From an uncultured delta proteobacterium (GTDB taxonomy: Bacteria > Desulfobacterota > Desulfuromonadia > Desulfuromonadales > BM103): DNA of 64,000 nucleotides. Positions 1-64,000 of the stretch are shown one piece after another (position 1 is the stretch's first letter; every line of letters starts with the position of its first letter). A model generated the notes under the pieces. The model was not told where the DNA came from. It worked only from the letters and a program-made list of their open reading frames with translations, and made no database searches. Both the position numbers and the translations under genes were made by a program. Where the stretch lies: the NCBI GenBank assembly GCA_963715335.1, contig CAVQRZ010000043.1:9657-73656 (forward strand). Direction: 5' to 3'.

Positions 1-1553
1 ACGGCGATCGCGTCAAAACGGCGACAGTAGGGTTCAACTTCTTCACCGGGGACCAGGTCGATCTTGTTGAAAACCAGCAGCCTGGGAATTTCATGCAACT
101 CCAGATCTCGCAGGATACGGTCTACAGAGCGAATCTGCTCTTCGAAACGCGGGTTGGCGAGATCGACCACGTGCAGCAGCAGGTGAGCATCGGCCAGCTC
201 TTCCAGGGTTGCCTTGAAAGCCCCGAGCAGACTTTTCGGCAGGGCCCTGATAAAACCGACCGTATCGGTGATAATCACCTCGCGCTCATGCGGGAAGCGC
301 AGACGACGGGTCGAAGTGTCCAGGGTTGCAAAAAGCAGATCTTCTGTAAAGACCTCACTCTGGGTCAGGGCGTTGAGCAGGGTTGATTTGCCCGCATTGG
401 TATAACCGACAATCGACACGATCGGCACACCGGTCTTGATCCTCTTCTGCCGCCTCTGCAACCTCCCCTTGCCAAGGGACTTAAGCTGTTTTTCCAGGCG
501 GGTGATGCGGTCACGGATCCGCCGCCGGTCTGTTTCCAGCTTGGTCTCACCGGGACCGCGGCCGCCAATCCCGCCCATCAGCCGCGACATGGCGGTACCT
601 CTTCCGGTCAGTCGCGGCAGGATGTACTTGAGCTGGGCCAGTTCGACCTGGACCTTGCCGTCCAGGGTGTGGGCACGACGAGCGAAGATATCGAGAATCA
701 ACTGGCTGCGATCGATAACTTTCAGCTCAGTCATGGCGGCAATGGTCCGCGCCTGCACTGGAGTCAGGTCCTGATCGAAAACCAGCAGGGTCGCGCCCTT
801 GTGCAAAGCACTGATGACGACCTCCTGGAGCTTGCCCTCCCCCATCAGGGAGCGCGGGTGCAGCTTGCGCGACCGCTGCATAATGCGATCAAGGACAACC
901 ACGTCCGCGGTACGTGCCAGCTCCGCCAGCTCGTCCATGGCATCCTCGGCTTCTCTGATCGGCGCCTGGGTCACGGACAAAAGAATTGCTTTTTCCCGGG
1001 GGTCGCCAAGATCGACGGTCGCCGAGCGTGACTGTTCAAGCTCCGCATCCAGGGCGCGGATAAAAGCAGCGAAATCGATCTCCCAAGTGTGAATCGAGGC
1101 GATTGTCTGCAGCAAGTGAATCCGCCCATCCGGAGCGGGAGGGATCAGGTGGGCCATGGACACCGGGCCGGGCAGACCATCCTCGCCGACCGCAATGCTG
1201 ATCATCATATCCAGGCGTAACAGCGCGAGGTCGTTGAGATCGTCCTGGGACAGGGGCTCGCCCTTGAGGTGGGTGTGGATACAGCGCAGACCGCGCAGGC
1301 CGCTGCGACCGAGGCCGTAGCCGGACAGGTCGGGAATAACGATTTCGCGGTCATCGCCAAGGATGACGTTTTTCACTTCGCCACTGCGGTCGATGATCAG
1401 GCCGATCTGGCGGCGCAGCTCTCCTGATAATTCCGTCAGGTAGCGGGCCAGTTCCGGAGAGATCACCTCGCTGGCCACCAGGTGCCTCCGGTAAATTCTC
1501 TCAAGAGCCCTGACCTGGCTGGGTTTGAGTCCTGTGGTATTGCCGTGAATCAT
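1..1553 (-). CDS. hflX: GTPase HflX, long N-terminal form; 3' end runs off the window
   Basis: Manual translation from ATG at 1553 (GAGGTG RBS): MIHGNTTGLKPSQ...GGIGGRGPGETKLETDRR...GYTNAGKSTLLN...DTVGF...NKID. Absent from the ORF track because there is no stop in the window. Confidence 0.93.
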   Translation of the reverse strand, partial: MIHGNTTGLKPSQVRALERIYRRHLVASEVISPELARYLTELSGELRRQIGLIIDRSGEVKNVILGDDREIVIPDLSGYGLGRSGLRGLRCIHTHLKGEPLSQDDLNDLALLRLDMMISIAVGEDGLPGPVSMAHLIPPAPDGRIHLLQTIASIHTWEIDFAAFIRALDAELEQSRSATVDLGDPREKAILLSVTQAPIREAEDAMDELAELARTADVVVLDRIMQRSRKLHPRSLMGEGKLQEVVISALHKGATLLVFDQDLTPVQARTIAAMTELKVIDRSQLILDIFARRAHTLDGKVQVELAQLKYILPRLTGRGTAMSRLMGGIGGRGPGETKLETDRRRIRDRITRLEKQLKSLGKGRLQRRQKRIKTGVPIVSIVGYTNAGKSTLLNALTQSEVFTEDLLFATLDTSTRRLRFPHEREVIITDTVGFIRALPKSLLGAFKATLEELADAHLLLHVVDLANPRFEEQIRSVDRILRDLELHEIPRLLVFNKIDLVPGEEVEPYCRRFDAIA

Positions 1554-1641
1554 TATCACCTCTGTGTCATCAAGGGAGGGTGGGAGACGGAGAGTGGGCG
1601 GAACACTGACTGCCTCTCTCCGGCCTTCTCTATCCTACGAG

Positions 1642-1663
1642 AAAAGGCCCCTCCCGGGGCCTT
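1642..1663 (-). terminator. Intrinsic terminator after fabI
   Basis: Minus strand AAGGCCCC-GGGA-GGGGCCTT followed by further T residues. Confidence 0.65.
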
Positions 1664-1687
1664 CTTGAAAGTTATGTTTGACGATAA

Positions 1688-2455
1688 CTATCCCGCCGAG
1701 ATATTGAAGCCGCTATCGACATAATGGACTTCCCCGGTCACACCGGAGGCAAGGTCTGACAGCAGGTAAAGACTGGCCTTGCCAACTTCCTCCTGGGTGA
1801 CGGTGCGGCCCAGTGGACTACGCTCTTCCATGACATGCAGCTTGTCATTGAAATTGCCAATCCCGGAGGCAGCCAGAGTCTTGATCGGGCCTGCGGAGAC
1901 GGCGTTGACGCGGATATTTCGCTTGCCAAGTTCCGCGGCCAGGTAACGCACTGAAGATTCCAGTGCCGCCTTGGCAACGCCCATAACATTATAGCCGGGG
2001 ACCGCCATCACGGCCCCGAGGTAGGACATCGAAACGATGCTGCCGCCTTTCGGCATCAGGGGTATCGCGAACCGGGTCATGGCCACCAGGGAGTAGGCGC
2101 TGACGTCCATTGCCAGGGCAAAGCCTTCACGGCTGGTCTGGCTGAAGGGGTTCTTCAGATCCTCACGCCTGGCAAAAGCCACTGCATGAACGACAAAATC
2201 AATCGTCCCCCACTGTCGTTCCAGCTCTTTAAAGACCCCGGCGATATCATCATCGGAAGCGACATCGCACGGCACGATGATCTTCGACTCAAGACTTTCT
2301 GCAAGGGGACGCACCCGCTTCTCCAGCGCTTCGTTGAGATAGGTGAACGCCAGTTCGGCACCGGCGCTATGGAGTTGCTGGGCAACCCCCCAGGCGATAC
2401 TCTTCTCGTTGGCAACGCCAAAAATGACGCCCCGCTTGCCATCCATCAAACCCAT
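1688..2455 (-). CDS. fabI: Enoyl-ACP reductase
   Basis: GVANEKSIAWG, YNVMGVAKAALE (YxxxxxxK), SAGPIKTLAA. Confidence 0.95.
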   Translation of the reverse strand: MGLMDGKRGVIFGVANEKSIAWGVAQQLHSAGAELAFTYLNEALEKRVRPLAESLESKIIVPCDVASDDDIAGVFKELERQWGTIDFVVHAVAFARREDLKNPFSQTSREGFALAMDVSAYSLVAMTRFAIPLMPKGGSIVSMSYLGAVMAVPGYNVMGVAKAALESSVRYLAAELGKRNIRVNAVSAGPIKTLAASGIGNFNDKLHVMEERSPLGRTVTQEEVGKASLYLLSDLASGVTGEVHYVDSGFNISAG

Positions 2456-2540
2456 TTAAACATCCTCCTGAAGATTGAGTAATCGGGAGCTGTCTTATCA
2501 GATAGATCAGCTTAAGGCAAGGATTTGCCGCAATCTTTTG

Positions 2541-3320
2541 CTAATTGCCTGCCTTTGTATCATTTTCACCGATTATGGTCAGGATGGCCTCGGCTTTCCT
2601 GTATCCCGGCAGAACCCGCCCGTCGGGCATGACCAGGGTCGGCGTTGAATGAATGCCGAGTTCTCCGACGAGTGCGATCGTCTGATCGACGACCGGGCTG
2701 TTGCAGTTTGGCGCGGGCAACGGTTTGCCGGCAAAACTCAACTCGAGGTACTCCATCGAGTTGTTGCAGACGATGCTTTTCGAGATATCGTAGGCGTTCG
2801 GATGCATCTTCAACGGGAAAAGTTTGATCAGAAAAGCCACCTCGGGGTCGCGCCGAATGACCTCCTTGAGCTCTTCATGGAGTTTTTTACAATAGGGGCA
2901 CTCCGGGTCGGTGAAAACAATAACCCTGGTCTTCGCCGATGGCTTGCCGAGCAGCAGGGCATCGGTCAGCGGGATTTTGCTGACATCAATGCTGTTCATA
3001 CGCACACTGCGCTGCAGGGTCAGGTTCTCTTTATCATTCAGGCGAATGACGTTGCCGGATACCAGGTACTGCTTCGAGAAATCGATGTAGACAGGCAGTT
3101 TTTTCTGATTCTTTTCCACCTCCGCCACCCACATGCCCGGCAGCTCGGCAAATTCCACGCTGTTGACTTTATCAACCATGCCGTCGAGCAGTTGTTCGGT
3201 TTCCGCCATGGTGATGCTGTGGCATTCAGCGCAGGTCCCTGCACCGCAACCATCCGGGGACATGGCGAAGGCACCGTGCACGACCAGCATCATGCTGATG
3301 GAAACAATAAAGATCCGCAT
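2541..3320 (-). CDS. dsbC: DsbC-family thiol:disulfide isomerase with N-terminal CxxCH
   Basis: Signal peptide, FTDPECPYC active site, cis-Pro loop STPT; start taken at MRIFIV. Confidence 0.85.
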   Translation of the reverse strand: MRIFIVSISMMLVVHGAFAMSPDGCGAGTCAECHSITMAETEQLLDGMVDKVNSVEFAELPGMWVAEVEKNQKKLPVYIDFSKQYLVSGNVIRLNDKENLTLQRSVRMNSIDVSKIPLTDALLLGKPSAKTRVIVFTDPECPYCKKLHEELKEVIRRDPEVAFLIKLFPLKMHPNAYDISKSIVCNNSMEYLELSFAGKPLPAPNCNSPVVDQTIALVGELGIHSTPTLVMPDGRVLPGYRKAEAILTIIGENDTKAGN

Positions 3321-3494
3321 AAATCCGTCTTTCTCCGGCATTTTGACCGGCGGGGAGGTGATGCATCGAGTGCTATTCTAGCGAATAACAAGCTTATACA
3401 ACAAGATTGACAGTTAAAAAACCTGAAAAAATTGACTTCCGATGCAATCTTTCGTAATAACTCGCCTCATGAACTTCTTTACAGGCACGGCAAC

Positions 3495-4055
3495 ATGGAT
3501 GCCATAACCCTGCTCGGACTGGCGCTGGCGCTGGCCATGGACGCTTTTGCCGTCGCTCTCGGCACGGGCACTGTGCTGGCACGCCTGACCGGACGGCACA
3601 TCTTCCGCCTCGGCTTTCATTTCGGCCTTTTCCAGGCCCTGATGCCGGTGATCGGCTGGCTGGCCGGCCAGACTGTCGTCCAGTTTATCTCGGCCTGGGA
3701 CCACTGGATCGCGTTTACCCTGCTGGCATTGATCGGCGCTCGGATGATTCACGAAGCTTTAAACGACGATGAGAAACCTGATGATCGCGACCCGACCCGG
3801 GGGGCAAGCCTGGTGATGCTTTCCATTGCAACCAGCATCGATGCCCTGGCTGTCGGGTTCTCCCTGAGCGTGATCGGGGTCTCGATCTGGTTTCCGGCGT
3901 TCATCATCGGCCTGGTGGCCGGTGTATTGACCGTTGTCGGCATGCTGGTAGGCCGCCGCATTGGCGACCGCTGGGGTTCGCGGGTGGAAATTCTGGGCGG
4001 GCTCGTCCTGATTGCAATCGGCGCCAGAATCCTTTGCGAGCACCTGCTGGTTTGA
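3495..4055 (+). CDS. mntP: Manganese efflux pump MntP family
   Basis: LAMDAFAV, FGLFQALMP, ATSIDALAVG motifs; about 6 hydrophobic helices. Confidence 0.9.
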   Translation: MDAITLLGLALALAMDAFAVALGTGTVLARLTGRHIFRLGFHFGLFQALMPVIGWLAGQTVVQFISAWDHWIAFTLLALIGARMIHEALNDDEKPDDRDPTRGASLVMLSIATSIDALAVGFSLSVIGVSIWFPAFIIGLVAGVLTVVGMLVGRRIGDRWGSRVEILGGLVLIAIGARILCEHLLV

Positions 4056-4191
4056 AGTAGGTTCGAGCTATAGTCCTCCCCATTCTTGTTATAATTCTTA
4101 TTTACGGTAATATCGATAGTAAAGCTTGCCGTCTTTAATCCTACTGGCAGGATTCGTTTATTCAATACCACAAAATACTTAGATCGGGGGG

Positions 4192-5283
4192 TTGATGAAA
4201 CTGCATCTCGAGCCCTTGTCGGCCGAACGTCTCGAACAAGCGAAATGGGCTTATACCACGCGCCGGATCAATCGTGACCGCCCAATCCAGTTGCTCAGCG
4301 GGCCGATTATTCCTGAGGCCGGCGATCTGGTGCTGGCCAGCGTTGAGGAATTAGGGCAACACAAGCGCCTGGAGCTGGTCAGCAGTCGCCGTGCAACGCT
4401 GTTCGAAGGCGACGAGATTATCGTCGCCTATGGCAACCGGTATGCTCCGGACCAGTTTGAAGGAATTGTCCCCGATCACCTCGGGGCCTGCCGGCTGGTC
4501 GCCGCCGGAGGAGTGGCTGCCCGCCTGTTGAATCGACACGACAAGATCAAGACAGCGACCCGGATCAAGCCTCTGGGGTTGCTTGCCGACGCAGACGGCC
4601 ACCGCATCAATCTCAGTTCCTCACGTCTGCCCAGAGCGGATCAGCTCGTGCCGGCTCCCCTGGTCCTGGTAGTGGCCGGCACTTCCATGAACTCGGGCAA
4701 GACAACCGCCTGCGCCAACCTGGTCAAAGGCTTTGTTCGACAAAAGATCAAGGTCGCCGCCGCCAAGTTCACCGGCACCGGCGCCGGGGCCGATTATCGT
4801 TCGCTGGTCGATGCCGGGGCCACCCCGGTCTTTGATTTCATCGATGCCGGCTATGTTTCCACCTACCGGGTCCATCGCGATGTGCTGCACGACATCGTCA
4901 TGACCCTTGGTGCGGCAATGGCGGCATCAGGGCCTGACGTAATTATTGTCGAAGTGGCCGACGGTTTGCTGCAGCGAGAGACAGCCCGTCTTTTTGCAAC
5001 GCCGTCATTCACCGACTGGATCGACGGTGTCATTTTTGCTGCCAACGATGCCCTGGGGGCCCAGGCCGGCATCTCGTGGCTGACAGCCCGCCAGCTTCCG
5101 GTGTTCGCGATCACCGGTGTCTTGACCTCGTCCGCTCTGGCCTGCCGGGAAGCAGAGGATATCTGCGGCTTGCCGGTCTACCATACCAATGCCCTGGCCC
5201 GCCCGAGCGTTTCAAGCTACGTCTACAAATGCCTTGAATTCAGGCGTCGCAACCGGATGGCCTCCGCAGGTAAGAGTGCCTGA
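4192..5283 (+). CDS. DUF1611-like P-loop protein
   Basis: GNRYAPDQFEG, GTSMNSGKTT P-loop, TGTGAGAD, VEVADGLLQRET. Confidence 0.7.
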   Translation: MMKLHLEPLSAERLEQAKWAYTTRRINRDRPIQLLSGPIIPEAGDLVLASVEELGQHKRLELVSSRRATLFEGDEIIVAYGNRYAPDQFEGIVPDHLGACRLVAAGGVAARLLNRHDKIKTATRIKPLGLLADADGHRINLSSSRLPRADQLVPAPLVLVVAGTSMNSGKTTACANLVKGFVRQKIKVAAAKFTGTGAGADYRSLVDAGATPVFDFIDAGYVSTYRVHRDVLHDIVMTLGAAMAASGPDVIIVEVADGLLQRETARLFATPSFTDWIDGVIFAANDALGAQAGISWLTARQLPVFAITGVLTSSALACREAEDICGLPVYHTNALARPSVSSYVYKCLEFRRRNRMASAGKSA

Positions 5284-6995
5284 TGAGCGAGCTCCCCGTC
5301 ATCTTTTTCCAGGCGAGACGCTGGCTGTTCCTGCGGCTGGTCGGCAACGGCACGCTCCAGGCAACAAGCATCATTGTATCGATGTTGCTGGTCAGGCACG
5401 CCTTCGATGTGCTCCTGAACCCGGAATTCGATGACCCCGAAGTTCACATGTTCAAGTTAACCCAGGTCTGGGAAATTGCCCTTTTCGCCCTTTGTCTGCT
5501 GGGCAGCACCGGATTTGCCGCCTGGCTGCGCTATATCGAGAGAATCGATGCGGAACGTTTGGGACAGGCGTACATTCACGAGGTCCGGATTGCCGTCTTC
5601 GATCGCATGAGCAGGTTCGCTCCCCGGGCTCTGAGCGGTCGCACGACCGGTTCTTCGATGCTGCGCTTTATCGGCGACCTGTCGGCAATTCGCAGCTGGA
5701 TCAGTCTCGGCCTGGCCAGGATCGTCGTCTCCCTGATTGTTACGGTCATTTCGATCGGCGTTCTGGCGTTCTTCGATCTTTACCTGGCCGTCTGCGCCAT
5801 TTTCATCCTGTCGCTCGGCCTGGGATGGAATCTCAGAATGGGGCCGAACATTCATCGGGTCATAACCGAGGCACGCCGCCGGCGCGGACAGCTGGCCGGG
5901 AATATCAACGAGAAGATTCGTTCATACATCGTTATTCAGGCGTTCAATCAGCGCTCTCGCGAACGCAAACGCTTCAAGAAGCACAGTAAACGGTTGAGTG
6001 AATCGATGATCGATCGAGCTGCGGCTTCCGCGATCATGAGGATTATCAACGAAGGCGCCACAGCCCTGTCCATGGCGGCAATCCTGTCAATCGGTGCCCT
6101 GGAAGTCTTTCGCGGACAGACGACTGCCGGCAACGTGGTCGCCGCAATGGCCGTTGTCGGTTTTCTCTCCAACGCCTTCCGCGACCTTGGTCGTGTTCAC
6201 GAATACCTGCAGGCTTACCGCGTTTCGAAAAAGAAAATTATCGAATTCATGGACACGACACCCTTGCGTGGCCGTTCCTCGAAGCTTCCGCGACTACAGG
6301 TCAGCAAGGGTGAGATAGAGTTGCAGGAGATCAGGTTACGCGGTGTGCTCAGAAGCATCAACGGCACCATTCCGGGCGGCTCCCGGCTGGCTATAATCGG
6401 CGACAACGGTGCAGGAAAGTCAACCTTGCTGCAGGTTGTTGCCAGGCTGGTTGACCCTGACCGCGGCAAGGTTCTCATCGATGGCCAGGACATCAGGCGC
6501 TGCAACCTGGCCTCGGTCCGCGAGGCGATCGGCATCGTCAGTCCGGACCTGCCTTTATTCAAAGGATCGATCAGCTACAACCTGCAATACCGCAAACCCG
6601 ACGCCTCTGACGAAGAACTTTCAAGAGTGCATCAACTATGCAAAATCGATGATCTGCTGGAACAGTTGCCAGGCGGTAAAGATTTCCGCATCAAGGAGGG
6701 GGGCACCAACCTGTCGCTGGGTCAGCGTCACAAACTGGCCCTGGCACGGGCCATCCTCGGACAGCCAGCCATCCTGATCGTTGACGAGATCGATGCAAAC
6801 CTTGACCAACAGGCGATCATGGTCCTTGAAGACGTTCTGACCAACTTCAACGGGACAGTCCTCATGGTCAGCCGTTTTGAGGATCGACTGGCCATGGCAG
6901 ATTATTACTGGCACCTGAAAGACGGCGGACTGGACGCTGTGACCAGGACTCCCCCGGCGACGGCCAGGATGTCATCAGAGCCAAATAACCCGTAA
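5283..6995 (+). CDS. ABC exporter, fused TMD-NBD, degenerate nucleotide site
   Basis: N-terminal TM helices; GDNGAGKST, LSLGQ, ILIVDE; start overlaps upstream stop (TGATG). Confidence 0.88.
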   Translation: MSELPVIFFQARRWLFLRLVGNGTLQATSIIVSMLLVRHAFDVLLNPEFDDPEVHMFKLTQVWEIALFALCLLGSTGFAAWLRYIERIDAERLGQAYIHEVRIAVFDRMSRFAPRALSGRTTGSSMLRFIGDLSAIRSWISLGLARIVVSLIVTVISIGVLAFFDLYLAVCAIFILSLGLGWNLRMGPNIHRVITEARRRRGQLAGNINEKIRSYIVIQAFNQRSRERKRFKKHSKRLSESMIDRAAASAIMRIINEGATALSMAAILSIGALEVFRGQTTAGNVVAAMAVVGFLSNAFRDLGRVHEYLQAYRVSKKKIIEFMDTTPLRGRSSKLPRLQVSKGEIELQEIRLRGVLRSINGTIPGGSRLAIIGDNGAGKSTLLQVVARLVDPDRGKVLIDGQDIRRCNLASVREAIGIVSPDLPLFKGSISYNLQYRKPDASDEELSRVHQLCKIDDLLEQLPGGKDFRIKEGGTNLSLGQRHKLALARAILGQPAILIVDEIDANLDQQAIMVLEDVLTNFNGTVLMVSRFEDRLAMADYYWHLKDGGLDAVTRTPPATARMSSEPNNP

Positions 6996-7007
6996 AGGCT
7001 AATTTTT

Positions 7008-7814
7008 ATGACTACCAAACTTAACCGCGGGACAATCCATCACCGCACCATCGACGGCATGTCGCAACTGGAGTATTTTCTTTATATCCCCGAGACATAC
7101 CAGGATGACGGCAAAATCCTCTACACGATCCATGGCATCTCCAGAAATGCGGAAGAGCATATCCGGGGCTTCGTCGCCCAGGCGGAACGACACGGAGCCG
7201 TTCTTGTTGCGCCGCTTTTCCGCAAAGAAAATTTTCCCCGCTATCAGCAGCTCGGCACCAATGTTCAGCAGGAACGCGCCGATATGGCCTTCGACCATAT
7301 TCTTCAGGATGCGCACCACGGGCTGGGGGTTTCACCGGCACCGATGAGGATGTTCGGCTTTTCCGGAGGAGGTCAGTTCCTGCATCGATATGCGATGTTC
7401 TATCCGAAGCGTGTTGCCAGAATGGTGCTTGCGGCTCCAGGCTGGTACACCTTCCCGGACCCTGAACGGAAATATCCGTACGGGTTAAAATCAACCAGTG
7501 ATTGGCCGCAGCTGCAGTTCTCCCTGGAAAATTTTCTACGGATACCGACCCTGGTTCTGGTTGGTGAAGAAGATGACCTTCGTGACAAGGATCTGAACAA
7601 GGATCGTGAAATCGATTCTTTCCAGGGTTTAAACCGTATTGAACGCGCTGAACGCTGGGTCAGCTCGAATCGCAACCTGGCACGTTCATATGATATTCCT
7701 GCCGATTTTCGTCTGGAAACGATTCCCAACGCGAGCCATGCCTACGAGAGTTATATGGGACATCCCCCCCTTGACGAGCAGGTCTTCAAATTCCTTTTTG
7801 AAAACCTGGCATAA
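7008..7814 (+). CDS. Alpha/beta hydrolase (esterase-like)
   Basis: HG oxyanion motif, GFSGG nucleophile elbow, candidate Asp (GEEDD) and His (ASHAY). Confidence 0.8.
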   Translation: MTTKLNRGTIHHRTIDGMSQLEYFLYIPETYQDDGKILYTIHGISRNAEEHIRGFVAQAERHGAVLVAPLFRKENFPRYQQLGTNVQQERADMAFDHILQDAHHGLGVSPAPMRMFGFSGGGQFLHRYAMFYPKRVARMVLAAPGWYTFPDPERKYPYGLKSTSDWPQLQFSLENFLRIPTLVLVGEEDDLRDKDLNKDREIDSFQGLNRIERAERWVSSNRNLARSYDIPADFRLETIPNASHAYESYMGHPPLDEQVFKFLFENLA

Positions 7815-7865
7815 AAAAAGGCCCAACCAGGATACCGGATGGGCCCGGGCACAAAGCTCAGGACA

Positions 7866-8641
7866 TTAGAACGTCTTGCCGTCCTTGAAGTTTCGATATG
7901 ATACGGTGTGCTGATGCTGCTCCTGATTTTTTTACGATGTACTTCTTGTACTCTTTGCCTTCCCGGACGATGATCCGGCACTTTTCTTCGAGCCCTTCCA
8001 TCTTCAGGCAAATCCGGTCATCCTTGCTGACACGCCAGGTCCCGTAGCGCGGGGACCCATCTCTGACCTGTTCAAGCGTACCGTCCAGGGCGTAGTAAGT
8101 CAGGCTGACACGCCCTTGACTTGCGGTCACTGATTCAACCGTCTTCCCGGCAAAAAGCTCAACAAGCTCTTTCTCCCTGAGCGTACCCGATGGGCAGAAG
8201 CGGTTCCGTCGACAGTTTCTGCAGTTGGTTGCCCTGGAGAAACTCGCTATAGGACTGTTCATACTCGTGATTGCCGTCCCTTTTCGCGGCATACTGGTGA
8301 TATTGATCGCCGTCCTTGATAATCACCCGGCAGTCACGGTGCTCGCCTACCAGGTCGATACATAGGCGACCATCTTCACGCACGTACCACTCGCCAGTTT
8401 TCTGCCAGTTGCCTCGGATCTCTGTCACCTTGCCGTCTTCGGCAAAATAATAGAGCTCCACCCTCTCCTTGCCGGCAATTTTTGCAGCAGCAGTTCGGCC
8501 TGTGAATTGCTGCTTGAGCTGCTCGGCATTCAAGGCCCCGTCCGGCAGGACGATCGGTGGCTCTCCGGCCATTGCAAACAGGTCTGCAGAAAGGCACAGA
8601 ATCAGAACAGAAAGAATTGAAGCGACCCTTAAAGATCTCAT
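7866..8641 (-). pseudogene. Exported tandem two-domain protein (DUF995-like) broken by two +1 frameshifts; pseudogene or sequence error
   Basis: ORFs 8159..8701 and 7858..8292 encode homologous halves (LPDGALNAEQLKQQFTG..YY..DG..GEWYV..DGRLC vs LPSGTLREKELVELFAG..YY..DG..GTWRV..DDRIC); frame switches near 8192 and 7921. Confidence 0.75.
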
Positions 8642-8748
8642 GATTAATCCCTTCATAGTTTTTGATGATAGGTTTTGCTGATAACGTGGAAATTCTACCA
8701 TGATTCCGGGGAGAAATCACGCCAGGAAAGAGATTTGGCCTCAGCGGC

Positions 8749-9624
8749 TCACATCCAGGCGGTAATCAGCCGGCAAGGAATTGTAGCTCTGATCTCCTCA
8801 ACACAACGGTACGGGATTTTCAGGTTGCCGCGCCCGGCGCCCATGACGATCCCGTTCCTGATCGGCTGATGGAAATCGGAGCCGCCGGTCACGATCAGCC
8901 CCAGCGTGCGCGCAAGGGTAATGTAACGATCAATGTCGTCGTTGCCCGCTCCTGAGTAATAAGCCTCGAGGCCATCCAGTCCCCTGGCTATGAACTGGTG
9001 GAGAAGATCGACCAGCGTGTCATCATCGACGCCGATCAACGGCGGGTGGGCGAGGACGGTACAGCCCCCGGCGTCGTGGATCAGGCGGATCGCATCATCA
9101 ATCGGGAAAAACCGTTTCTGTTCATTGCACGGGACCAGGTAGCGTTCAAAGGCGGCGTCCATACTCTGGACATGGCCGGCGGCAAGCAGGGCATGACCGA
9201 TATGCGGGCGGCCGATCGTGCCCTCTGCCCGGCTTTTGATGTCGGCGGGATCAAGGGGCTGACGCCCTTCTTTTTTCAGTTGCCGGTTGATGTTTTCGAC
9301 AATTCGCAGGCTGCGTCCGGCACGAAAGTCACGGAATCCGGTCAGGGCGGCTTTTAACGCCTGGTTTTCATGATCGAATCCATAGCCCAGCAGGTGCAGG
9401 TCCTGGTAATCCTGCCAGACGACCGACAGTTCGACGGCAGAGATAACCTCGACGCCTAGTCGCCGACCCGCAGCAACAGCTTCCGGAATGCCGTCGACAT
9501 TATCGTGGTCCGCCAGGGCAATTGCCCGCAAGCCGATTCTGGCCGCCTCGGCAACCAGTTCAGTTGGCGTCATGACGCCGTCGGAGAAGATGCTGTGTAG
9601 GTGAAGGTCAACGAGATCGGGCAT
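8749..9624 (-). CDS. PHP domain phosphoesterase (TrpH/YciV-like)
   Basis: DLHLHSIFSDG, ADHD, GRPHIG, LAHP, GGSDFH; start taken at MPDLVD. Confidence 0.9.
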   Translation of the reverse strand: MPDLVDLHLHSIFSDGVMTPTELVAEAARIGLRAIALADHDNVDGIPEAVAAGRRLGVEVISAVELSVVWQDYQDLHLLGYGFDHENQALKAALTGFRDFRAGRSLRIVENINRQLKKEGRQPLDPADIKSRAEGTIGRPHIGHALLAAGHVQSMDAAFERYLVPCNEQKRFFPIDDAIRLIHDAGGCTVLAHPPLIGVDDDTLVDLLHQFIARGLDGLEAYYSGAGNDDIDRYITLARTLGLIVTGGSDFHQPIRNGIVMGAGRGNLKIPYRCVEEIRATIPCRLITAWM

Positions 9625-9676
9625 TCGGGTACCGGTCGAAATGCAGTAGATTAATTTTGACATGATAGCATAAAAA

Positions 9677-9708
9677 CGAGGGACGAGGGACGAGGGACGA
9701 GGGACGAG
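9677..9708. repeat. Heptamer tandem repeat (CGAGGGA)x4 plus partial
   Basis: Read directly from the sequence. Confidence 0.95.
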
Positions 9709-9860
9709 AAAGGCTATCCTATCAAAGTGTGGTGTCACGCAATGTTCCACCGGCATGATTTTGATTTCCGCGTTCCCCGTACCTCTTTCCGTTCTTTTAT
9801 AATTGACATCCCCAACGGGTCATGCTTCCATTCACAACATCACGCAATGCACCACGGGAC

Positions 9861-10826
9861 ATGATGAGCGCACTTCTCGAAGTCAAAAACCTGCGGACCT
9901 ATTTCTTTACCGGTGAGGGCCTGGTCAAGGCGATCGCCGGGATCGACTTTAAAATCGACCGCGGCGAGACACTCGCCCTGGTTGGCGAGTCAGGGTGCGG
10001 AAAATCGATGACCGCGCTGTCCCTCCTGCGCCTGGTCCCCGAACCCGGACGCATCGTTGAGGGAGATGTCAGGTTTGACAACCTGGATATTTTGCACATG
10101 CCCGAAACCGAGATTCGTCGAGTCCGAGGCAATCGCATCGGCATGATCTTCCAGGAACCTATGACCTCGCTCAACCCGGTCTTCCGCATCGGCGACCAGA
10201 TCATAGAAAGCCTGCAACTGCATCGCGGCTACGGCAAGGACAAGTCGGTGAAGATTGCTGCCGAGCTGCTGCATAGCGTCGGTATTCCTGCGGCAGGGCA
10301 AAGACTGAAAGACTACCCGCACCAACTCTCCGGCGGCATGCGCCAGCGAGTCATGATTGCTATGGCGCTGGCCTGCAATCCGCAACTGCTGATTGCCGAT
10401 GAACCAACCACCGCTCTCGACGTTACGATCCAGGCGCAGATCATGGACCTGCTCGGCAAGATCAAGGCAGAGCGCAATATGGCGACCCTGTTGATTACCC
10501 ACGATCTCGGTGTGGTTGCTGAAAATGCCGATCGGGTGGCCATCATGTACGCCGGGCTGATTCTCGAGACCGCCCCGGTCAAGGAAATCTACGCCAACCC
10601 GATCCATCCCTATACCCGTGGGCTCCTTGCCTGCATTCCGCGGGTCGGTGAACGCCGCAAGCGCCTGGTCCCGATCGAGGGGAGCGTGCCAAAGCCGGGG
10701 TCCGGTAACGAGGGATGCTCTTTCCTCGAACGTTGCGACGAATCTTTCGCCCCGTGCCGGGGAGAAGTCCCATCACTCAAAGAGGTGCAGCCCGGACACT
10801 GGGTGCGCTGCTGGCAGGTGCAATGA
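9861..10826 (+). CDS. Oligopeptide/dipeptide ABC ATP-binding subunit (OppD/DppD type)
   Basis: [28 protein letters not shown], Cys-containing C-terminus. Confidence 0.92.
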
Positions 10827-11827
10827 TGCCGATCCTGCTCAGCGTAGAAAACCTGCACAAGGCTTTTAGAGTCAGTGCGAATCGACCGGGCGCACCGAAG
10901 TTGCGGCTGAAAGCCGTGGACGGGATATCTTTCGAGATTGAGGCCGGCGAAACTCTCGGCCTGGTCGGCGAATCTGGTTGCGGTAAATCGACCGCCGGCA
11001 AACTGCTGTTGCGCCTGATTGAGCCTGACGAAGGCATCATACGCTTTGCCGGCAAATCTGTGACCGGCATGCCGAAACGTCAGTTGACCGCACTCCGCCG
11101 CGACATGCAGATGATTTTCCAGGACCCCTTTTCTTCACTCAACCCGCGTATGCGGGTCGGCGAGATCATCGGCGAACCGCTGATTGTGCATGACATGGTC
11201 AAGGGGCGGGACACCCGCGCCCAGGTCCTCGCCCTGATGGAGAAGGTCGGACTTTCTGCTGAACATTACGATCGTTATCCTCACGAATTCTCCGGCGGCC
11301 AGCGTCAGCGCATCGGAATTGCCCGCACCCTGGCGGTGCAACCGCGTCTGGTCGTCGCCGACGAGCCGGTTTCGGCGCTAGACCTCTCGATCCAGGCCCA
11401 GATCGTCAACCTTCTCAAGGACCTGCAAAAGGAATTCGGCCTGACCTACCTTTTCATCTCACACGATCTCGGCGTCATCGAGCATGTCTGCGACCGGGTC
11501 GCGGTCATGTACCTGGGGAGAATCGTTGAAATCGCCACTGTGGAAGACCTCTATGGTCGCCCCCGTCACCCCTATACCGAGGCCCTGCTGAACGCGGTGC
11601 CGTTTCCGGACCCGAACAGGCATCGTCAGAAGCAGGTCTTAAGTGGCGAGATCCCCTCTCCGATTGATCCGCCGACAGGTTGTCACTTCCACCCGCGCTG
11701 CCCTTATGCAAAAGATATCTGTCGGCAGGAATATCCTGCGTTCTCCGAACAGGTTCCCGGGCACACGGCAGCCTGCCATTTCAGTGCAGAGGTAGGCCGT
11801 TTTCGCACAAACGTCAACCAGACTTGA
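10823..11827 (+). CDS. Oligopeptide/dipeptide ABC ATP-binding subunit (OppF/DppF type)
   Basis: [36 protein letters not shown] overlap with upstream gene. Confidence 0.92.
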   Translation: MMPILLSVENLHKAFRVSANRPGAPKLRLKAVDGISFEIEAGETLGLVGESGCGKSTAGKLLLRLIEPDEGIIRFAGKSVTGMPKRQLTALRRDMQMIFQDPFSSLNPRMRVGEIIGEPLIVHDMVKGRDTRAQVLALMEKVGLSAEHYDRYPHEFSGGQRQRIGIARTLAVQPRLVVADEPVSALDLSIQAQIVNLLKDLQKEFGLTYLFISHDLGVIEHVCDRVAVMYLGRIVEIATVEDLYGRPRHPYTEALLNAVPFPDPNRHRQKQVLSGEIPSPIDPPTGCHFHPRCPYAKDICRQEYPAFSEQVPGHTAACHFSAEVGRFRTNVNQT

Positions 11828-11871
11828 AGCGATAGAGATTAAAGAAAGCCCTAAAGGAATGGAGAGATTGC

Positions 11872-12357
11872 ATGCCGAGTTTTGATGTTGTGTTCAAGGT
11901 AGACCTGCAGGAAGTGGACAATGCCATTAACCTGGCCCGTAAAGAGGTCAACCAGCGCTTCGATTTCAAAGGGACTCACAATGAAATAGACCTTGCGGAT
12001 GATGGTATCGTCATCCTCGCTGCCGATGACTACAAGCTGACAGCGGTCGTCGACATCCTGCGCGGCAAGCTGGCGCGCCGCAACGTTTCCCCCAGCTGTC
12101 TTGATTTCGGCAAGAAGGAGCCCGCCTCGCACGGTGCAGTCCGCCAGCGCATCAATATCCTCCAGGGGATCGACAAGGAAAAAGGCAAGCAGATCACCAA
12201 AACGATCAAGGAGAGCAAGCTCAAGGTCCAGGCCCAGATCATGGAGGACCAGTTACGGGTCAGCGGCAAGAAAATCGACGATCTGCAGGAAGTTATCCAG
12301 CTCCTCAAGGGGAAGGATTTCGGCATCGAACTGCAGTTCATCAACATGCGCAGCTAG
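11872..12357 (+). CDS. yajQ: YajQ family nucleotide/c-di-GMP-binding protein
   Basis: MPSFDVV...EVDNAIN...RFDFKG...[11 protein letters not shown]. Confidence 0.95.
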
Positions 12358-12447
12358 AGACAGAATGCTCCCGGCAAGATCAGTCACCAGCATGGGCATG
12401 GGCATGGGCGAGGCCAAGACCGATTATTCAGTCGTGGGAATTTAGCC

Positions 12448-12732
12448 GTGAAGATCTTGCGTGGCCTGATTGCTACTGTTCTGTTGTTGCTGCTGACTGC
12501 TTGCCCGAACCGGGGGCCGGAGTCAGACGCAGTGGCAGAACCCTGCACGGAGACCTGGTACCGAACTGTAGAGGCAACCGTCTCCTCCGGCGATGGCATG
12601 GGTCACGGGCCGGACGTTGGCTCCGAGGAATGGCAGTCCGTTATTGAGTTTAAACTCGGGGTGCGCGGCAACCCCGACGTCCCGGATCGAAATAGCCAGG
12701 AATGGTGCCGATTTATCAATGACTTGTTATAG
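12448..12732 (+). CDS. Small putative lipoprotein of unknown function
   Basis: Lipobox LTAC; GDGMGHGPDVGSEEW segment; two further Cys. Confidence 0.7.
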   Translation: MKILRGLIATVLLLLLTACPNRGPESDAVAEPCTETWYRTVEATVSSGDGMGHGPDVGSEEWQSVIEFKLGVRGNPDVPDRNSQEWCRFINDLL

Positions 12733-12797
12733 CAGCGATCAGCAAAGCAGTCGGGAAGGCCTCTTCCGATCATCAGGACGCGTCGAGACAACCGCCT

Positions 12798-13814
12798 TCA
12801 CTTCGAACAAAAGGCTTTGAACGCAGCAATCACAGCCGGGATATCCGCCGCATCAAAATCGTGATGTGTCACCAGCCGCAGCTGGCCATACCCCCCGGCC
12901 AGGATCCCCCTCTCCTTGAGATAGTCGAGAAGACGTGCCTGCCTTTCCGGGTTCATGGTAACGAAGACCATATTGGTCTGCACAGCATCCATGTCAACAT
13001 CAAGACCGTCGACCCCCGATAAACCCGCAGCCAGCTCCCCGGCATTGCGATGATCTTCAGCGAGACGCTCGACGTTGTTTTCCAGGGCGTGGATACCCGC
13101 AGCAGCGAGAACCCCGGCCTGTCGCATCCCGCCCCCGGCCATCTTGCGCCAGCGACGCGCACGCGCGATCAATTCGTCTGAACCGACCAGGACAGAACCA
13201 ACTGGCGCGCCGAGTCCTTTGGACAAGCAGATCGATACCGAATCGTAATATTGTGCGATTTGCGCCAGAGGAACCTGCTGACTGACCGCCGCATTGAACA
13301 CCCGCGCGCCATCGAGATGCAGCTTCAGGCCACGCTCTCTGGCAAACCTGGAGGCCTCAGCCTGATAATCAAGGGGCAACACCCTGCCGCCCCGGGTGTT
13401 TTCGAGACAGAGCAGGCGGGTCACGGCAAAATGGTCATCGATTGGCTTGATCGCTGTGGCGACCTTCGCCAGATCGAGAGATCCGTTCACCTCGAAATCG
13501 ATCGGTTGCGGTTGCACTCCGCCGAAAACCGCGGCACCACCTGCTTCGTAACGATAGCAATGGGCCTGCTGCCCGGCAATATACTCTTCACCGCGCTGAC
13601 AGTGTGACAGGATCGCCAGGAGATTCCCCTGGGTGCCACTCGGTACAAACAAGGCGGCTTCCTTACCCGCCATACCCGCAACCAGCTCCTGCAGACGGTT
13701 GACTGTCGGATCCTCACCATAGACATCATCTCCAAGTTCGGCGGCGAACATGGCCCGGCGCATGGTTTCAGTGGGTCTGGTGACTGTGTCACTGCGCAGA
13801 TCGATGATTTTCAT
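12798..13814 (-). CDS. ltaE: Low-specificity L-threonine aldolase
   Basis: [38 protein letters not shown] (PLP lysine). Confidence 0.95.
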
Positions 13815-13927
13815 ATTGATCACTTCTCCTGAATGGACCGGCTGACTGGTCATACCATAACATTTGAGATTCTCCAACGCTATCAAGCTGTACGGTTTAC
13901 AGCCTTGCAGCCAGCCTTCCTGATGTA

Positions 13928-13957
13928 TTGACACAATCGTGCCAGAAATGGCACAAT
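13928..13957 (+). promoter_or_regulatory. Probable sigma70 promoter of the activator gene, overlapped by operator CGTGCCA-GAAA-TGGCACA (13938-13955)
   Basis: TTGACA at 13928, weak -10 CACAAT at 13952; palindrome matches the two downstream sites. Confidence 0.6.
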
Positions 13958-13994
13958 CTTGCGTCACATCTACTCAAGACGACCCTGGAGAGCT

Positions 13995-16265
13995 ATGGGC
14001 CCGATCATTACCGTCAAGGAAAACTGTCGTAAATGCTACGCCTGCATCCGCAACTGTCCGGTCAAGGCGATCCGGGTCCACCGCAATTATGCCGAAGTCA
14101 TCAGCGACCGATGCATCGGTTGCGGCAACTGCGTCAAGAGCTGCTCGCAGAAAGCCAAGGTGATCGCCGACCATGTCGGCGAGTGCCGGAACCTTCTCGC
14201 TGGTGAGCAGCCGCCGATTGCAATACTCGGCTGTTCGCATCCGGCCTTTTTCAACGACATCCGTTCAGGCCAGCTGGTAACCGGCCTGCGTCGTCTAGGT
14301 TTTGCAGAAGTCCACGAAGGCGCCGCCGGCGTTGACCTGTTGCGCAAAAGCTACCTGAAGAGCGTTGAACGGAACAAGCCTTATCCTCTGATAACGACCC
14401 ACTGCCCGACAATCGTCGACCTGATCGAACGACACTATCCGCAACTGCTGAAGAACCTGATCGAGCTGGTTTCGCCGATGGTGGCGATTGGCCGTTTCAT
14501 CAAAAGCCGCACCAGCAAGGACACGCCGGTCGTCTATATCAGCTCCTGCATCGCCGGCAAGTTCGAGATTACCGCAGAGCAGACCGAAGGGGCGATTGAC
14601 TGTGTCATTTCCTACCAGGAGCTCAGCCAGATGTTCAAGTACCGCAACCTTGACCTCAAGCGCCTCGGCGAAACGGCTTTTGACGGCATGGAACCCAAGC
14701 GTGGCAGACTCTTCGCAATTTCCGGGGGACCATTCAAATCCTTCGGCATCGCCAGCGAAATTACCAACAAGGACTACGTCGAGACCGAGGGAGAAGAGAA
14801 CGCTCTGGAAGTCATTAAGGATCTCGCTGCCGGCCGAATTTCACCAAAGGTGGCGGATATTCGCTTCTGCAACGGCGGCTGCATCGGCGGTCCGGGCAAA
14901 AACAACCGCCTGACCACATTTTCCAAACGCAACCTGATCATTGACCAGCACCTTAACCAGAACCTTTATTATCGCACCAAGTCTACATACATCGCAGACA
15001 TACCCTTGCCGGACTTCACCAGGACCTTCGCCAACAAGCATGAGCGGCCCAAAACTCCCAGCAGCGAACGATTGCGCCAGATCCTGCAGGCGACCGACAA
15101 GTATGAAACCAAGGACGAGCTGAATTGCGGTGCCTGCGGATATACCACTTGTCGTGAACACGCTGTCGCTGTCTACCGGGAATTGGCCGAGGGAGACATG
15201 TGCCTCCCTTACTCTTTGAAGCGCCTGGAAGAAGACCACATCAAGCTTACCCAGAAATATGAACTTGCCCAGCATGCCCTGAAACAGGAATTCGGTGAAA
15301 CCGCTATAATCGGCCACGACCCCCGTACCCGGGAGGTCATCAAACTGATTCATCAGGTTGGTCCGACACCGACCACGGTCCTGATCCGTGGCGAGAGCGG
15401 AACCGGCAAGGAACTCACGGCCCGGGCCATCCATGCCCAAAGTCAGAGAGCCGACAAGCCCCTGGTTTCAATAAACTGCACGACCCTGACTGACAGTATT
15501 CTGGAAAGTGAACTGTTCGGTCACAAGAAAGGTTCTTTCACTGGCGCGGTCAATGACAAACGCGGCCTCTTCGAAGCAGCTGACGGCGGAACGATTTTCC
15601 TCGATGAAGTTGGCGATATCACCTCCAAACTTCAGGTGGAACTCCTGCGCGTCCTCGACAGCGGTGAAATCCGCCCGGTCGGCGGAAATGCGTCGACCAA
15701 GGTTGACGTCCGCCTGATTGCAGCAACCAACCGCAACCTCGAGCAGGGCGTCGCTGAAGGTTGGTTTCGCGAGGATCTCTTTTACCGTCTGAACGTCTTT
15801 ACCATTACCATGCCGCCACTGAGGAATCGACTCGAGTCACTCGATGGGCTACTCCAGGCATTCATTGCCAAAGCGAGCACCCGGGTCAACAAGACCCTGT
15901 TTGGCATTGAAGACCGGGCGATTCAGGCCATGCGCCAATATCACTGGCCTGGCAACATCCGTGAACTGCAGAACATCATCGAACGTGCTGCTGTCCTGAC
16001 CCGCGATGAGATCATCCGGCTGGAAAACCTGCCGGTTATTTTTGGCGAACTGGTTCTGCAGGCCCCGGGCGACAAGAGCAACGGCACCCTGCGGACACAG
16101 CGCCAAAAGCATCTGAACCAGGTTGAAAAAAACCTCATGACCCGCTACCTGCGCGAAGCTGAAGGCAATATTTCGGCGGCAGCGCGACTGGCTGGAATTC
16201 CCCGTCGCACCTTTTACCGCATGCTTAATCGCAATGGTCTCAATGGAACCGATTTCAAGGCCTGA
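13995..16265 (+). CDS. Sigma54 enhancer-binding protein with 2x[4Fe-4S] ferredoxin, [FeFe]-hydrogenase-like and FeS sensory domains
   Basis: Two CxxCxxCxxxC motifs; TTHCP, SSCIAGKFE, CNGGCIGGPG; NCGACGYTTC..MC; GESGTGKE, GSFTGA, FLDEV, WPGNIRELQN; C-terminal Fis-type HTH; GGAG RBS. Confidence 0.92.
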   Translation: MGPIITVKENCRKCYACIRNCPVKAIRVHRNYAEVISDRCIGCGNCVKSCSQKAKVIADHVGECRNLLAGEQPPIAILGCSHPAFFNDIRSGQLVTGLRRLGFAEVHEGAAGVDLLRKSYLKSVERNKPYPLITTHCPTIVDLIERHYPQLLKNLIELVSPMVAIGRFIKSRTSKDTPVVYISSCIAGKFEITAEQTEGAIDCVISYQELSQMFKYRNLDLKRLGETAFDGMEPKRGRLFAISGGPFKSFGIASEITNKDYVETEGEENALEVIKDLAAGRISPKVADIRFCNGGCIGGPGKNNRLTTFSKRNLIIDQHLNQNLYYRTKSTYIADIPLPDFTRTFANKHERPKTPSSERLRQILQATDKYETKDELNCGACGYTTCREHAVAVYRELAEGDMCLPYSLKRLEEDHIKLTQKYELAQHALKQEFGETAIIGHDPRTREVIKLIHQVGPTPTTVLIRGESGTGKELTARAIHAQSQRADKPLVSINCTTLTDSILESELFGHKKGSFTGAVNDKRGLFEAADGGTIFLDEVGDITSKLQVELLRVLDSGEIRPVGGNASTKVDVRLIAATNRNLEQGVAEGWFREDLFYRLNVFTITMPPLRNRLESLDGLLQAFIAKASTRVNKTLFGIEDRAIQAMRQYHWPGNIRELQNIIERAAVLTRDEIIRLENLPVIFGELVLQAPGDKSNGTLRTQRQKHLNQVEKNLMTRYLREAEGNISAAARLAGIPRRTFYRMLNRNGLNGTDFKA

Positions 16266-16315
16266 CACAAAAGTGAGACAGCTCTAAGACAAAAATTGTC
16301 ATATATTAACCATGT

Positions 16316-16399
16316 TGTGCCATTTATGGCGCAGCTATATCGCCCATCAATACAGCGTTTTCCCCGCACGACTCAATATGATGCGCCATAAATGGCACA
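16316..16399. promoter_or_regulatory. Pair of 18-bp putative enhancer sites in exact inverted orientation
   Basis: TGTGCCATTTATGGCGCA (16316-16333) and its exact reverse complement TGCGCCATAAATGGCACA (16382-16399). Confidence 0.8.
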
Positions 16400-16486
16400 C
16401 TTCAGGCCAAGTGGTCGCAACAGCCCCAACCACCTAAAACCGCGCCAAATCAGCTTTTCACGAGAAAGACAGCGAAACCGTAGCTC

Positions 16487-16502
16487 TGGCACGATAATTG
16501 CT
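16487..16502 (+). promoter_or_regulatory. Sigma54 -24/-12 promoter
   Basis: TGGCAC-GATAA-TTGCT, consensus sequence and spacing. Confidence 0.88.
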
Positions 16503-16512
16503 CAGAAACTTG

Positions 16513-16607
16513 AGTAACTGTCTAGGGACAATAGTTTCCATTCTAAGGATTCCTGCTCCCTTTTTTGCGCCGCCACGGAACCTCTCTCCTCCGGGCGGCG
16601 TTTTTTT
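16513..16607 (+). ncRNA. Candidate sigma54-dependent small RNA, about 95 nt
   Basis: Lies between the sigma54 promoter and an intrinsic terminator; no ATG/GTG-started ORF; C/U-rich single-stranded tracts. Confidence 0.65.
16568..16607 (+). terminator. Intrinsic terminator with C/U-rich loop
   Basis: CGCCGCC-A-CGGA [ACCTCTCTCC] TCCG-GGCGGCG then T7. Confidence 0.85.
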
Positions 16608-16718
16608 ATCTGCCATTTTAGCCATCAGCGCGCATGGATTGATTTTTAGTTCGCCAAAAAGACTGTCGTCCGCTATCATATTAAAAACTGTCAACCACCT
16701 CTTTTTCCAAACAACTTC

Positions 16719-19064
16719 ATGCCAAGTACGCAGAGTCCAAAAATAGGCATAACAACCCTTGAAGACATCAGTGCGCTGATTCTCCAGTCACATGATCTCG
16801 ACGAGACTCTACGCAATATCGTGACACTCGTTGCGCGGCGCATGCGCACGGACGTCTGCTCGATTTATTTGCTGGACACAGACAACGTGACCCTGCGTCT
16901 GCAGGCATCCAAAGGCCTGTCTCGCAAAGCAGTGGGCAAAGTCACGCTACGCATCGGTGAAGGTCTCACCGGCATGGCGGCCCAAAAACGGCACGCCATC
17001 GCCATCGAAGAGCCGCAAGAACATCCAAGCTACCGATATTTCAAAGAAACCGGTGAAGAGCGCTTCCACTCGTTCCTGGGAATCCCACTTTTCGACCGTA
17101 ACAATCCGCTTGGCGTGATCGTTCTGCAAACCAAGGAACCACGCCAATTCAACAAGGAAGAGATCAGCGCCCTGGCGACGATTGCCTTCCAGGTCTCGTC
17201 GATTGTTGTCAATGCACGCCTGCTCGACTCGATTCGGCAACATCAGGAAGAGAACCTGCGCGCCAGCGAAGCTCTGGTCAAGGCCCAGCAGTCGATGTCG
17301 GACTCTGATCGCTTGGCAGATGACTCGACAGGAAACATTCTCTCGGGCAGGATAGCCTACCCCGGGGTCGTCATAGGCCCGGCGGCCATCCTCGAAGAAA
17401 GGTTCGGTTTTGCCGACATCCTGGACGAAGAGGGAGTAGATATCCAGGCCGAGTTGCAAAGTCTCGAAAGCGCTCTGGAGAAGACCTGTATTCAAACTAT
17501 TTTCCTCGAGAAACGCGTCGCGGAGCGTCTGAGCGAAAGCGATGCGGCAATCTTCCACACCCATCTGATGATTCTTGAGGATCGCAGTTTCATCGCAAAG
17601 CTGCAGGATAAAATCAAAGACGGGCACAGTGCTGCATACGCCCTGGAAAAAACCGTCGCCAATTACCTCGAAGCCTTTGCGAAGATGGACGACCCCTATC
17701 TTCGGGAACGTGCAGCCGACATGGAAGACATCGGCCGACGTATCTTGGCCAACCTGATCGGCGATGGCTCGGAGCATACCCTGCACCTGAAACATCCCAG
17801 TGTGCTGGTCGCCAGGAAGATCCTTCCTTCTGACATGGCCTCGCTCGATAATGATCAGATCCTCGGCATCATTACCGAAGACTGTGAAACCAACTCACAT
17901 GCCGTGATCATGGCGAAAGCGATGGGCATCCCGGCAATCGTCGGTGCCCGCGGGGCGGTGAGACAAATTGCGCCGGAAGACGACCTGATCGTGGATGCCA
18001 ACTCGGGGCGTATTTACATTAAACCGATGGAGGCGATCAGAGAAGAATTCCAGAGGCTCCTTGCGGATCAAACGCGCGAACTGTGCCGTCTTGAGCAGTA
18101 CCGCGATCAGCCTGCTGAGACCTCTGATGGCGAAAGGGTCACTTTACGCGCCAACATCGGCCTGATCAGTGACATCGTTATTGCAAAACGTTTTGGCGCC
18201 GAAGGCGTAGGCCTCTATCGAACCGAATTCCCCTACATGGCCCGGGGCGATTTTCCAGACCGGAACGATCAGTACGAACTGTACAGCAAAGTCGTCAGGG
18301 AATTCGAGGGCCAGCCTGTGACAATTCGGACCCTCGATATTGGTGGCGACAAGGGGCTCCCCTACTTTAGTCCACCGAAGGAAGATAACCCGTTTATGGG
18401 CTGGCGTTCCGTGCGCGTCTCTCTGGACAACCGGGACATTTTCCGTACCCAAATAGAGTCAATTCTCATGGCCGGTTGCCACGGCCCGGTCAAGCTGCTC
18501 TTCCCCATGATCTCGAGCCTGGAAGAAACCCGAGCCTGTCTTGAAGTCGTTGAGGAAGCCCGGGCCAATCTCAAAAAGGACGGGTTGGACTGCCCAGGCA
18601 AAATCCCCGTCGGCGTCATGATTGAAGTGCCTGCCGCAGTAAGACTGGTCCCGCAACTTGCCAACGAAGTTGACTTTTTCGCCCTGGGCACCAACGACCT
18701 GATCCAATACCTGCTCGCCGCCGACCGCAACAACCCTCTGGTCAGCAAATACTACGATCCACTGCATCCTGCCGTCCTCCATGTCATCCATGAAGTCACC
18801 AGCACCGCATTGTCGAGGGGCAAGGGCGTAAGTCTTTGTGGAGAAATGGCAACCGACCCCATGACCCTGTTGCTTTTGCTCGGCATGGGCCTGAGAGAAT
18901 TCTCCATGCCAGCGCCCTTCATCCCGCGGATCAAGGCTTTTCTGAAAAGCGTCTCCCTGGAAATGGCTTGCCAACGCTACGCGGAAATCAGCACCATGGA
19001 CAGCAGCACGCAGATTCGTCAGCATCTGGCCGAGGTGTTGAAGGATGTTAATCTAGGGGACTAG
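16719..19064 (+). CDS. ptsP: GAF-containing PEP-protein phosphotransferase (EI-Ntr)
   Basis: N-terminal GAF (GEGLTG, FHSFLGIP); NSHAVI phospho-His; GLYRTEF, RTLDIGGDK, GTNDLIQY, CGEMA. Confidence 0.95.
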   Translation: MPSTQSPKIGITTLEDISALILQSHDLDETLRNIVTLVARRMRTDVCSIYLLDTDNVTLRLQASKGLSRKAVGKVTLRIGEGLTGMAAQKRHAIAIEEPQEHPSYRYFKETGEERFHSFLGIPLFDRNNPLGVIVLQTKEPRQFNKEEISALATIAFQVSSIVVNARLLDSIRQHQEENLRASEALVKAQQSMSDSDRLADDSTGNILSGRIAYPGVVIGPAAILEERFGFADILDEEGVDIQAELQSLESALEKTCIQTIFLEKRVAERLSESDAAIFHTHLMILEDRSFIAKLQDKIKDGHSAAYALEKTVANYLEAFAKMDDPYLRERAADMEDIGRRILANLIGDGSEHTLHLKHPSVLVARKILPSDMASLDNDQILGIITEDCETNSHAVIMAKAMGIPAIVGARGAVRQIAPEDDLIVDANSGRIYIKPMEAIREEFQRLLADQTRELCRLEQYRDQPAETSDGERVTLRANIGLISDIVIAKRFGAEGVGLYRTEFPYMARGDFPDRNDQYELYSKVVREFEGQPVTIRTLDIGGDKGLPYFSPPKEDNPFMGWRSVRVSLDNRDIFRTQIESILMAGCHGPVKLLFPMISSLEETRACLEVVEEARANLKKDGLDCPGKIPVGVMIEVPAAVRLVPQLANEVDFFALGTNDLIQYLLAADRNNPLVSKYYDPLHPAVLHVIHEVTSTALSRGKGVSLCGEMATDPMTLLLLLGMGLREFSMPAPFIPRIKAFLKSVSLEMACQRYAEISTMDSSTQIRQHLAEVLKDVNLGD

Positions 19065-19393
19065 GCAGAGCTTTTCCAGAACAGCAGAGTTCCGACGATC
19101 CACCCCGAAATGACAACGCACACACCACGTAACAAATAATTACGTGAATATCATCTGTTCGCTGCATGTTTTTCTCTTCTAGACTTCGGTATTTTGTGGC
19201 GCTTTCGGGTGGGCTGGTAGACCAGGAAGGTACAAAGGATATTGCCTGATCTTCAGAAAACGTCGAACACTATAAATCCTACGGACATGTAAGCCTCCCC
19301 CTGTGTCAGGATAGTTGTCTATGATGACTGTTCATCGTGACTTATAGGAAAGACTTCCTCTACCTGCATTTGCTTTCAAGTAAATGCGCTGCT

Positions 19394-20278
19394 TTATGCC
19401 ATGCCGACCATGACCACGCCTACGAAAATCAGACCGACGCCTACCAAGCGTGGTTTGGAAACCTGACGCTCAATCCAAAATATCGAAATTAACACTGTAA
19501 TTAAGATGCTGACTTGCCGAAAGGAGACAACGTAGGCGACTGGGTCACTGGTCAGAGCCAAAAGAATCAAGCTGTAGGAGATCAGAAAGATCAATCCGGC
19601 GAACAGGGCACGATACCGGTGGACAACTGGGTATTGTTGCTGCAAACGTAGAGTACAAACTTCCATGACTAACAGCGCCACTAGGTTTTGCAGGTACACG
19701 TAGTTGATACGGTAATAGATCGCTAGATCAATCGGCGCGGTCGGCATGTTCACAGCGGCATACTTGTCGATTACAGAAAAGAGACTGGTTGCAACCGCGG
19801 CAAGCAGAGCCCAGCAACAGCTTCGATTCAGATAATTGGCGGGAGTAAAGCCATTCGGACCTATGCTAAAACTGCCCATGGGTAGAACGAAACAGCCGAC
19901 TACGACCAATACGATTCCTGCCATGCCAACAGCCGAAGGTGTCACACCCCAAAGGAAAAGAACCCAAGTTACGACCAGGATCGGGAATGAGCGCGCTATC
20001 GGGTAGGCAACTGAAACCTGGCCATACTGGTAAGCCTTGCTGAGGCAGAAGAAAAACAGCCCTACGGCAAGACCTGAGGCGATTATACAGGCTAAATAGG
20101 TTGGCGAATAATCGACCAAGAAGAAGAATATCACGAATAAGGGTGCGTAGCAGAGGGCCGAAAATCGGAGTGCCTGGCGCATAAAAGCGATCGGACCGCC
20201 ACTCGACTTGGCGAGAAGATTCCAGAGGCTATGACATACGGCCGAAAGCAAAACAAACAGGATCGCGGGTAAGCTCAA
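19394..20278 (-). CDS. EamA/DMT family transporter
   Basis: About 10 TM helices; HSLWNLLAK, VSVAYPIARS, VSFRQVSIL. Confidence 0.85.
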   Translation of the reverse strand: MSLPAILFVLLSAVCHSLWNLLAKSSGGPIAFMRQALRFSALCYAPLFVIFFFLVDYSPTYLACIIASGLAVGLFFFCLSKAYQYGQVSVAYPIARSFPILVVTWVLFLWGVTPSAVGMAGIVLVVVGCFVLPMGSFSIGPNGFTPANYLNRSCCWALLAAVATSLFSVIDKYAAVNMPTAPIDLAIYYRINYVYLQNLVALLVMEVCTLRLQQQYPVVHRYRALFAGLIFLISYSLILLALTSDPVAYVVSFRQVSILITVLISIFWIERQVSKPRLVGVGLIFVGVVMVGMA

Positions 20279-20466
20279 GGGAGTAAGACTCCTTGGTAAG
20301 TGCTACATGAGGCCTCTTCAGAATATCATGAGGCAGGATCATCCTCAGCAAGATATTCACTCTCGCTTTTCGTTAACATATCAAACATCAAAATTTCCCA
20401 AGGACTTCTTTCGTTTGGTTAAGAGGCCATAAATTGGCTGATTCATCAGAAGTCCTGCAATGTAAG

Positions 20467-20497
20467 AATGGCCCGTCCTTCATGGATGGGCCATTTT
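20467..20497. terminator. Hairpin, probable terminator
   Basis: AATGGCCCGTCC / GGATGGGCCATT stem downstream of the TPR gene. Confidence 0.55.
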
Positions 20498-20573
20498 CGC
20501 ATCTTATTGATGGTGACCTATAGGAGCCCTCAAAATACTTACATTTAAGGCTCCTCTCATAGCTGGCCTGTTT

Positions 20574-21461
20574 TTAGAATTGAAAATTCAGAGTCATGGT
20601 CAGGTCTTTACGCAACTGATTTGTGAGCGACAGGTTCCACTTACGTGCGGCCTTTGTTGCCCCGTAGACGTTACCGAGATAGAAAGGCAAGCCGATGCCG
20701 CCGACGATTCCAGCCAAGGCGTAGTTTTCATCGTCAATTGCGGCAACCGTTCCAGCAATGAACAGACCGTTGACCAAGAAAGCCATAAGACCGTCTTTGT
20801 AATGCTCCGCATACATCTGCCCGCTACCAGGGAGGACAGTAGACAATGCGCCGGCCAGGGCCGGGGATTTCTTTGACCGCGCTTCGTAAGTATCGAGAAG
20901 GCTGAATGAATCCTGGATTTCGGTTGACCGCTCATCTTCAGGATAATTAACTTGGAAATTTATCAATTCGGACCGAGTTTTGGGGATGTCATCCTGTGCC
21001 GTAGCGTTCAGAATCAGACCAACATGAGCATTGACTGCGGCAGGGTGTTTTACGTCAAATAGACGGGCTCGTTCGTATGCCAGGGCCGCGGCGTCAGGCA
21101 TGCCGAGCTTTTCATAACTCAACCCCTCGTAAAAAGCTGCGCTGCTGAAATAGTTGGACGCGTAGGTCTGTCGTACCTTGGCAAAGCTCTTCACTGCCGA
21201 TGCGTAATCTTTACCCTTATAATAGGCCATACCAATCTCGTAGAGGGCCTCGGGCAGGCGCTGTGAATCCGGGAATAGAATGACCAATTTTTTGTATTCC
21301 GTGATCGCTCTGTAGTAGTCCCCCTCGGCCATAAAGGCGTTCCCCAAAACCATCTGGAGATCATCGGTGAGTTCAATGCCCTGTGCTGCGCTTGAGACAG
21401 GCCCTTGACAGAACAAAAGCAAAATCAAAAGGATTACAGAAAGGGAGTTCCGTTTACTCAT
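20574..21461 (-). CDS. Exported TPR protein with hydrophobic C-terminal domain
   Basis: Signal peptide; TPRs (GDYYRAITEYKK, ALYEIGMAYY); KSPALAGALSTVLPGSGQMY segment. Confidence 0.75.
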   Translation of the reverse strand: MSKRNSLSVILLILLLFCQGPVSSAAQGIELTDDLQMVLGNAFMAEGDYYRAITEYKKLVILFPDSQRLPEALYEIGMAYYKGKDYASAVKSFAKVRQTYASNYFSSAAFYEGLSYEKLGMPDAAALAYERARLFDVKHPAAVNAHVGLILNATAQDDIPKTRSELINFQVNYPEDERSTEIQDSFSLLDTYEARSKKSPALAGALSTVLPGSGQMYAEHYKDGLMAFLVNGLFIAGTVAAIDDENYALAGIVGGIGLPFYLGNVYGATKAARKWNLSLTNQLRKDLTMTLNFQF

Positions 21462-21909
21462 AGCTGGCTCGGTTGGTTTTTTCGACCGGGTCGTGCAAAG
21501 ACCCGTTCGGCAGCCGCGGATAATCCATGCCTGGCTCAGTCCAATAACTGCAGCGCATCAGACGATCAGCTGTCATGACGACCCCTGTGAAGGGGCCGTG
21601 TTCATGGACTGCGTCGTAGCCAAACTGGGAACACGTTGGTGAGAAGCTGCAACGTTGGCCATCGACCGGCGAAAGCCATTTCTGGAAGAATCGCACACTG
21701 CCTAATAAAGCGGAACTTAGGATTGAAGATGGTGTGTCAGGACGAGGGGGTTGAGATATCGAGACCTGAATACCCTGTGGGGATTTCATGTCACGGGTTT
21801 CCAAGTCTTGCGCCGTACAGGTTGTGCCATGCAAAAACCAGAGGACAAGAAACCCCGCACAAAAACTGGCGGGGCTTCGCATGAATAAAGATAGAGTCAA
21901 ACCATGCAT
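21454..21909 (-). CDS. YidD-like protein with N-terminal extension
   Basis: FFQKWLSP..CSFSPTCSQF..G...RLMRC three-Cys signature; start uncertain. Confidence 0.75.
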   Translation of the reverse strand: MHGLTLSLFMRSPASFCAGFLVLWFLHGTTCTAQDLETRDMKSPQGIQVSISQPPRPDTPSSILSSALLGSVRFFQKWLSPVDGQRCSFSPTCSQFGYDAVHEHGPFTGVVMTADRLMRCSYWTEPGMDYPRLPNGSLHDPVEKTNRASYE

Positions 21910-21939
21910 GGCATAAGGTAGGAAAAGTATTAAATACGG

Positions 21940-22161
21940 CTAGTCAGCCTTAAGAATCTTCTCTTTCGCCTTTTCAAATTCCTCGTCTGTGATAGCGCCT
22001 TGATCGTGGGCAGCCTTAAGATCCTGCAGTTGCTGCCCGGCAGTAGCACCACCACCTTCAGGAGGAGCAACAACAACGGTCTCCTTGCCGCCGCCACAGC
22101 AGCCGGCCAAAACAATCGCGATGACAAGAATGACCAGACCACTAACAAGAGAGCGTTTCAT
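21940..22161 (-). CDS. SHOCT domain lipoprotein
   Basis: Lipobox LAGC; LQDLKAAHDQGAITDEEFEKAKEKIL; AGGAGG RBS. Confidence 0.85.
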   Translation of the reverse strand: MKRSLVSGLVILVIAIVLAGCCGGGKETVVVAPPEGGGATAGQQLQDLKAAHDQGAITDEEFEKAKEKILKAD

Positions 22162-22306
22162 TTGTAGCCTCCTAAGGCAGATAAAATATTATGGGGAACC
22201 GCTGAGATGGAACAGACCACGACTTCCATAATAATGTGCAGTTCAATTTATGACAAGGGTTTTGGCTACCGTCCTTGGTTAGATATATTCAAAATTGTAA
22301 TTTTGA

Positions 22307-22383
22307 TGGCGCGCCCGGTAGGAGTCGAACCCACAACCCCCAGATCCGAAGTCTGGTGCTCTATCCAATTGAGCTACGGGCGC
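22307..22383 (-). tRNA. tRNA-Arg, anticodon UCG, CCA encoded
   Basis: GCGCCCGTAGCTCAATTGGATAGAGCA-CCAGA-CTTCGGA-TCTGG-GGGTT-GTGGGTTCGACTCCTAC-CGGGCGC-GCCA; upstream TTGTAG..TAGAAT promoter-like sequence. Confidence 0.97.
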
Positions 22384-22576
22384 AAATGGAATTTCGATAT
22401 TCTAACAGATGATGTTGTTATCCTACAAAGCACTCTCAGAAATAATAAGGCCACCATTGAAAATCAGGTAGCCATCATTTTTTCGTCTTATAAGGTCTCT
22501 ATCAATAACACACCCTTTTCTGTCTCAGCAGTGGTCATTTATGCGACGGCACTGACATCTCCGCCTGTTGCCGGGA

Positions 22577-23503
22577 TCAGTTCGTCGTCATTAGCTTTAT
22601 CTCCTCCAAGGTTTGGACAAAAGTGCCCTGAAAAGGGCCACCAAGATCCACTGCACGCTGCGCAGCAGCCAGGGCTTCCTGCCATTTGCCCTGCTCCGCC
22701 AGGACATGGGCCAAGTTGTTAAACGGCATACCGTTTTCCGGTTGGACCAGGGTTGCCTGGTAGAAAGCTTCAGCGGCGGAATCAAGATCATGAAGATTGT
22801 ACAGGCTGTTGCCAAGGCCTATCCAGGCGACAAAACTTTCATTCCAGCGGGTCAAGGCGGTGGCATAACCGATTGCAGAAGCCTGCCACTGCCCGACCTT
22901 TTCCAACCCGGCAACGGCAGCAAGCCACTCGTCTTCCCCGGCAACTTCCGGCAACCGGTCCGGAGGCAGGACCAGAAGGCCCCAGTATCCGCCACGTCGC
23001 CAAATATTCTTGAACGTCCATGAACTTACAACCTCGTTGGCAATCGGCCCTGAATGAAGGAGGACTTCTTCCTTGCCTTGGTCGTAACCAACGGCCACGG
23101 CATAATGCCATCGTGGGTACCAGGAGAAACCAAGATTGACCAGTACAACAACTGGATGCCCGGCAGAAATTTCAGCTGTGAGGGACTCGATGCCTGTTAT
23201 GGGGTATGCAACTCGACCGTGCCTGCGGGCCGATCCGATCAGCGAGCTCTGCAGGCTGCCCTTGAGGCCGGGAGTATAAACCTCTGTAGATAAATCAGAT
23301 GGGTGCAAGGCTATCCCGCTCCAGCTCAGAACCATAGCAAGCGCTGCCGGACCGCACTGCAATTCTTCCTGGGCAAAAAACGGTACATCGACAATCATGG
23401 CCTGAGACGGCCTTTCGGCAACCTGAGACAAGTAGCCGGGCCCCGATAAGCTGCATCCAGTCAGCATTGCACCCATCGCTAAACATGACAGGCCGGCAAT
23501 CAC
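22577..23503 (-). CDS. PA2778-family C39-like cysteine peptidase with TPRs (lipoprotein); start uncertain
   Basis: LTGC lipobox; VPFFAQEELQCGPAALA; WHYAVAVGYD; C-terminal TPR (NNLAHVL). Confidence 0.85.
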   Translation of the reverse strand: MIAGLSCLAMGAMLTGCSLSGPGYLSQVAERPSQAMIVDVPFFAQEELQCGPAALAMVLSWSGIALHPSDLSTEVYTPGLKGSLQSSLIGSARRHGRVAYPITGIESLTAEISAGHPVVVLVNLGFSWYPRWHYAVAVGYDQGKEEVLLHSGPIANEVVSSWTFKNIWRRGGYWGLLVLPPDRLPEVAGEDEWLAAVAGLEKVGQWQASAIGYATALTRWNESFVAWIGLGNSLYNLHDLDSAAEAFYQATLVQPENGMPFNNLAHVLAEQGKWQEALAAAQRAVDLGGPFQGTFVQTLEEIKLMTTN

Positions 23504-23543
23504 CCGACTGCCGGCCTGACCCAATGCTGTATCTATTTTTCGT

Positions 23544-23951
23544 CTAACGTTGAGGATTAACAAACGAGAAGACATTGGTAAAACCAAGGATATCGGTAAT
23601 CAATAAAATTACAAAGACAATCAGCGCGGCACCAACTACCGCACCGACCGCACTGCCGCCGGCAGGCAATTGATCCATTGCGGAGGCAACCTGGGTTAGT
23701 TCTTCACTCGAAAGGCTATCGACTCTTTTTTGTGCTTCGACAGGGTCAACACCGTACTGAGTCATGATCTGCTTGATATCTTCACGATCCAAAAAGCTGG
23801 CAACCTGGGCCCGCTGCGCTGTATCCTGCTGACTAGCGATTACAGCATCAGTCCCGACCATCTTTGCTTGGGCTGTGGGGACGTTGAAATTGAGCAGAAG
23901 AAAAGAAAAAACCAAAAAGAAACTTACTGGCCTCATGATTTGCTTTAGCAT
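23544..23951 (-). CDS. PA2779-family protein
   Basis: Signal peptide; GVDPVEAQKRVDSLS; LPAGG followed by hydrophobic tail LLITDILGFT; adjacent to the PA2778-like gene. Confidence 0.85.
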   Translation of the reverse strand: MLKQIMRPVSFFLVFSFLLLNFNVPTAQAKMVGTDAVIASQQDTAQRAQVASFLDREDIKQIMTQYGVDPVEAQKRVDSLSSEELTQVASAMDQLPAGGSAVGAVVGAALIVFVILLITDILGFTNVFSFVNPQR

Positions 23952-24108
23952 GCATAACCTCCCGGTAAATTTGGTATAAAAAAGTATATCGTACTCAGTA
24001 GTTAATAATCCTAAATGCTAAAGGGCTGTTTGGCAACGCCAAATGTCAGAAATCGTTGAGACTGTTAGGGAAAACCTGGAACAATGAATGGCCTTGCTTA
24101 TACGCCTC

Positions 24109-24214
24109 ATGAGAGGGTCGCAAGACAGAGGAGCACTTAAGATTTTTCTATGCTGTCTATGGTCGCCGACATGCCTCTATCAATAAAAAGCCTGTCCTCG
24201 TCTCAGAAGTCGTG
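24109..24214. repeat. Degenerate direct repeat, copy 1 (copy 2 at 25219-25334)
   Basis: Collinear shared blocks ATGAGAGGGTC, GCTGTCTAT, CCTCTATCAAT, TCGTCTCAGAAGTCGTG. Confidence 0.85.
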
Positions 24215-24218
24215 CTAC

Positions 24219-24884
24219 TCAGGAAACCAGCAAAGAGGGCGAACCTGCTGAGCTCTCGGTGATAAAACTCCATATGCTCGTACGTGTTTTTTCATCCAAA
24301 TTGATAAATTTTACGCCGACACGATAATGTTCTTCGGTTGACTCCCCCGTCATTCTCCTGACCCAGACAACCTTTGCGAGAACAGTTATTGGTTCGTGAA
24401 ATTTAGGCAATGTCATTTGCAGGGTAGCTATTGTCTTAGCTCTCAGCAGGTTATCAAACATCTCACATTCAAGAGAGGCGCCTTCTGTGCTTATATCAAT
24501 TAATTTCACCGTGCTTTTATGATTGTCAGAAACCATTTGCACAGATAAGTCACGAGTCATTTTTAGCCGGAAATGGCTTCTTGCCCCCTCCAATAACTCC
24601 CTAAGAGTCAGGCAGAATTGGTCGAAACTTTGATTCGTCACGTTTGATACGGTTTTATCGTTCGCCAGCATCGTTCGCTCGGTTTCAACCTCTTTTAACA
24701 GGCTCTCGTAGCGAGAGATCCGCTTATGAAGGTCTTCGCGATGGATGGTAAACCCTCTGGTCGCTACAAACACATCTCCAACTGTCACGATCTCCTGGCA
24801 TTGACTACACCTAGCAGATCTCAACTCGTTGAGAGAAGGCGACTCAATAACTCCGTTGCACTTCGGGCAACTTGTCTGCAGCAT
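24219..24884 (-). CDS. Zn-ribbon plus PilZ domain protein
   Basis: CPKC...CSQC; RSHFR and DISTEG c-di-GMP-binding motifs; AKVVWVR..GVKF. Confidence 0.85.
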   Translation of the reverse strand: MLQTSCPKCNGVIESPSLNELRSARCSQCQEIVTVGDVFVATRGFTIHREDLHKRISRYESLLKEVETERTMLANDKTVSNVTNQSFDQFCLTLRELLEGARSHFRLKMTRDLSVQMVSDNHKSTVKLIDISTEGASLECEMFDNLLRAKTIATLQMTLPKFHEPITVLAKVVWVRRMTGESTEEHYRVGVKFINLDEKTRTSIWSFITESSAGSPSLLVS

Positions 24885-24936
24885 AGCTATTGTCCATTCT
24901 GTATCGCCCCTGGTCTTCAGGACACTTTCGGGGCAT

Positions 24937-24972
24937 AAAAAAACGCTGGTCAGCTTACAGCCGACAGCAGCG
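24937..24972 (-). terminator. Terminator-like hairpin in the 5' leader of the PilZ gene
   Basis: CGCTG-CT-GTCGGC-TGTAA-GCTGAC-CAGCG then T7. Confidence 0.6.
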
Positions 24973-25160
24973 GTTCGGATATCTCTTAAAATGCCCTGAA
25001 ACCCTTTTGATCATTTCCATCCCCCATGGAACAAATCAAATAATCAAGCACCAATCTACAGGAGTAGGAAAAACGGGTAAAGGGTTTTTCTTATTTGTAC
25101 TTCTGCCTTGCCCGGATGGAAGAGTCTTGGCTCATATCTGTCGTTCTTACCGATCCTGAC

Positions 25161-25246
25161 AAATAAAAAAGCCCCACTCCACGGAGGGGGATGGGAGCAG
25201 GGCAAATTCCTCTGTCCTATGAGAGGGTCATAAGCCAGAGTGATAT
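25161..25246 (-). ncRNA. Candidate two-hairpin small RNA with CCCUC loops
   Basis: Hairpin CTCTG..TTATGA-CCCTC-TCATAG..CAGAG; terminator GCCCTGCTCC-CATCCCCCTCCGT-GGAGTGGGGC-T6; upstream TAGACA-16-TATATG. Confidence 0.5.
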
Positions 25247-25334
25247 GTAAACATATAACAGCTTTTTCTGCGCTGTCTATTGTCTCCTGCATACCTCTAT
25301 CAATGAGACGCCCGTTATCGTCTCAGAAGTCGTG
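25219..25334. repeat. Degenerate direct repeat, copy 2
   Basis: As copy 1, but 10 bp longer. Confidence 0.85.
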
Positions 25335-25467
25335 ACATTTGGGAAAAGGCCCAAAGATTCGTTTGGCATTATCAAAAGATAAAAATGTAAACCTTTTGAT
25401 GGCTGCTTCGTCCAACCCCGCAAAACAATAACCTGACTTATTGAACCAATCATTCAAGGAGAATCAA

Positions 25468-25815
25468 ATGAAACGTCGAACACTCACCACCATCGGAATT
25501 ATGGCAGCGATCTTGATGACCGTCTCAGGGGCCGAAACAGCCTTCGCAAAAGGCGGTGGCGGAAGAGGGTCAGGCAGCGGGAAAGGCTCTGGCGTTAATG
25601 CTGGTGCTGGTATGTCGCAAAAGGGAAACGCATCTCAACACCAATACAAGCAACAAAACCAATATCAATATCAACACCAATACAAACAACAAAATCAGCA
25701 TCAGTATCTTCAAGGCCAGGGCGCTTCCGGCGCACAGCCCGGGAATGCGGCGATTCAGGGTGACCAGGTCCAGTCGAGGACCCGAACCAGACTCAGAGAC
25801 CCGTCCACTCATTAA
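25468..25815 (+). CDS. Small exported Gly- and Gln-rich low-complexity protein
   Basis: AAGGAG RBS; signal peptide ending AFA; QHQYKQQNQ(Y/H)QY x2. Confidence 0.75.
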   Translation: MKRRTLTTIGIMAAILMTVSGAETAFAKGGGGRGSGSGKGSGVNAGAGMSQKGNASQHQYKQQNQYQYQHQYKQQNQHQYLQGQGASGAQPGNAAIQGDQVQSRTRTRLRDPSTH

Positions 25816-26011
25816 AACGGATCGACAGAATCCTCCATGATCGACCTCTTGGTGTGTCGTGACCCTCAGAACAAAATTATGGCCATCCATTCCCGGGTGG
25901 CCTTGCTTTTGCCGTTTTAAAAGCCATTACCAATAATACGCTTGTTTTTATCTCGGCAGTCGTAACGACTGAGAGACCTGAACAGAGAACGGATGACCAA
26001 AGATGACGACC

Positions 26012-26635
26012 TTACTGGGCCGTAAAAACTGGCAAAAGCAGGCTACCGGCGATTAACCACATAACACCACCGATTGCGACATCGAGGATTTTCCATGCGA
26101 CAGGTTTACGAAAAAGGGGCGCCAGAATTCGGGAACCATAGCCGAGGCCGTAAAACCAGCCCATTGAGGCACAGACCGCACCGATGGCAAAAGCCGCTCT
26201 TTCCCTTTCAGGAAGCTGCCCAGCAATGCTGCCAAGGAGGATAACGGTGTCGAGATAGACATGCGGGTTGAGCAGGGTCAGGGCGAAGGTGGTCGCTACT
26301 GCCCAGGCCAAGCCCTGTGCAGCGCTCTGCGAATCATCCGCGACCAGAGTCTCTGACTTGAACGCTGCAAGGAAAGATCGCGCGCCATAAAAGAACAGGA
26401 AGATTGCGCCACCCCAGCGAGCAATCAGCATAAGCTTCCGGGACGACGCGACCAGGGTGCCGAATCCAGCAACCCCCAGTAGAATCAGCAACGCATCGCA
26501 CAGAAAGCAGATCGTGCAGATGGTAAAGACATGTTCCTTCTTCAATCCCTGGCGAAGAACGAATGCATTCTGACTGCCGATTGCAATAATTAAGCTGGCG
26601 CCAAGAGAGAAGCCCTGTATGAGTGGAGTTATCAT
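26012..26635 (-). CDS. LysE/ArgO amino acid exporter
   Basis: LIIAIGSQNAFVLRQG, TLLNPHVYLDT. Confidence 0.92.
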   Translation of the reverse strand: MITPLIQGFSLGASLIIAIGSQNAFVLRQGLKKEHVFTICTICFLCDALLILLGVAGFGTLVASSRKLMLIARWGGAIFLFFYGARSFLAAFKSETLVADDSQSAAQGLAWAVATTFALTLLNPHVYLDTVILLGSIAGQLPERERAAFAIGAVCASMGWFYGLGYGSRILAPLFRKPVAWKILDVAIGGVMWLIAGSLLLPVFTAQ

Positions 26636-26651
26636 TTCGACTGCCTACGCT

Positions 26652-27542
26652 TTATCTCTTCTTCAATAACAGGACACCGAGAAAGATCAGCAACGTCGCC
26701 GCATAATCCTCAATGCCGATCGGTTCTCCGACCAATACAGCCCCGATCAGAAGGGCGATCACAGGTGGGATAAAGGTTACAGATGACGCTGAGACCGCGC
26801 CGAGTCTTTCGACAATATAATAGTAGATTATATATGCCAGACCTGTTCCTAAAAGGCCAAGACCTACAATCAGGCCAAGCGCGGTGTGTGCGCTGGCGAA
26901 CACTTTGCCAATGCCGTTGTAATCAGTGAACAGCGCCAGGACCAGAAGTCCAAGCCCCAGCTGGTAGGTTGCGAGGGCCGTTGCTGGAATTTTCAATGGA
27001 ATGATAAATTTTTTCGCATAGACGAATGAGGCGCCGACGCTGAGAGAACCTGCAACCATGTAGGCCACACCCTCCAGGCTGGTATCGTTGAGATCTGCAC
27101 CCGACGGCTGCCCTATGATGACCACGCCAACAAAACCGATCAAGATCCCGGCAACTTTCAGCCGGGTGGCTTTTTCCTCTTCAAGGAAGAGCACGGCAAG
27201 CACGAAAGAGAAGAGCGGGATAGCGCCGCTGACAGCGCCCGCCACTCCAGAGAAGAGCAGAGAGGTGCCTTTAGCATAGCCATAGTAGTAAATCGCCGTA
27301 GCCAGCAGGCCCATGACGAAAAAATGGCCGACATGTCTGAGGTGTTGCCTGCGCAACGCTCCTTTCAGATGAGCATAGACAACGACCGGAAGGAATCCGA
27401 ACAAAACCCTGACAAAGACGATTTGCAACGGGTTGATAAGGTTTGCCGCCATTTTCATGTAAATGAAGTTGCTGCCCCAAATCACTCCCAGTGCAACGAA
27501 GGCAATGATCGGGAGATATTGCGATTTGTCCTTGGCTCTCAT
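26652..27542 (-). CDS. EamA/DMT family transporter
   Basis: IWGSNFIYMK, TGLAYIIYY, about 10 TM helices. Confidence 0.88.
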   Translation of the reverse strand: MRAKDKSQYLPIIAFVALGVIWGSNFIYMKMAANLINPLQIVFVRVLFGFLPVVVYAHLKGALRRQHLRHVGHFFVMGLLATAIYYYGYAKGTSLLFSGVAGAVSGAIPLFSFVLAVLFLEEEKATRLKVAGILIGFVGVVIIGQPSGADLNDTSLEGVAYMVAGSLSVGASFVYAKKFIIPLKIPATALATYQLGLGLLVLALFTDYNGIGKVFASAHTALGLIVGLGLLGTGLAYIIYYYIVERLGAVSASSVTFIPPVIALLIGAVLVGEPIGIEDYAATLLIFLGVLLLKKR

Positions 27543-27922
27543 GGTGATCTTTCACTTGAAATGCGGCGCTTTGAGGTACGGTCTGGCAGTCGTCCGGCGA
27601 TTCCCATTCTGTAATTCTTCACAACTCGGGAAGGATTTCGCGTCCATCGCCTTCATGAGAGGCCCTGGCGCGAGGCTTAATGGCGAGCCTCGCAGATGGG
27701 ACGTTTTTAGCTATCTTTTCCCGACCAGTGGAAAGCTACAGTCGAATCTGGGTGAAAAGGTCCGTGAAATCATTCGGGGAGGGCTCTTGCCGTTTCAGGC
27801 CATGTTGCTCACTATTGGACATCCCTGAGCAGGGAGATGATCGCTGCAATATCCCATTGTATGCTGTGGAGCTCGGCAAGCATGGAAACGGCCCCTTGCC
27901 CCGGACACCGGCTCAGCCACAG

Positions 27923-30580
27923 CTATTTCAAAGCCTGGATCTTCCTCAGGCTTTCCTGCAACAGCGACAACTTCTCCTTGGCATCTTTGAGCTTGCCACG
28001 ATCCTTCTCAAGGACTTGTGGCGGGGCGTTAGCAACGAATTTCTCATTTGACAACTTCCTGGTAAAGAGATCGACGTCTATCTGGACTTTGGCGATCTCC
28101 TTCTGCAGGCGCTTTTCCTCTTCGGCAACATCCACGAGACCGGCCAGCGGCAAAGAGATTTCCACATCACCGGCAACCTGGGTAGCAGATTGCTCCGGCG
28201 GAGTGAGGTTCTGACCAATGGTCAGCTCGCCGACCTTGCCAAGCACGCGGATGGCAGCGCTGCCCTCTTCGAGAATCTCCCTTGAGCGGTCGCTTTTACA
28301 GTTGAGCAAAGCCGTCACCTGTCTGCCGGGGGGGACATCCATCTCACCACGGATGTTCCGGATTGCCCGGATGACCTCCATGACCAACTCCATCCGTTCA
28401 GCGCCGGCGGTATCTGTCGGCAACCCGGCTCCGTTCGGAAATTCCGCCTGCATGATCGTCACGCAGGGGCGCTCACCAGGCAGAACCTGCCAGATTTCTT
28501 CGGTAATAAAAGGGATGAACGGGTGCAACAGGCGCAGCAGTTGCTCGAGCACGCTGAACAGAACGCTCTGCACCCTGAGCCTGGCCCGAGGATCATCTCC
28601 ATAGAGATCATCCTTGGCCATTTCGATGTACCAGTCACAGAAATTGTGCCAGGTAAAGGCATAGAGCGTGCTGGCTGCTTCGTTGAATTTGTAACCGTCG
28701 AGAGCCTGGCCGGTCTGACGGATGGTTTCTTCCAGGCGAGTCAGAATCCAGCGATCAGCATCGGACAGGTCAAGTTCGTTCAGGTCGATTCCGGACGGAT
28801 CGAAATCTTCGAGATTCATCAGGGCGAAACGGCTGGCATTCCAGAGCTTGTTACAGAAATTCCGGTAACCGGCGATTCTCTCAGTGGAAAGTTTGATGTC
28901 ACGGCCCATGGCTGCGAACGAGGTTAGCGTGAAGCGGAAGGCATCCGCGCCGTACTCATCGATAACATGCAGCGGGTCGATCACGTTGCCTTTGCTCTTG
29001 CTCATCTTCTGACCCTGGGCATCGCGCACCAGGGCGTGGATATAGACGTCCCTGAAGGGCACGTCCTGCATAAACCTGATCCCCATCATCAGCATGCGCG
29101 CCACCCAGAAGAACAGGATGTCGAAGCCGGTGACCAGGCAGGATGTCGGGTAAAACTTCGTTAGCGTGTCGGTCCGGTCAGGCCAACCCATGGTCGAGAA
29201 AGGCCAGAGAGCCGAGGAGAACCAGGTGTCGAGGACATCGGTGTCCTGACGGATGTCTGCGCTGCCGCAGTAAGCACAAACCGTGGCATCCGTACGGCAG
29301 ACCGTCAATTCGGCGCAATCCTCGCAGTACCAAACCGGAATCCGGTGCCCCCACCAAATCTGGCGGCTGATACACCAGTCCTGGAGGTTGAACATCCACT
29401 CGAAATAGGTCTTTTCCCACTGCTGAGGGACAATCCGGGTATCACCCTGCTGCACAGCCTTGATCGCCTCCTCAGCAAGGGGGCCGACCTTGACGTACCA
29501 TTGCAGGGAGAGATAAGGCTCGATCACGGTCCTGCAACGGTAACATTCGCCGACAGCGTTTTCGTAGTTGTCGATTTTCTCCAGCAGGCCCTGATTCTCC
29601 AGGTCGGCAACGACGTTGGCGCGGGCCTCGTAGCGCTCCTGGCCCTGGTAAGGTCCGCCATTTTCGTTAACAATGCCTGACTCGTCGAAGATATTGATCT
29701 CCTCCAGGTTGTGTCGTTTTCCCAGTTCAAAGTCGTTGAAATCATGGGCCGGGGTAATTTTCACCGCCCCGCTGCCGAAATCCTTGTCCACGTATTCATC
29801 GGCGACAATCGGAATTTCACGATTGACCAACGGCAAAAGCACCTTCCTGCCGACCAGGTCCCGGTAACGTTCATCCTCAGGGTGAACAGCAACAGCCGCA
29901 TCACCGAGCATTGTTTCCGGGCGCGTGGTTGCCACAACCATAAACCTATCGCTACCGATCACCGGGTAACGCAGGTGCCACAAGTGGCCTTGCTTGTCCT
30001 CATGTTCAACTTCCAGGTCCGACAAGGCGGTATGACAGCGCGGGCACCAGTTGATCAGGCGATTGGCGCGATAGATCAGGCCATCTTCGTAGAGACGGAC
30101 AAAAACCTCCCTGACTGCCGTGGAGAGCCCTTCGTCCATGGTAAAACGTTCACGTTCCCAGTCACAGGAAGCACCGAGCCGTTTGAGCTGTTCGATGATC
30201 TTGCCGCCGGACTCTTCACGCCATTGCCAGACCCTTTCAATAAAGGGCCCGCGACCGATAGCATGCCGGTCTGTGCCCTCAGCGCCCAGCTGCTTTTCAA
30301 CCACGTTCTGGGTCGCAATGCCGGCATGGTCGGTACCCGGCATCCAGAGGACTTCGCAGCCACACATGCGTTTCCAGCGACAGAGGATGTCCTGCAGGGT
30401 ATTGTTGAGGGCATGCCCCATGTGCAGCACACCGGTAACATTAGGGGGCGGGATTACGATCGAGTAATGCGGCTTCTTAGAGTTTTCGTCGGCGCGGAAA
30501 TAACCGCTGGCCTCCCATTCCTGATACCACCTGCGCTCGACATCATGCGGCTCATAACCCTTGCTCAACTTCTTTTCCAT
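27923..30580 (-). CDS. valS: Valine--tRNA ligase
   Basis: PPPNVTGVLHMGH, DWCISRQIWWGHRIP, KMSKS, C-terminal coiled coil; start taken at MEKKL. Confidence 0.97.
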   Translation of the reverse strand: MEKKLSKGYEPHDVERRWYQEWEASGYFRADENSKKPHYSIVIPPPNVTGVLHMGHALNNTLQDILCRWKRMCGCEVLWMPGTDHAGIATQNVVEKQLGAEGTDRHAIGRGPFIERVWQWREESGGKIIEQLKRLGASCDWERERFTMDEGLSTAVREVFVRLYEDGLIYRANRLINWCPRCHTALSDLEVEHEDKQGHLWHLRYPVIGSDRFMVVATTRPETMLGDAAVAVHPEDERYRDLVGRKVLLPLVNREIPIVADEYVDKDFGSGAVKITPAHDFNDFELGKRHNLEEINIFDESGIVNENGGPYQGQERYEARANVVADLENQGLLEKIDNYENAVGECYRCRTVIEPYLSLQWYVKVGPLAEEAIKAVQQGDTRIVPQQWEKTYFEWMFNLQDWCISRQIWWGHRIPVWYCEDCAELTVCRTDATVCAYCGSADIRQDTDVLDTWFSSALWPFSTMGWPDRTDTLTKFYPTSCLVTGFDILFFWVARMLMMGIRFMQDVPFRDVYIHALVRDAQGQKMSKSKGNVIDPLHVIDEYGADAFRFTLTSFAAMGRDIKLSTERIAGYRNFCNKLWNASRFALMNLEDFDPSGIDLNELDLSDADRWILTRLEETIRQTGQALDGYKFNEAASTLYAFTWHNFCDWYIEMAKDDLYGDDPRARLRVQSVLFSVLEQLLRLLHPFIPFITEEIWQVLPGERPCVTIMQAEFPNGAGLPTDTAGAERMELVMEVIRAIRNIRGEMDVPPGRQVTALLNCKSDRSREILEEGSAAIRVLGKVGELTIGQNLTPPEQSATQVAGDVEISLPLAGLVDVAEEEKRLQKEIAKVQIDVDLFTRKLSNEKFVANAPPQVLEKDRGKLKDAKEKLSLLQESLRKIQALK

Positions 30581-30689
30581 CGGTGTGGCATCCTTCCAAT
30601 GTGACGTTGCGTGAATGTTACCCGACAAAAGGAAATGGGGATTTTAGCAATCCCCATTTCACTCGTCAATTATTGAGTCTGGCCTGTTG

Positions 30690-31838
30690 TCAGGCGGCAG
30701 CATCCTTGATCTTGCGAATCTCTTCTCGAATCAGGGTTTCCGCCAGGTCGGGGACCACCTCCCAGGCAACCCGCTCGAGGATCGATCCAGCCAGTTTTTC
30801 AACAACTTTGGTGACGACCTTTTCGATAACCTGTTCGATCTCGCTCTCGCTCAGGGCCGCAGCTGCAGCAGGGGCCGATGCGGTGACCGGCGCCTCGACA
30901 AAAGGCGCCTCCTCTGCAGCGAAGACGTCATTTTCAACGGCAGGCATCTGTTTTGTCGGGTCGACAAAACTCTCTTGTTCGGGGGAGGCATCACGGGACC
31001 AGGCCGCAAGCGTCTGCTCCTCAGGGACAGGTTCGAGATCTTCTGCACCGAGGATATCATCCTCACCGAGCGGCATGATCTCTTCTTCGGTCATGTCGAA
31101 GTCAGCCAGGTCGACCCCTTCGTCCGATGATGCAGTCTCACCTGTGGCGGCCTGGGCGTCTTCAGCAAAGCTGAAATCTTCCGCGAGCTCTGAACCAGGC
31201 TCTTCGACAACGGCATCAGATTCTTCAACTACAGGCGTGACGACTTCAGCTTCTGCAGCAACATCGCTCCAGTCATTTGCCGCGGCAACTGGCTCAGGAG
31301 CAAAAACCTGGGTCTCATCATCAAAAGAGATATCGCCAAACACGTCATCAGGCTCTGCAGCAATATCACCAGCCGTAGTGAGAGGCTGGTCAAAATCAGC
31401 CAGGGGGGGCTTGTCCTCAACCACCGGGCCCGCCGCGGCGGCCGGCTGCGGCACAGGAGCTGCAGAAGGGGCAGGTTTCAGCAATCCTGCAACCTTGTCG
31501 ATCAGGTTCTGTGATTCAAAGGGCTTCTCGATCCAGGCGTCCGCCTGGCAACTCCTGGCCTTCTCTTCATCAAAGGGCTCAAACGAGCCAGCCAAAAGCA
31601 GTACCGGGGTATTTTTTAGAGCAGGGTCCTGTTTGATGGCAGTGGTCAACTCATAACCATTCTTGCCCGGCATATAAACGTCCGCCATGACCAGATCAGG
31701 TTTGAGCTCCCGGGCCTTGGCCAGAGCAGCATCACCGTTATCGGTAATGGTCAGATCATAATCCTCATGTGCAAAGGTGATCTGAATGACTTTCTGAATC
31801 GTAATACTGTCGTCGGCCAACAGCAGTTTCTTGCTCAT
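30690..31838 (-). CDS. RomR-like response regulator (receiver, acidic/Pro linker, conserved C-terminal helix)
   Basis: LLADDSITIQKV receiver; ERVAWEVVPDLAETLIREEI tail; next to valS. Confidence 0.8.
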   Translation of the reverse strand: MSKKLLLADDSITIQKVIQITFAHEDYDLTITDNGDAALAKARELKPDLVMADVYMPGKNGYELTTAIKQDPALKNTPVLLLAGSFEPFDEEKARSCQADAWIEKPFESQNLIDKVAGLLKPAPSAAPVPQPAAAAGPVVEDKPPLADFDQPLTTAGDIAAEPDDVFGDISFDDETQVFAPEPVAAANDWSDVAAEAEVVTPVVEESDAVVEEPGSELAEDFSFAEDAQAATGETASSDEGVDLADFDMTEEEIMPLGEDDILGAEDLEPVPEEQTLAAWSRDASPEQESFVDPTKQMPAVENDVFAAEEAPFVEAPVTASAPAAAAALSESEIEQVIEKVVTKVVEKLAGSILERVAWEVVPDLAETLIREEIRKIKDAAA

Positions 31839-32051
31839 GCCAATCTCCTTATTCCTTCAGCCCGCATTGCGCAAACTTCTGATGCAGCATCTGGCAAATA
31901 GCCGTAAAGGCGCTAAAAAACTATCATATTGCTTTCTCAAGTGTCAAGCTTACATGATGGGACAGGGCATAAAGTCGCAAGGTTGCAAAGCTGCAAAGCG
32001 GGAAGGGTTATTCCTACCCGGTCTCATGACCCTGAAGCCATGCAGTTACGG

Positions 32052-33092
32052 TCAAATCGCCTTCCACGGCTGTGGGAAAAAAAGCTTCTGGTAGAGGTTC
32101 ATGGCATAGCGGTCCGTCATACCTGCCAGGAAGTCCGCCACGACGACCTCGGTTCCCTCTCCATGGGCCAGGTCGCCGCCGTAAAGTGACAACTTTTCAG
32201 GATCGGCGACGAAATATGCAAACAACTCCCTGAGCACCCGACCGGCCTTGCGGAATTCATCTTCAATGGCCCGCGCCCGATAGACATTGGCATGCAGCCA
32301 GTCCCGGAGTTCAGCCACCTGCTCAGCGATGGGAACAGAGAGCTGGATCGATTCACAGCCTGAGGCAAGGGTCGTTTCGATCAGGTCTGTGACCATGGTG
32401 TTCAGCCGCTGGGAGTTCTTGATCCCGAGGGCCGCCCGCAAATGCTGCGGCACATCATCAGAACTGATCAGTCCACCGCGGATCGCATCATCGAGGTCGT
32501 GATTGACATAGGCGATGACGTCAGAGAGGCGAACCAGCTGGCCCTCAAGGGTTACCGGGAGATCAGCCGGGTTCCGCCCCAACAGGGCTCCCCTGCCCTT
32601 GGAATGATGCAGTATCCCATCCAGGACCTCCCAGGAAAGGTTCAAGCCGGCGCCATTTTTCTCCAGTCGCTCAACGACCCTCAAGCTCTGGTTCACGTGG
32701 TGGAAGCCCCCCGGCAGGAGTTCAGCCAGGGCTCGTTCTCCGGCATGGCCAAAGGGCGTGTGCCCCAGATCATGACCCAGGGCAATCGCCTCGGTAAGAT
32801 CTTCATTCAGGCGTAACGCTCTGGCCATGGTTCTGGCGACCTGGCTTACCTCAAGGGTATGGGTCAAACGGGTGCGATAATGGTCACCCTCGGGGGAAAG
32901 AAAAACCTGGGTCTTGTATTTGAGCCTGCGAAAAGCCTTGCTGTGCAGAATTCTGTCCCGGTCAACCTGAAAAATCGTCCTGACCGGACAGGGTTCCTCG
33001 GCACTCCGCCGCCCTCTCGATGCACGACTATGACAGGCACGATCGCAGAGCATGTTTTTTTCAGCGGATTCAATGACCTCTCTTATAATCAT
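32052..33092 (-). CDS. Deoxyguanosinetriphosphate triphosphohydrolase-like HD protein
   Basis: DRDRILHSKAFRRLKYKTQV, RTRLTH, GHDLGHTPFGHAGE. Confidence 0.93.
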   Translation of the reverse strand: MIIREVIESAEKNMLCDRACHSRASRGRRSAEEPCPVRTIFQVDRDRILHSKAFRRLKYKTQVFLSPEGDHYRTRLTHTLEVSQVARTMARALRLNEDLTEAIALGHDLGHTPFGHAGERALAELLPGGFHHVNQSLRVVERLEKNGAGLNLSWEVLDGILHHSKGRGALLGRNPADLPVTLEGQLVRLSDVIAYVNHDLDDAIRGGLISSDDVPQHLRAALGIKNSQRLNTMVTDLIETTLASGCESIQLSVPIAEQVAELRDWLHANVYRARAIEDEFRKAGRVLRELFAYFVADPEKLSLYGGDLAHGEGTEVVVADFLAGMTDRYAMNLYQKLFFPQPWKAI

Positions 33093-33312
33093 TTATCATC
33101 TCCGATGAGAACTGTTATAAACACAGCAGAGCCTTTACAATGAACAGTGAAACTACAATTATCATCTTGACAACACGTCTTGAAAACGGAACAGTTGATG
33201 TCACGATTAATATCATGTTCAGGCTTGATTATACATAAAATCGTTGTATTACTATAGTTGGCTTTCTCAAACAGCCCCGGAACATCACATTCACTAACAA
33301 CTGGAGGAGAAC

Positions 33313-33747
33313 ATGGCAACAATTCTTGAAATGGCCGCAGATATCGTCGCAGCACACGCATCAACAACAAACATGACCAAAGAGGAGCTCGTTGCTGAGC
33401 TGAATGATGTCTATAATGCTCTTAACAACCTCGAAAAAGGGGCCATCAGTAATGACCAGGTTGAAGAAGAGCAGGGCCCCGCTGTCTCGCGTAAAAAAGC
33501 TTTCGGCAGAGACAAAATATACTGCATGATTTGTGGCAAAGGGTTCAAAACCCTGTCGCGCCATCTGAAAACATCCCACGAGATGTCCGCATCGGAGTAC
33601 CGCAAGCAGTTCGATATCCCCCGCGCACAGTCGCTTGCAGCCAAAAACTATTCTGACCAACGCCGCCAGATGGCGATCGACCGCGGTCTCGGCGAGAAAC
33701 TCGCCAAGGCCCGGGCGGCCCGCACTAAAAGCAAAACCAAAAAATAG
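33313..33747 (+). CDS. MucR/Ros family regulator
   Basis: CMICGKGFKTLSRHLKTSH zinc finger; YSDQRRQMAIDRGLG; GGAGG RBS. Confidence 0.92.
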   Translation: MATILEMAADIVAAHASTTNMTKEELVAELNDVYNALNNLEKGAISNDQVEEEQGPAVSRKKAFGRDKIYCMICGKGFKTLSRHLKTSHEMSASEYRKQFDIPRAQSLAAKNYSDQRRQMAIDRGLGEKLAKARAARTKSKTKK

Positions 33748-34109
33748 CCCGCCCAAGAGTGTATCAGACAAAGGCCTGGAGAGCTGCCGGATTGTTCCGT
33801 TTGGCTCTCTGGGCCCGCCGCACACCCGTTCGACGGTGCCAGACTGTCCGACAGCAAGCAGCGCAGTTCGAAGCAAGGCTCCTTCAACGGACGGCCGTGG
33901 CCAGTATGGCATCAGCGACCTCCAGCGCTTGGGCAGGTGAAGCCGTCAGCGACATGCCAACGGCAAATCATAACGACTGGTTGCGCAGGATAAAATTTTC
34001 CCCTTTGCTGAAACCGTCGAATACGTTAAATTGCAGGACATTTGCATTTGCAAGTAGGGATAAAATATTTCTGTCCGTTCACTAAGGTCTCGTCGTATAA
34101 GAACAGCCT

Positions 34110-34847
34110 ATGAAAAGTATCCTAGTCGCAGACAATCGTGCCGAACTGCTCGCAACCCTAGAACCGATTTTAAAACATTGGGGCTACCGGGTCCTGTCGA
34201 CACGCAGTGCTGATCAGGTTGCTACCTTCCTGCAAGAAAGCAAACCCTGCATGCTGGTCCTCGGCGAAGGCGTACTGGCCAATCCGGACCTCGCCTTCGG
34301 CAAAAATATCATGGCAAGCATTGAGAATGGTGAGCTGCCCTGCGTTGCGCTCAGGCAGGACGGTGCTGAAAAAGTCGCCGTGACTCCGGACGAGACCATA
34401 GATGTCCCGCTCGAACTTTTCGGATTGTTCTCATTCATCCAGCGCAAGGTAGAAAAGCACCCGCGCCAGAACCTCCGGATCAAGGTGAGGCTGCCCGGCA
34501 TGTACAGCATTGAAGAGGAGGACTTCATCCTCGCTGACGTATTGAGCCTCAGTATGCACGGGCTGTTTTTTAAAACCGCCACCAGGCTCAAGAAATGCGA
34601 CCGGTTGACCGTTGTTTTCCCCCTGTTTGGGCAATGCGCGGAGATTGAAGTCAAGTCAACCGTTCTGTACACGATCGAACCCGAGGCAAACAATAACTAT
34701 TTCCAGGGTTTTGGCGTCGGCTTCGACGACATCCCCAAACAGGACAGCGAGCAATTGCAGAAATTCATCAAGGAACGTTTCCTCAAAGAGGTGTCCTACC
34801 GCCAGGACGGGGTTGGTGAATTTGTCCAGGAGCGCCTCAAGAATTGA
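34110..34847 (+). CDS. Pseudo-receiver plus PilZ domain protein
   Basis: ILVADN receiver-like start lacking the phospho-Asp (LVLGE); RQNLR and SLSMHG motifs; GFGVGF. Confidence 0.75.
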   Translation: MKSILVADNRAELLATLEPILKHWGYRVLSTRSADQVATFLQESKPCMLVLGEGVLANPDLAFGKNIMASIENGELPCVALRQDGAEKVAVTPDETIDVPLELFGLFSFIQRKVEKHPRQNLRIKVRLPGMYSIEEEDFILADVLSLSMHGLFFKTATRLKKCDRLTVVFPLFGQCAEIEVKSTVLYTIEPEANNNYFQGFGVGFDDIPKQDSEQLQKFIKERFLKEVSYRQDGVGEFVQERLKN

Positions 34848-34856
34848 CGATACGCG

Positions 34857-36035
34857 TCAAACGAGCAATCCCGCGAAGCTCTCTCCGGCCACCACTCTGG
34901 GCACCTGGAATAAATCAGCCAACGTCGCAGCAATGTCAGCGAATGACTGACGGTCTCCCAGGGCACGCCCTCTCTCCATAGTTTTTGACCAAAGCAATGC
35001 AGGAACATATTCGCGCGTGTGGTCGCTGCCTGGCGTGGTCGGGTCGCAGCCATGATCGGCACAGATCACCAGCAGGTCTTCAGATCGCATTGCGTTAAAA
35101 AGTTCCGGCAACCAGGCATCAAACTCCTCCAGTGCGCGACCGAAGCCGATAGCGTCTCTGCGGTGACCGTAAACCATGTCGAAATCGATCAGGTTTGCCA
35201 TCAACAGCCCCCCGTCCATGACCGCAAGTGCGGCAACGATCTTCTTCATGCCATCATCATTGTCAATTGTTGTGACACTCCTAGCAATGCCACGTCCTGC
35301 AAACAGGTCGTCGATCTTACCCACGGCCGAGACCGTATAACCTGCTGAAGTCAGACATTCAAGGAGAGTCGTTTGCGGAGGTGGGGCGGGGAAATCCTTG
35401 CGTCGCGGAGTACGTCGGAAGCCGCTTTGGACATCCCCGATGAAAGGTCGGGCAATGACCCGGGCGATATCATATTCATCGGTCAGAACCTTGGCTGCCT
35501 GACATAAGTCATACAGCTTCTCCGGCGGCAGGACTGCCTCGTGTGCGGCTATCTGGAAGACGGAGTCGACGCTCGTGTAGAGAATCGGTCGGCCGGTCCT
35601 GATATGCTCCGCTCCGTACTCCCTGAGGATCGAGATGCCTCCAGCCGAGACATTCCCCAGCGGCCGTGCGCCGGAAATTTCGGTAAATCGTCTGATCAGC
35701 TCGGGAGGAAATCCTTGCGGGTAGGTCGCAAAGGGCTTGTCAACCACGACACCGGCCAACTCCCAGTGGCCGATAATGCTGTCCTTGCCTGAGGATCTCT
35801 CGGCAAGGCGACCATAAACTCCGGCAGGAGCACTCACGGCTGGCACTCCCGCGATCTCGGCGAGACAACCAAGGCCCAACTCCTGCATATGGGGTAAATT
35901 CAGCCCGCCGCAGGCCGATGCGACGTGCGGCAGGGTAGCGGCATCCTCATCGCCATAATCCGGTGCATCCGGAAGGGCTTCCAGGCCGACACCGTCCAGA
36001 ACGATCCAGATCACACGCCCACTTTTTCGCGTCAT
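34857..36035 (-). CDS. deoB: Phosphopentomutase
   Basis: IVLDGVG, SGKDSIIGHWE, RVIARPF, DFDMVYGHRRD, ADHGCDP, HTREYVP. Confidence 0.94.
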   Translation of the reverse strand: MTRKSGRVIWIVLDGVGLEALPDAPDYGDEDAATLPHVASACGGLNLPHMQELGLGCLAEIAGVPAVSAPAGVYGRLAERSSGKDSIIGHWELAGVVVDKPFATYPQGFPPELIRRFTEISGARPLGNVSAGGISILREYGAEHIRTGRPILYTSVDSVFQIAAHEAVLPPEKLYDLCQAAKVLTDEYDIARVIARPFIGDVQSGFRRTPRRKDFPAPPPQTTLLECLTSAGYTVSAVGKIDDLFAGRGIARSVTTIDNDDGMKKIVAALAVMDGGLLMANLIDFDMVYGHRRDAIGFGRALEEFDAWLPELFNAMRSEDLLVICADHGCDPTTPGSDHTREYVPALLWSKTMERGRALGDRQSFADIAATLADLFQVPRVVAGESFAGLLV

Positions 36036-36700
36036 AGCAGACCCGCGTTGTGACGCCACTGTCGTACGATCTTTACCCCGGCACTGGTACCTATGCGACT
36101 CGCTCCTGCTGCCAGCATCAGCTCGCAAGCCGGCCAGTCACGGATACCGCCCGCCGCTTTGACCCCGATTCTGCCGGCAACCACTTGATCAAGCAGACGA
36201 ACATCTTCCAGGGTCGCACCCGTAGCGGCGAACCCGGTTGAGGTCTTGACGTAACCGGCGCCGCCTGCAACAACAATTTCAGCCAGTTTGCGTTTGACGG
36301 AAGCATCAAAAAGGCAGCACTCGATAATCACTTTAACCAGGCAACCCTGGGTAACGGCAACGATCTTGCTGATCTCGTCGCGCACTGTCGTAAAATCCGC
36401 GCTGCGCGCGGCGCCAAGCTGGATAACCATATCAATTTCCCCGGCACCGGCGGCGATCGCCTGATCTGCTTCGAACACCTTCGCTGCCGTGGTTTGATAG
36501 CCCAGCGGAAAACCGATTACGGTGCAGACCGCAACTTCGGACCCGTAGAGAAGTTGACTGGCTTGTGATACGAAAACTGGCGGCACACAGACCGATGCGA
36601 ACCCGTATTCAACCGCTTCCTCGCAGAGTTCGGCAATTTCAGCTTTGCTGGTGTCCGGTTTTAGCAAGGTATGATCGATAAGTTTTGCCGGAGAATCCAT
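36032..36700 (-). CDS. deoC: Deoxyribose-phosphate aldolase
   Basis: IDHTLLKP, VIGFPLG, VKTSTGF, VKAAGGIR. Confidence 0.96.
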   Translation of the reverse strand: MDSPAKLIDHTLLKPDTSKAEIAELCEEAVEYGFASVCVPPVFVSQASQLLYGSEVAVCTVIGFPLGYQTTAAKVFEADQAIAAGAGEIDMVIQLGAARSADFTTVRDEISKIVAVTQGCLVKVIIECCLFDASVKRKLAEIVVAGGAGYVKTSTGFAATGATLEDVRLLDQVVAGRIGVKAAGGIRDWPACELMLAAGASRIGTSAGVKIVRQWRHNAGLL

Positions 36701-36743
36701 AACCCGAATATCCGTTCAGCTTGCTCCGGTCCAATCCGGTTTA

Positions 36744-37943
36744 TCAGGTGCGGTAAGCTGCGTTGATCTTCACATACTCATAGGAAAGGTCAGAGGTGTA
36801 GTAATAGTCACTGCCATCACCCACGCCCAAATTGACCGTCACGGTAAACTCCGGCTTTTTCAACACCTCACTGGCTATTGCTTCCTGCTCCGGGCCAAGA
36901 CCGAGCCCATTTTCAACCATTGCAACATCATCAAACCTGATGCTGATCCGATCAGGGTCAACCTCGACTCCCGCATAGCCGACTGCGGCAATGATCCGCC
37001 CCCAGTTAGCATCTTCGCCGAAGAAGGCTGTCTTGACCAGTTGCGATGTGGCAACGCTGCGGGCGGCAACCAGGGCGTCGGCATCACTACCCGCGCCTTC
37101 GATCTGGATCCGCACCAGCTTGGTGGCGCCCTCGCCATCGCGGGCAATCATTTTTGCCAGATCCAGCATGACTTCGCCAAGAACCCGCTCAAACTGCTCC
37201 AGTTCACTGGAGCCTTGTACGATCACGTCATTGCCCGCGGCACCGCTCGCCAGCAGCAGGGCCATATCATTGGTTGAGGTATCACGATCTACCGTAATGC
37301 GGTTGAATGAGGCATTGACCGATTTCTTCAGAGAACCTTCCAGAAGCCCGTCGGCCAGTTCGGCATCGGTCAGGATGAATGCCAGCATGGTCGCCATATC
37401 AGGATGAATCATACCGGCGCCTTTGGCCAAGCCAAGGATCCTGATTTCAGCACCTTCGAGATGCATGGTCCGACCACTCATTTTGGGAAATGCGTCGGTT
37501 GTCATCATCGCTCTGGCAGCACCTTCAAACTGGTCGTTGCCCAGCATTCTGCACAGGGTTGCAACATGCCCGTCAAAACAGTGCATTGGCAAAGGCACGC
37601 CGATGACCCCCGTTGAAGCAACAGCAACGAATTCCGGAGCGATATCCAGGGCCCCGGCGACCAGGTCACCGCAATATTTCGCATCCTGCAGTCCCTTTTC
37701 GCCGGTACATGCATTGGCGTTGCCGCTGTTGACGAGGATCGCCTGACAGAGGCCGTGACTTACCCTGGATTCGGTCAGTTTGACCGGCGCAGCGACGACC
37801 TTGTTGGTGGTAAAGACCCCGGCGCACTCAACCGGCTGATCGGCACAGATCAATGCCATATCCAGCTTTCCGGACTTCTTGATCCCAGAACTGCAGGCTG
37901 CAGCCCGGAACCCCTTGGGAACAGCTAAGGTGGGTTCAGTCAT
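36744..37943 (-). CDS. argJ: Bifunctional ornithine acetyltransferase / N-acetylglutamate synthase
   Basis: NSGNANACTG, KGAGMIHPDMATML, DTSTND, DGEGATK. Confidence 0.96.
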   Translation of the reverse strand: MTEPTLAVPKGFRAAACSSGIKKSGKLDMALICADQPVECAGVFTTNKVVAAPVKLTESRVSHGLCQAILVNSGNANACTGEKGLQDAKYCGDLVAGALDIAPEFVAVASTGVIGVPLPMHCFDGHVATLCRMLGNDQFEGAARAMMTTDAFPKMSGRTMHLEGAEIRILGLAKGAGMIHPDMATMLAFILTDAELADGLLEGSLKKSVNASFNRITVDRDTSTNDMALLLASGAAGNDVIVQGSSELEQFERVLGEVMLDLAKMIARDGEGATKLVRIQIEGAGSDADALVAARSVATSQLVKTAFFGEDANWGRIIAAVGYAGVEVDPDRISIRFDDVAMVENGLGLGPEQEAIASEVLKKPEFTVTVNLGVGDGSDYYYTSDLSYEYVKINAAYRT

Positions 37944-39174
37944 GATTTAACTCCATTTCTGTTGCTCTGGTTGGCAGGAAGAGAGCGATGGCTGTCCCCT
38001 CCCCGCCGGCACTCGGTTCCAGATAGATTTCCCCCTGCATCTGGCGCATGATCGCCCGGCACGTCGCCAGGCCGATCCCTACCCCACTCGGCTTGTCTGC
38101 ATCCAGGTCACCCAGCTGTGAATAACCCTGGAAGATATCCTCAGCATGCTCTTGTGGTACAGATTGCCCCTGGTTGAATATCTGCAGATAAACCATCGGG
38201 TTGCCACGCCGCGTCATGTTCTCGGCATTAATCGACAGCAGGCCGCCTGTCCGGTTAAACTTGACCGCGTTGTCGACCAGCGCATCAAGCAGAACCTCCA
38301 GCTTGTCCTGGTCCCCTCTGACCGACATCAGGTCCCCTTGCAGTTGAACCATGAGATCCAGCTGCTTCGCATCTATTTCATCTTCATATTTCTGCAACGC
38401 CTGTGCAAGGGAGTCTTTGAGCGAGAGCTCCTGCCATTGCCAGTCTTCATTACCGGAGTCGAGGGAAAAAAGGCGAAGCATCCCGGTCAGCAGCCGCTCC
38501 AGGTCTTTGCCCTTGTCGTAGATCCTGGCAATATATTCCTGCAGCCGGGCAGGATCCACCTGGTCATAAAAGTTGTGCAAAAGATCAGCAAAACCGAGTA
38601 CCGAAGTAAGCGGGGTTTTCAATTCATGAGACAGGTTGCAGACAAAACGGGTCCGATCTTCATGAAGTTTGACGAGCGCTGCATGAGCGGACTCGGCTTC
38701 CCTGTTCTTCTCCTGAAGACGGCCCACGAGCTTCATGTTTTCAATAGCCAGTGCAGTCTGTGGAGCAATCGTCTCCAGCTCACCCCGCTGCAGTCGCGCA
38801 GAGATCCGACTCCGGGCGTCCAACAGTGCTGCTTTGTCAAGCGGCCGGATCAGGACGTCAGTCACGCCACTGCGGAACGCCGTGAGGGACAGGGGCAGAG
38901 AAGGTTCAGGCAGGACTGCGACCAGAGGCAGATCAGGATAAGCCCGTCTGAGAGACTGCATGGTCCGGAAGCCCGGGGAATCGATGGCCGTCACGTCACT
39001 GACGACCATCTGGATTTTTTCCCGCGGCACCTGGTCGACCACCCCCGGTGCCTGGTCATGAACTCTGACCGAAATCTCTGCATCTGGCCAGACCTCACGG
39101 ACCGCCGTCAGACTGCCTGGCTGTGCCTCCAGAAGCAGTAATTTCAAGCCGTGTGCACCGGGGCCTGGGGCCAT
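37936..39174 (-). CDS. Histidine kinase: atypical receiver, HisKA, HATPase
   Basis: SHELKTPLT H-box, DNAVKFN, GVGIGL; start taken at MAPGPG. Confidence 0.85.
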   Translation of the reverse strand: MAPGPGAHGLKLLLLEAQPGSLTAVREVWPDAEISVRVHDQAPGVVDQVPREKIQMVVSDVTAIDSPGFRTMQSLRRAYPDLPLVAVLPEPSLPLSLTAFRSGVTDVLIRPLDKAALLDARSRISARLQRGELETIAPQTALAIENMKLVGRLQEKNREAESAHAALVKLHEDRTRFVCNLSHELKTPLTSVLGFADLLHNFYDQVDPARLQEYIARIYDKGKDLERLLTGMLRLFSLDSGNEDWQWQELSLKDSLAQALQKYEDEIDAKQLDLMVQLQGDLMSVRGDQDKLEVLLDALVDNAVKFNRTGGLLSINAENMTRRGNPMVYLQIFNQGQSVPQEHAEDIFQGYSQLGDLDADKPSGVGIGLATCRAIMRQMQGEIYLEPSAGGEGTAIALFLPTRATEMELNHD

Positions 39175-39202
39175 GCAGTCACTCCGTTTGTCTGATGCGG
39201 TC

Positions 39203-41893
39203 TTACTGTCCGCAACATTTTTTATATTTTTTGCCGCTTCCGCAGGGGCAGGGGTCATTCCGGCCGACCTTGTCCTCTTCACGTTTTGCAGGACTTTGCC
39301 CGGCGGTCTGCGGACCACTTTGTCGGGTCAGGGCAAGTCGTTGGCGACGCTGCTCAGCTTCCATCTCCGCCACTTCTTCTTCCCGCGCCAGCTGTACCAG
39401 GAAAAGTTTCTGTGAAACTTCCTGTCGGATCCGTCCCATCATCGTCATGAACAGGTCGTAGGCTTCGCGTTTATACTCTTCCTTCGGGTTACGCTGCGCA
39501 TAGGCGCGCATGCCGATCCCCTCTTTGAGGTGGTCGATGGAAAGCAGGTGGTCTTTCCACTGGGTGTCGATAGTCTGCAACAACAGAACCTTCATCAGAT
39601 GTTCCAGGACCGGTGTCGTGAAAGATTCCTCCCGTTCAGCCAGGCGTTTTGTCACCTGATCCTTGAGGCTGGCTTCCAGCTCTTCCGGCTTGAGATTTTT
39701 CTCCTGCGTCGGCAGCTCCGGCAAGAAGTTGAACTGGTTGGCAAAATCAATCGCCATGGCATCCCAGCTCCATTCGCTAACGGGAGTCTTTACCGGACAG
39801 AAGGTTGCCACCATGTCTTCAACAATTTCATCCAGTATCGTCTCGATGGTTTCGCGAATATTCTCACCGGCGAGGACTTCCTTGCGTTGCGTATAGATAA
39901 CCTCGCGTTGACGATTCATGACATCATCATAATCGATCAGATGCTTGCGAATTTCGAAGTTGTGAGCCTCGACTTTTTTCTGGGCACCTTCTATGGCCTT
40001 GGAAATCATGCCATGCTCTATCGCTTCACCTTCCGGAACCTTGAGCTTGTCCATGATAAATGAAACCCGGTGGGAGCCGAATATCCGCAGCAGATCGTCC
40101 TCAAGGCTCATGTAGAAACGACTTTCACCCGGATCGCCCTGGCGGCCTGACCGGCCTCGCAGCTGATTGTCAATCCGCCTTGATTCATGTCGCTCGGTGC
40201 CCAGGATGTACAGGCCTCCGGCACCGAGGACTTCCTGTTTTTCGGCAACGCAGGTTGCCATGTACTTCGCAAGGGCCTGGGCAAAAGCATCTTCCGGATT
40301 ATCGGCAGCGGCGGCTTCACGCTTGGCAAGCATTTCCGGGTTGCCCCCGAGCACAATATCGGTGCCGCGGCCGGCCATATTGGTCGCGATCGTAACCGAG
40401 CCCTTGCGCCCTGCCTGGGCAACGATCTCAGCTTCGCGTTCGTGGTGTTTGGCATTCAAGACATGATGCGGCACCCCACGTTTTTTCAGCAACTCTGAGA
40501 GCCGTTCTGAGTTCTCGATGGTAATCGTTCCGACCAGAACCGGTTGCCCGATTTCATGGCGCTCGTGAATGTCTTCAATTACTGCACGGAACTTTTCCTT
40601 CTCCGTCTTGTAGATGACATCAGCCTGGTCGATGCGAATCATCGGCTGGTTGGTCGGTATGACGACAACTTCGAGCTTGTAAATCTGGCCGAATTCGGCG
40701 GCCTCGGTATCGGCCGTACCGGTCATCCCGGCAAGTTTTTCGTACATGCGGAAATAATTCTGGAAGGTGATCGTCGCCAGGGTCTGGTTCTCGCGTTCGA
40801 TTTTCAACCCTTCCTTGGCCTCGATCGCCTGGTGCTGGCCATCCCCCCAGCGCCGGCCCGGCATGAGGCGACCGGTAAATTCGTCGACAATCAGAACTTC
40901 GCCGTCCTTGACGACGTAATCAACATCACGCTTGAAGATCGCATGAGCCCTGAGAGCCTGGTTGACGTGGTGCAGGATAGCCATGTTGCCCGGCTCGTAA
41001 AGATTTTCAATTCCCAGTAGCTTTTCGACCTTCAAGACCCCTTCTTCGGTCAGAGTCGCCGACTTGGACTTTTCGTCCACGGTATAATCCCCGGTATAGG
41101 AACGAAAGGTCCGACCGATCTGGCCCTCGCGATCTTCGACCATCTCACCTTTTTGCAGGCGCGGGATAATTTTTTCGGCAGCGAAGTAGAGCTCGCTGGT
41201 TGCATCGGTCGGCCCGGAAATAATCAACGGTGTCCGTGCTTCGTCGATCAGGATGGAGTCAACTTCGTCGACAATGGCATAGTAGAGATCGCGTTGAACA
41301 TAGTCCTCAAGGGCGAACTTCATGTTGTCCCGAAGATAATCGAAGCCGAATTCGTTGTTGGTGCCATAGGTGATATCGGCTTTGTAGGCGGCCTTGCGCT
41401 GCGCATCGGTCCGACCATGAATAATGCAATCAACTTCCAGGCCCAGAAAGTTATAGACTTTGCCCATCCATTCGGCGTCACGTTTGGCCAGGTAGTCGTT
41501 AACTGTAATGACATGCACCCCTTTGCCGGCCAGGGCATTGAGGTACACCGGCAGCGTCGACATGAGGGTCTTGCCTTCACCGGTTTTCATCTCGGCGATT
41601 TTGCCCGCATGGAGAACCATACCTCCAATCATCTGGACATCAAAGTGGCGCATCCCCAGGGTTCGCACCGCTGCTTCGCGGACCACGGCGAAGGCTTCGG
41701 GAAGCAGATCGTCAAGCGTTTCACCGTCTGCCAGACGGCCGCGGAATTCAAGCGTTTTCCCGGTCAGGGCGGCATCAGTCAAGGCCTTGATTTCCGGTTC
41801 CAGGGCATTGATCTGCGCAACGGTCTGTTGCAGTCGTTTCAAATCGCGATCATTCTTGCTGCCAACGATTTTTTTCAGCACACTTCCTATCAT
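39203..41893 (-). CDS. secA: Preprotein translocase SecA
   Basis: [46 protein letters not shown]. Confidence 0.98.
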
Positions 41894-42069
41894 CTGGCAC
41901 TCCGTAACCGGTAAGTTACCGGTGATATTATCAGTAAAACAAGAGCTGGGGCATTCCAGTCAGAATTGCGAATTTTAACACAGCAGAGATTGGGCTCACA
42001 AGGTTAAACAGGTCTGCCCGTTCAGGACTAATCAGCAGGCGTTTTTCTGCCCGGCACCTTCATGAAACA

Positions 42070-42099
42070 GCAATCCCCGGGAGTGAGCCCAGGGATTGC
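42070..42099. terminator. Hairpin between the exported-protein gene and secA
   Basis: GCAATCCC..GGGATTGC stem. Confidence 0.5.
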
Positions 42100-42139
42100 G
42101 GTGTGATTTAACAGCTGTATGGGAAATTAAACTGGCGGG

Positions 42140-42595
42140 TTAATTCCAGTTCCCCTTGTTGTAGCTGAAGATATGCCGGTTGGGAATAATTTTGACGACC
42201 GCAAACTGGCTGTCGTCGAATGCTCCCGGAGTTCTCGCCGAGGACTCCAGAACCTGCTCCTTGTATGAAATGATTCCGACGAACGGGATTGAAGCCGACT
42301 TCGAACGCATCACCTTGACCTTCAGGGACGAATCGTCAATCTGGTGGTAACGTGCCAGGTAAGTGCCGTCCGCCTGTTTTGTTACAAGCATGCGGCAACG
42401 GGCGAGTTTATGGTTGCGGTTTAACTGCTGGACCTTGGAATGGGCAAAGTTCTCAAAGTCGTCATACTTCTCTGCAAGCTTCTGATCCGAAGCCGCGCCT
42501 TTCTCGGTACTTGCCAACGCAACATCCATGGAGGTCGCAGGCAGACAGAATAAGCAGAGCGTAGCCACCAGTGTGATCTTTCGTGTGATGTTCAT
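42140..42595 (-). CDS. Exported hypothetical protein
   Basis: Signal peptide; GGAGG RBS; C-terminus HIFSYNKGNWN. Confidence 0.75.
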   Translation of the reverse strand: MNITRKITLVATLCLFCLPATSMDVALASTEKGAASDQKLAEKYDDFENFAHSKVQQLNRNHKLARCRMLVTKQADGTYLARYHQIDDSSLKVKVMRSKSASIPFVGIISYKEQVLESSARTPGAFDDSQFAVVKIIPNRHIFSYNKGNWN

Positions 42596-42636
42596 CTCGC
42601 ACCTCCCGCTGGGTCATTAGTCTCTGCCTGTTACAT

Positions 42637-42652
42637 AGCAATGACCGTACCA
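42637..42652 (-). promoter_or_regulatory. Sigma54 -24/-12 promoter of the exported protein
   Basis: TGGTAC-GGTCA-TTGCT about 40 bp upstream of the ATG. Confidence 0.75.
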
Positions 42653-42814
42653 GAAAGGGCTACCGACAAGTAAACCATTGAATTTACTGAAGCAAGTACA
42701 TTATTCCCTCTTTTCACGACAACCGGAACCAGGCCAACGAATGACATTCTTTGTCAGACGACACGGCGAAAAGGATATAAATGTCACCGTTTTTTGTCAC
42801 GCAAGCCACCCTCT

Positions 42815-42851
42815 AAAAAACCGGCCAGGCGCATAACAGGCGCCTGGCCGG
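42815..42851 (-). terminator. Intrinsic terminator after the OmpA-family gene
   Basis: CCGGCCAGGCGC / GCGCCTGGCCGG stem plus T6. Confidence 0.85.
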
Positions 42852-42876
42852 GTGTTGCACTCAATACATGGTCTTG

Positions 42877-43957
42877 TTACTTGGACATCATCTCGACCCT
42901 TCGGTTGAGCTTCCTGCCCTCTTTGGTTGCGTTGTCATACTTGGCTTGGGATTCACCATAACCCTTGGCCTGCAGCCTGGATTCTGCGACTCCGTTGCCG
43001 ACCAGCCATTTTTTGACCGAGGCGGCACGACGTTCGGAGAGGCCCTGGTTGTAAACCTCGGGACCGGTCGAATCGGTATGACCGGAAAGGACGAAGTCGG
43101 TATTGGGCTCTTCATCCAAGATCATCTTGACCTGCTCAAGCACCGGAATCATCTCGTCGGTGATTGCCGCCTTGTCAAAGCCGAACAGCAGGTTGAAGGT
43201 GACCACTTCCTTGGCAACCGGAGCCGGTGCCGGTGCCGGAGCCGGTGCCGGAGCCGGAGCAGGGACCGGTTTCGGAGCCGGTGCGGGCATCCGTTCTTCG
43301 TAAAGGACATCCTTGGCGAACTGTGCCATGGCAGCATCGGAGGCCAGGGACTTGCCATCCGCGGCAACACTGCAGCTCGAAAGCCCGCGGATTGCCGAGA
43401 TGGTCTGCTCGCCCTCCGGGGTGTCGGCATAACTGACTACGTGGATGCAGAGATTGGCACCGTTTTTAGCGTAAAGCTCTTTGGCCTGGGCGACCGCATC
43501 CGAACCGGTATTCGACACTCCGTCAGTAAAGACGATCAGGGCCGTTTTCCCGGACAGGCCGTCGATCAGGGGAGCAACTTCTCTCAGCCCATCTCCCATC
43601 GGCGTCATATAGTTGAAAGGTGGTGAAACACCTGCCGCTGCGGGCGCGAGGGTCCCCTTTCTTAAAGGTCGCCGGCTGCGTCACCGTCTTGTAGGGGGCA
43701 AACACGGCAACGGAGCTGTTGTAGCCGAGCTCCGGGGTCACCTGCTCCAGGCGCTTGACCGCATCGACAGACTGCTCGAACTTCTGATTTCCGGGCGTTG
43801 CTTTCGCCCACGCCATTGAACCCGACTGGTCGATGAAAATGACAAAGTTATCCACTTTCTTGACCATTTCCGCTGACACGTCAACCGGTGCAACTACACC
43901 GCTGACCACCAGAAAGGCCAAAACGACCATTAAATACCTGCAAACCTGTTTCATCAC
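42877..43957 (-). pseudogene. VWA plus OmpA-family protein split by a +1 frameshift; pseudogene or sequence error
   Basis: DQSGSM MIDAS-like motif in ORF 43523..43957; IVFTDG, PA-repeat linker, GHTDSTG..NQGLSERRA..NRRVE in ORF 42877..43608; removing one G from the G4 run (43654-43657) joins them. Confidence 0.85.
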
Positions 43958-44175
43958 ACTACTCCTTTTTTGTAAGTCAAGATTTCGGGAAAACCCACAT
44001 TGGGTATTTTACAGCTTTTGATGACATGATATCGGAAGGTTTTCATTAGTCAATTAGCTAAATACATTATTTTTTCAGTTACTGTTAAATTTTTGCCAGG
44101 ACTCTGTCTGCAGAAACTTTTTCTATCTTTTTGTGACATTTCTGTTGATGCCATGGTTGCTCATCAAAAAGACAT

Positions 44176-44200
44176 AAAAAAGCCCGGTTATACCGGGCTT
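44176..44200 (-). terminator. Intrinsic terminator after the M23 gene
   Basis: GCCCGGT / ACCGGGC stem plus T6. Confidence 0.8.
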
Positions 44201-44225
44201 CAATTTAAGACTATAAATGCGCTGG

Positions 44226-45098
44226 TTATAAATATTTATGAGGATTGACCGGGACGCCGTTGAGCCGGATCTCGTAATGGACGTGGGAGCCGGTAGACCG
44301 GCCGGTGTTGCCAACGGCGGCAATACGCTCACCGCGTCTGACCCTCTGACCGACATTTACATAGTACCGGGAGTTGTGCCCGTAGATGGTGCGGTAACCG
44401 TATCCATGGTCAACGATGACGACCTTGCCGTAGCCGGGTTCCGTCTTGACACTGCTGACAATTCCGTCTGCCGTGGCAACCACCGAAGTTCCGGTCCGCG
44501 CTGCAATATCAAGGCCTTCATGCATCTTGCGTCTGCCGTTAAACGGATCACGCCGCATACCGAAACTGGAAGTCAACCAGCCCTTGACAGGCCAGCCGAC
44601 AGGCTTGGCTGCCAGTAACGAGCGTTGATCGTTAAGAATTCCCTGGATTTCTTCCTGGCTTTCGCGACGCAGATCAATCTGGCGACGAACTTCGTCAATC
44701 CGTTGCTGGATATCACTGAATTCGCGGTTGACATCTTCCTGAGTGGCAGGACCACCGACGCCGACCATGCTGTCACTTTTCGGTGCCGACAATTTGGCCA
44801 TGACACGCACTTTGGCATCATTCTGTGCCAGCACGACAATCTCCTGGCGCAATTCTTCCAGTTTGACCACCAGCCTGTGCAGCTCTTCGCGCTGCGAGAG
44901 GTTTTCAACCTGCAAACGTGCAAACTCGTTGCGATCGAGGTTGGTCATAAGATAATCGGCAGTCAAGCCTGCAAGCCCCAGAACCAGGGCCGCGGCGGCC
45001 GCGGCGAAACCTTTAAGTACGGACAGGCGCACAGCAAAACGGCGCACCTGGTGCGAACCTTCCGGTATAACAAGTATGGTAAACCGTTTATCAGACAA
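44226..45098 (-). CDS. M23 family metallopeptidase
   Basis: HEGLD, YGH, GRSTGSHVHYE; N-terminal TM helix and coiled coil. Confidence 0.93.
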   Translation of the reverse strand: MSDKRFTILVIPEGSHQVRRFAVRLSVLKGFAAAAAALVLGLAGLTADYLMTNLDRNEFARLQVENLSQREELHRLVVKLEELRQEIVVLAQNDAKVRVMAKLSAPKSDSMVGVGGPATQEDVNREFSDIQQRIDEVRRQIDLRRESQEEIQGILNDQRSLLAAKPVGWPVKGWLTSSFGMRRDPFNGRRKMHEGLDIAARTGTSVVATADGIVSSVKTEPGYGKVVIVDHGYGYRTIYGHNSRYYVNVGQRVRRGERIAAVGNTGRSTGSHVHYEIRLNGVPVNPHKYL

Positions 45099-45223
45099 TA
45101 CCCCAAACCTCCAAAGAAACCCTACATTGACCCAATTCTGCCGCTAATTAATAAAGGATTGGTGAGCTCACTGTCAAGATTAAAGAGCAAATCCCCAGGG
45201 AATACACCAACTTTGCTTGTCAA

Positions 45224-45682
45224 TCATCCCGTCTGAAGAGAAATGCTCAGGGCAATTTCATCACACTCGGGAAATTTTGCACACTTGATACAGTCACCCC
45301 AGATTTTCTGAGGGAGCTCCGATTTCTCAATTACCGTAAAACCGAGCTTTTCGAAGAACGTCTGCTGATAAGTTAATGCAAAAACCCTGCCTATTCCCAA
45401 AATCCGAGCCTCGGCAAGACAAGCTTCTACCAGGTGTTTGCCGATTCCACGCCCGGAAAAATTTTCATCGACCACCAGGGAGCGGACCTCGGCGAGGTCT
45501 TCCCAACAGATGTTCAGCGCCGCCGCCCCGACCACCCGCTCTTCATCGACGAATACATAAAAATCCCGGATCGCCTCAAAGATCTCCATCAGTGAGCGGG
45601 AAAGGACCAGGCCATCCTTGGCATACTTGAGCAACAGTCGATGGATCTGGCGTGCGTCCTGCAAAATAGCCTTGCGAATCAT
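45224..45682 (-). CDS. GNAT N-acetyltransferase (short ArgA-like)
   Basis: AEVRSLVV, GRGIG, FALTY, LPQKIWGDCIKCAKFPECDE. Confidence 0.85.
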   Translation of the reverse strand: MIRKAILQDARQIHRLLLKYAKDGLVLSRSLMEIFEAIRDFYVFVDEERVVGAAALNICWEDLAEVRSLVVDENFSGRGIGKHLVEACLAEARILGIGRVFALTYQQTFFEKLGFTVIEKSELPQKIWGDCIKCAKFPECDEIALSISLQTG

Positions 45683-45710
45683 GGTTCCTCCAATGCAGTC
45701 GATGGGCTCA

Positions 45711-47378
45711 TCAGCCTTCTGCCGACAAGGCGAGCAATTCCTTTGCGTGCAGGATGGTCTGTTCTGTCACCTGAGCCCCGCCGAGCATACGGGCCATCTC
45801 CCTGGCCCTTTCATCACCGCAGAGCAATTCCATCACCGCCATGGTCCTGCCATCCCTTTCCTGCTTGGTGACGCGATGGTGGTGGTTGGCAAAGGCAGCA
45901 ACCTGCGGCAGATGGGTCACGCAGAGAACCTGTGCGGAAGAGCTTACCGAACGAAGCTTTCGGCCGACAGCAGTAGCGGCAGCGCCGCCAATCCCTGCAT
46001 CCACCTCGTCGAAGATAATGGTCGGCACCAGACCGGCGTCCGGAGCGATTCGCTTGAGAGCGAGCATCAAGCGCGACAATTCGCCGCCGGACGCGACTTT
46101 GGCCAGAGGCATGAGCGGCTCTCCCGGATTGAGGCTAACCATGAACTCAAGGCGTTCAAGACCATCCGGGCCAGCTTGCTCCAAAGCCGTGAAGGCAACT
46201 TCAAATGAAGCCCCGGACATGGCCAGGTCGTCAAGCTCCGCTATCAGCGCCGTGGCCAGCGTCGACGCAGCCTTGCTCCGCTGATCGGAAAGAGTCTGCC
46301 CCAGCGAACCGGTCTCGCGCCGCAAGGCGGCCAGTTCCCCAATCAGGCAGATCTTGGTTTCACCGGCATTCTCAAGCTGGCTGATCTCCTGATCGTAGCT
46401 TGCCTTGAGTTCCAGAATCTCAGCGATTGTTGGTGCATACTTGCGTTTCAGCCGATGCAGCAGACTGAGCCGCTCTTCGACCGCATCAATGCGGTCAGCG
46501 TCGAATGAAACGTTGGCCAGGTAAGAGCGCAACTGTACGGCAATGTCTTCAAGCTCAAAGAGGTTACGCTGCACGGTCTCTGAAATGGTGGCCAGGTTTT
46601 TGTCAATCTCCGCAACAGACTGCAATTCCTCCGACAGGGCGCCCAATACTTCACAGACCGAGCCGTCGCCGTCGTAAAGGGCGTCATAGCCGCCCCGGGT
46701 AGCAGCCTCCAGTCGTTCGGCGTTCTGTAACAGCAGGCGTTCCGCGAGGAGCTCCTGCTCCTCTGCAACGGACAACGCCGCAGCGGCAATTTCCCTGGAC
46801 TGATGCCGCAGCAAATCGAGCTGCTGCTCACGATCCCGTTCGGCGTCCTCAAGCTTCTCCAGCTGCCGCGCCACGCTCTGCATCCGCTGGTATGACTCGC
46901 GATAAGTTTTCACCTGGCCATCGAGCGACCCGAACCGGTCGAGAATTGCCAGATGGACATTCCGCCGTAGCAGATGCTGGTGTTCATGTTGGCCGCAGAC
47001 CGTCACCAGTTGCTCGGCCAGAGGCTGCAACTGTGCCAGAGTGGCGAGATTGCCGTTGATGTAGGCCCTGCTGCGACCACCACCCTGCACAATCCGCCGC
47101 AACACGAGCTCGTCGCCGACGGCAAAACCGGCCCCGACGAAGGCCTGGCGGACGTCATCCAACTCGGACAGATCAAACAGGGCCTGGACAGTCGCCTCAT
47201 CGGCACCGGCCCGGACCAGGTCGGGATGGGCCCGGTCTCCCAGCAGTAAGCCAACCGCACCGAGAATAATCGATTTGCCCGCACCGGTCTCGCCGGTTAA
47301 GACATTGAAACCCTCGTCAAACTGGACTTCGAGGTGATCGATAATGGCAAAATTGGTGATGGTCAGGTTGAGGAGCAT
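45711..47378 (-). CDS. recN: DNA repair protein RecN
   Basis: TGETGAGKS, ASGGELSR, FDEVDAG, VTHLPQVAA. Confidence 0.96.
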   Translation of the reverse strand: MLLNLTITNFAIIDHLEVQFDEGFNVLTGETGAGKSIILGAVGLLLGDRAHPDLVRAGADEATVQALFDLSELDDVRQAFVGAGFAVGDELVLRRIVQGGGRSRAYINGNLATLAQLQPLAEQLVTVCGQHEHQHLLRRNVHLAILDRFGSLDGQVKTYRESYQRMQSVARQLEKLEDAERDREQQLDLLRHQSREIAAAALSVAEEQELLAERLLLQNAERLEAATRGGYDALYDGDGSVCEVLGALSEELQSVAEIDKNLATISETVQRNLFELEDIAVQLRSYLANVSFDADRIDAVEERLSLLHRLKRKYAPTIAEILELKASYDQEISQLENAGETKICLIGELAALRRETGSLGQTLSDQRSKAASTLATALIAELDDLAMSGASFEVAFTALEQAGPDGLERLEFMVSLNPGEPLMPLAKVASGGELSRLMLALKRIAPDAGLVPTIIFDEVDAGIGGAAATAVGRKLRSVSSSAQVLCVTHLPQVAAFANHHHRVTKQERDGRTMAVMELLCGDERAREMARMLGGAQVTEQTILHAKELLALSAEG

Positions 47379-47390
47379 AGAACCATAGAG

Positions 47391-47531
47391 GCGCGAAGGG
47401 CGAAGCGCGAAAAATTGAAAAATTAGTCAAACAGTAAAATACTGCCTATTACAACTATTTTGATGTTTTTGGCAAACGATATCTCTTAGGGGCATCAAAA
47501 GGCCTTTTCACACCTCGCGCCTCCCACTTCG
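47391..47531. repeat. Two short degenerate heptamer runs in inverted orientation at the ends of the nadK-recN spacer
   Basis: GCGCGAA-GGGCGAA-GCGCGAA (47391-47411) and TTCACAC-CTCGCGC-CTCCCAC-TTCG (47507-47531). Confidence 0.55.
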
Positions 47532-47533
47532 GC

Positions 47534-48388
47534 TTATCTTTCCCCCCACCGCAGCTTGGTCCGCAGCACCTGAAAGTAATCCTTGCTCGGGCTCTTGATC
47601 AGCAGCGTGCAATGGTTCGACTTACGCAGTTCCACGACATCGCCGCACTGCAGGTGCATGCCTTCCTGACCGTCGGCAGTGAAGACCACGTCCTGGTCCT
47701 GGGACTTGATGCCGATGCGAATCGTCGCTTCATCTGAGACGACAATCGGGCGGTTCGTCAAAGTATGCGGACAGATTGGCGAAATCACATGGCAGTGGTT
47801 GCCGGGATAGATGATCGGCCCCCCCGCGGACAGGTTGTAACCGGTCGAACCTGTCGGCGTCGAAACGATCAGGCCGTCGGCCTTGAAGGTGGTCAGATAA
47901 TCATCATCAACCCAGGTTTCCATGTCGATGATACGGGCCAGGGCGCCCTTATTGATAACCACGTCGTTTAACACGCGATAACGTGCCACCTCATTGCCCT
48001 GACGCCGGATCACGGCGAGCAGGCGCATCCGTTCGGAAACGAAGTAATCTCCGTTGACTACCTGCTCCAGGACAGGGAAAAGTTCCGGCTGGGTGATTTC
48101 CGTGAGGAAACCGAGACTGCCCAGGTTGACTCCCAGAATTGGTGTCCGCAGATCACCAATCAGGCGGGCAACGGACAGCAATGTGCCGTCACCGCCCAGG
48201 ACCATAACCATGTCGACCAGCGGCGGGATCTCCTGGCCTGGATAGCCTGTAACGCCGACCATGGCATCTGCCAGAGGTTCATCAACAAAGACCTCTATTC
48301 TCCGCTCAGCCAGCCAGGCGATGACTTCTTCTGCGAGGCGGACCGCGTCCTTGTGATGTCGTTTGGCGAAAATACCGATTCTCTTCAT
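47534..48388 (-). CDS. nadK: NAD kinase
   Basis: GGDGT, GSLGFL, LND, DGLIVSTPTGSTGY. Confidence 0.95.
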   Translation of the reverse strand: MKRIGIFAKRHHKDAVRLAEEVIAWLAERRIEVFVDEPLADAMVGVTGYPGQEIPPLVDMVMVLGGDGTLLSVARLIGDLRTPILGVNLGSLGFLTEITQPELFPVLEQVVNGDYFVSERMRLLAVIRRQGNEVARYRVLNDVVINKGALARIIDMETWVDDDYLTTFKADGLIVSTPTGSTGYNLSAGGPIIYPGNHCHVISPICPHTLTNRPIVVSDEATIRIGIKSQDQDVVFTADGQEGMHLQCGDVVELRKSNHCTLLIKSPSKDYFQVLRTKLRWGER

Positions 48389-48572
48389 ATGAGCCCTTCC
48401 TCAAAACCCGAGCGACTTTACCACAACGAATCGTCAAAGTCCATGCCAATCAGGCACTTACAGCATCATTCGCTTGTGGGAAAAACAGTGGTATGTTAGC
48501 CTGTTGACAAGCCTCCTAAGGGGCTGGCAAAGAGGATCGAAATCTGACGCACCACGCGCAACGGTTCTGAAC

Positions 48573-49898
48573 ATGGATCTTTTTTCTTCATCGACATCCG
48601 CAAAGGCTGCGTCCCCTCTCGCCGAACGAGTGCGCCCGCAACAACTCGACGACATGGTTGGCCAGCAGCATCTGCTCGGACCGGACAACATCCTGCGCCG
48701 CCTGATCGAGACCGACCATCTCTCGTCGGCAATCTTCTGGGGCCCGCCCGGCACGGGAAAAACCACCCTCGCCCGCGTGATCGCCAACACGACCAAGTGT
48801 GAATTTGCGGCCTTCAGCGCAGTCCTCCAGGGCGTCAAGGAGGTGCGTGAGATTACCGCAAAAGCAAAGCAGGAACGCGACTACTACGGTCGCAGAACCC
48901 TGCTCTTTATCGATGAGATCCATCGCTTCAACAAGGCCCAGCAGGATGCGCTTCTGCCCTGGGTCGAGAACGGCGACATTATCCTGATCGGCGCCACGAC
49001 GGAGAACCCCTCTTTCGAAGTCAATTCCGCCCTGCTCTCCCGCTCCAGGGTTTTTGTCCTGGAACCGCTGGCACCTGCAGAGATCAGACGACTCCTGGAG
49101 CGAGCCCTGGAGAATGACCTGGAGCTGATGCGCCGCAAACTGGCCGCAGAGGATACCGCGCTCGACCTGCTGGCAGAACAGGCCCACGGCGATGCCCGTA
49201 TCGCCCTCAACACCCTTGAAGTCGCCGCCAACCTGTGCAAGGGAGCCCTGATCACCCCGGACCACATCCTGGAGGCGCTGCAACGGGCCCCCCTGGTCTA
49301 CGACAAGGGCGCCGAAGAGCATTACAATGTTGTTTCGGCATTCATCAAAAGTATGCGTGGCTCGGACCCGGATGCCGCAATCTACTGGCTGGCCCGGATG
49401 ATCGAAGCTGGCGAAGACCCCTTATTCATCGTCCGACGCATGGTGCTTTTTGCTGCGGAAGACATCGGTAACGCCGACCCGCGAGCCCTGCAGATCGCCG
49501 TGTCCGCACAGCAGGCCGTGCACTTCGTCGGCATGCCCGAGGGGCGCCTTCCCCTGGCCCAGGCCGTCACCTACCTGGCCACGGCACCGAAGAGCAACGC
49601 CGCCTATGTCGCCATAGTTGAAGCACAGCAAGAGGTTCGCGCAAGCGGCGCCCTGCCCGTACCGCTGCATATTCGCAACGCACCGACCGGGTTGATGAAA
49701 GAATTGGGTTACGGCAAGGGATATCAATACGCGCACGACCACGCCGGCGCCGTCGTCACCCAGTCCCACCTGCCTGAGCAGATCGACGGTGTGACATATT
49801 ATCGCCCCAAAGAGAGTGGCTACGAAAAGACGATCAAAGAGAGACAGGAATGGCTGAAAGCTCAAAAACCGGGAAAGGGAAAAAGTAACAAGTTATAA
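48573..49898 (+). CDS. rarA: Replication-associated recombination protein A (MgsA)
   Basis: [42 protein letters not shown]. Confidence 0.95.
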
Positions 49899-49929
49899 GG
49901 GATCGGAGCTTCAACCTGCAACCTCTCCA

Positions 49930-49971
49930 TTCTGAATTCTGGATACTGGATTCTGGATTCTGGATACTGGA
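49930..49971. repeat. Heptamer tandem repeat (TWCTGRA)x6
   Basis: TTCTGAA TTCTGGA TACTGGA TTCTGGA TTCTGGA TACTGGA. Confidence 0.92.
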
Positions 49972-49992
49972 CACCTTGAATTTGACACGAAC

Positions 49993-51984
49993 ATGCATGA
50001 TCTAACTGCTCTACAGGATGTTCTGATATTACTCTGCCTCGCGCTTGCTAACGCATGGTTGTTCAGCCTGCTGCGCCAGTCACCGATCGTCGGCTACCTG
50101 ACTACGGGGCTGCTGGTCGGGCCTTACGGACTGCTCCTGATCGAAGGCGTCCATGAAGTTGAGAAGGTTGCCGAGATCGGCGTCGTGCTGCTGCTCTTCA
50201 CTATCGGCCTCGAATTCTCCTACAAACGCATCATCCGCCTGAAAAACCTGCTCGTGTCAGCCGGGACGACCCAGGTCGTTGTAACCTGCATTGCAGTGAC
50301 CGTTGGCAGCTACCTGCTCGGCGAGCCTCCCGTGGCAGCGGTGGTGCTCGGCATGGCAATGGCGCTCTCGTCAACAGCGATCGTTCTGAAACTTCTGCTC
50401 GAACGCGGCGAAATCGATTCTGCTCATGGTCGCATCGCCCTCAGCATCCTGCTCTTCCAGGATATCTGTGTCATCCTCTTCATCGTCGCCTTGCCACTGT
50501 TGGGCTCCCAAGCCGGCGGCTTCTCGCTGTGGGCAATCGGCAAGTCGGCTCTGATTCTCGGTGGCCTTTACCTCTTCGTCAGGCACCTGTTGAGACCGCT
50601 GCTGCGCGGGATTCTCAAGACCCGTGCACCGGAACTTTTCCGACTGACCATATTGGCCCTGGTCCTGGGCACGGCATGGATTACCGCCCAGGCCGGACTT
50701 TCCCTGGCCCTTGGGGCGTTTCTCGCCGGCCTGGCCCTGGCTGAATCTGACTCATCTCACCAGGTGATGGCCGACATCATTCCGTTTCGTGATGTTTTTT
50801 TGGCGGTGTTCTTCATCTCGGTCGGCATGCTGGTGGACATCCGCCTGTGGATCAGCAACTGGTGGGCGGTTCTGCTCGGCATTATCCTGTTGAGCCTGGC
50901 TAAAACGATTGCCGGCACCCTTGCCGGAGTCGCTTCCAGGTACCCCCTGCGAACGGCCCTGGTCGCCGGACTGATGACCTTTCAGGTCGGCGAGTTTTCA
51001 TTCATTCTGATGGCCCAGGCCCACACCCTCGGCCTGGTTCCGATCCAGACCTATCAACTGGCCCTGTCGATCATTGCCCTGTCCATGATGTTGACGCCGT
51101 TGATGTTCCGCCTGGCCCAGCCATTGTCGCTACGCCTGGCCGGATTGTTCGGCTGGCGCGACTCGGGTCCGGTCAGCGGTGATCACGAGCGCACCGCCAA
51201 TCTGGAAGGCCATGTCATCATTGCCGGCTATGGCCTCTCCGGCAGAAACGTTGCCCGTTCCCTGCGCGAAATGCGTCTACCCTATATCCACATCGAAATG
51301 AACGGCGAAGTGGTCCGCAAGGCGCGCAAATCCGGCGAAATCATCATTCATGGCGATGCCACAGCACCGGCTGTTCTCGAAGGCGCCGGGATCCACAGGG
51401 CACGCGCCATGGTGCTGGCCATCAACGACCCTAGCGCTCTCGCCCGTGCCGTGCCAACGGCGAGGGAATTGAACCCGGGGATTTACATCCTGGCACGCAC
51501 TCATTATGTGACCAATATCAAGCCGCTGCTGAAAGCCGGCGCCAACGATATCATCACAGATGAATTCGGTGCAGGCATTGAAATGGCCGCATTCCTGTTG
51601 AAAGAGTTCCATGTCCCGGAGGGCCGGGTCCTGAAAATTCTTTCTGCATTGCGCGACGAACATCGCCGCCGCTACCAGAGCCTCGACAGTCAGACCTCCA
51701 ACCTGACCGGCTACCTCTCCGTGCTCGAAGGGGGTGAAATCGAAATCCAGGCCATCCCCGACAGCTCCCCCCACATCGGCAAAACCCTCGCCGAACTCAA
51801 TTTCCGGGCAATCACCGGCACAACCGTCATGGGAGTCATCCGCAACGAACGGGTGATCTACAGCCCGGCTGCCGAGTTGCGTCTGGAGACTGGGGACACC
51901 TTGATGCTCCTCGGTGAAGAAGAAAAATTCAACAAAGCCAAGGCATTCCTGCACGGACAATCGATGCAGGAGCCGAGCGGCTAA
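49993..51984 (+). CDS. CPA2 family cation:proton antiporter (Kef-like) with RCK_N and RCK_C domains
   Basis: LLFTIGLE, LSSTAIV, LLFQD, QVGEFSF, GYGLSG, GDAT. Confidence 0.9.
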   Translation: MHDLTALQDVLILLCLALANAWLFSLLRQSPIVGYLTTGLLVGPYGLLLIEGVHEVEKVAEIGVVLLLFTIGLEFSYKRIIRLKNLLVSAGTTQVVVTCIAVTVGSYLLGEPPVAAVVLGMAMALSSTAIVLKLLLERGEIDSAHGRIALSILLFQDICVILFIVALPLLGSQAGGFSLWAIGKSALILGGLYLFVRHLLRPLLRGILKTRAPELFRLTILALVLGTAWITAQAGLSLALGAFLAGLALAESDSSHQVMADIIPFRDVFLAVFFISVGMLVDIRLWISNWWAVLLGIILLSLAKTIAGTLAGVASRYPLRTALVAGLMTFQVGEFSFILMAQAHTLGLVPIQTYQLALSIIALSMMLTPLMFRLAQPLSLRLAGLFGWRDSGPVSGDHERTANLEGHVIIAGYGLSGRNVARSLREMRLPYIHIEMNGEVVRKARKSGEIIIHGDATAPAVLEGAGIHRARAMVLAINDPSALARAVPTARELNPGIYILARTHYVTNIKPLLKAGANDIITDEFGAGIEMAAFLLKEFHVPEGRVLKILSALRDEHRRRYQSLDSQTSNLTGYLSVLEGGEIEIQAIPDSSPHIGKTLAELNFRAITGTTVMGVIRNERVIYSPAAELRLETGDTLMLLGEEEKFNKAKAFLHGQSMQEPSG

Positions 51985-52011
51985 TTATTGCGCTCAATAA
52001 GAACAAAAGAT

Positions 52012-52051
52012 TATATTTATATATAATTAATATTAATTAAATATAAATATA
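52012..52051. repeat. 40-bp A/T-only palindrome with one mismatched pair
   Basis: TATATTTATATATAATTAAT | ATTAATTAAATATAAATATA. Confidence 0.9.
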
Positions 52052-52266
52052 TAACATAAAAAGACGACTCTACCCCTTTGAGCTTCTAAGTCCCTCACTA
52101 ATAAACGTGTTCTGACCGCAAAAAAGCTCCATTTCTCCCCGGTATTGTTATTTGTGACAATTGTCCAGCTTATGCAAATCTGTATAATCGTTCGCAAGGT
52201 ATCGATGCCAGCAGACCGATTACGTGAACTTTATGTTCGGATTTTTTTTGAGCGCATGGAGAGTGC

Positions 52267-52896
52267 ATGACTGAAAGAAAGATCAGCGACCTGAAGGTTT
52301 TAGTCATAGAGTCAACCGAAGCGGTCCGGCAACTCATGGCGACAATTCTGGAGGGGGAATACAGGGAGCTACTCTTTGCAGAGGACGCAGATGCAGGCTA
52401 CAGGATGGCCCTGGCCGAACGGCCTGATGTCATCATAACCGACGACTTGCTGCCCCGGTCGGGAGAGCGTAACGTTTGCGAAAGGATTCGGGGCAACCCG
52501 GAGTTAAGCGCCACTCCCGTAATCGTCATGACCGCCTGGGGGTCATCTGTCAGCGCGCTGGCATACTTCGAAACCGGCTGTGACCAGTTGCTCAGAAAAC
52601 CGTTCCGCTGCGAAGACATTCACTACGCGATCAGGAAAGCTGTCAAAAAACGGCAATCGGGGAAAACCATGATCCAGGTGTTGTTCAAGTCGGGAGATAT
52701 CGACATGATCGAGGTACAGAGTCTCGACAGACTGGTCAGTGAACAGGAACTCCTCTGCTTCAGACGTCGGGACGGTGTTGCCGTCGTTGGCCGAGACGCC
52801 GTCAGAGCGAACCGTGCCGATGAATATTGCGGAATTGAACGACGCACTTGCGCCATAAAACCGGCAGAGCCTGGTCATTTCCGGGCAGGCGGATGA
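52267..52896 (+). CDS. Response regulator receiver fused to a GSU3473-like domain
   Basis: PDVIITD..P, MTA, KPF receiver; MIQVLFKSG..FRRRDG..VGRDAVR..YCGIERR. Confidence 0.75.
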   Translation: MTERKISDLKVLVIESTEAVRQLMATILEGEYRELLFAEDADAGYRMALAERPDVIITDDLLPRSGERNVCERIRGNPELSATPVIVMTAWGSSVSALAYFETGCDQLLRKPFRCEDIHYAIRKAVKKRQSGKTMIQVLFKSGDIDMIEVQSLDRLVSEQELLCFRRRDGVAVVGRDAVRANRADEYCGIERRTCAIKPAEPGHFRAGG

Positions 52897-53092
52897 GCCT
52901 GTAACGCAACGCTTTATGTCGCTTCAGCATGGAGCGCATGACGCAGCAACGCTTGCACATGTTATGTTATGCAGCACTTGGACGCCCGCAGTCTTGCAAC
53001 TGCGGGCTATTTTTATCCGGGGCAGAAAGAACGATCACCGCAAGCTTGCCAATTCAGGGAGCGATCAGGCAGCCAAAAACTTAGGCCGCGCC

Positions 53093-53677
53093 CTAGAAGG
53101 ATCCTTCCCGGGCAACCTCTGCACGGGCCTTGCGATCACTCGGTTTTTCTGCGGCGGCAACCTCCACTGGCAGGATGCCGGGCGCGGCGCGATAACCGAC
53201 CGCGATAGCCGCCATGATGTCATACTCGTCGACAGGCGCATTGAGGACTTCATAAGCTTTTTCCCGGCTGAAACCGGCCATGGCATGCGCATGCAGGCCA
53301 AGCTTGCGGGCCTGCAGGGCCAGCGACATCCATGCCGCGCCGGCGTCGAAGGGTGCGTGCCGGTTTTCTTGGTCGTTATGGCCGAAATTCCGCCGGCAGA
53401 GAAGGTAGATAATCAGGGGCGCGTTTTTGACCCAGGCCTGGTTCTTTTCAACCAGTGCCGGCATGAATTTTTGCCGGTCCGCTGCGCTGGCGGCGTAGAT
53501 AAACAGCCACGGCTGGGCGTTGAAGCATGAAGGTGCCCAGCGTGCCGCCTCGAACAGGCTGTCGATCTGGACCTGGGTCAAGGGGATCGGCTCGAACGCC
53601 CGCGGCGACCAGCGGTCGATGAACATGCTGTCGATATCTGCGGTGGGATTGCGTGGATTAGTCCGATCAAAAGACAT
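53093..53677 (-). CDS. Nitroreductase family protein
   Basis: RWSPRAF, AARWAPSCFNAQPW, FDAGAAW, HAMAGF. Confidence 0.92.
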   Translation of the reverse strand: MSFDRTNPRNPTADIDSMFIDRWSPRAFEPIPLTQVQIDSLFEAARWAPSCFNAQPWLFIYAASAADRQKFMPALVEKNQAWVKNAPLIIYLLCRRNFGHNDQENRHAPFDAGAAWMSLALQARKLGLHAHAMAGFSREKAYEVLNAPVDEYDIMAAIAVGYRAAPGILPVEVAAAEKPSDRKARAEVAREGSF

Positions 53678-53688
53678 GAGTATTCCTT

Positions 53689-54714
53689 TCAGCCATCAAG
53701 GCCAACACCGGCTATCTCGTGCCGGCAGTCTTTGCAGCGATGGTCAATTAATGCCGTTTCAATGAGCCGCAGACGCTCCCTTCTGATGACCGTCTGACCG
53801 CACCCGGGGCAAAGCGTATTGCCCGCTGCAGGGTCACTGACGTTGCCCAGGTAGACATAGTGCAATCCGGACTGGCGGCCAATATCCCTGGCCTTGTACA
53901 TGATCGCCAGCGGAGTTGCCGGACGGTCCTGCATCTTGTATGTCGGGTAAAAAGCCGAGAGATGCCAGGGCACGTCTGCGCCAAGCTCCTGGTAAATAAA
54001 CTCGGCAATCCGGGTCAATTCCTGCGGGCTGTCATTATGTCCCGGGATGATGAGAGTCGTGACCTCGAGCCAGATACCGAGCCTGCGGTAATCCTTGAGG
54101 CATTCAAGCACGCCATCGAGCGATGCACCGGTTACTTCCCGGTAAGCACGGTCGGAAAAACCTTTCAGGTCGACATTGGCCGCGTCGAGATAAGGGGCAA
54201 TCTCTTCGAGGGCTTCGGTTGTCGTATAACCGTTGGTGACGAATACGTTCTTGACCCCGGCGGCCCTTGCCGCCACGGCCGTATCGTAAGCATATTCGAA
54301 GAAGATGGTCGGCTCGGTGTAGGTGTAGGCGATGCTTGCCGATTTGCTCTCAACGGCATGCCTGACCACTTCCTGCGGCGACAAAGTCGTTCCCGGAATG
54401 CCCGAACGCTCGTGAGGCCACTGGGAGATCTCGTGATTCTGGCAGTGCAGACAATGAAAGTTGCAGCCGACCGTGGCGATTGACAGGCTGCGAGAGCCGG
54501 GATGGAAATGATAGAGAGGCTTCTTTTCGACCGGATCGATGTTTTCGGAGATCGTCTGCCCGTAGACAAGGCTGTAAAGGACGCCGCCACGGTTTTCACG
54601 CACACCGCAACGGCCCCTGCGGCCGTCGGCGATGACACACCGGAAGCGACAGAGTTGGCAATGCACCTTGCCGTCGCCGGCCTTTTTCCAGAATTTTGCC
54701 GGGTGGAGTTCCAT
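53689..54714 (-). CDS. amrS: AmmeMemoRadiSam system radical SAM enzyme
   Basis: CQLC..C..CGVR, DPVEKKPLYHF, CNFHCLHC, YTYTEP; start taken at MELHPA. Confidence 0.92.
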   Translation of the reverse strand: MELHPAKFWKKAGDGKVHCQLCRFRCVIADGRRGRCGVRENRGGVLYSLVYGQTISENIDPVEKKPLYHFHPGSRSLSIATVGCNFHCLHCQNHEISQWPHERSGIPGTTLSPQEVVRHAVESKSASIAYTYTEPTIFFEYAYDTAVAARAAGVKNVFVTNGYTTTEALEEIAPYLDAANVDLKGFSDRAYREVTGASLDGVLECLKDYRRLGIWLEVTTLIIPGHNDSPQELTRIAEFIYQELGADVPWHLSAFYPTYKMQDRPATPLAIMYKARDIGRQSGLHYVYLGNVSDPAAGNTLCPGCGQTVIRRERLRLIETALIDHRCKDCRHEIAGVGLDG

Positions 54715-54738
54715 AGCCGGAAGTATAACAAAAAAAAC

Positions 54739-54819
54739 GAGAGGTGAGAGGTGAGAGGTGGAGGTGAGAGGTGAGAGGTGAGAGGTGAGAGGTGAGAGGT
54801 GAGAGGTGAGAGGTGAGAG
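54739..54819. repeat. Heptamer tandem repeat GAGAGGT: 10 perfect units, one 6-nt unit, one partial
   Basis: Read directly from the sequence. Confidence 0.97.
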
Positions 54820-54885
54820 CATAGCCTTGCGGCCTGTAAAAAATCTGTCAAGTTTTTTCGCGCCTCGCGCTGCGCACTTCGGGTG

Positions 54886-55983
54886 TTAGAACATGAACCG
54901 CCGCATCCCTACATTCAGCAGCAGGCCAACCCCGGTCATGGTCGTCACCATGCTGGTCCCGCCGTAGGAGAAGAGTGGCAAGGGCACGCCAACCACCGGC
55001 AGCAGGCCAATCACCATCCCCAGGTTGACCACGATATGCCAGAACAGCATCGCGCAGACGCCGATGGCGAGGTACATGCCGAAGCGATCATTGGAGCGCA
55101 GGGCGATATGCAACCCCCAGATGACGATCAGGCAGTAACAGGCCAGCAGCAACAGGCAGCCGATCAATCCCCACTCTTCGGCAAACACAGAAAACGCAAA
55201 ATCCGTATGCCGCTCCGGCAGGAAAGAAAGTTGTGACTGCGTCCCCTTCATGAACCCAAGGCCGGTGAAGCCGCCGCTGCCCACGGCGATTTTCGACTGG
55301 ATGATATGATAACCGGCGCCCAACGGATCTCGCTCCGGGCTAAGGAACGTGAGGATGCGCTGTTTCTGGTAGTCATGCAGGAGGAACCACCCGCCACAGG
55401 CAGCGGCCGCAGCGGACACACCGAGAAAAATCATCGCAGAGCGGCGCACCCCGGCGAACAGGGCCATGGTCCCGCCGATACAGAGGACCAGCAGCGCCGT
55501 GCCAAGATCCGGCTGCTTCATGATCAACAGCGCCGGAACGCCAAGCATCAGGCCGGGCGCAACCAGCTCCCGCACCGAGAAACCCCGCAGGTGCGCCTTC
55601 TCGCTGAAATACCGGGCAAGGACGATGATAATCACGATTTTCATGATTTCACTGGGCTGGACATTGATCCCCGCCAGGCCGATCCAGCGGGTCGCGCCCA
55701 TACTGGTCCTGCCGAAAGCCAGGACTGCGGCCAGCAGCAGCAGGTTGACGGCATAAAAAGGGAGGCTGAGATATTCCAGGTGCCGGTAGTCGAACAGGCA
55801 GACGATCGCAACGATCGCCAGGCCGATCCCCACCCAGTAGGTCTGCTTGAGATACACCGGCTGCACGGCAGCCGTCCAGGAGGACGTCGAGCTGTACATG
55901 TTGGCTATGCCGACCAGCGAAATCAGCAGGACCAGCAGCAAGTAAGCCCAGTTGAAGTGGGTTATCAATCGTCTGTCAAACAT
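54886..55983 (-). CDS. rodA: Rod shape-determining protein RodA
   Basis: GATRWI, QPSEIMK, QPDLGT, FLPERHTDF, PLPLFSYGG. Confidence 0.96.
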   Translation of the reverse strand: MFDRRLITHFNWAYLLLVLLISLVGIANMYSSTSSWTAAVQPVYLKQTYWVGIGLAIVAIVCLFDYRHLEYLSLPFYAVNLLLLAAVLAFGRTSMGATRWIGLAGINVQPSEIMKIVIIIVLARYFSEKAHLRGFSVRELVAPGLMLGVPALLIMKQPDLGTALLVLCIGGTMALFAGVRRSAMIFLGVSAAAAACGGWFLLHDYQKQRILTFLSPERDPLGAGYHIIQSKIAVGSGGFTGLGFMKGTQSQLSFLPERHTDFAFSVFAEEWGLIGCLLLLACYCLIVIWGLHIALRSNDRFGMYLAIGVCAMLFWHIVVNLGMVIGLLPVVGVPLPLFSYGGTSMVTTMTGVGLLLNVGMRRFMF

Positions 55984-55986
55984 CCA

Positions 55987-57858
55987 TCAGTCCTTGGCGG
56001 GAACCAGCGTTGTGACTTCCTTCTGCCCGGTTTGATCTGCAAAATACGCATCGTACATGGCCTTGGCGACCGGCGCTGCCGCACTGGAACCGTGGCCGCC
56101 GTGCTCGACCACCACCGCGACGGCGATCTGCGGGTTTTCAGCGGGAGCATAGGAGACGAACAAGGCATGGTCCCGATACTGGTAAGGGATTTCATCATCC
56201 TTGACCTCCTCTTCATCATCAGCTTTTTTTCGGACCACCTGGGCCGTGCCGGTTTTGCCGGCAAACCTGACCTTGTTCAGGCGGCTCCTCCAGGCCGTGC
56301 CGCCGACATCATTGACCACCGATTCCATGGCTTTTCTGACAGGGGTCAAATACTTCGATGGCCAGGCGGTCTCACTCAGCTTTTCCGGTTTGAACAGCCA
56401 TTCCGTATTGCCGTCAAGGTCGATGATCTTTTGCACGACCTGCGGCTTCCAGACCGTGCCGCCATTTGCCAGCGCAGCGGCCATGGTCGCCAGTTGGATC
56501 GGGGTCGTCAGGACGAAGCCCTGGCCAATCGCTGAAATCACGGTCTCCCCATCGTACCAGCTGGTACCGAAACGTCTTTTTTTCCATTCCCTGGTCGGGA
56601 TCAACCCTGAGCGCTCAGAGCCGAAAGGAAAACCGGTCGGCTCCCCCAAACCAAGTCGCTTCGCGGCGCTGGCGATGCGGTCGATGCCGGTTTCAAGGCC
56701 GATCTTGTAGAACCAGACATCGCAACTTTCCATAATCGCCTTATGCAGATTGACCGAGCCATGGCCTTCTTTCTTCCAGCACCGGAATTCGTAGCTCCGG
56801 CTCAACTTTATGCTGCCGGTACACTGCACACTGGTTGACGGGGCCGCCGTCCCTGCCTCCAGAGCCGCAAGCGCCACGGCCATCTTGAACGTCGATCCGG
56901 GCGGGTACAGGCCGCGCAGGGCTTTGTTGGTCAGCGGATGTTGCGGGTTGTCGGTCAGCGCCCGCCACTCCTCACTGGTGATCCCGCGGGCAAACCAGGC
57001 TGGGTCAAAGTTCGGTCGACTGACCAGGGCAAGGACTTCACCGCTGTTGACATCCAGGGCAACGACTGATCCGGCGCCGTCGGCGAGGGCATCCTCCGCG
57101 GCCTTTTGCAAAACGCTGTCAATCGTCAGGTAGATCTGGTGACCCGGCAAGGGATCGCGCGTCGTCACCTGGCGCAGTTCACGACCACGCACATTCACTT
57201 CAAGGCGTTTCTGTCCCGCCGCGCCCTGCAGCCGGCCCTCGTAAGCTCTTTCAAGCGCGGTCTTGCCGATCATCGCATCGGAGCGGTAGTCGGAAAATTC
57301 AGGCTGGTTCAGATCGTCTTCGGTGACTTCGCCGAGATAACCAAAGAGGTGGGCGGCCATGTCGCCGAAGGGGTATGAGCGAAGCGGTTTGACCTCGACC
57401 AGGATGCCGGGCAGGTCTATGGCATTCTCCTGCACCACCTCCATGGCCTGGCGCTCGACGTCTTCGAGCAGGGGCAGCGGCCGGTAGCGTGGCAGCTCCT
57501 GGCCTTTCCGCCAACGTTCCTCAAGCATCTCCTCTTCGACACCCAGCAACTTCGCCAGGGTGAAGAAAAGCTGCCGGGGATCATCAACCTCCTGGCGCAA
57601 GGCGGATACGGTAAACGCCGGTCGATTATCAACCAGCAGGGTGCCGTTGCGATCGAAGACTGCGCCACGCGGCGCCTGGATCGCGACATAGCGAATCCGG
57701 TTGCGCTCGGACAAGTCACGATAGTGATCGGCACCGAGGATTTGCAGAAACCACAGGCGCAGGGCCAAAACACAGAAGACCCCGGCAACGAACACGGAAG
57801 AGATGATGAAACGGCGTCGCAGGCCGGGCGTTTCTTCCGGGGACGGGTTAATACTCAT
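55987..57858 (-). CDS. mrdA: Penicillin-binding protein 2
   Basis: APRG..DRNG, PPGSTFK (SxxK), SCD, KTGTAQ. Confidence 0.96.
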   Translation of the reverse strand: MSINPSPEETPGLRRRFIISSVFVAGVFCVLALRLWFLQILGADHYRDLSERNRIRYVAIQAPRGAVFDRNGTLLVDNRPAFTVSALRQEVDDPRQLFFTLAKLLGVEEEMLEERWRKGQELPRYRPLPLLEDVERQAMEVVQENAIDLPGILVEVKPLRSYPFGDMAAHLFGYLGEVTEDDLNQPEFSDYRSDAMIGKTALERAYEGRLQGAAGQKRLEVNVRGRELRQVTTRDPLPGHQIYLTIDSVLQKAAEDALADGAGSVVALDVNSGEVLALVSRPNFDPAWFARGITSEEWRALTDNPQHPLTNKALRGLYPPGSTFKMAVALAALEAGTAAPSTSVQCTGSIKLSRSYEFRCWKKEGHGSVNLHKAIMESCDVWFYKIGLETGIDRIASAAKRLGLGEPTGFPFGSERSGLIPTREWKKRRFGTSWYDGETVISAIGQGFVLTTPIQLATMAAALANGGTVWKPQVVQKIIDLDGNTEWLFKPEKLSETAWPSKYLTPVRKAMESVVNDVGGTAWRSRLNKVRFAGKTGTAQVVRKKADDEEEVKDDEIPYQYRDHALFVSYAPAENPQIAVAVVVEHGGHGSSAAAPVAKAMYDAYFADQTGQKEVTTLVPAKD

Positions 57859-58384
57859 AGCGGCTATCGAGTTTGCGCAGACCGGGGAGGCTGCTGCGCG
57901 GCAAGAATGTTCGCTGCAGCCAGACGGTCAATTTCAGGAGGATAAACGCCGCGAAAAAGTTCAGCAGCAACTGTACCGGGAGCTGCCAGGCAATCTGCGC
58001 CCAGACCCCCATGTCCCGCCTGAAAAAATCCAGGGCGAAGGCAACCAGGGCCCCCTGCAAAAGGGTGCCGGCCATGACCATAAGCAGAAGCAGCACCGAG
58101 CTTTCGGTGTTCACCCGCGTCACAATGCCACGGACCGCCAGGAAAATCGCGAGCAGGACGAATCCGTAGAGACCGGGGAACGCGCCGCCGACGCCATCGA
58201 AAAACCAACCCATCAGGTACACGATCAGTCCGCCGCGCCATTGGCCTTCATGCAGGCCGAGATAAACGACCAGCAGCAGGACCAAGTCCGGCTTGTAGTC
58301 GCCCCGCAGCAGTAATGGCAAAAGGACCGTTTGCATGACGACTGCGGCCCCGGCCAGGGTAAAGTAGATCAGGGTCCGGCTCAT
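57848..58384 (-). CDS. mreD: Rod shape-determining protein MreD
   Basis: Hydrophobic, KPDLVL, located between mreC and mrdA. Confidence 0.88.
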   Translation of the reverse strand: MSRTLIYFTLAGAAVVMQTVLLPLLLRGDYKPDLVLLLVVYLGLHEGQWRGGLIVYLMGWFFDGVGGAFPGLYGFVLLAIFLAVRGIVTRVNTESSVLLLLMVMAGTLLQGALVAFALDFFRRDMGVWAQIAWQLPVQLLLNFFAAFILLKLTVWLQRTFLPRSSLPGLRKLDSRYEY

Positions 58385-59199
58385 TGCGGCCTCCGCAACA
58401 GCACCAGGACCTCTTCAAGATGGGAGAAATCGACCGCGGGCATGATTTCGATCGCCTGGAAGAGACCGAACTCCCGCCTGTCGACACTCGTCACGTCGCC
58501 AACCGCGAGCCCTTTGGGAAAGACCCCGCCCATGCCGCTGGTCACGACGCGATCACCGACCTTGACCTCTTCCTGGCGCAGGACGAAATCGAACACCAGG
58601 CGTTCCCCCTTGCCGCGACAAATGCCGCGGGCCCGGTTGTCCTGCAGGAGGCTGGCCACAGCAGAGGACGCATCGGTAATCAGGAGGACCCTGGCAAAAC
58701 GGGGGCTGCTGCGGATAACCCGACCGACCACGCCTTCGGCGACGACTACCGGCATCCCCTCGACCACGCCCTGCTCGCCCCCTTTGTCGATGGTGACGGT
58801 CCGGAACCAGCTGGTGGCATCCTCGGCAATCACCCTGGCCGGCAGCGTCGCGATTTCCTGGGCTTCCTTGAAATCCAGCAGACGCCGCAGGCGCTCGTTT
58901 TCAAGACGGACCTCGTTGTTCTCTGCCAACATCGCACTCAGGTTGCGGTTATTTTCCAGGAGTGCCCGGTTTTCCTCTTCGGTGTCGACCAGGTGGAGAT
59001 AATGCCCCCAGACGTCGGCGGCCCCCTGGACCACATGGTCGAGACCGGCCTGCACCGGGCCGGTCAACCTCAGGACCAACCCTTCGAGGAAATTTGTCTC
59101 GTCCTGTTGGCGCAGGTTGACCGAATACCAGAGCAGCGCCATCAGGAGCAGCACCGCACTGAACAGCAACGGTCGATTTTTTTGCCACCATTCCCACAT
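58381..59199 (-). CDS. mreC: Rod shape-determining protein MreC
   Basis: ENERLRRLL, GVVGRV, VTSGMGGVFPKG. Confidence 0.95.
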   Translation of the reverse strand: MWEWWQKNRPLLFSAVLLLMALLWYSVNLRQQDETNFLEGLVLRLTGPVQAGLDHVVQGAADVWGHYLHLVDTEEENRALLENNRNLSAMLAENNEVRLENERLRRLLDFKEAQEIATLPARVIAEDATSWFRTVTIDKGGEQGVVEGMPVVVAEGVVGRVIRSSPRFARVLLITDASSAVASLLQDNRARGICRGKGERLVFDFVLRQEEVKVGDRVVTSGMGGVFPKGLAVGDVTSVDRREFGLFQAIEIMPAVDFSHLEEVLVLLRRPQ

Positions 59200-59286
59200 A
59201 TTCGAACACCCGGGACACAGAACTCAGGAGCCACAACTCAGGCAACGGCAAATTGTACGCCGAATCCTGGCTTCACAGAAAACAAT

Positions 59287-59310
59287 AAAAGAGGGCGCAG
59301 AGGCCCTCTT
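59287..59310 (-). terminator. Terminator-like hairpin between mreB and mreC
   Basis: GAGGGC / GCCCTC stem plus TTTTATT. Confidence 0.55.
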
Positions 59311-59351
59311 GAATAGTTCGCGAAGATGCTGCTGCAACAGTCAGGGCCGGC

Positions 59352-60434
<1,083 letters not shown>

Positions 60435-60605
60435 TCAGACGGGAAATGGCCTGACCCAGGCCGGAAAATGTTGTTAACACTAGCAAAAGGACCCCAGCTT
60501 TTCAAGGGATAAAAGGAAAAACTGTTGCATTTCGCAAGGTGATTGTCTAACATTCGTCCCTATTCTTCAAAGACGAAAAAACCCCTCGAGGAGAAACTCT
60601 GACTC

Positions 60606-62555
60606 ATGCTCGACTTTGTCCGCAACAAACAGAAATCCATCATCATCAAACTGGCCTTCGCCATCATCATCTTGAGCTTCGTCATCGGTTACGCGATGCT
60701 CAGCGCACCGGGCGGCCCGGGCGGTGATACCCCGGTAGCGGAAGCTGCAGCCGTCAACGGCAGGTCGATTGCCTATGACGAGTTCCAGAGTTCCTACAGC
60801 ACTCTTTACCAGCTCTACCAGAACATCTACCAGGACCAGTTCACGCCGGCTCTCGAGAAGCAGCTGAAACTGGCTGAGAAATCGATCAACAGCCTGATCG
60901 ATCAGGCGTTGATGCAGGACGAGGCGGAGCGCCTTCAGCTGGCAGTGCCCCAACAGGAACTGGTCGACGCGATCGCCAGCATCGAGACCTTCCAGGAGAA
61001 CGGCGTCTTCAACAAGGCGCGCTATCTCCAGGTCCTCGCCTACCAGCGCATGAACAGCGATGAGTACGAGGCCCTTAAGCGCAACGAGCTGCTGCTCGAC
61101 AAGGTACAGGAACATTTCAAGGCGAAGGTGCAGGTCAGCGATGCGGACGTTGCAGAAGAGTTCCGCAACATCAATGAAAAGCTCAACCTGAGCTTCGTCA
61201 GTCTCACCCCGGCGCAATTCGAAAAGCAGGTCAAGGTCACGGACCAGGCGCTGGAGGCTTACTTTGCCGAGAACCAGGAAACCTTCCGGGTCCCCGAAAT
61301 GGTCTCACTGCGCTACCTGCAGTTCGAACCGGAGCGTTATCTCGGCGAGGTGACCTTTGCAGAAGACGAGCTGGAAAAATATTACCGCCGCCATCTCGAC
61401 CAATTTGAAATCCTTGAGAAGGTCAAGGCCTCGCATATTCTCGTCATGGTCGATGCGGATGCCGACGAGAAGACCCGCGCTGAGCGTCGCGCCTACGCCG
61501 GCACCCTGCTTGAACAAGTCAGGGCCGGCAAGGATTTTGCCGAACTGGCACGGGCCAAGTCGGATGACAAGGCCAGCGCTGTCAAAGGCGGCAGCCTCGG
61601 TTATTTCACCCGCGGCTCGATGGTCAAGCCTTTTGAAGATGCGGCCTTCAGCATGCACCCGGGCGAAACCAGCGACCTCGTGGAAACCACCTTCGGCTAC
61701 CATATCATCCGGGTCGAGGAATACACCGAGCCGGGGCTGCGCAGCCTGGCCGACGCCAGCGACGAGGTCAAGGAAGGGCTGCGCGCCGAAAAGGCCAAGC
61801 AGCTGGCTTTCGAAAAGGCCATGGACGCCTACAACATCAACCGCAAGACCGGCGACCTCGATGCAGCAGCCAAGGCCAACGACCTCGGCGTCAAGGAGAC
61901 CGGACCGTTCGCCCGCGACGGCTATATCGACGGGATCGGCCGCAACGAGGAGATCATCAACGCCGCCCACCTGCTCGAAGACAAGGCCCTCGCCAAACCG
62001 GTCCTTACCGTGAACGGCGTGATCCTGTTCGGTGTCAAGGAACGGGTCGCCAGCCATATCCCGGAGCTTGCCGAGGTCAAGGACCTGGTCACGGCCGCTT
62101 ACCGGGCGGTAGAATCGGCCAAGCTCGCAGAAGCAGCCGCTGAGCAGCTTGTCGCAGACCTCAAGGTTGGCGCGAGCCTGGCCAAGCTGGCCCAAAAGCA
62201 CGGTTACAAGATGGAGGAGACCGGCGAGTTCACCCGGACCTACGGCCCCTTCGTGCCGCGTCTCGGCACCTCCAAGGAGCTGTTTGATGCCGCCTTTGCC
62301 CTGCCGGCAGACCAGACCGTCATCGGCAGCGTCTTCGCAATCCAGAACCGGTTCGTGGTTGCCGATGTCAAGCAGCGCGTTGCTGCCGATATGACGGCAC
62401 TGGATGAGGCCAAGCAGCAGGAGCTTTACAAATCCTTATTCGCCCGCAAACAGAACGAAGCGATTGAGCAGCGCCTGGCCGAGCTGCGCAGCGCCGCGGC
62501 GATTGCCATCTCCCCCCGCGTCCAGGACCTGATCAACAAGGAGAAACAACTGTGA
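60606..62555 (+). CDS. ppiD: PpiD-like periplasmic chaperone / parvulin PPIase
   Basis: N-terminal TM anchor, SurA-like N domain, ASHIL..DFAELA..SDD..GGSLG..FGYHII. Confidence 0.85.
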
Positions 62556-63445
62556 GTGCTACCGTTCTCAAAACCAACATGCCCACACTGAACCTGGTCA
62601 ATCGCGGCAAGGTCCGCGACATCTACGACCTGGGCGAGCACCTGTTGCTCGTAACCTCCGACCGCCTGTCCGCTTTCGACGTGATCATGAACGAGGGGAT
62701 CCCCAAGAAAGGCCAGGTCCTCAACCAGATCTCGATCTTCTGGTTCAACCGGATGGCCGATATCATCCCGAACCATATCGTCGCGACCGAGGTCAGCGAC
62801 TTCCCGGCCGCGACCCACGCCTACCGCGAGCAGCTGGAAGGGCGCAGCATGCTGGTCAAAAAAGCCAAACCGCTGCCGATCGAGTGTATCGTGCGCGGCT
62901 ACGTGTCCGGTTCCGGCTGGAAGGAATACCAGCAGAAAGGGAGCATCTGCGGCATTCCCCTGCCGAAGAACCTGCTCGAGAGCGACCGCCTGGAAAAGCC
63001 TATTTTCACCCCGTCGACCAAGGCCGAACTCGGTGCGCACGACGAGAACATCTCCTTTGCCGAGGCTATCAAGCTATGCGGCAAGGAGATCGCCGAACAG
63101 GTCAGCGCAAAATCGATCGAAATCTACAGCCGCGCCCGTGAATTTGCCTGGGACAAGGGGATCATCATCGCCGATACCAAGTTCGAATTCGGCATTATGG
63201 ATGACGGCAGCCTGATCTGGATCGACGAGGCCCTGTCCCCCGATTCATCGCGGTTCTGGCCGAAAGCGTCTTACAAGCCCGGCGGCCCCCAGCCAAGCTA
63301 CGACAAGCAGTTTGTCCGCGACTATCTCGAGACTCTCGACTGGGGCAAGCAGGCGCCGCCGCCGCCCCTGCCGGCCGAGATCGTCGCCAAGACCTCGGAG
63401 AAGTACCAGGAAGCCCTGTTCCAGCTGACCGGCATTAAGCTTTAG
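62552..63445 (+). CDS. purC: SAICAR synthetase
   Basis: [39 protein letters not shown]. Confidence 0.97.
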
Positions 63446-63548
63446 GCGGTACGGAAATTCCTTTAATTCTTGACGTCGATCAATGCCGGCCCGGACAACG
63501 GGTGATAAGCTCTACTCCAAACTCACTTAAGATGATTGGAGGATAGCT

Positions 63549-63923
63549 ATGTCAGACCAACCTGCCAAGATCCATGTCGACCCCGCCAGGGCCTATGCCC
63601 TGGCCGAGATGACCCCTTACCAGGACGGCGCCGTTGTCAGCCGCACCCTGCTGCAGCATGATACCGGGACCCTGACCGTGTTCAGCTTTGACGCCGGGCA
63701 GGCCCTCTCGGAACACACCGTGCCCTTCCACGCCTTTGTCCAGGTGCTGGACGGCGAAGCGCAGATCATCATTGGCGGCAAGCCGCACAGCGTCTCAGCG
63801 GGCGAGATCATCCTCATGCCCGGCGGCATTTCCCACGAAGTCAAGGCCGTTAAACGCTTCAAGATGCTGCTCACCCTGTTCCGCAGCACCTCGGGAAGCA
63901 ACAGCGAATTCAAGGACAGCTGA
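63549..63923 (+). CDS. Cupin domain protein
   Basis: VVSRTL, FSFDAGQALSEHT, MP..ISHEVKA..FKMLL. Confidence 0.85.
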   Translation: MSDQPAKIHVDPARAYALAEMTPYQDGAVVSRTLLQHDTGTLTVFSFDAGQALSEHTVPFHAFVQVLDGEAQIIIGGKPHSVSAGEIILMPGGISHEVKAVKRFKMLLTLFRSTSGSNSEFKDS

Positions 63924-63949
63924 GCCACGGCCAAGCGCCAAAAAAGCTG

Positions 63950-63978
63950 TTGACACCCCGCTGGTGCTCTGTTATAAA
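63950..63978 (+). promoter_or_regulatory. Near-consensus sigma70 promoter
   Basis: TTGACA-17 bp-TATAAA. Confidence 0.75.
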
Positions 63979-63991
63979 TCTGCACCTGTTC

Positions 63992-64000
63992 GGGGCTATA
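63992..64000 (+). tRNA. Possible 5' end of a tRNA (Ala-like), truncated by the window edge
   Basis: GGGGCTATA just after a strong promoter; only 9 nt visible. Confidence 0.35.

Follow-up and report, generated by a model that had tools for sequence, protein, structure and literature searches.

A candidate sigma54-controlled small RNA that may stand in for HgtR in damping the TCA cycle of Desulfuromonadales

Results

The activator gene

The window is a stretch of 64,000 nucleotides of DNA from an uncultured delta proteobacterium. On its plus strand, nt 13995–16265 encode a sigma54 enhancer-binding protein (EBP), assigned by Pfam, by sequence and fold matches in the PDB, and by motif counts. Pfam recognizes a Fer4 dicluster, Fe_hyd_lg_C at residues 89–300, FeS at 376–405, Sigma54_activat at 438–604 (PF00158, E 2e-68) and HTH_8 (PF02954). 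The protein is composed of two [4Fe-4S] ferredoxin clusters, an [FeFe]-hydrogenase-like domain, an FeS domain, an AAA+ domain with a GSFTG loop, and a Fis-type HTH; the architecture given in a preliminary description of this DNA (two ferredoxin clusters, an H-cluster-like domain, FeS, AAA+, and HTH) is thereby confirmed. The GAFTGA-type loop reads ELFGHKKGSFTG, as in sigma54 enhancer-binding proteins of the NtrC/NifA type, and a G[AS]FTG loop is present in 93 of 97 activator orthologues of the same order, the Desulfuromonadales. Activator matches occur in 193 of the 251 genomes of the class, nearly always in single copy. Judged by its sequence, the protein is orthologous to the EBP whose gene precedes hgtR in Geobacter.

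Operators and the sigma54 promoter

Two 18-mers of the consensus TGTGCCA-N4-TGGCACA follow the activator gene, a distal enhancer site at nt 16316–16333 and a proximal one at nt 16382–16399, both found by pattern and by matrix scan. They are exactly inverted and 66 nt apart from start to start, as had been described, with 48 nt between the arms. The sigma54 -24/-12 promoter, TGGCAC-N5-TTGC at nt 16487–16501 of the plus strand, begins 88 nt past the second site, where about 90 bp had been estimated, and is conserved; its expected +1 is near nt 16513. A third operator, also noted earlier, lies at nt 13938–13955 in the activator's own promoter (nt 13928–13955, plus strand, sigma70-like), between TTGACA at nt 13928 and the -10 region. 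Autorepression is likely.

In the window the operator pattern occurs just at these three sites (6 strand-matches; chance mean 1.56, with 2 of 100 shuffles reaching 6). When a matrix of 205 sites was run over the whole genome, the three operators were the top three (scores 23.0, 23.0, and 22.3), followed by an intragenic match at 18.2. No further operator joined to a sigma54 promoter, as expected of a wider activator regulon, was found among the 19 matrix matches in this genome. An operator precedes the activator in 82 of 87 loci of the order, directly behind TTGAC in 77 of them, and in 20/20 loci of the sister order (Geobacter and its kin). Among the loci with the RNA described below, 90 of 94 have at least one enhancer site and 73 of 94 have two or more; the sigma54 promoter is at the matching distance in 94 of 96, and the other two are near-consensus. 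The activator would be expected to bind the predicted palindromes and to activate the -24/-12 promoter.

A conserved predicted RNA behind the promoter

A small RNA of about 95 nt is predicted at nt 16513–16607 of the plus strand from fold, conservation, and covariation. In its predicted fold the sequence of nt 16514–16608 forms two hairpins and closes with T7 (z = -3.84; 0/200 shuffles as stable), and no plus-strand ORF of at least 20 residues starts inside it, which bears out the earlier statement that about 95 nt with no credible ORF end in a GC hairpin plus T7. The 5′ hairpin (nt 16524–16562, plus strand, from the MFE structure) is closed by GGG:CCC and has a variable interior. Its call relies on single-sequence folds, in which the GGG has its pairing partner within the 5′ domain in 94/94; RNAalifold on a MAFFT alignment recovered the terminator and not this hairpin. 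The intrinsic terminator (nt 16567–16607, plus strand) has a covarying stem of 10 pairs, with 96.2% of cells paired and two-sided changes at 7 pairs. The cells with two-sided change number 53 vs 10.3 in shuffled alignments, a value reached in 0/500 shuffles. The seed at nt 16580–16592 of the plus strand, the ACCUCUCUCC loop plus CUCC, is unpaired in the ensemble of this RNA and is complementary to the ribosome-binding sites GGAGGAGAGAG / GGAGAGAG at TCA genes. UCUCUCC is found in 92 of 94 RNAs, and CUCUCUCC in 83 of 94.

The preliminary description had asked whether orthologous loci keep the promoter and the RNA structure. Promoter and RNA are conserved as a unit in 96 of 103 assessable loci of the order. 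Since promoter and structure are conserved and no ORF is, the product behind the sigma54 promoter is very probably an RNA, as had been supposed. RNA and promoter persist in 4 genomes without an adjacent activator. The 7 RNA-less loci belong to one family; there the activators have the G[AS]FTG loop in 0/7 (vs 93/97) and the downstream operators are present in 0/7.

The Rfam search proposed earlier gave no family for the RNA at either gathering or E-value thresholds, and a tRNA was the only match over the window. No description of this RNA was found in the main texts of the open-access literature; genome papers could list it in their supplements. In a sediment metatranscriptome (8% of words), matches over nt 15600–17400 were short activator pieces from other organisms and one ptsP contig of 248 nt, leaving the RNA uncovered.

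Two other functions were considered and rejected: a CsrA sponge, for the RNAs carry 0–4 GGA each and these are located in stems, and a sense or antisense peptide, for no ORF is shared across homologues on either strand. A related proposal takes the conserved element for a small gene, in which the minus-strand loop GGAGGAGAGAGG is a strong ribosome-binding site before a 24-codon ORF (nt 16576–16502). This ORF and its purine-rich site do exist here, and 48 of 94 homologues have a start codon behind the site. However, the ORFs range from 2 to 89 codons and have no common sequence, 46 of 94 homologues have no start codon, on the plus strand just 2/94 have a start behind an SD-like site, and the stem changes are compensatory. 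Such a gene is extremely improbable.

The neighbouring gene ptsP

Gene ptsP (nt 16719–19064, plus strand; GAF and PEP-utiliser domains by Pfam) is a frequent neighbour of the RNA. A probable sigma70-type promoter of its own, the weak TCGCCA-N17-TATCAT, is located at nt 16651–16679 of the plus strand; a loose pattern for it matches in 27 of 68 ptsP-linked loci. The RNA sequence might be a cis-acting leader or attenuator that controls whether transcription from the sigma54 promoter continues into ptsP, which is downstream in 68 of 94 loci and here lies on the same strand at a distance of 112 nt from the terminator. Yet the RNA is just as conserved in the 26 of 94 loci with different genes downstream, no alternative fold disrupts the terminator, ptsP has its promoter-like site, and it is still in place in the 7 RNA-less loci. 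We regard a leader as highly improbable. As a target of the RNA, ptsP showed neither a seed site nor pairing. The functional tie to ptsP suggested in the preliminary description was not supported; ptsP is only a neighbour of the circuit.

HgtR in the sister order

The preliminary description named a parallel in Geobacter, and the published account agrees with it (PMC2817479). In the loci compared here, HgtR is encoded in the same slot behind the activator in 20/20 sister-order loci. Strong HgtR matches are found in 116 of 125 sister genomes vs 0/126 of the present order, and strong RNA matches in 55 of 75 genomes of the present order vs 0/75 sister genomes. Of 80 named loci, the RNA is present in 19 and HgtR in 29, and no locus has both. 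An hgtR ORF behind the promoter is absent from the 96 RNA loci, and an HMM search of this genome found no HgtR (best E 1.7). Weak HgtR-like matches occur in 43 genomes of the order (E 3e-9 to 9e-4).

The EBP–RpoN promoter–hgtR circuit of G. sulfurreducens (GSU3364; PMC2817479, PMC2725144) has an orthologous activator with 55–61% identity, the same operator consensus, and its promoter at the same position behind the activator gene. The targets overlap as well: HgtR sites are reported by name at gltA, acnB, icd, and ato (PMC2817479). The Geobacter output, however, is a DNA-binding repressor of about 61 residues, whereas here it is the RNA, whose control, unlike that of HgtR, would act on translation. 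In this genome, where HgtR is missing, the whole regulon still carries an upstream DNA box that overlaps the footprint published for HgtR; therefore the RNA would replace only the activator-driven arm.

Predicted targets in the TCA cycle

The genes gltA, acnB, mdh, ato, and fumA/B carry a ribosome-binding site of extended form, to which the CUCUCUCC loop of the terminator is complementary. Counting GGAGAGA before the start codon, we found the site at gltA in 20 of 21 RNA-bearing genomes vs 0/5 HgtR genomes, at mdh in 21 of 22 vs 1/5, at acnB in 14 of 22 vs 0/5, at ato in 14 of 20 loci vs 0/8 on the HgtR side, and at fum in 7 of 9 vs 0/5, genome counts that are not independent because the RNA lineage is essentially one clade. 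The background is 4 of 163 other genes, and 1 of 32 listed ORFs in the ribosomal-protein region. The icd site (19 of 20 RNA genomes, yet also 5 of 7 HgtR genomes) does not discriminate between the two and was dropped as evidence. Of the genes listed for HgtR, sdhC, oor, atp, and the nuoA-end genes showed no seed site where looked at.

An unsupervised scan of 3253 predicted genes ranked ato first. With the 13-nt seed, acnB ranked 1, ato 2, mdh 6, gltA 30, icd 36, and fum 37 among 3244, while a generic anti-SD control placed these six genes at ranks 533–834. Most loops read CUCUCUCCCCC and the targets GGAGGAGAGAG, with one mismatch beyond 8 nt; seed–target covariation gave no clean case. The 16S tail was not found in the assembly, and an altered tail as the source of the ribosome-binding pattern was rejected, as the background rates speak against it. 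Feedback of the RNA on its own activator was also rejected: GGAGAG is at the ribosome-binding site here, and the 7-mer is in 0/84 orthologues.

The RNA could be real and sigma54-driven and nevertheless have other targets or titrate a protein, the GGAGAGAG sites being an inherited trait of these genes, which are highly expressed, or belonging to another RNA. The icd site of HgtR genomes fits with inheritance, as does the restriction to one clade. Sites also persist in genomes of the order where neither activator nor RNA was found (gltA 10/11, mdh 7/9). Also, 88 of 94 RNAs have 1–3 GGA. Against this, five separate genes differ from the sister order over the low background given above, the GGA motifs sit in stems, and no other terminator loop in this genome has CUCUCUCC (159 occurrences screened). 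Most of the site-keeping genomes have a second RNA that carries the seed and is distinct from the one described here: such an RNA was identified in 5 of 7 tested genomes in which neither activator nor RNA had been found. We consider this explanation unlikely. The RNA has its own promoter, an intrinsic terminator, and no conserved ORF, and its exposed conserved seed matches conserved complementary mRNA sites, a correspondence qualified by icd and by the RNA-less genomes. The best reading is that it would be a trans-acting anti-Shine-Dalgarno sRNA damping the oxidative TCA cycle, a substitute for HgtR.

What the activator senses

The lysine of the CxxK motif anchors the 2Fe subsite of the H-cluster. 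In the activator the four cubane cysteines, C137, C185, C292, and C296, are invariant among 22 aligned proteins, but the lysine is replaced (SSCIAGKFE). Its position is Gly, Ser, or Ala in 89/89 proteins parsed from the order and 19/19 from the sister order. A lysine three residues past the second-motif cysteine is present in the aligned solved hydrogenases and in 28/28 distant sensor relatives parsed. No HydG was found in the RNA-bearing families (25 of 251 genomes of the class have it, all elsewhere), and HydF in this genome stayed below cut-off. Because the lysine is missing and the genomes are without HydG, the activator probably senses redox through its Fe-S clusters and not H2, and the earlier suggestion of H2 sensing through an H-cluster was not sustained. 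We presume that the domain resembles an H-cluster-less (Nar1/NARF-type) domain more than that of HydS.

Alternatively, the circuit could be as described while its activator is a genuine [FeFe]-hydrogenase of the sensory kind, with H2 bound at an H-cluster. The hydrogenase fold and the invariant cubane cysteines would suit such a sensor. Also, hgtR is induced on H2 and its authors proposed H2 sensing by the EBP (PMC2817479), and group C/D sensors likewise do without the proton-relay Cys and Met residues (PMC8163306). With the lysine substituted in every protein parsed from both orders and the maturases missing as stated, we hold this to be very unlikely. Group C/D HydS are the nearest outside relatives of the activator (35–40% identity) and share its three-part sensor of two N-terminal cubanes, H-domain, and C-terminal Cx2Cx4Cx16C cluster (PMC8163306, PMC5037454). 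The activator differs from HydS in having no PAS match, in its fusion to AAA+/HTH, in the loss of the lysine, and in hosts whose families (HydG) or present genome (HydF) lack the maturases.

Discussion

Our favoured reading, which we regard as likely, is a sigma54 switch leading to an sRNA that represses translation of the TCA cycle and stands in for HgtR. The Fe-S-bearing activator would bind at the pair of enhancer sites that follow its gene and, once its clusters report what may be an excess of reductant, fire the sigma54 promoter, the sole product of which would be the small RNA. Through the third operator it would limit its own synthesis. The CUCUCUCC loop would pair with the extended Shine-Dalgarno site GGAGAGAG, often GGAGGAGAGAG, of the mRNAs for citrate synthase, aconitase B, malate dehydrogenase, succinyl-CoA:acetate CoA-transferase, class I fumarase, and perhaps isocitrate dehydrogenase. 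The pairing would block their translation, probably with Hfq; an hfq gene is present in this genome. The RNA would thus fill the slot of HgtR under the same activator, operator, and promoter.

LuxO and CbrB are phosphorylated response regulators. Unlike CbrB and LuxO/SypG, the activator here has a fused Fe-S sensor. A sigma54 EBP with an sRNA output is also found in CbrB–PcrcZ–CrcZ of Pseudomonas, where crcZ lies directly behind cbrB as here (PMC5113210), and in LuxO/SypG–Qrr1 of Vibrio (PMC10162802). CrcZ titrates Hfq/Crc, whereas the present RNA carries a base-pairing seed, and neither CrcZ nor Qrr has an Rfam sequence match to it. RoxS/RsaE and FsrA of Bacillus and Staphylococcus are C-rich anti-Shine-Dalgarno sRNAs that repress TCA mRNAs (citrate synthase, SucCD) in response to redox (Rex, ResDE) or iron (PMC8216469). 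They show no homology by Rfam and differ in phylum, sigma factor, and sensor; here the seed is in the terminator loop. The best look-alikes of sRNA type in Rfam, MmgR/SuhB and ar14 of Alphaproteobacteria, share C/U-rich anti-SD loops and a terminator, a resemblance and not membership at 18.8 and 15.6 bits (E 0.23 and 1.6), far under the gathering scores of 41 and 58.8 bits.

On a wider scale, the balance tips slightly towards an ancestral redox-sensing sigma54 switch whose outputs were exchanged, HgtR in Geobacterales and an unrelated sRNA in Desulfuromonadales, over the same TCA genes. As parts of this exchange, five or six mRNAs would have acquired a longer Shine-Dalgarno sequence as a handle for the RNA, and where the switch was lost, a second RNA of the same seed would have been recruited under a lactate-operon promoter.

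The 2009 proposal that the activator senses hydrogen directly would be recast, since both its sequence and the missing maturases point towards a redox sensor with Fe-S clusters and no H-cluster. If the reading is true, this would be a first predicted regulatory RNA with named targets in an order of acetate-oxidising reducers of sulfur, metals, and electrodes, and would explain how the TCA cycle is throttled without HgtR in the RNA-bearing order. The exchange of outputs would be a clean natural replacement of a protein regulator by an RNA with sensor, enhancer, and promoter held constant, and the circuit would offer a rare chance to compare regulation by protein and by RNA like for like, with the same sensor and promoter on both sides.

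Organization of the locus

The activator ORF (13995–16265) encodes, by domain search, a ferredoxin dicluster, Fe_hyd_lg_C, FeS, Sigma54_activat and HTH_8. Downstream lie two 18-mer operators at 16316 and 16382, exact inverted copies of each other, and a sigma54 −24/−12 promoter sequence at 16487–16501. The 95 nt 3′ of this promoter (16513–16607) form two hairpins with T7 at the end (fold z −3.84). A third operator (13938–13955) sits behind TTGACA, inside the activator's own promoter. Each of the five elements named in the preliminary description (activator, inverted pair, promoter, hairpin RNA and third operator) is present in the window sequence. With a matrix from 205 orthologous sites, the three operators are the top-ranked of the whole 3.3-Mb genome, and no sigma54 promoter was found near any of the other 16 above-cut-off matches in it. 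A degenerate operator-like palindrome occurs at 16286–16302, directly after the activator stop codon; at least three downstream operator sites occur in 21 of 94 orthologous loci. The Rfam comparison proposed earlier matched the RNA to no family, and the sole Rfam match of the window is a tRNA gene at 22310–22383 (minus strand).

Conservation of the RNA

The activator was found in 107 of 151 genomes of its own order, Desulfuromonadales. Loci were retrieved for 106 of these, and three end too early, leaving 103 assessable. The RNA is found in 96 of them, behind a pattern-matched promoter in 94 and a near-consensus one in two. The terminator stem covaries: once one long and one duplicate sequence of the 94 are excluded, the remaining 92 align with 96.2% of cells paired, two-sided changes in 7 of 10 pairs, and 53 cells with such changes versus 10.3 in shuffles; slid controls are far lower. 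The conserved part is the loop, which reads UCUCUCC in 92/94 and is unpaired in 85/94 folds. A search of both strands across homologues yielded no conserved ORF. The recurrence of promoter and RNA, the stem covariation and this ORF result support the proposal that the product is an RNA. Judged from sequence, this order-wide, undescribed sigma54-dependent sRNA candidate is very probably transcribed. No transcript of it showed up in the one metatranscriptome compared, from sediment, whose matches do not reach the RNA. The gene after it is ptsP in 68 of 94 loci; because other genes or contig ends follow in the remaining 26, the element is independent of ptsP, and a functional tie to that gene is not supported.

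All seven assessable loci without the RNA come from one family, f5. Their activators have diverged (38–44%), the G[AS]FTG loop being found in 0/7 versus 93/97 elsewhere. The downstream operator is absent in all seven and the upstream one is retained in six. By its sequences, f5 is a case of joint loss of promoter, enhancer, RNA and sigma54-contacting loop. The f5 activator (loci L040–L046), which lacks a GAFTGA-type loop and retains the HTH and upstream operator, is probably a sigma54-independent remnant regulator.

Four further loci, L137–L140 (genomes G011, G031, G045 and G039), keep the RNA, a sigma54-type promoter and ptsP but contain no activator; two of them show remnants resembling the operator, and none were seen in the other two. 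A different enhancer-binding protein (EBP) may drive the RNA there.

The sensor domain

The N-terminal 422 residues of the activator give a confident model (pLDDT 86) with the [FeFe]-hydrogenase fold, whose four cubane cysteines do not vary across 22 aligned proteins. The H-domain motifs are THCP, SSCIAGKFE and DIRFC. In [FeFe]-hydrogenases, the Lys after the second Cys holds the 2Fe site. This Lys is retained in solved enzymes and 28/28 parsed distant relatives, and replaced in all parsed activators (89/89 own-order and 19/19 sister-order proteins). HydG was found in 25 of 251 genomes, including all 10 f5 genomes searched and none in any RNA-bearing family; HydF was not found in the host genome. 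Group C/D sensors tolerate the absence of the proton-relay Cys and of the two Met (PMC8163306). With the Lys replaced and HydG and HydF not found, the likeliest picture is an activator with ordinary [4Fe-4S] clusters that senses ferredoxin-pool redox or Fe-S/O2 status, any effect of H2 being indirect. The suggested redox/H2/Fe-S sensing is thereby narrowed to its Fe-S/redox part, and direct H2 sensing is not upheld.

Among 14 HydG-bearing sister-order genomes, 12 are not among the listed activator genomes; in that order, true [FeFe]-hydrogenase maturation and the hydrogenase-like sensor look anti-correlated.

HgtR in the sister order

In Geobacter sulfurreducens, a member of the sister order (Geobacter and its kin), the gene for the small protein repressor HgtR is reported to have an RpoN promoter, to be induced by H2 and to lie downstream of an EBP with an iron-only-hydrogenase-like domain (PMC2817479). 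PMC2725144 also mentions this EBP. An HgtR ORF of about 60 aa follows the orthologous activator in 20/20 sister loci (of about 106 activator-bearing sister genomes), with the same operator in all 19 having a parsed promoter. The Geobacter parallel drawn earlier, an activator beside sigma54-driven hgtR, agrees with PMC2817479 and with these 20 loci.

Class-wide, strong HgtR matches (E below 1e-14) occur in 116/125 sister versus 0/126 own-order genomes, 43 of the latter showing weak matches only. A profile of 20 HgtRs detects nothing in the host genome (best E 1.7). A covariance model of the RNA matches 55 of 75 own-order genomes strongly, and 75 sister genomes show three weak matches only. The 80 named loci divide into 19 with the RNA, 29 with HgtR and none with both, plus three EBP loci with neither output (one incomplete) and 29 distant relatives from other phyla. 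RNA loci include Desulfuromonadales, Desulfuromonas and Trichloromonas, and HgtR loci Geobacter, Geomonas and Oryzomonas; from these names we infer the order names of the two sides.

The weak covariance-model matches, at G203:C48:79783–79877 (minus strand, locus L142) and in G186 and G223, belong to one sister genus. At L142 a TGGCAC-containing stretch is followed by an RNA with two hairpins, a CCUCCUUUUCC loop and a terminator. It maps some 19 kb away from the activator and is possibly a distant relative or a separate anti-SD sRNA.

Predicted targets

When the terminator was matched, unsupervised, to 3253 genes from a rough gene call, the best-scoring duplex was with succinyl-CoA:acetate CoA-transferase (ato), and aconitase B came twelfth. 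The 11-mer complement GGAGGAGAGAG has three occurrences outside the RNA, two being the RBS of acnB and ato. GGAGAGAG lies upstream of 20 of the 3253 genes, including acnB, ato, icd, mdh and class I fumarase, and also precedes gltA, which the gene caller overlooked. It is on 6 of 13 TCA genes (hypergeometric 5.5e-11, the gene set picked after the scan). The 13-nt seed places six TCA genes at ranks 1, 2, 6, 30, 36 and 37 of 3244; a generic anti-SD control places the same six at 533–834.

GGAGAGA was counted within 20 nt of the start in chosen genomes, those bearing the RNA being mostly one clade. It precedes gltA in 20/21 RNA, 0/5 HgtR and 0/2 f5 genomes (two paralogous loci excluded), mdh in 21/22, 1/5 and 0/3, acnB in 14/22, 0/5 and 0/3, and fumarase in 7/9 RNA and 0/5 HgtR genomes. 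For ato, with loci obtained for 30 of 35 matches, the counts are 14/20 RNA loci (14/16 genomes), 0/8 HgtR and 0/2 f5. The background is 4/163 other genes in the same loci, and 0/84 for the activator's own gene. The icd site was dropped as target evidence, since HgtR genomes have it in 5/7, alongside 19/20 RNA genomes.

Pairing across a Shine-Dalgarno site implies repression. The RNA loop would pair over target RBSs and repress, with the same sign as HgtR; Hfq is encoded in the host genome. The published HgtR list (PMC2817479) includes gltA, acnB, icd and ato. We consider the full mechanism, a sensor-driven sRNA acting on TCA-cycle targets, reasonably probable.

The target site is absent in G022, G009 and three further f5 genomes. 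It is kept in the activator-less RNA genomes (gltA 4/4, mdh 3/3) and also in own-order genomes where neither activator nor RNA was found (gltA 10/11, mdh 7/9). For the latter genomes, one lead is that another RNA may take over at the sites: five of the seven tested contain a different terminator RNA whose hairpin loop reads CUCUCUCUCC (L464, L465, L469, L470 and L471, in G117, G034, G148, G048 and G107). Four sequences were inspected and the fifth is a 77% BLAST match; the RNA, at L464:698–791 and L465:1498–1600 (both minus strand), has two hairpins, the CUCUCUCUCC loop and a terminator. This RNA sits behind a LUD/CCG-domain (lactate utilisation-like) gene, a context unrelated to the activator locus, with TTGACA-N17-TATA and a TGGT-N3-ACCA box upstream in three genomes and no match in Rfam. 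A hint of seed-target covariation, no more than suggestive, comes from two f23 genomes whose variant loops match mdh over 11 nt.

Two host-genome (G000) genes were also observed. A nuoL-like gene at C1:110682 (minus strand) has an RBS with an 11-nt match to the RNA loop region. Monomeric icd, C22:85482–83259 (minus strand), is called as two pieces (522 and 247 aa), either a frameshift or an assembly error.

The GTATAC box

A GTATAC-N-GTATAC box overlaps the HgtR footprint, as deduced from primers in PMC2817479. In the HgtR-less host genome the box is upstream of gltA, acnB, icd, oorD, ato, sdhC, atp, nuoA, sfr and gntR (sfr, atp, nuo and oor labels read off translations), and additionally at a multiheme cytochrome operon. 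Its G000 positions are C6:16677; C22:127368, 85573 and 82095; C33:44466; C5:35623; C1:379464 and 120757; C9:148162 and 171654; and C19:5484 and 7591. The box precedes gltA in 17/21 RNA genomes. Of 30 genomes, 26 encode a GntR/FCD regulator, which has the box before its own gene in 24/26; four lack the regulator, and in the three of these that were checked the gltA box is absent. This regulator is likely the binder. Because the box persists across the regulon in an HgtR-less genome, the predicted replacement by the RNA is of the activator-driven arm, not of entire transcriptional control.

Relation to known systems

CbrB-CrcZ (PMC5113210) and LuxO-Qrr1 (PMC10162802) have a similar layout, and RoxS/RsaE (PMC8216469) has a similar seed type and targets, but by Rfam the RNA is a member of none. 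Passages of PMC5037454 and PMC3543383 contain nothing on it, and no description was found in the open-access literature searched. The RNA is a candidate for an undescribed regulator with a specific target set. The HgtR circuit shares its activator, operator and promoter, but its output is a protein there and a candidate RNA here. The surprise is this exchange of protein for RNA while the sensor stays constant.
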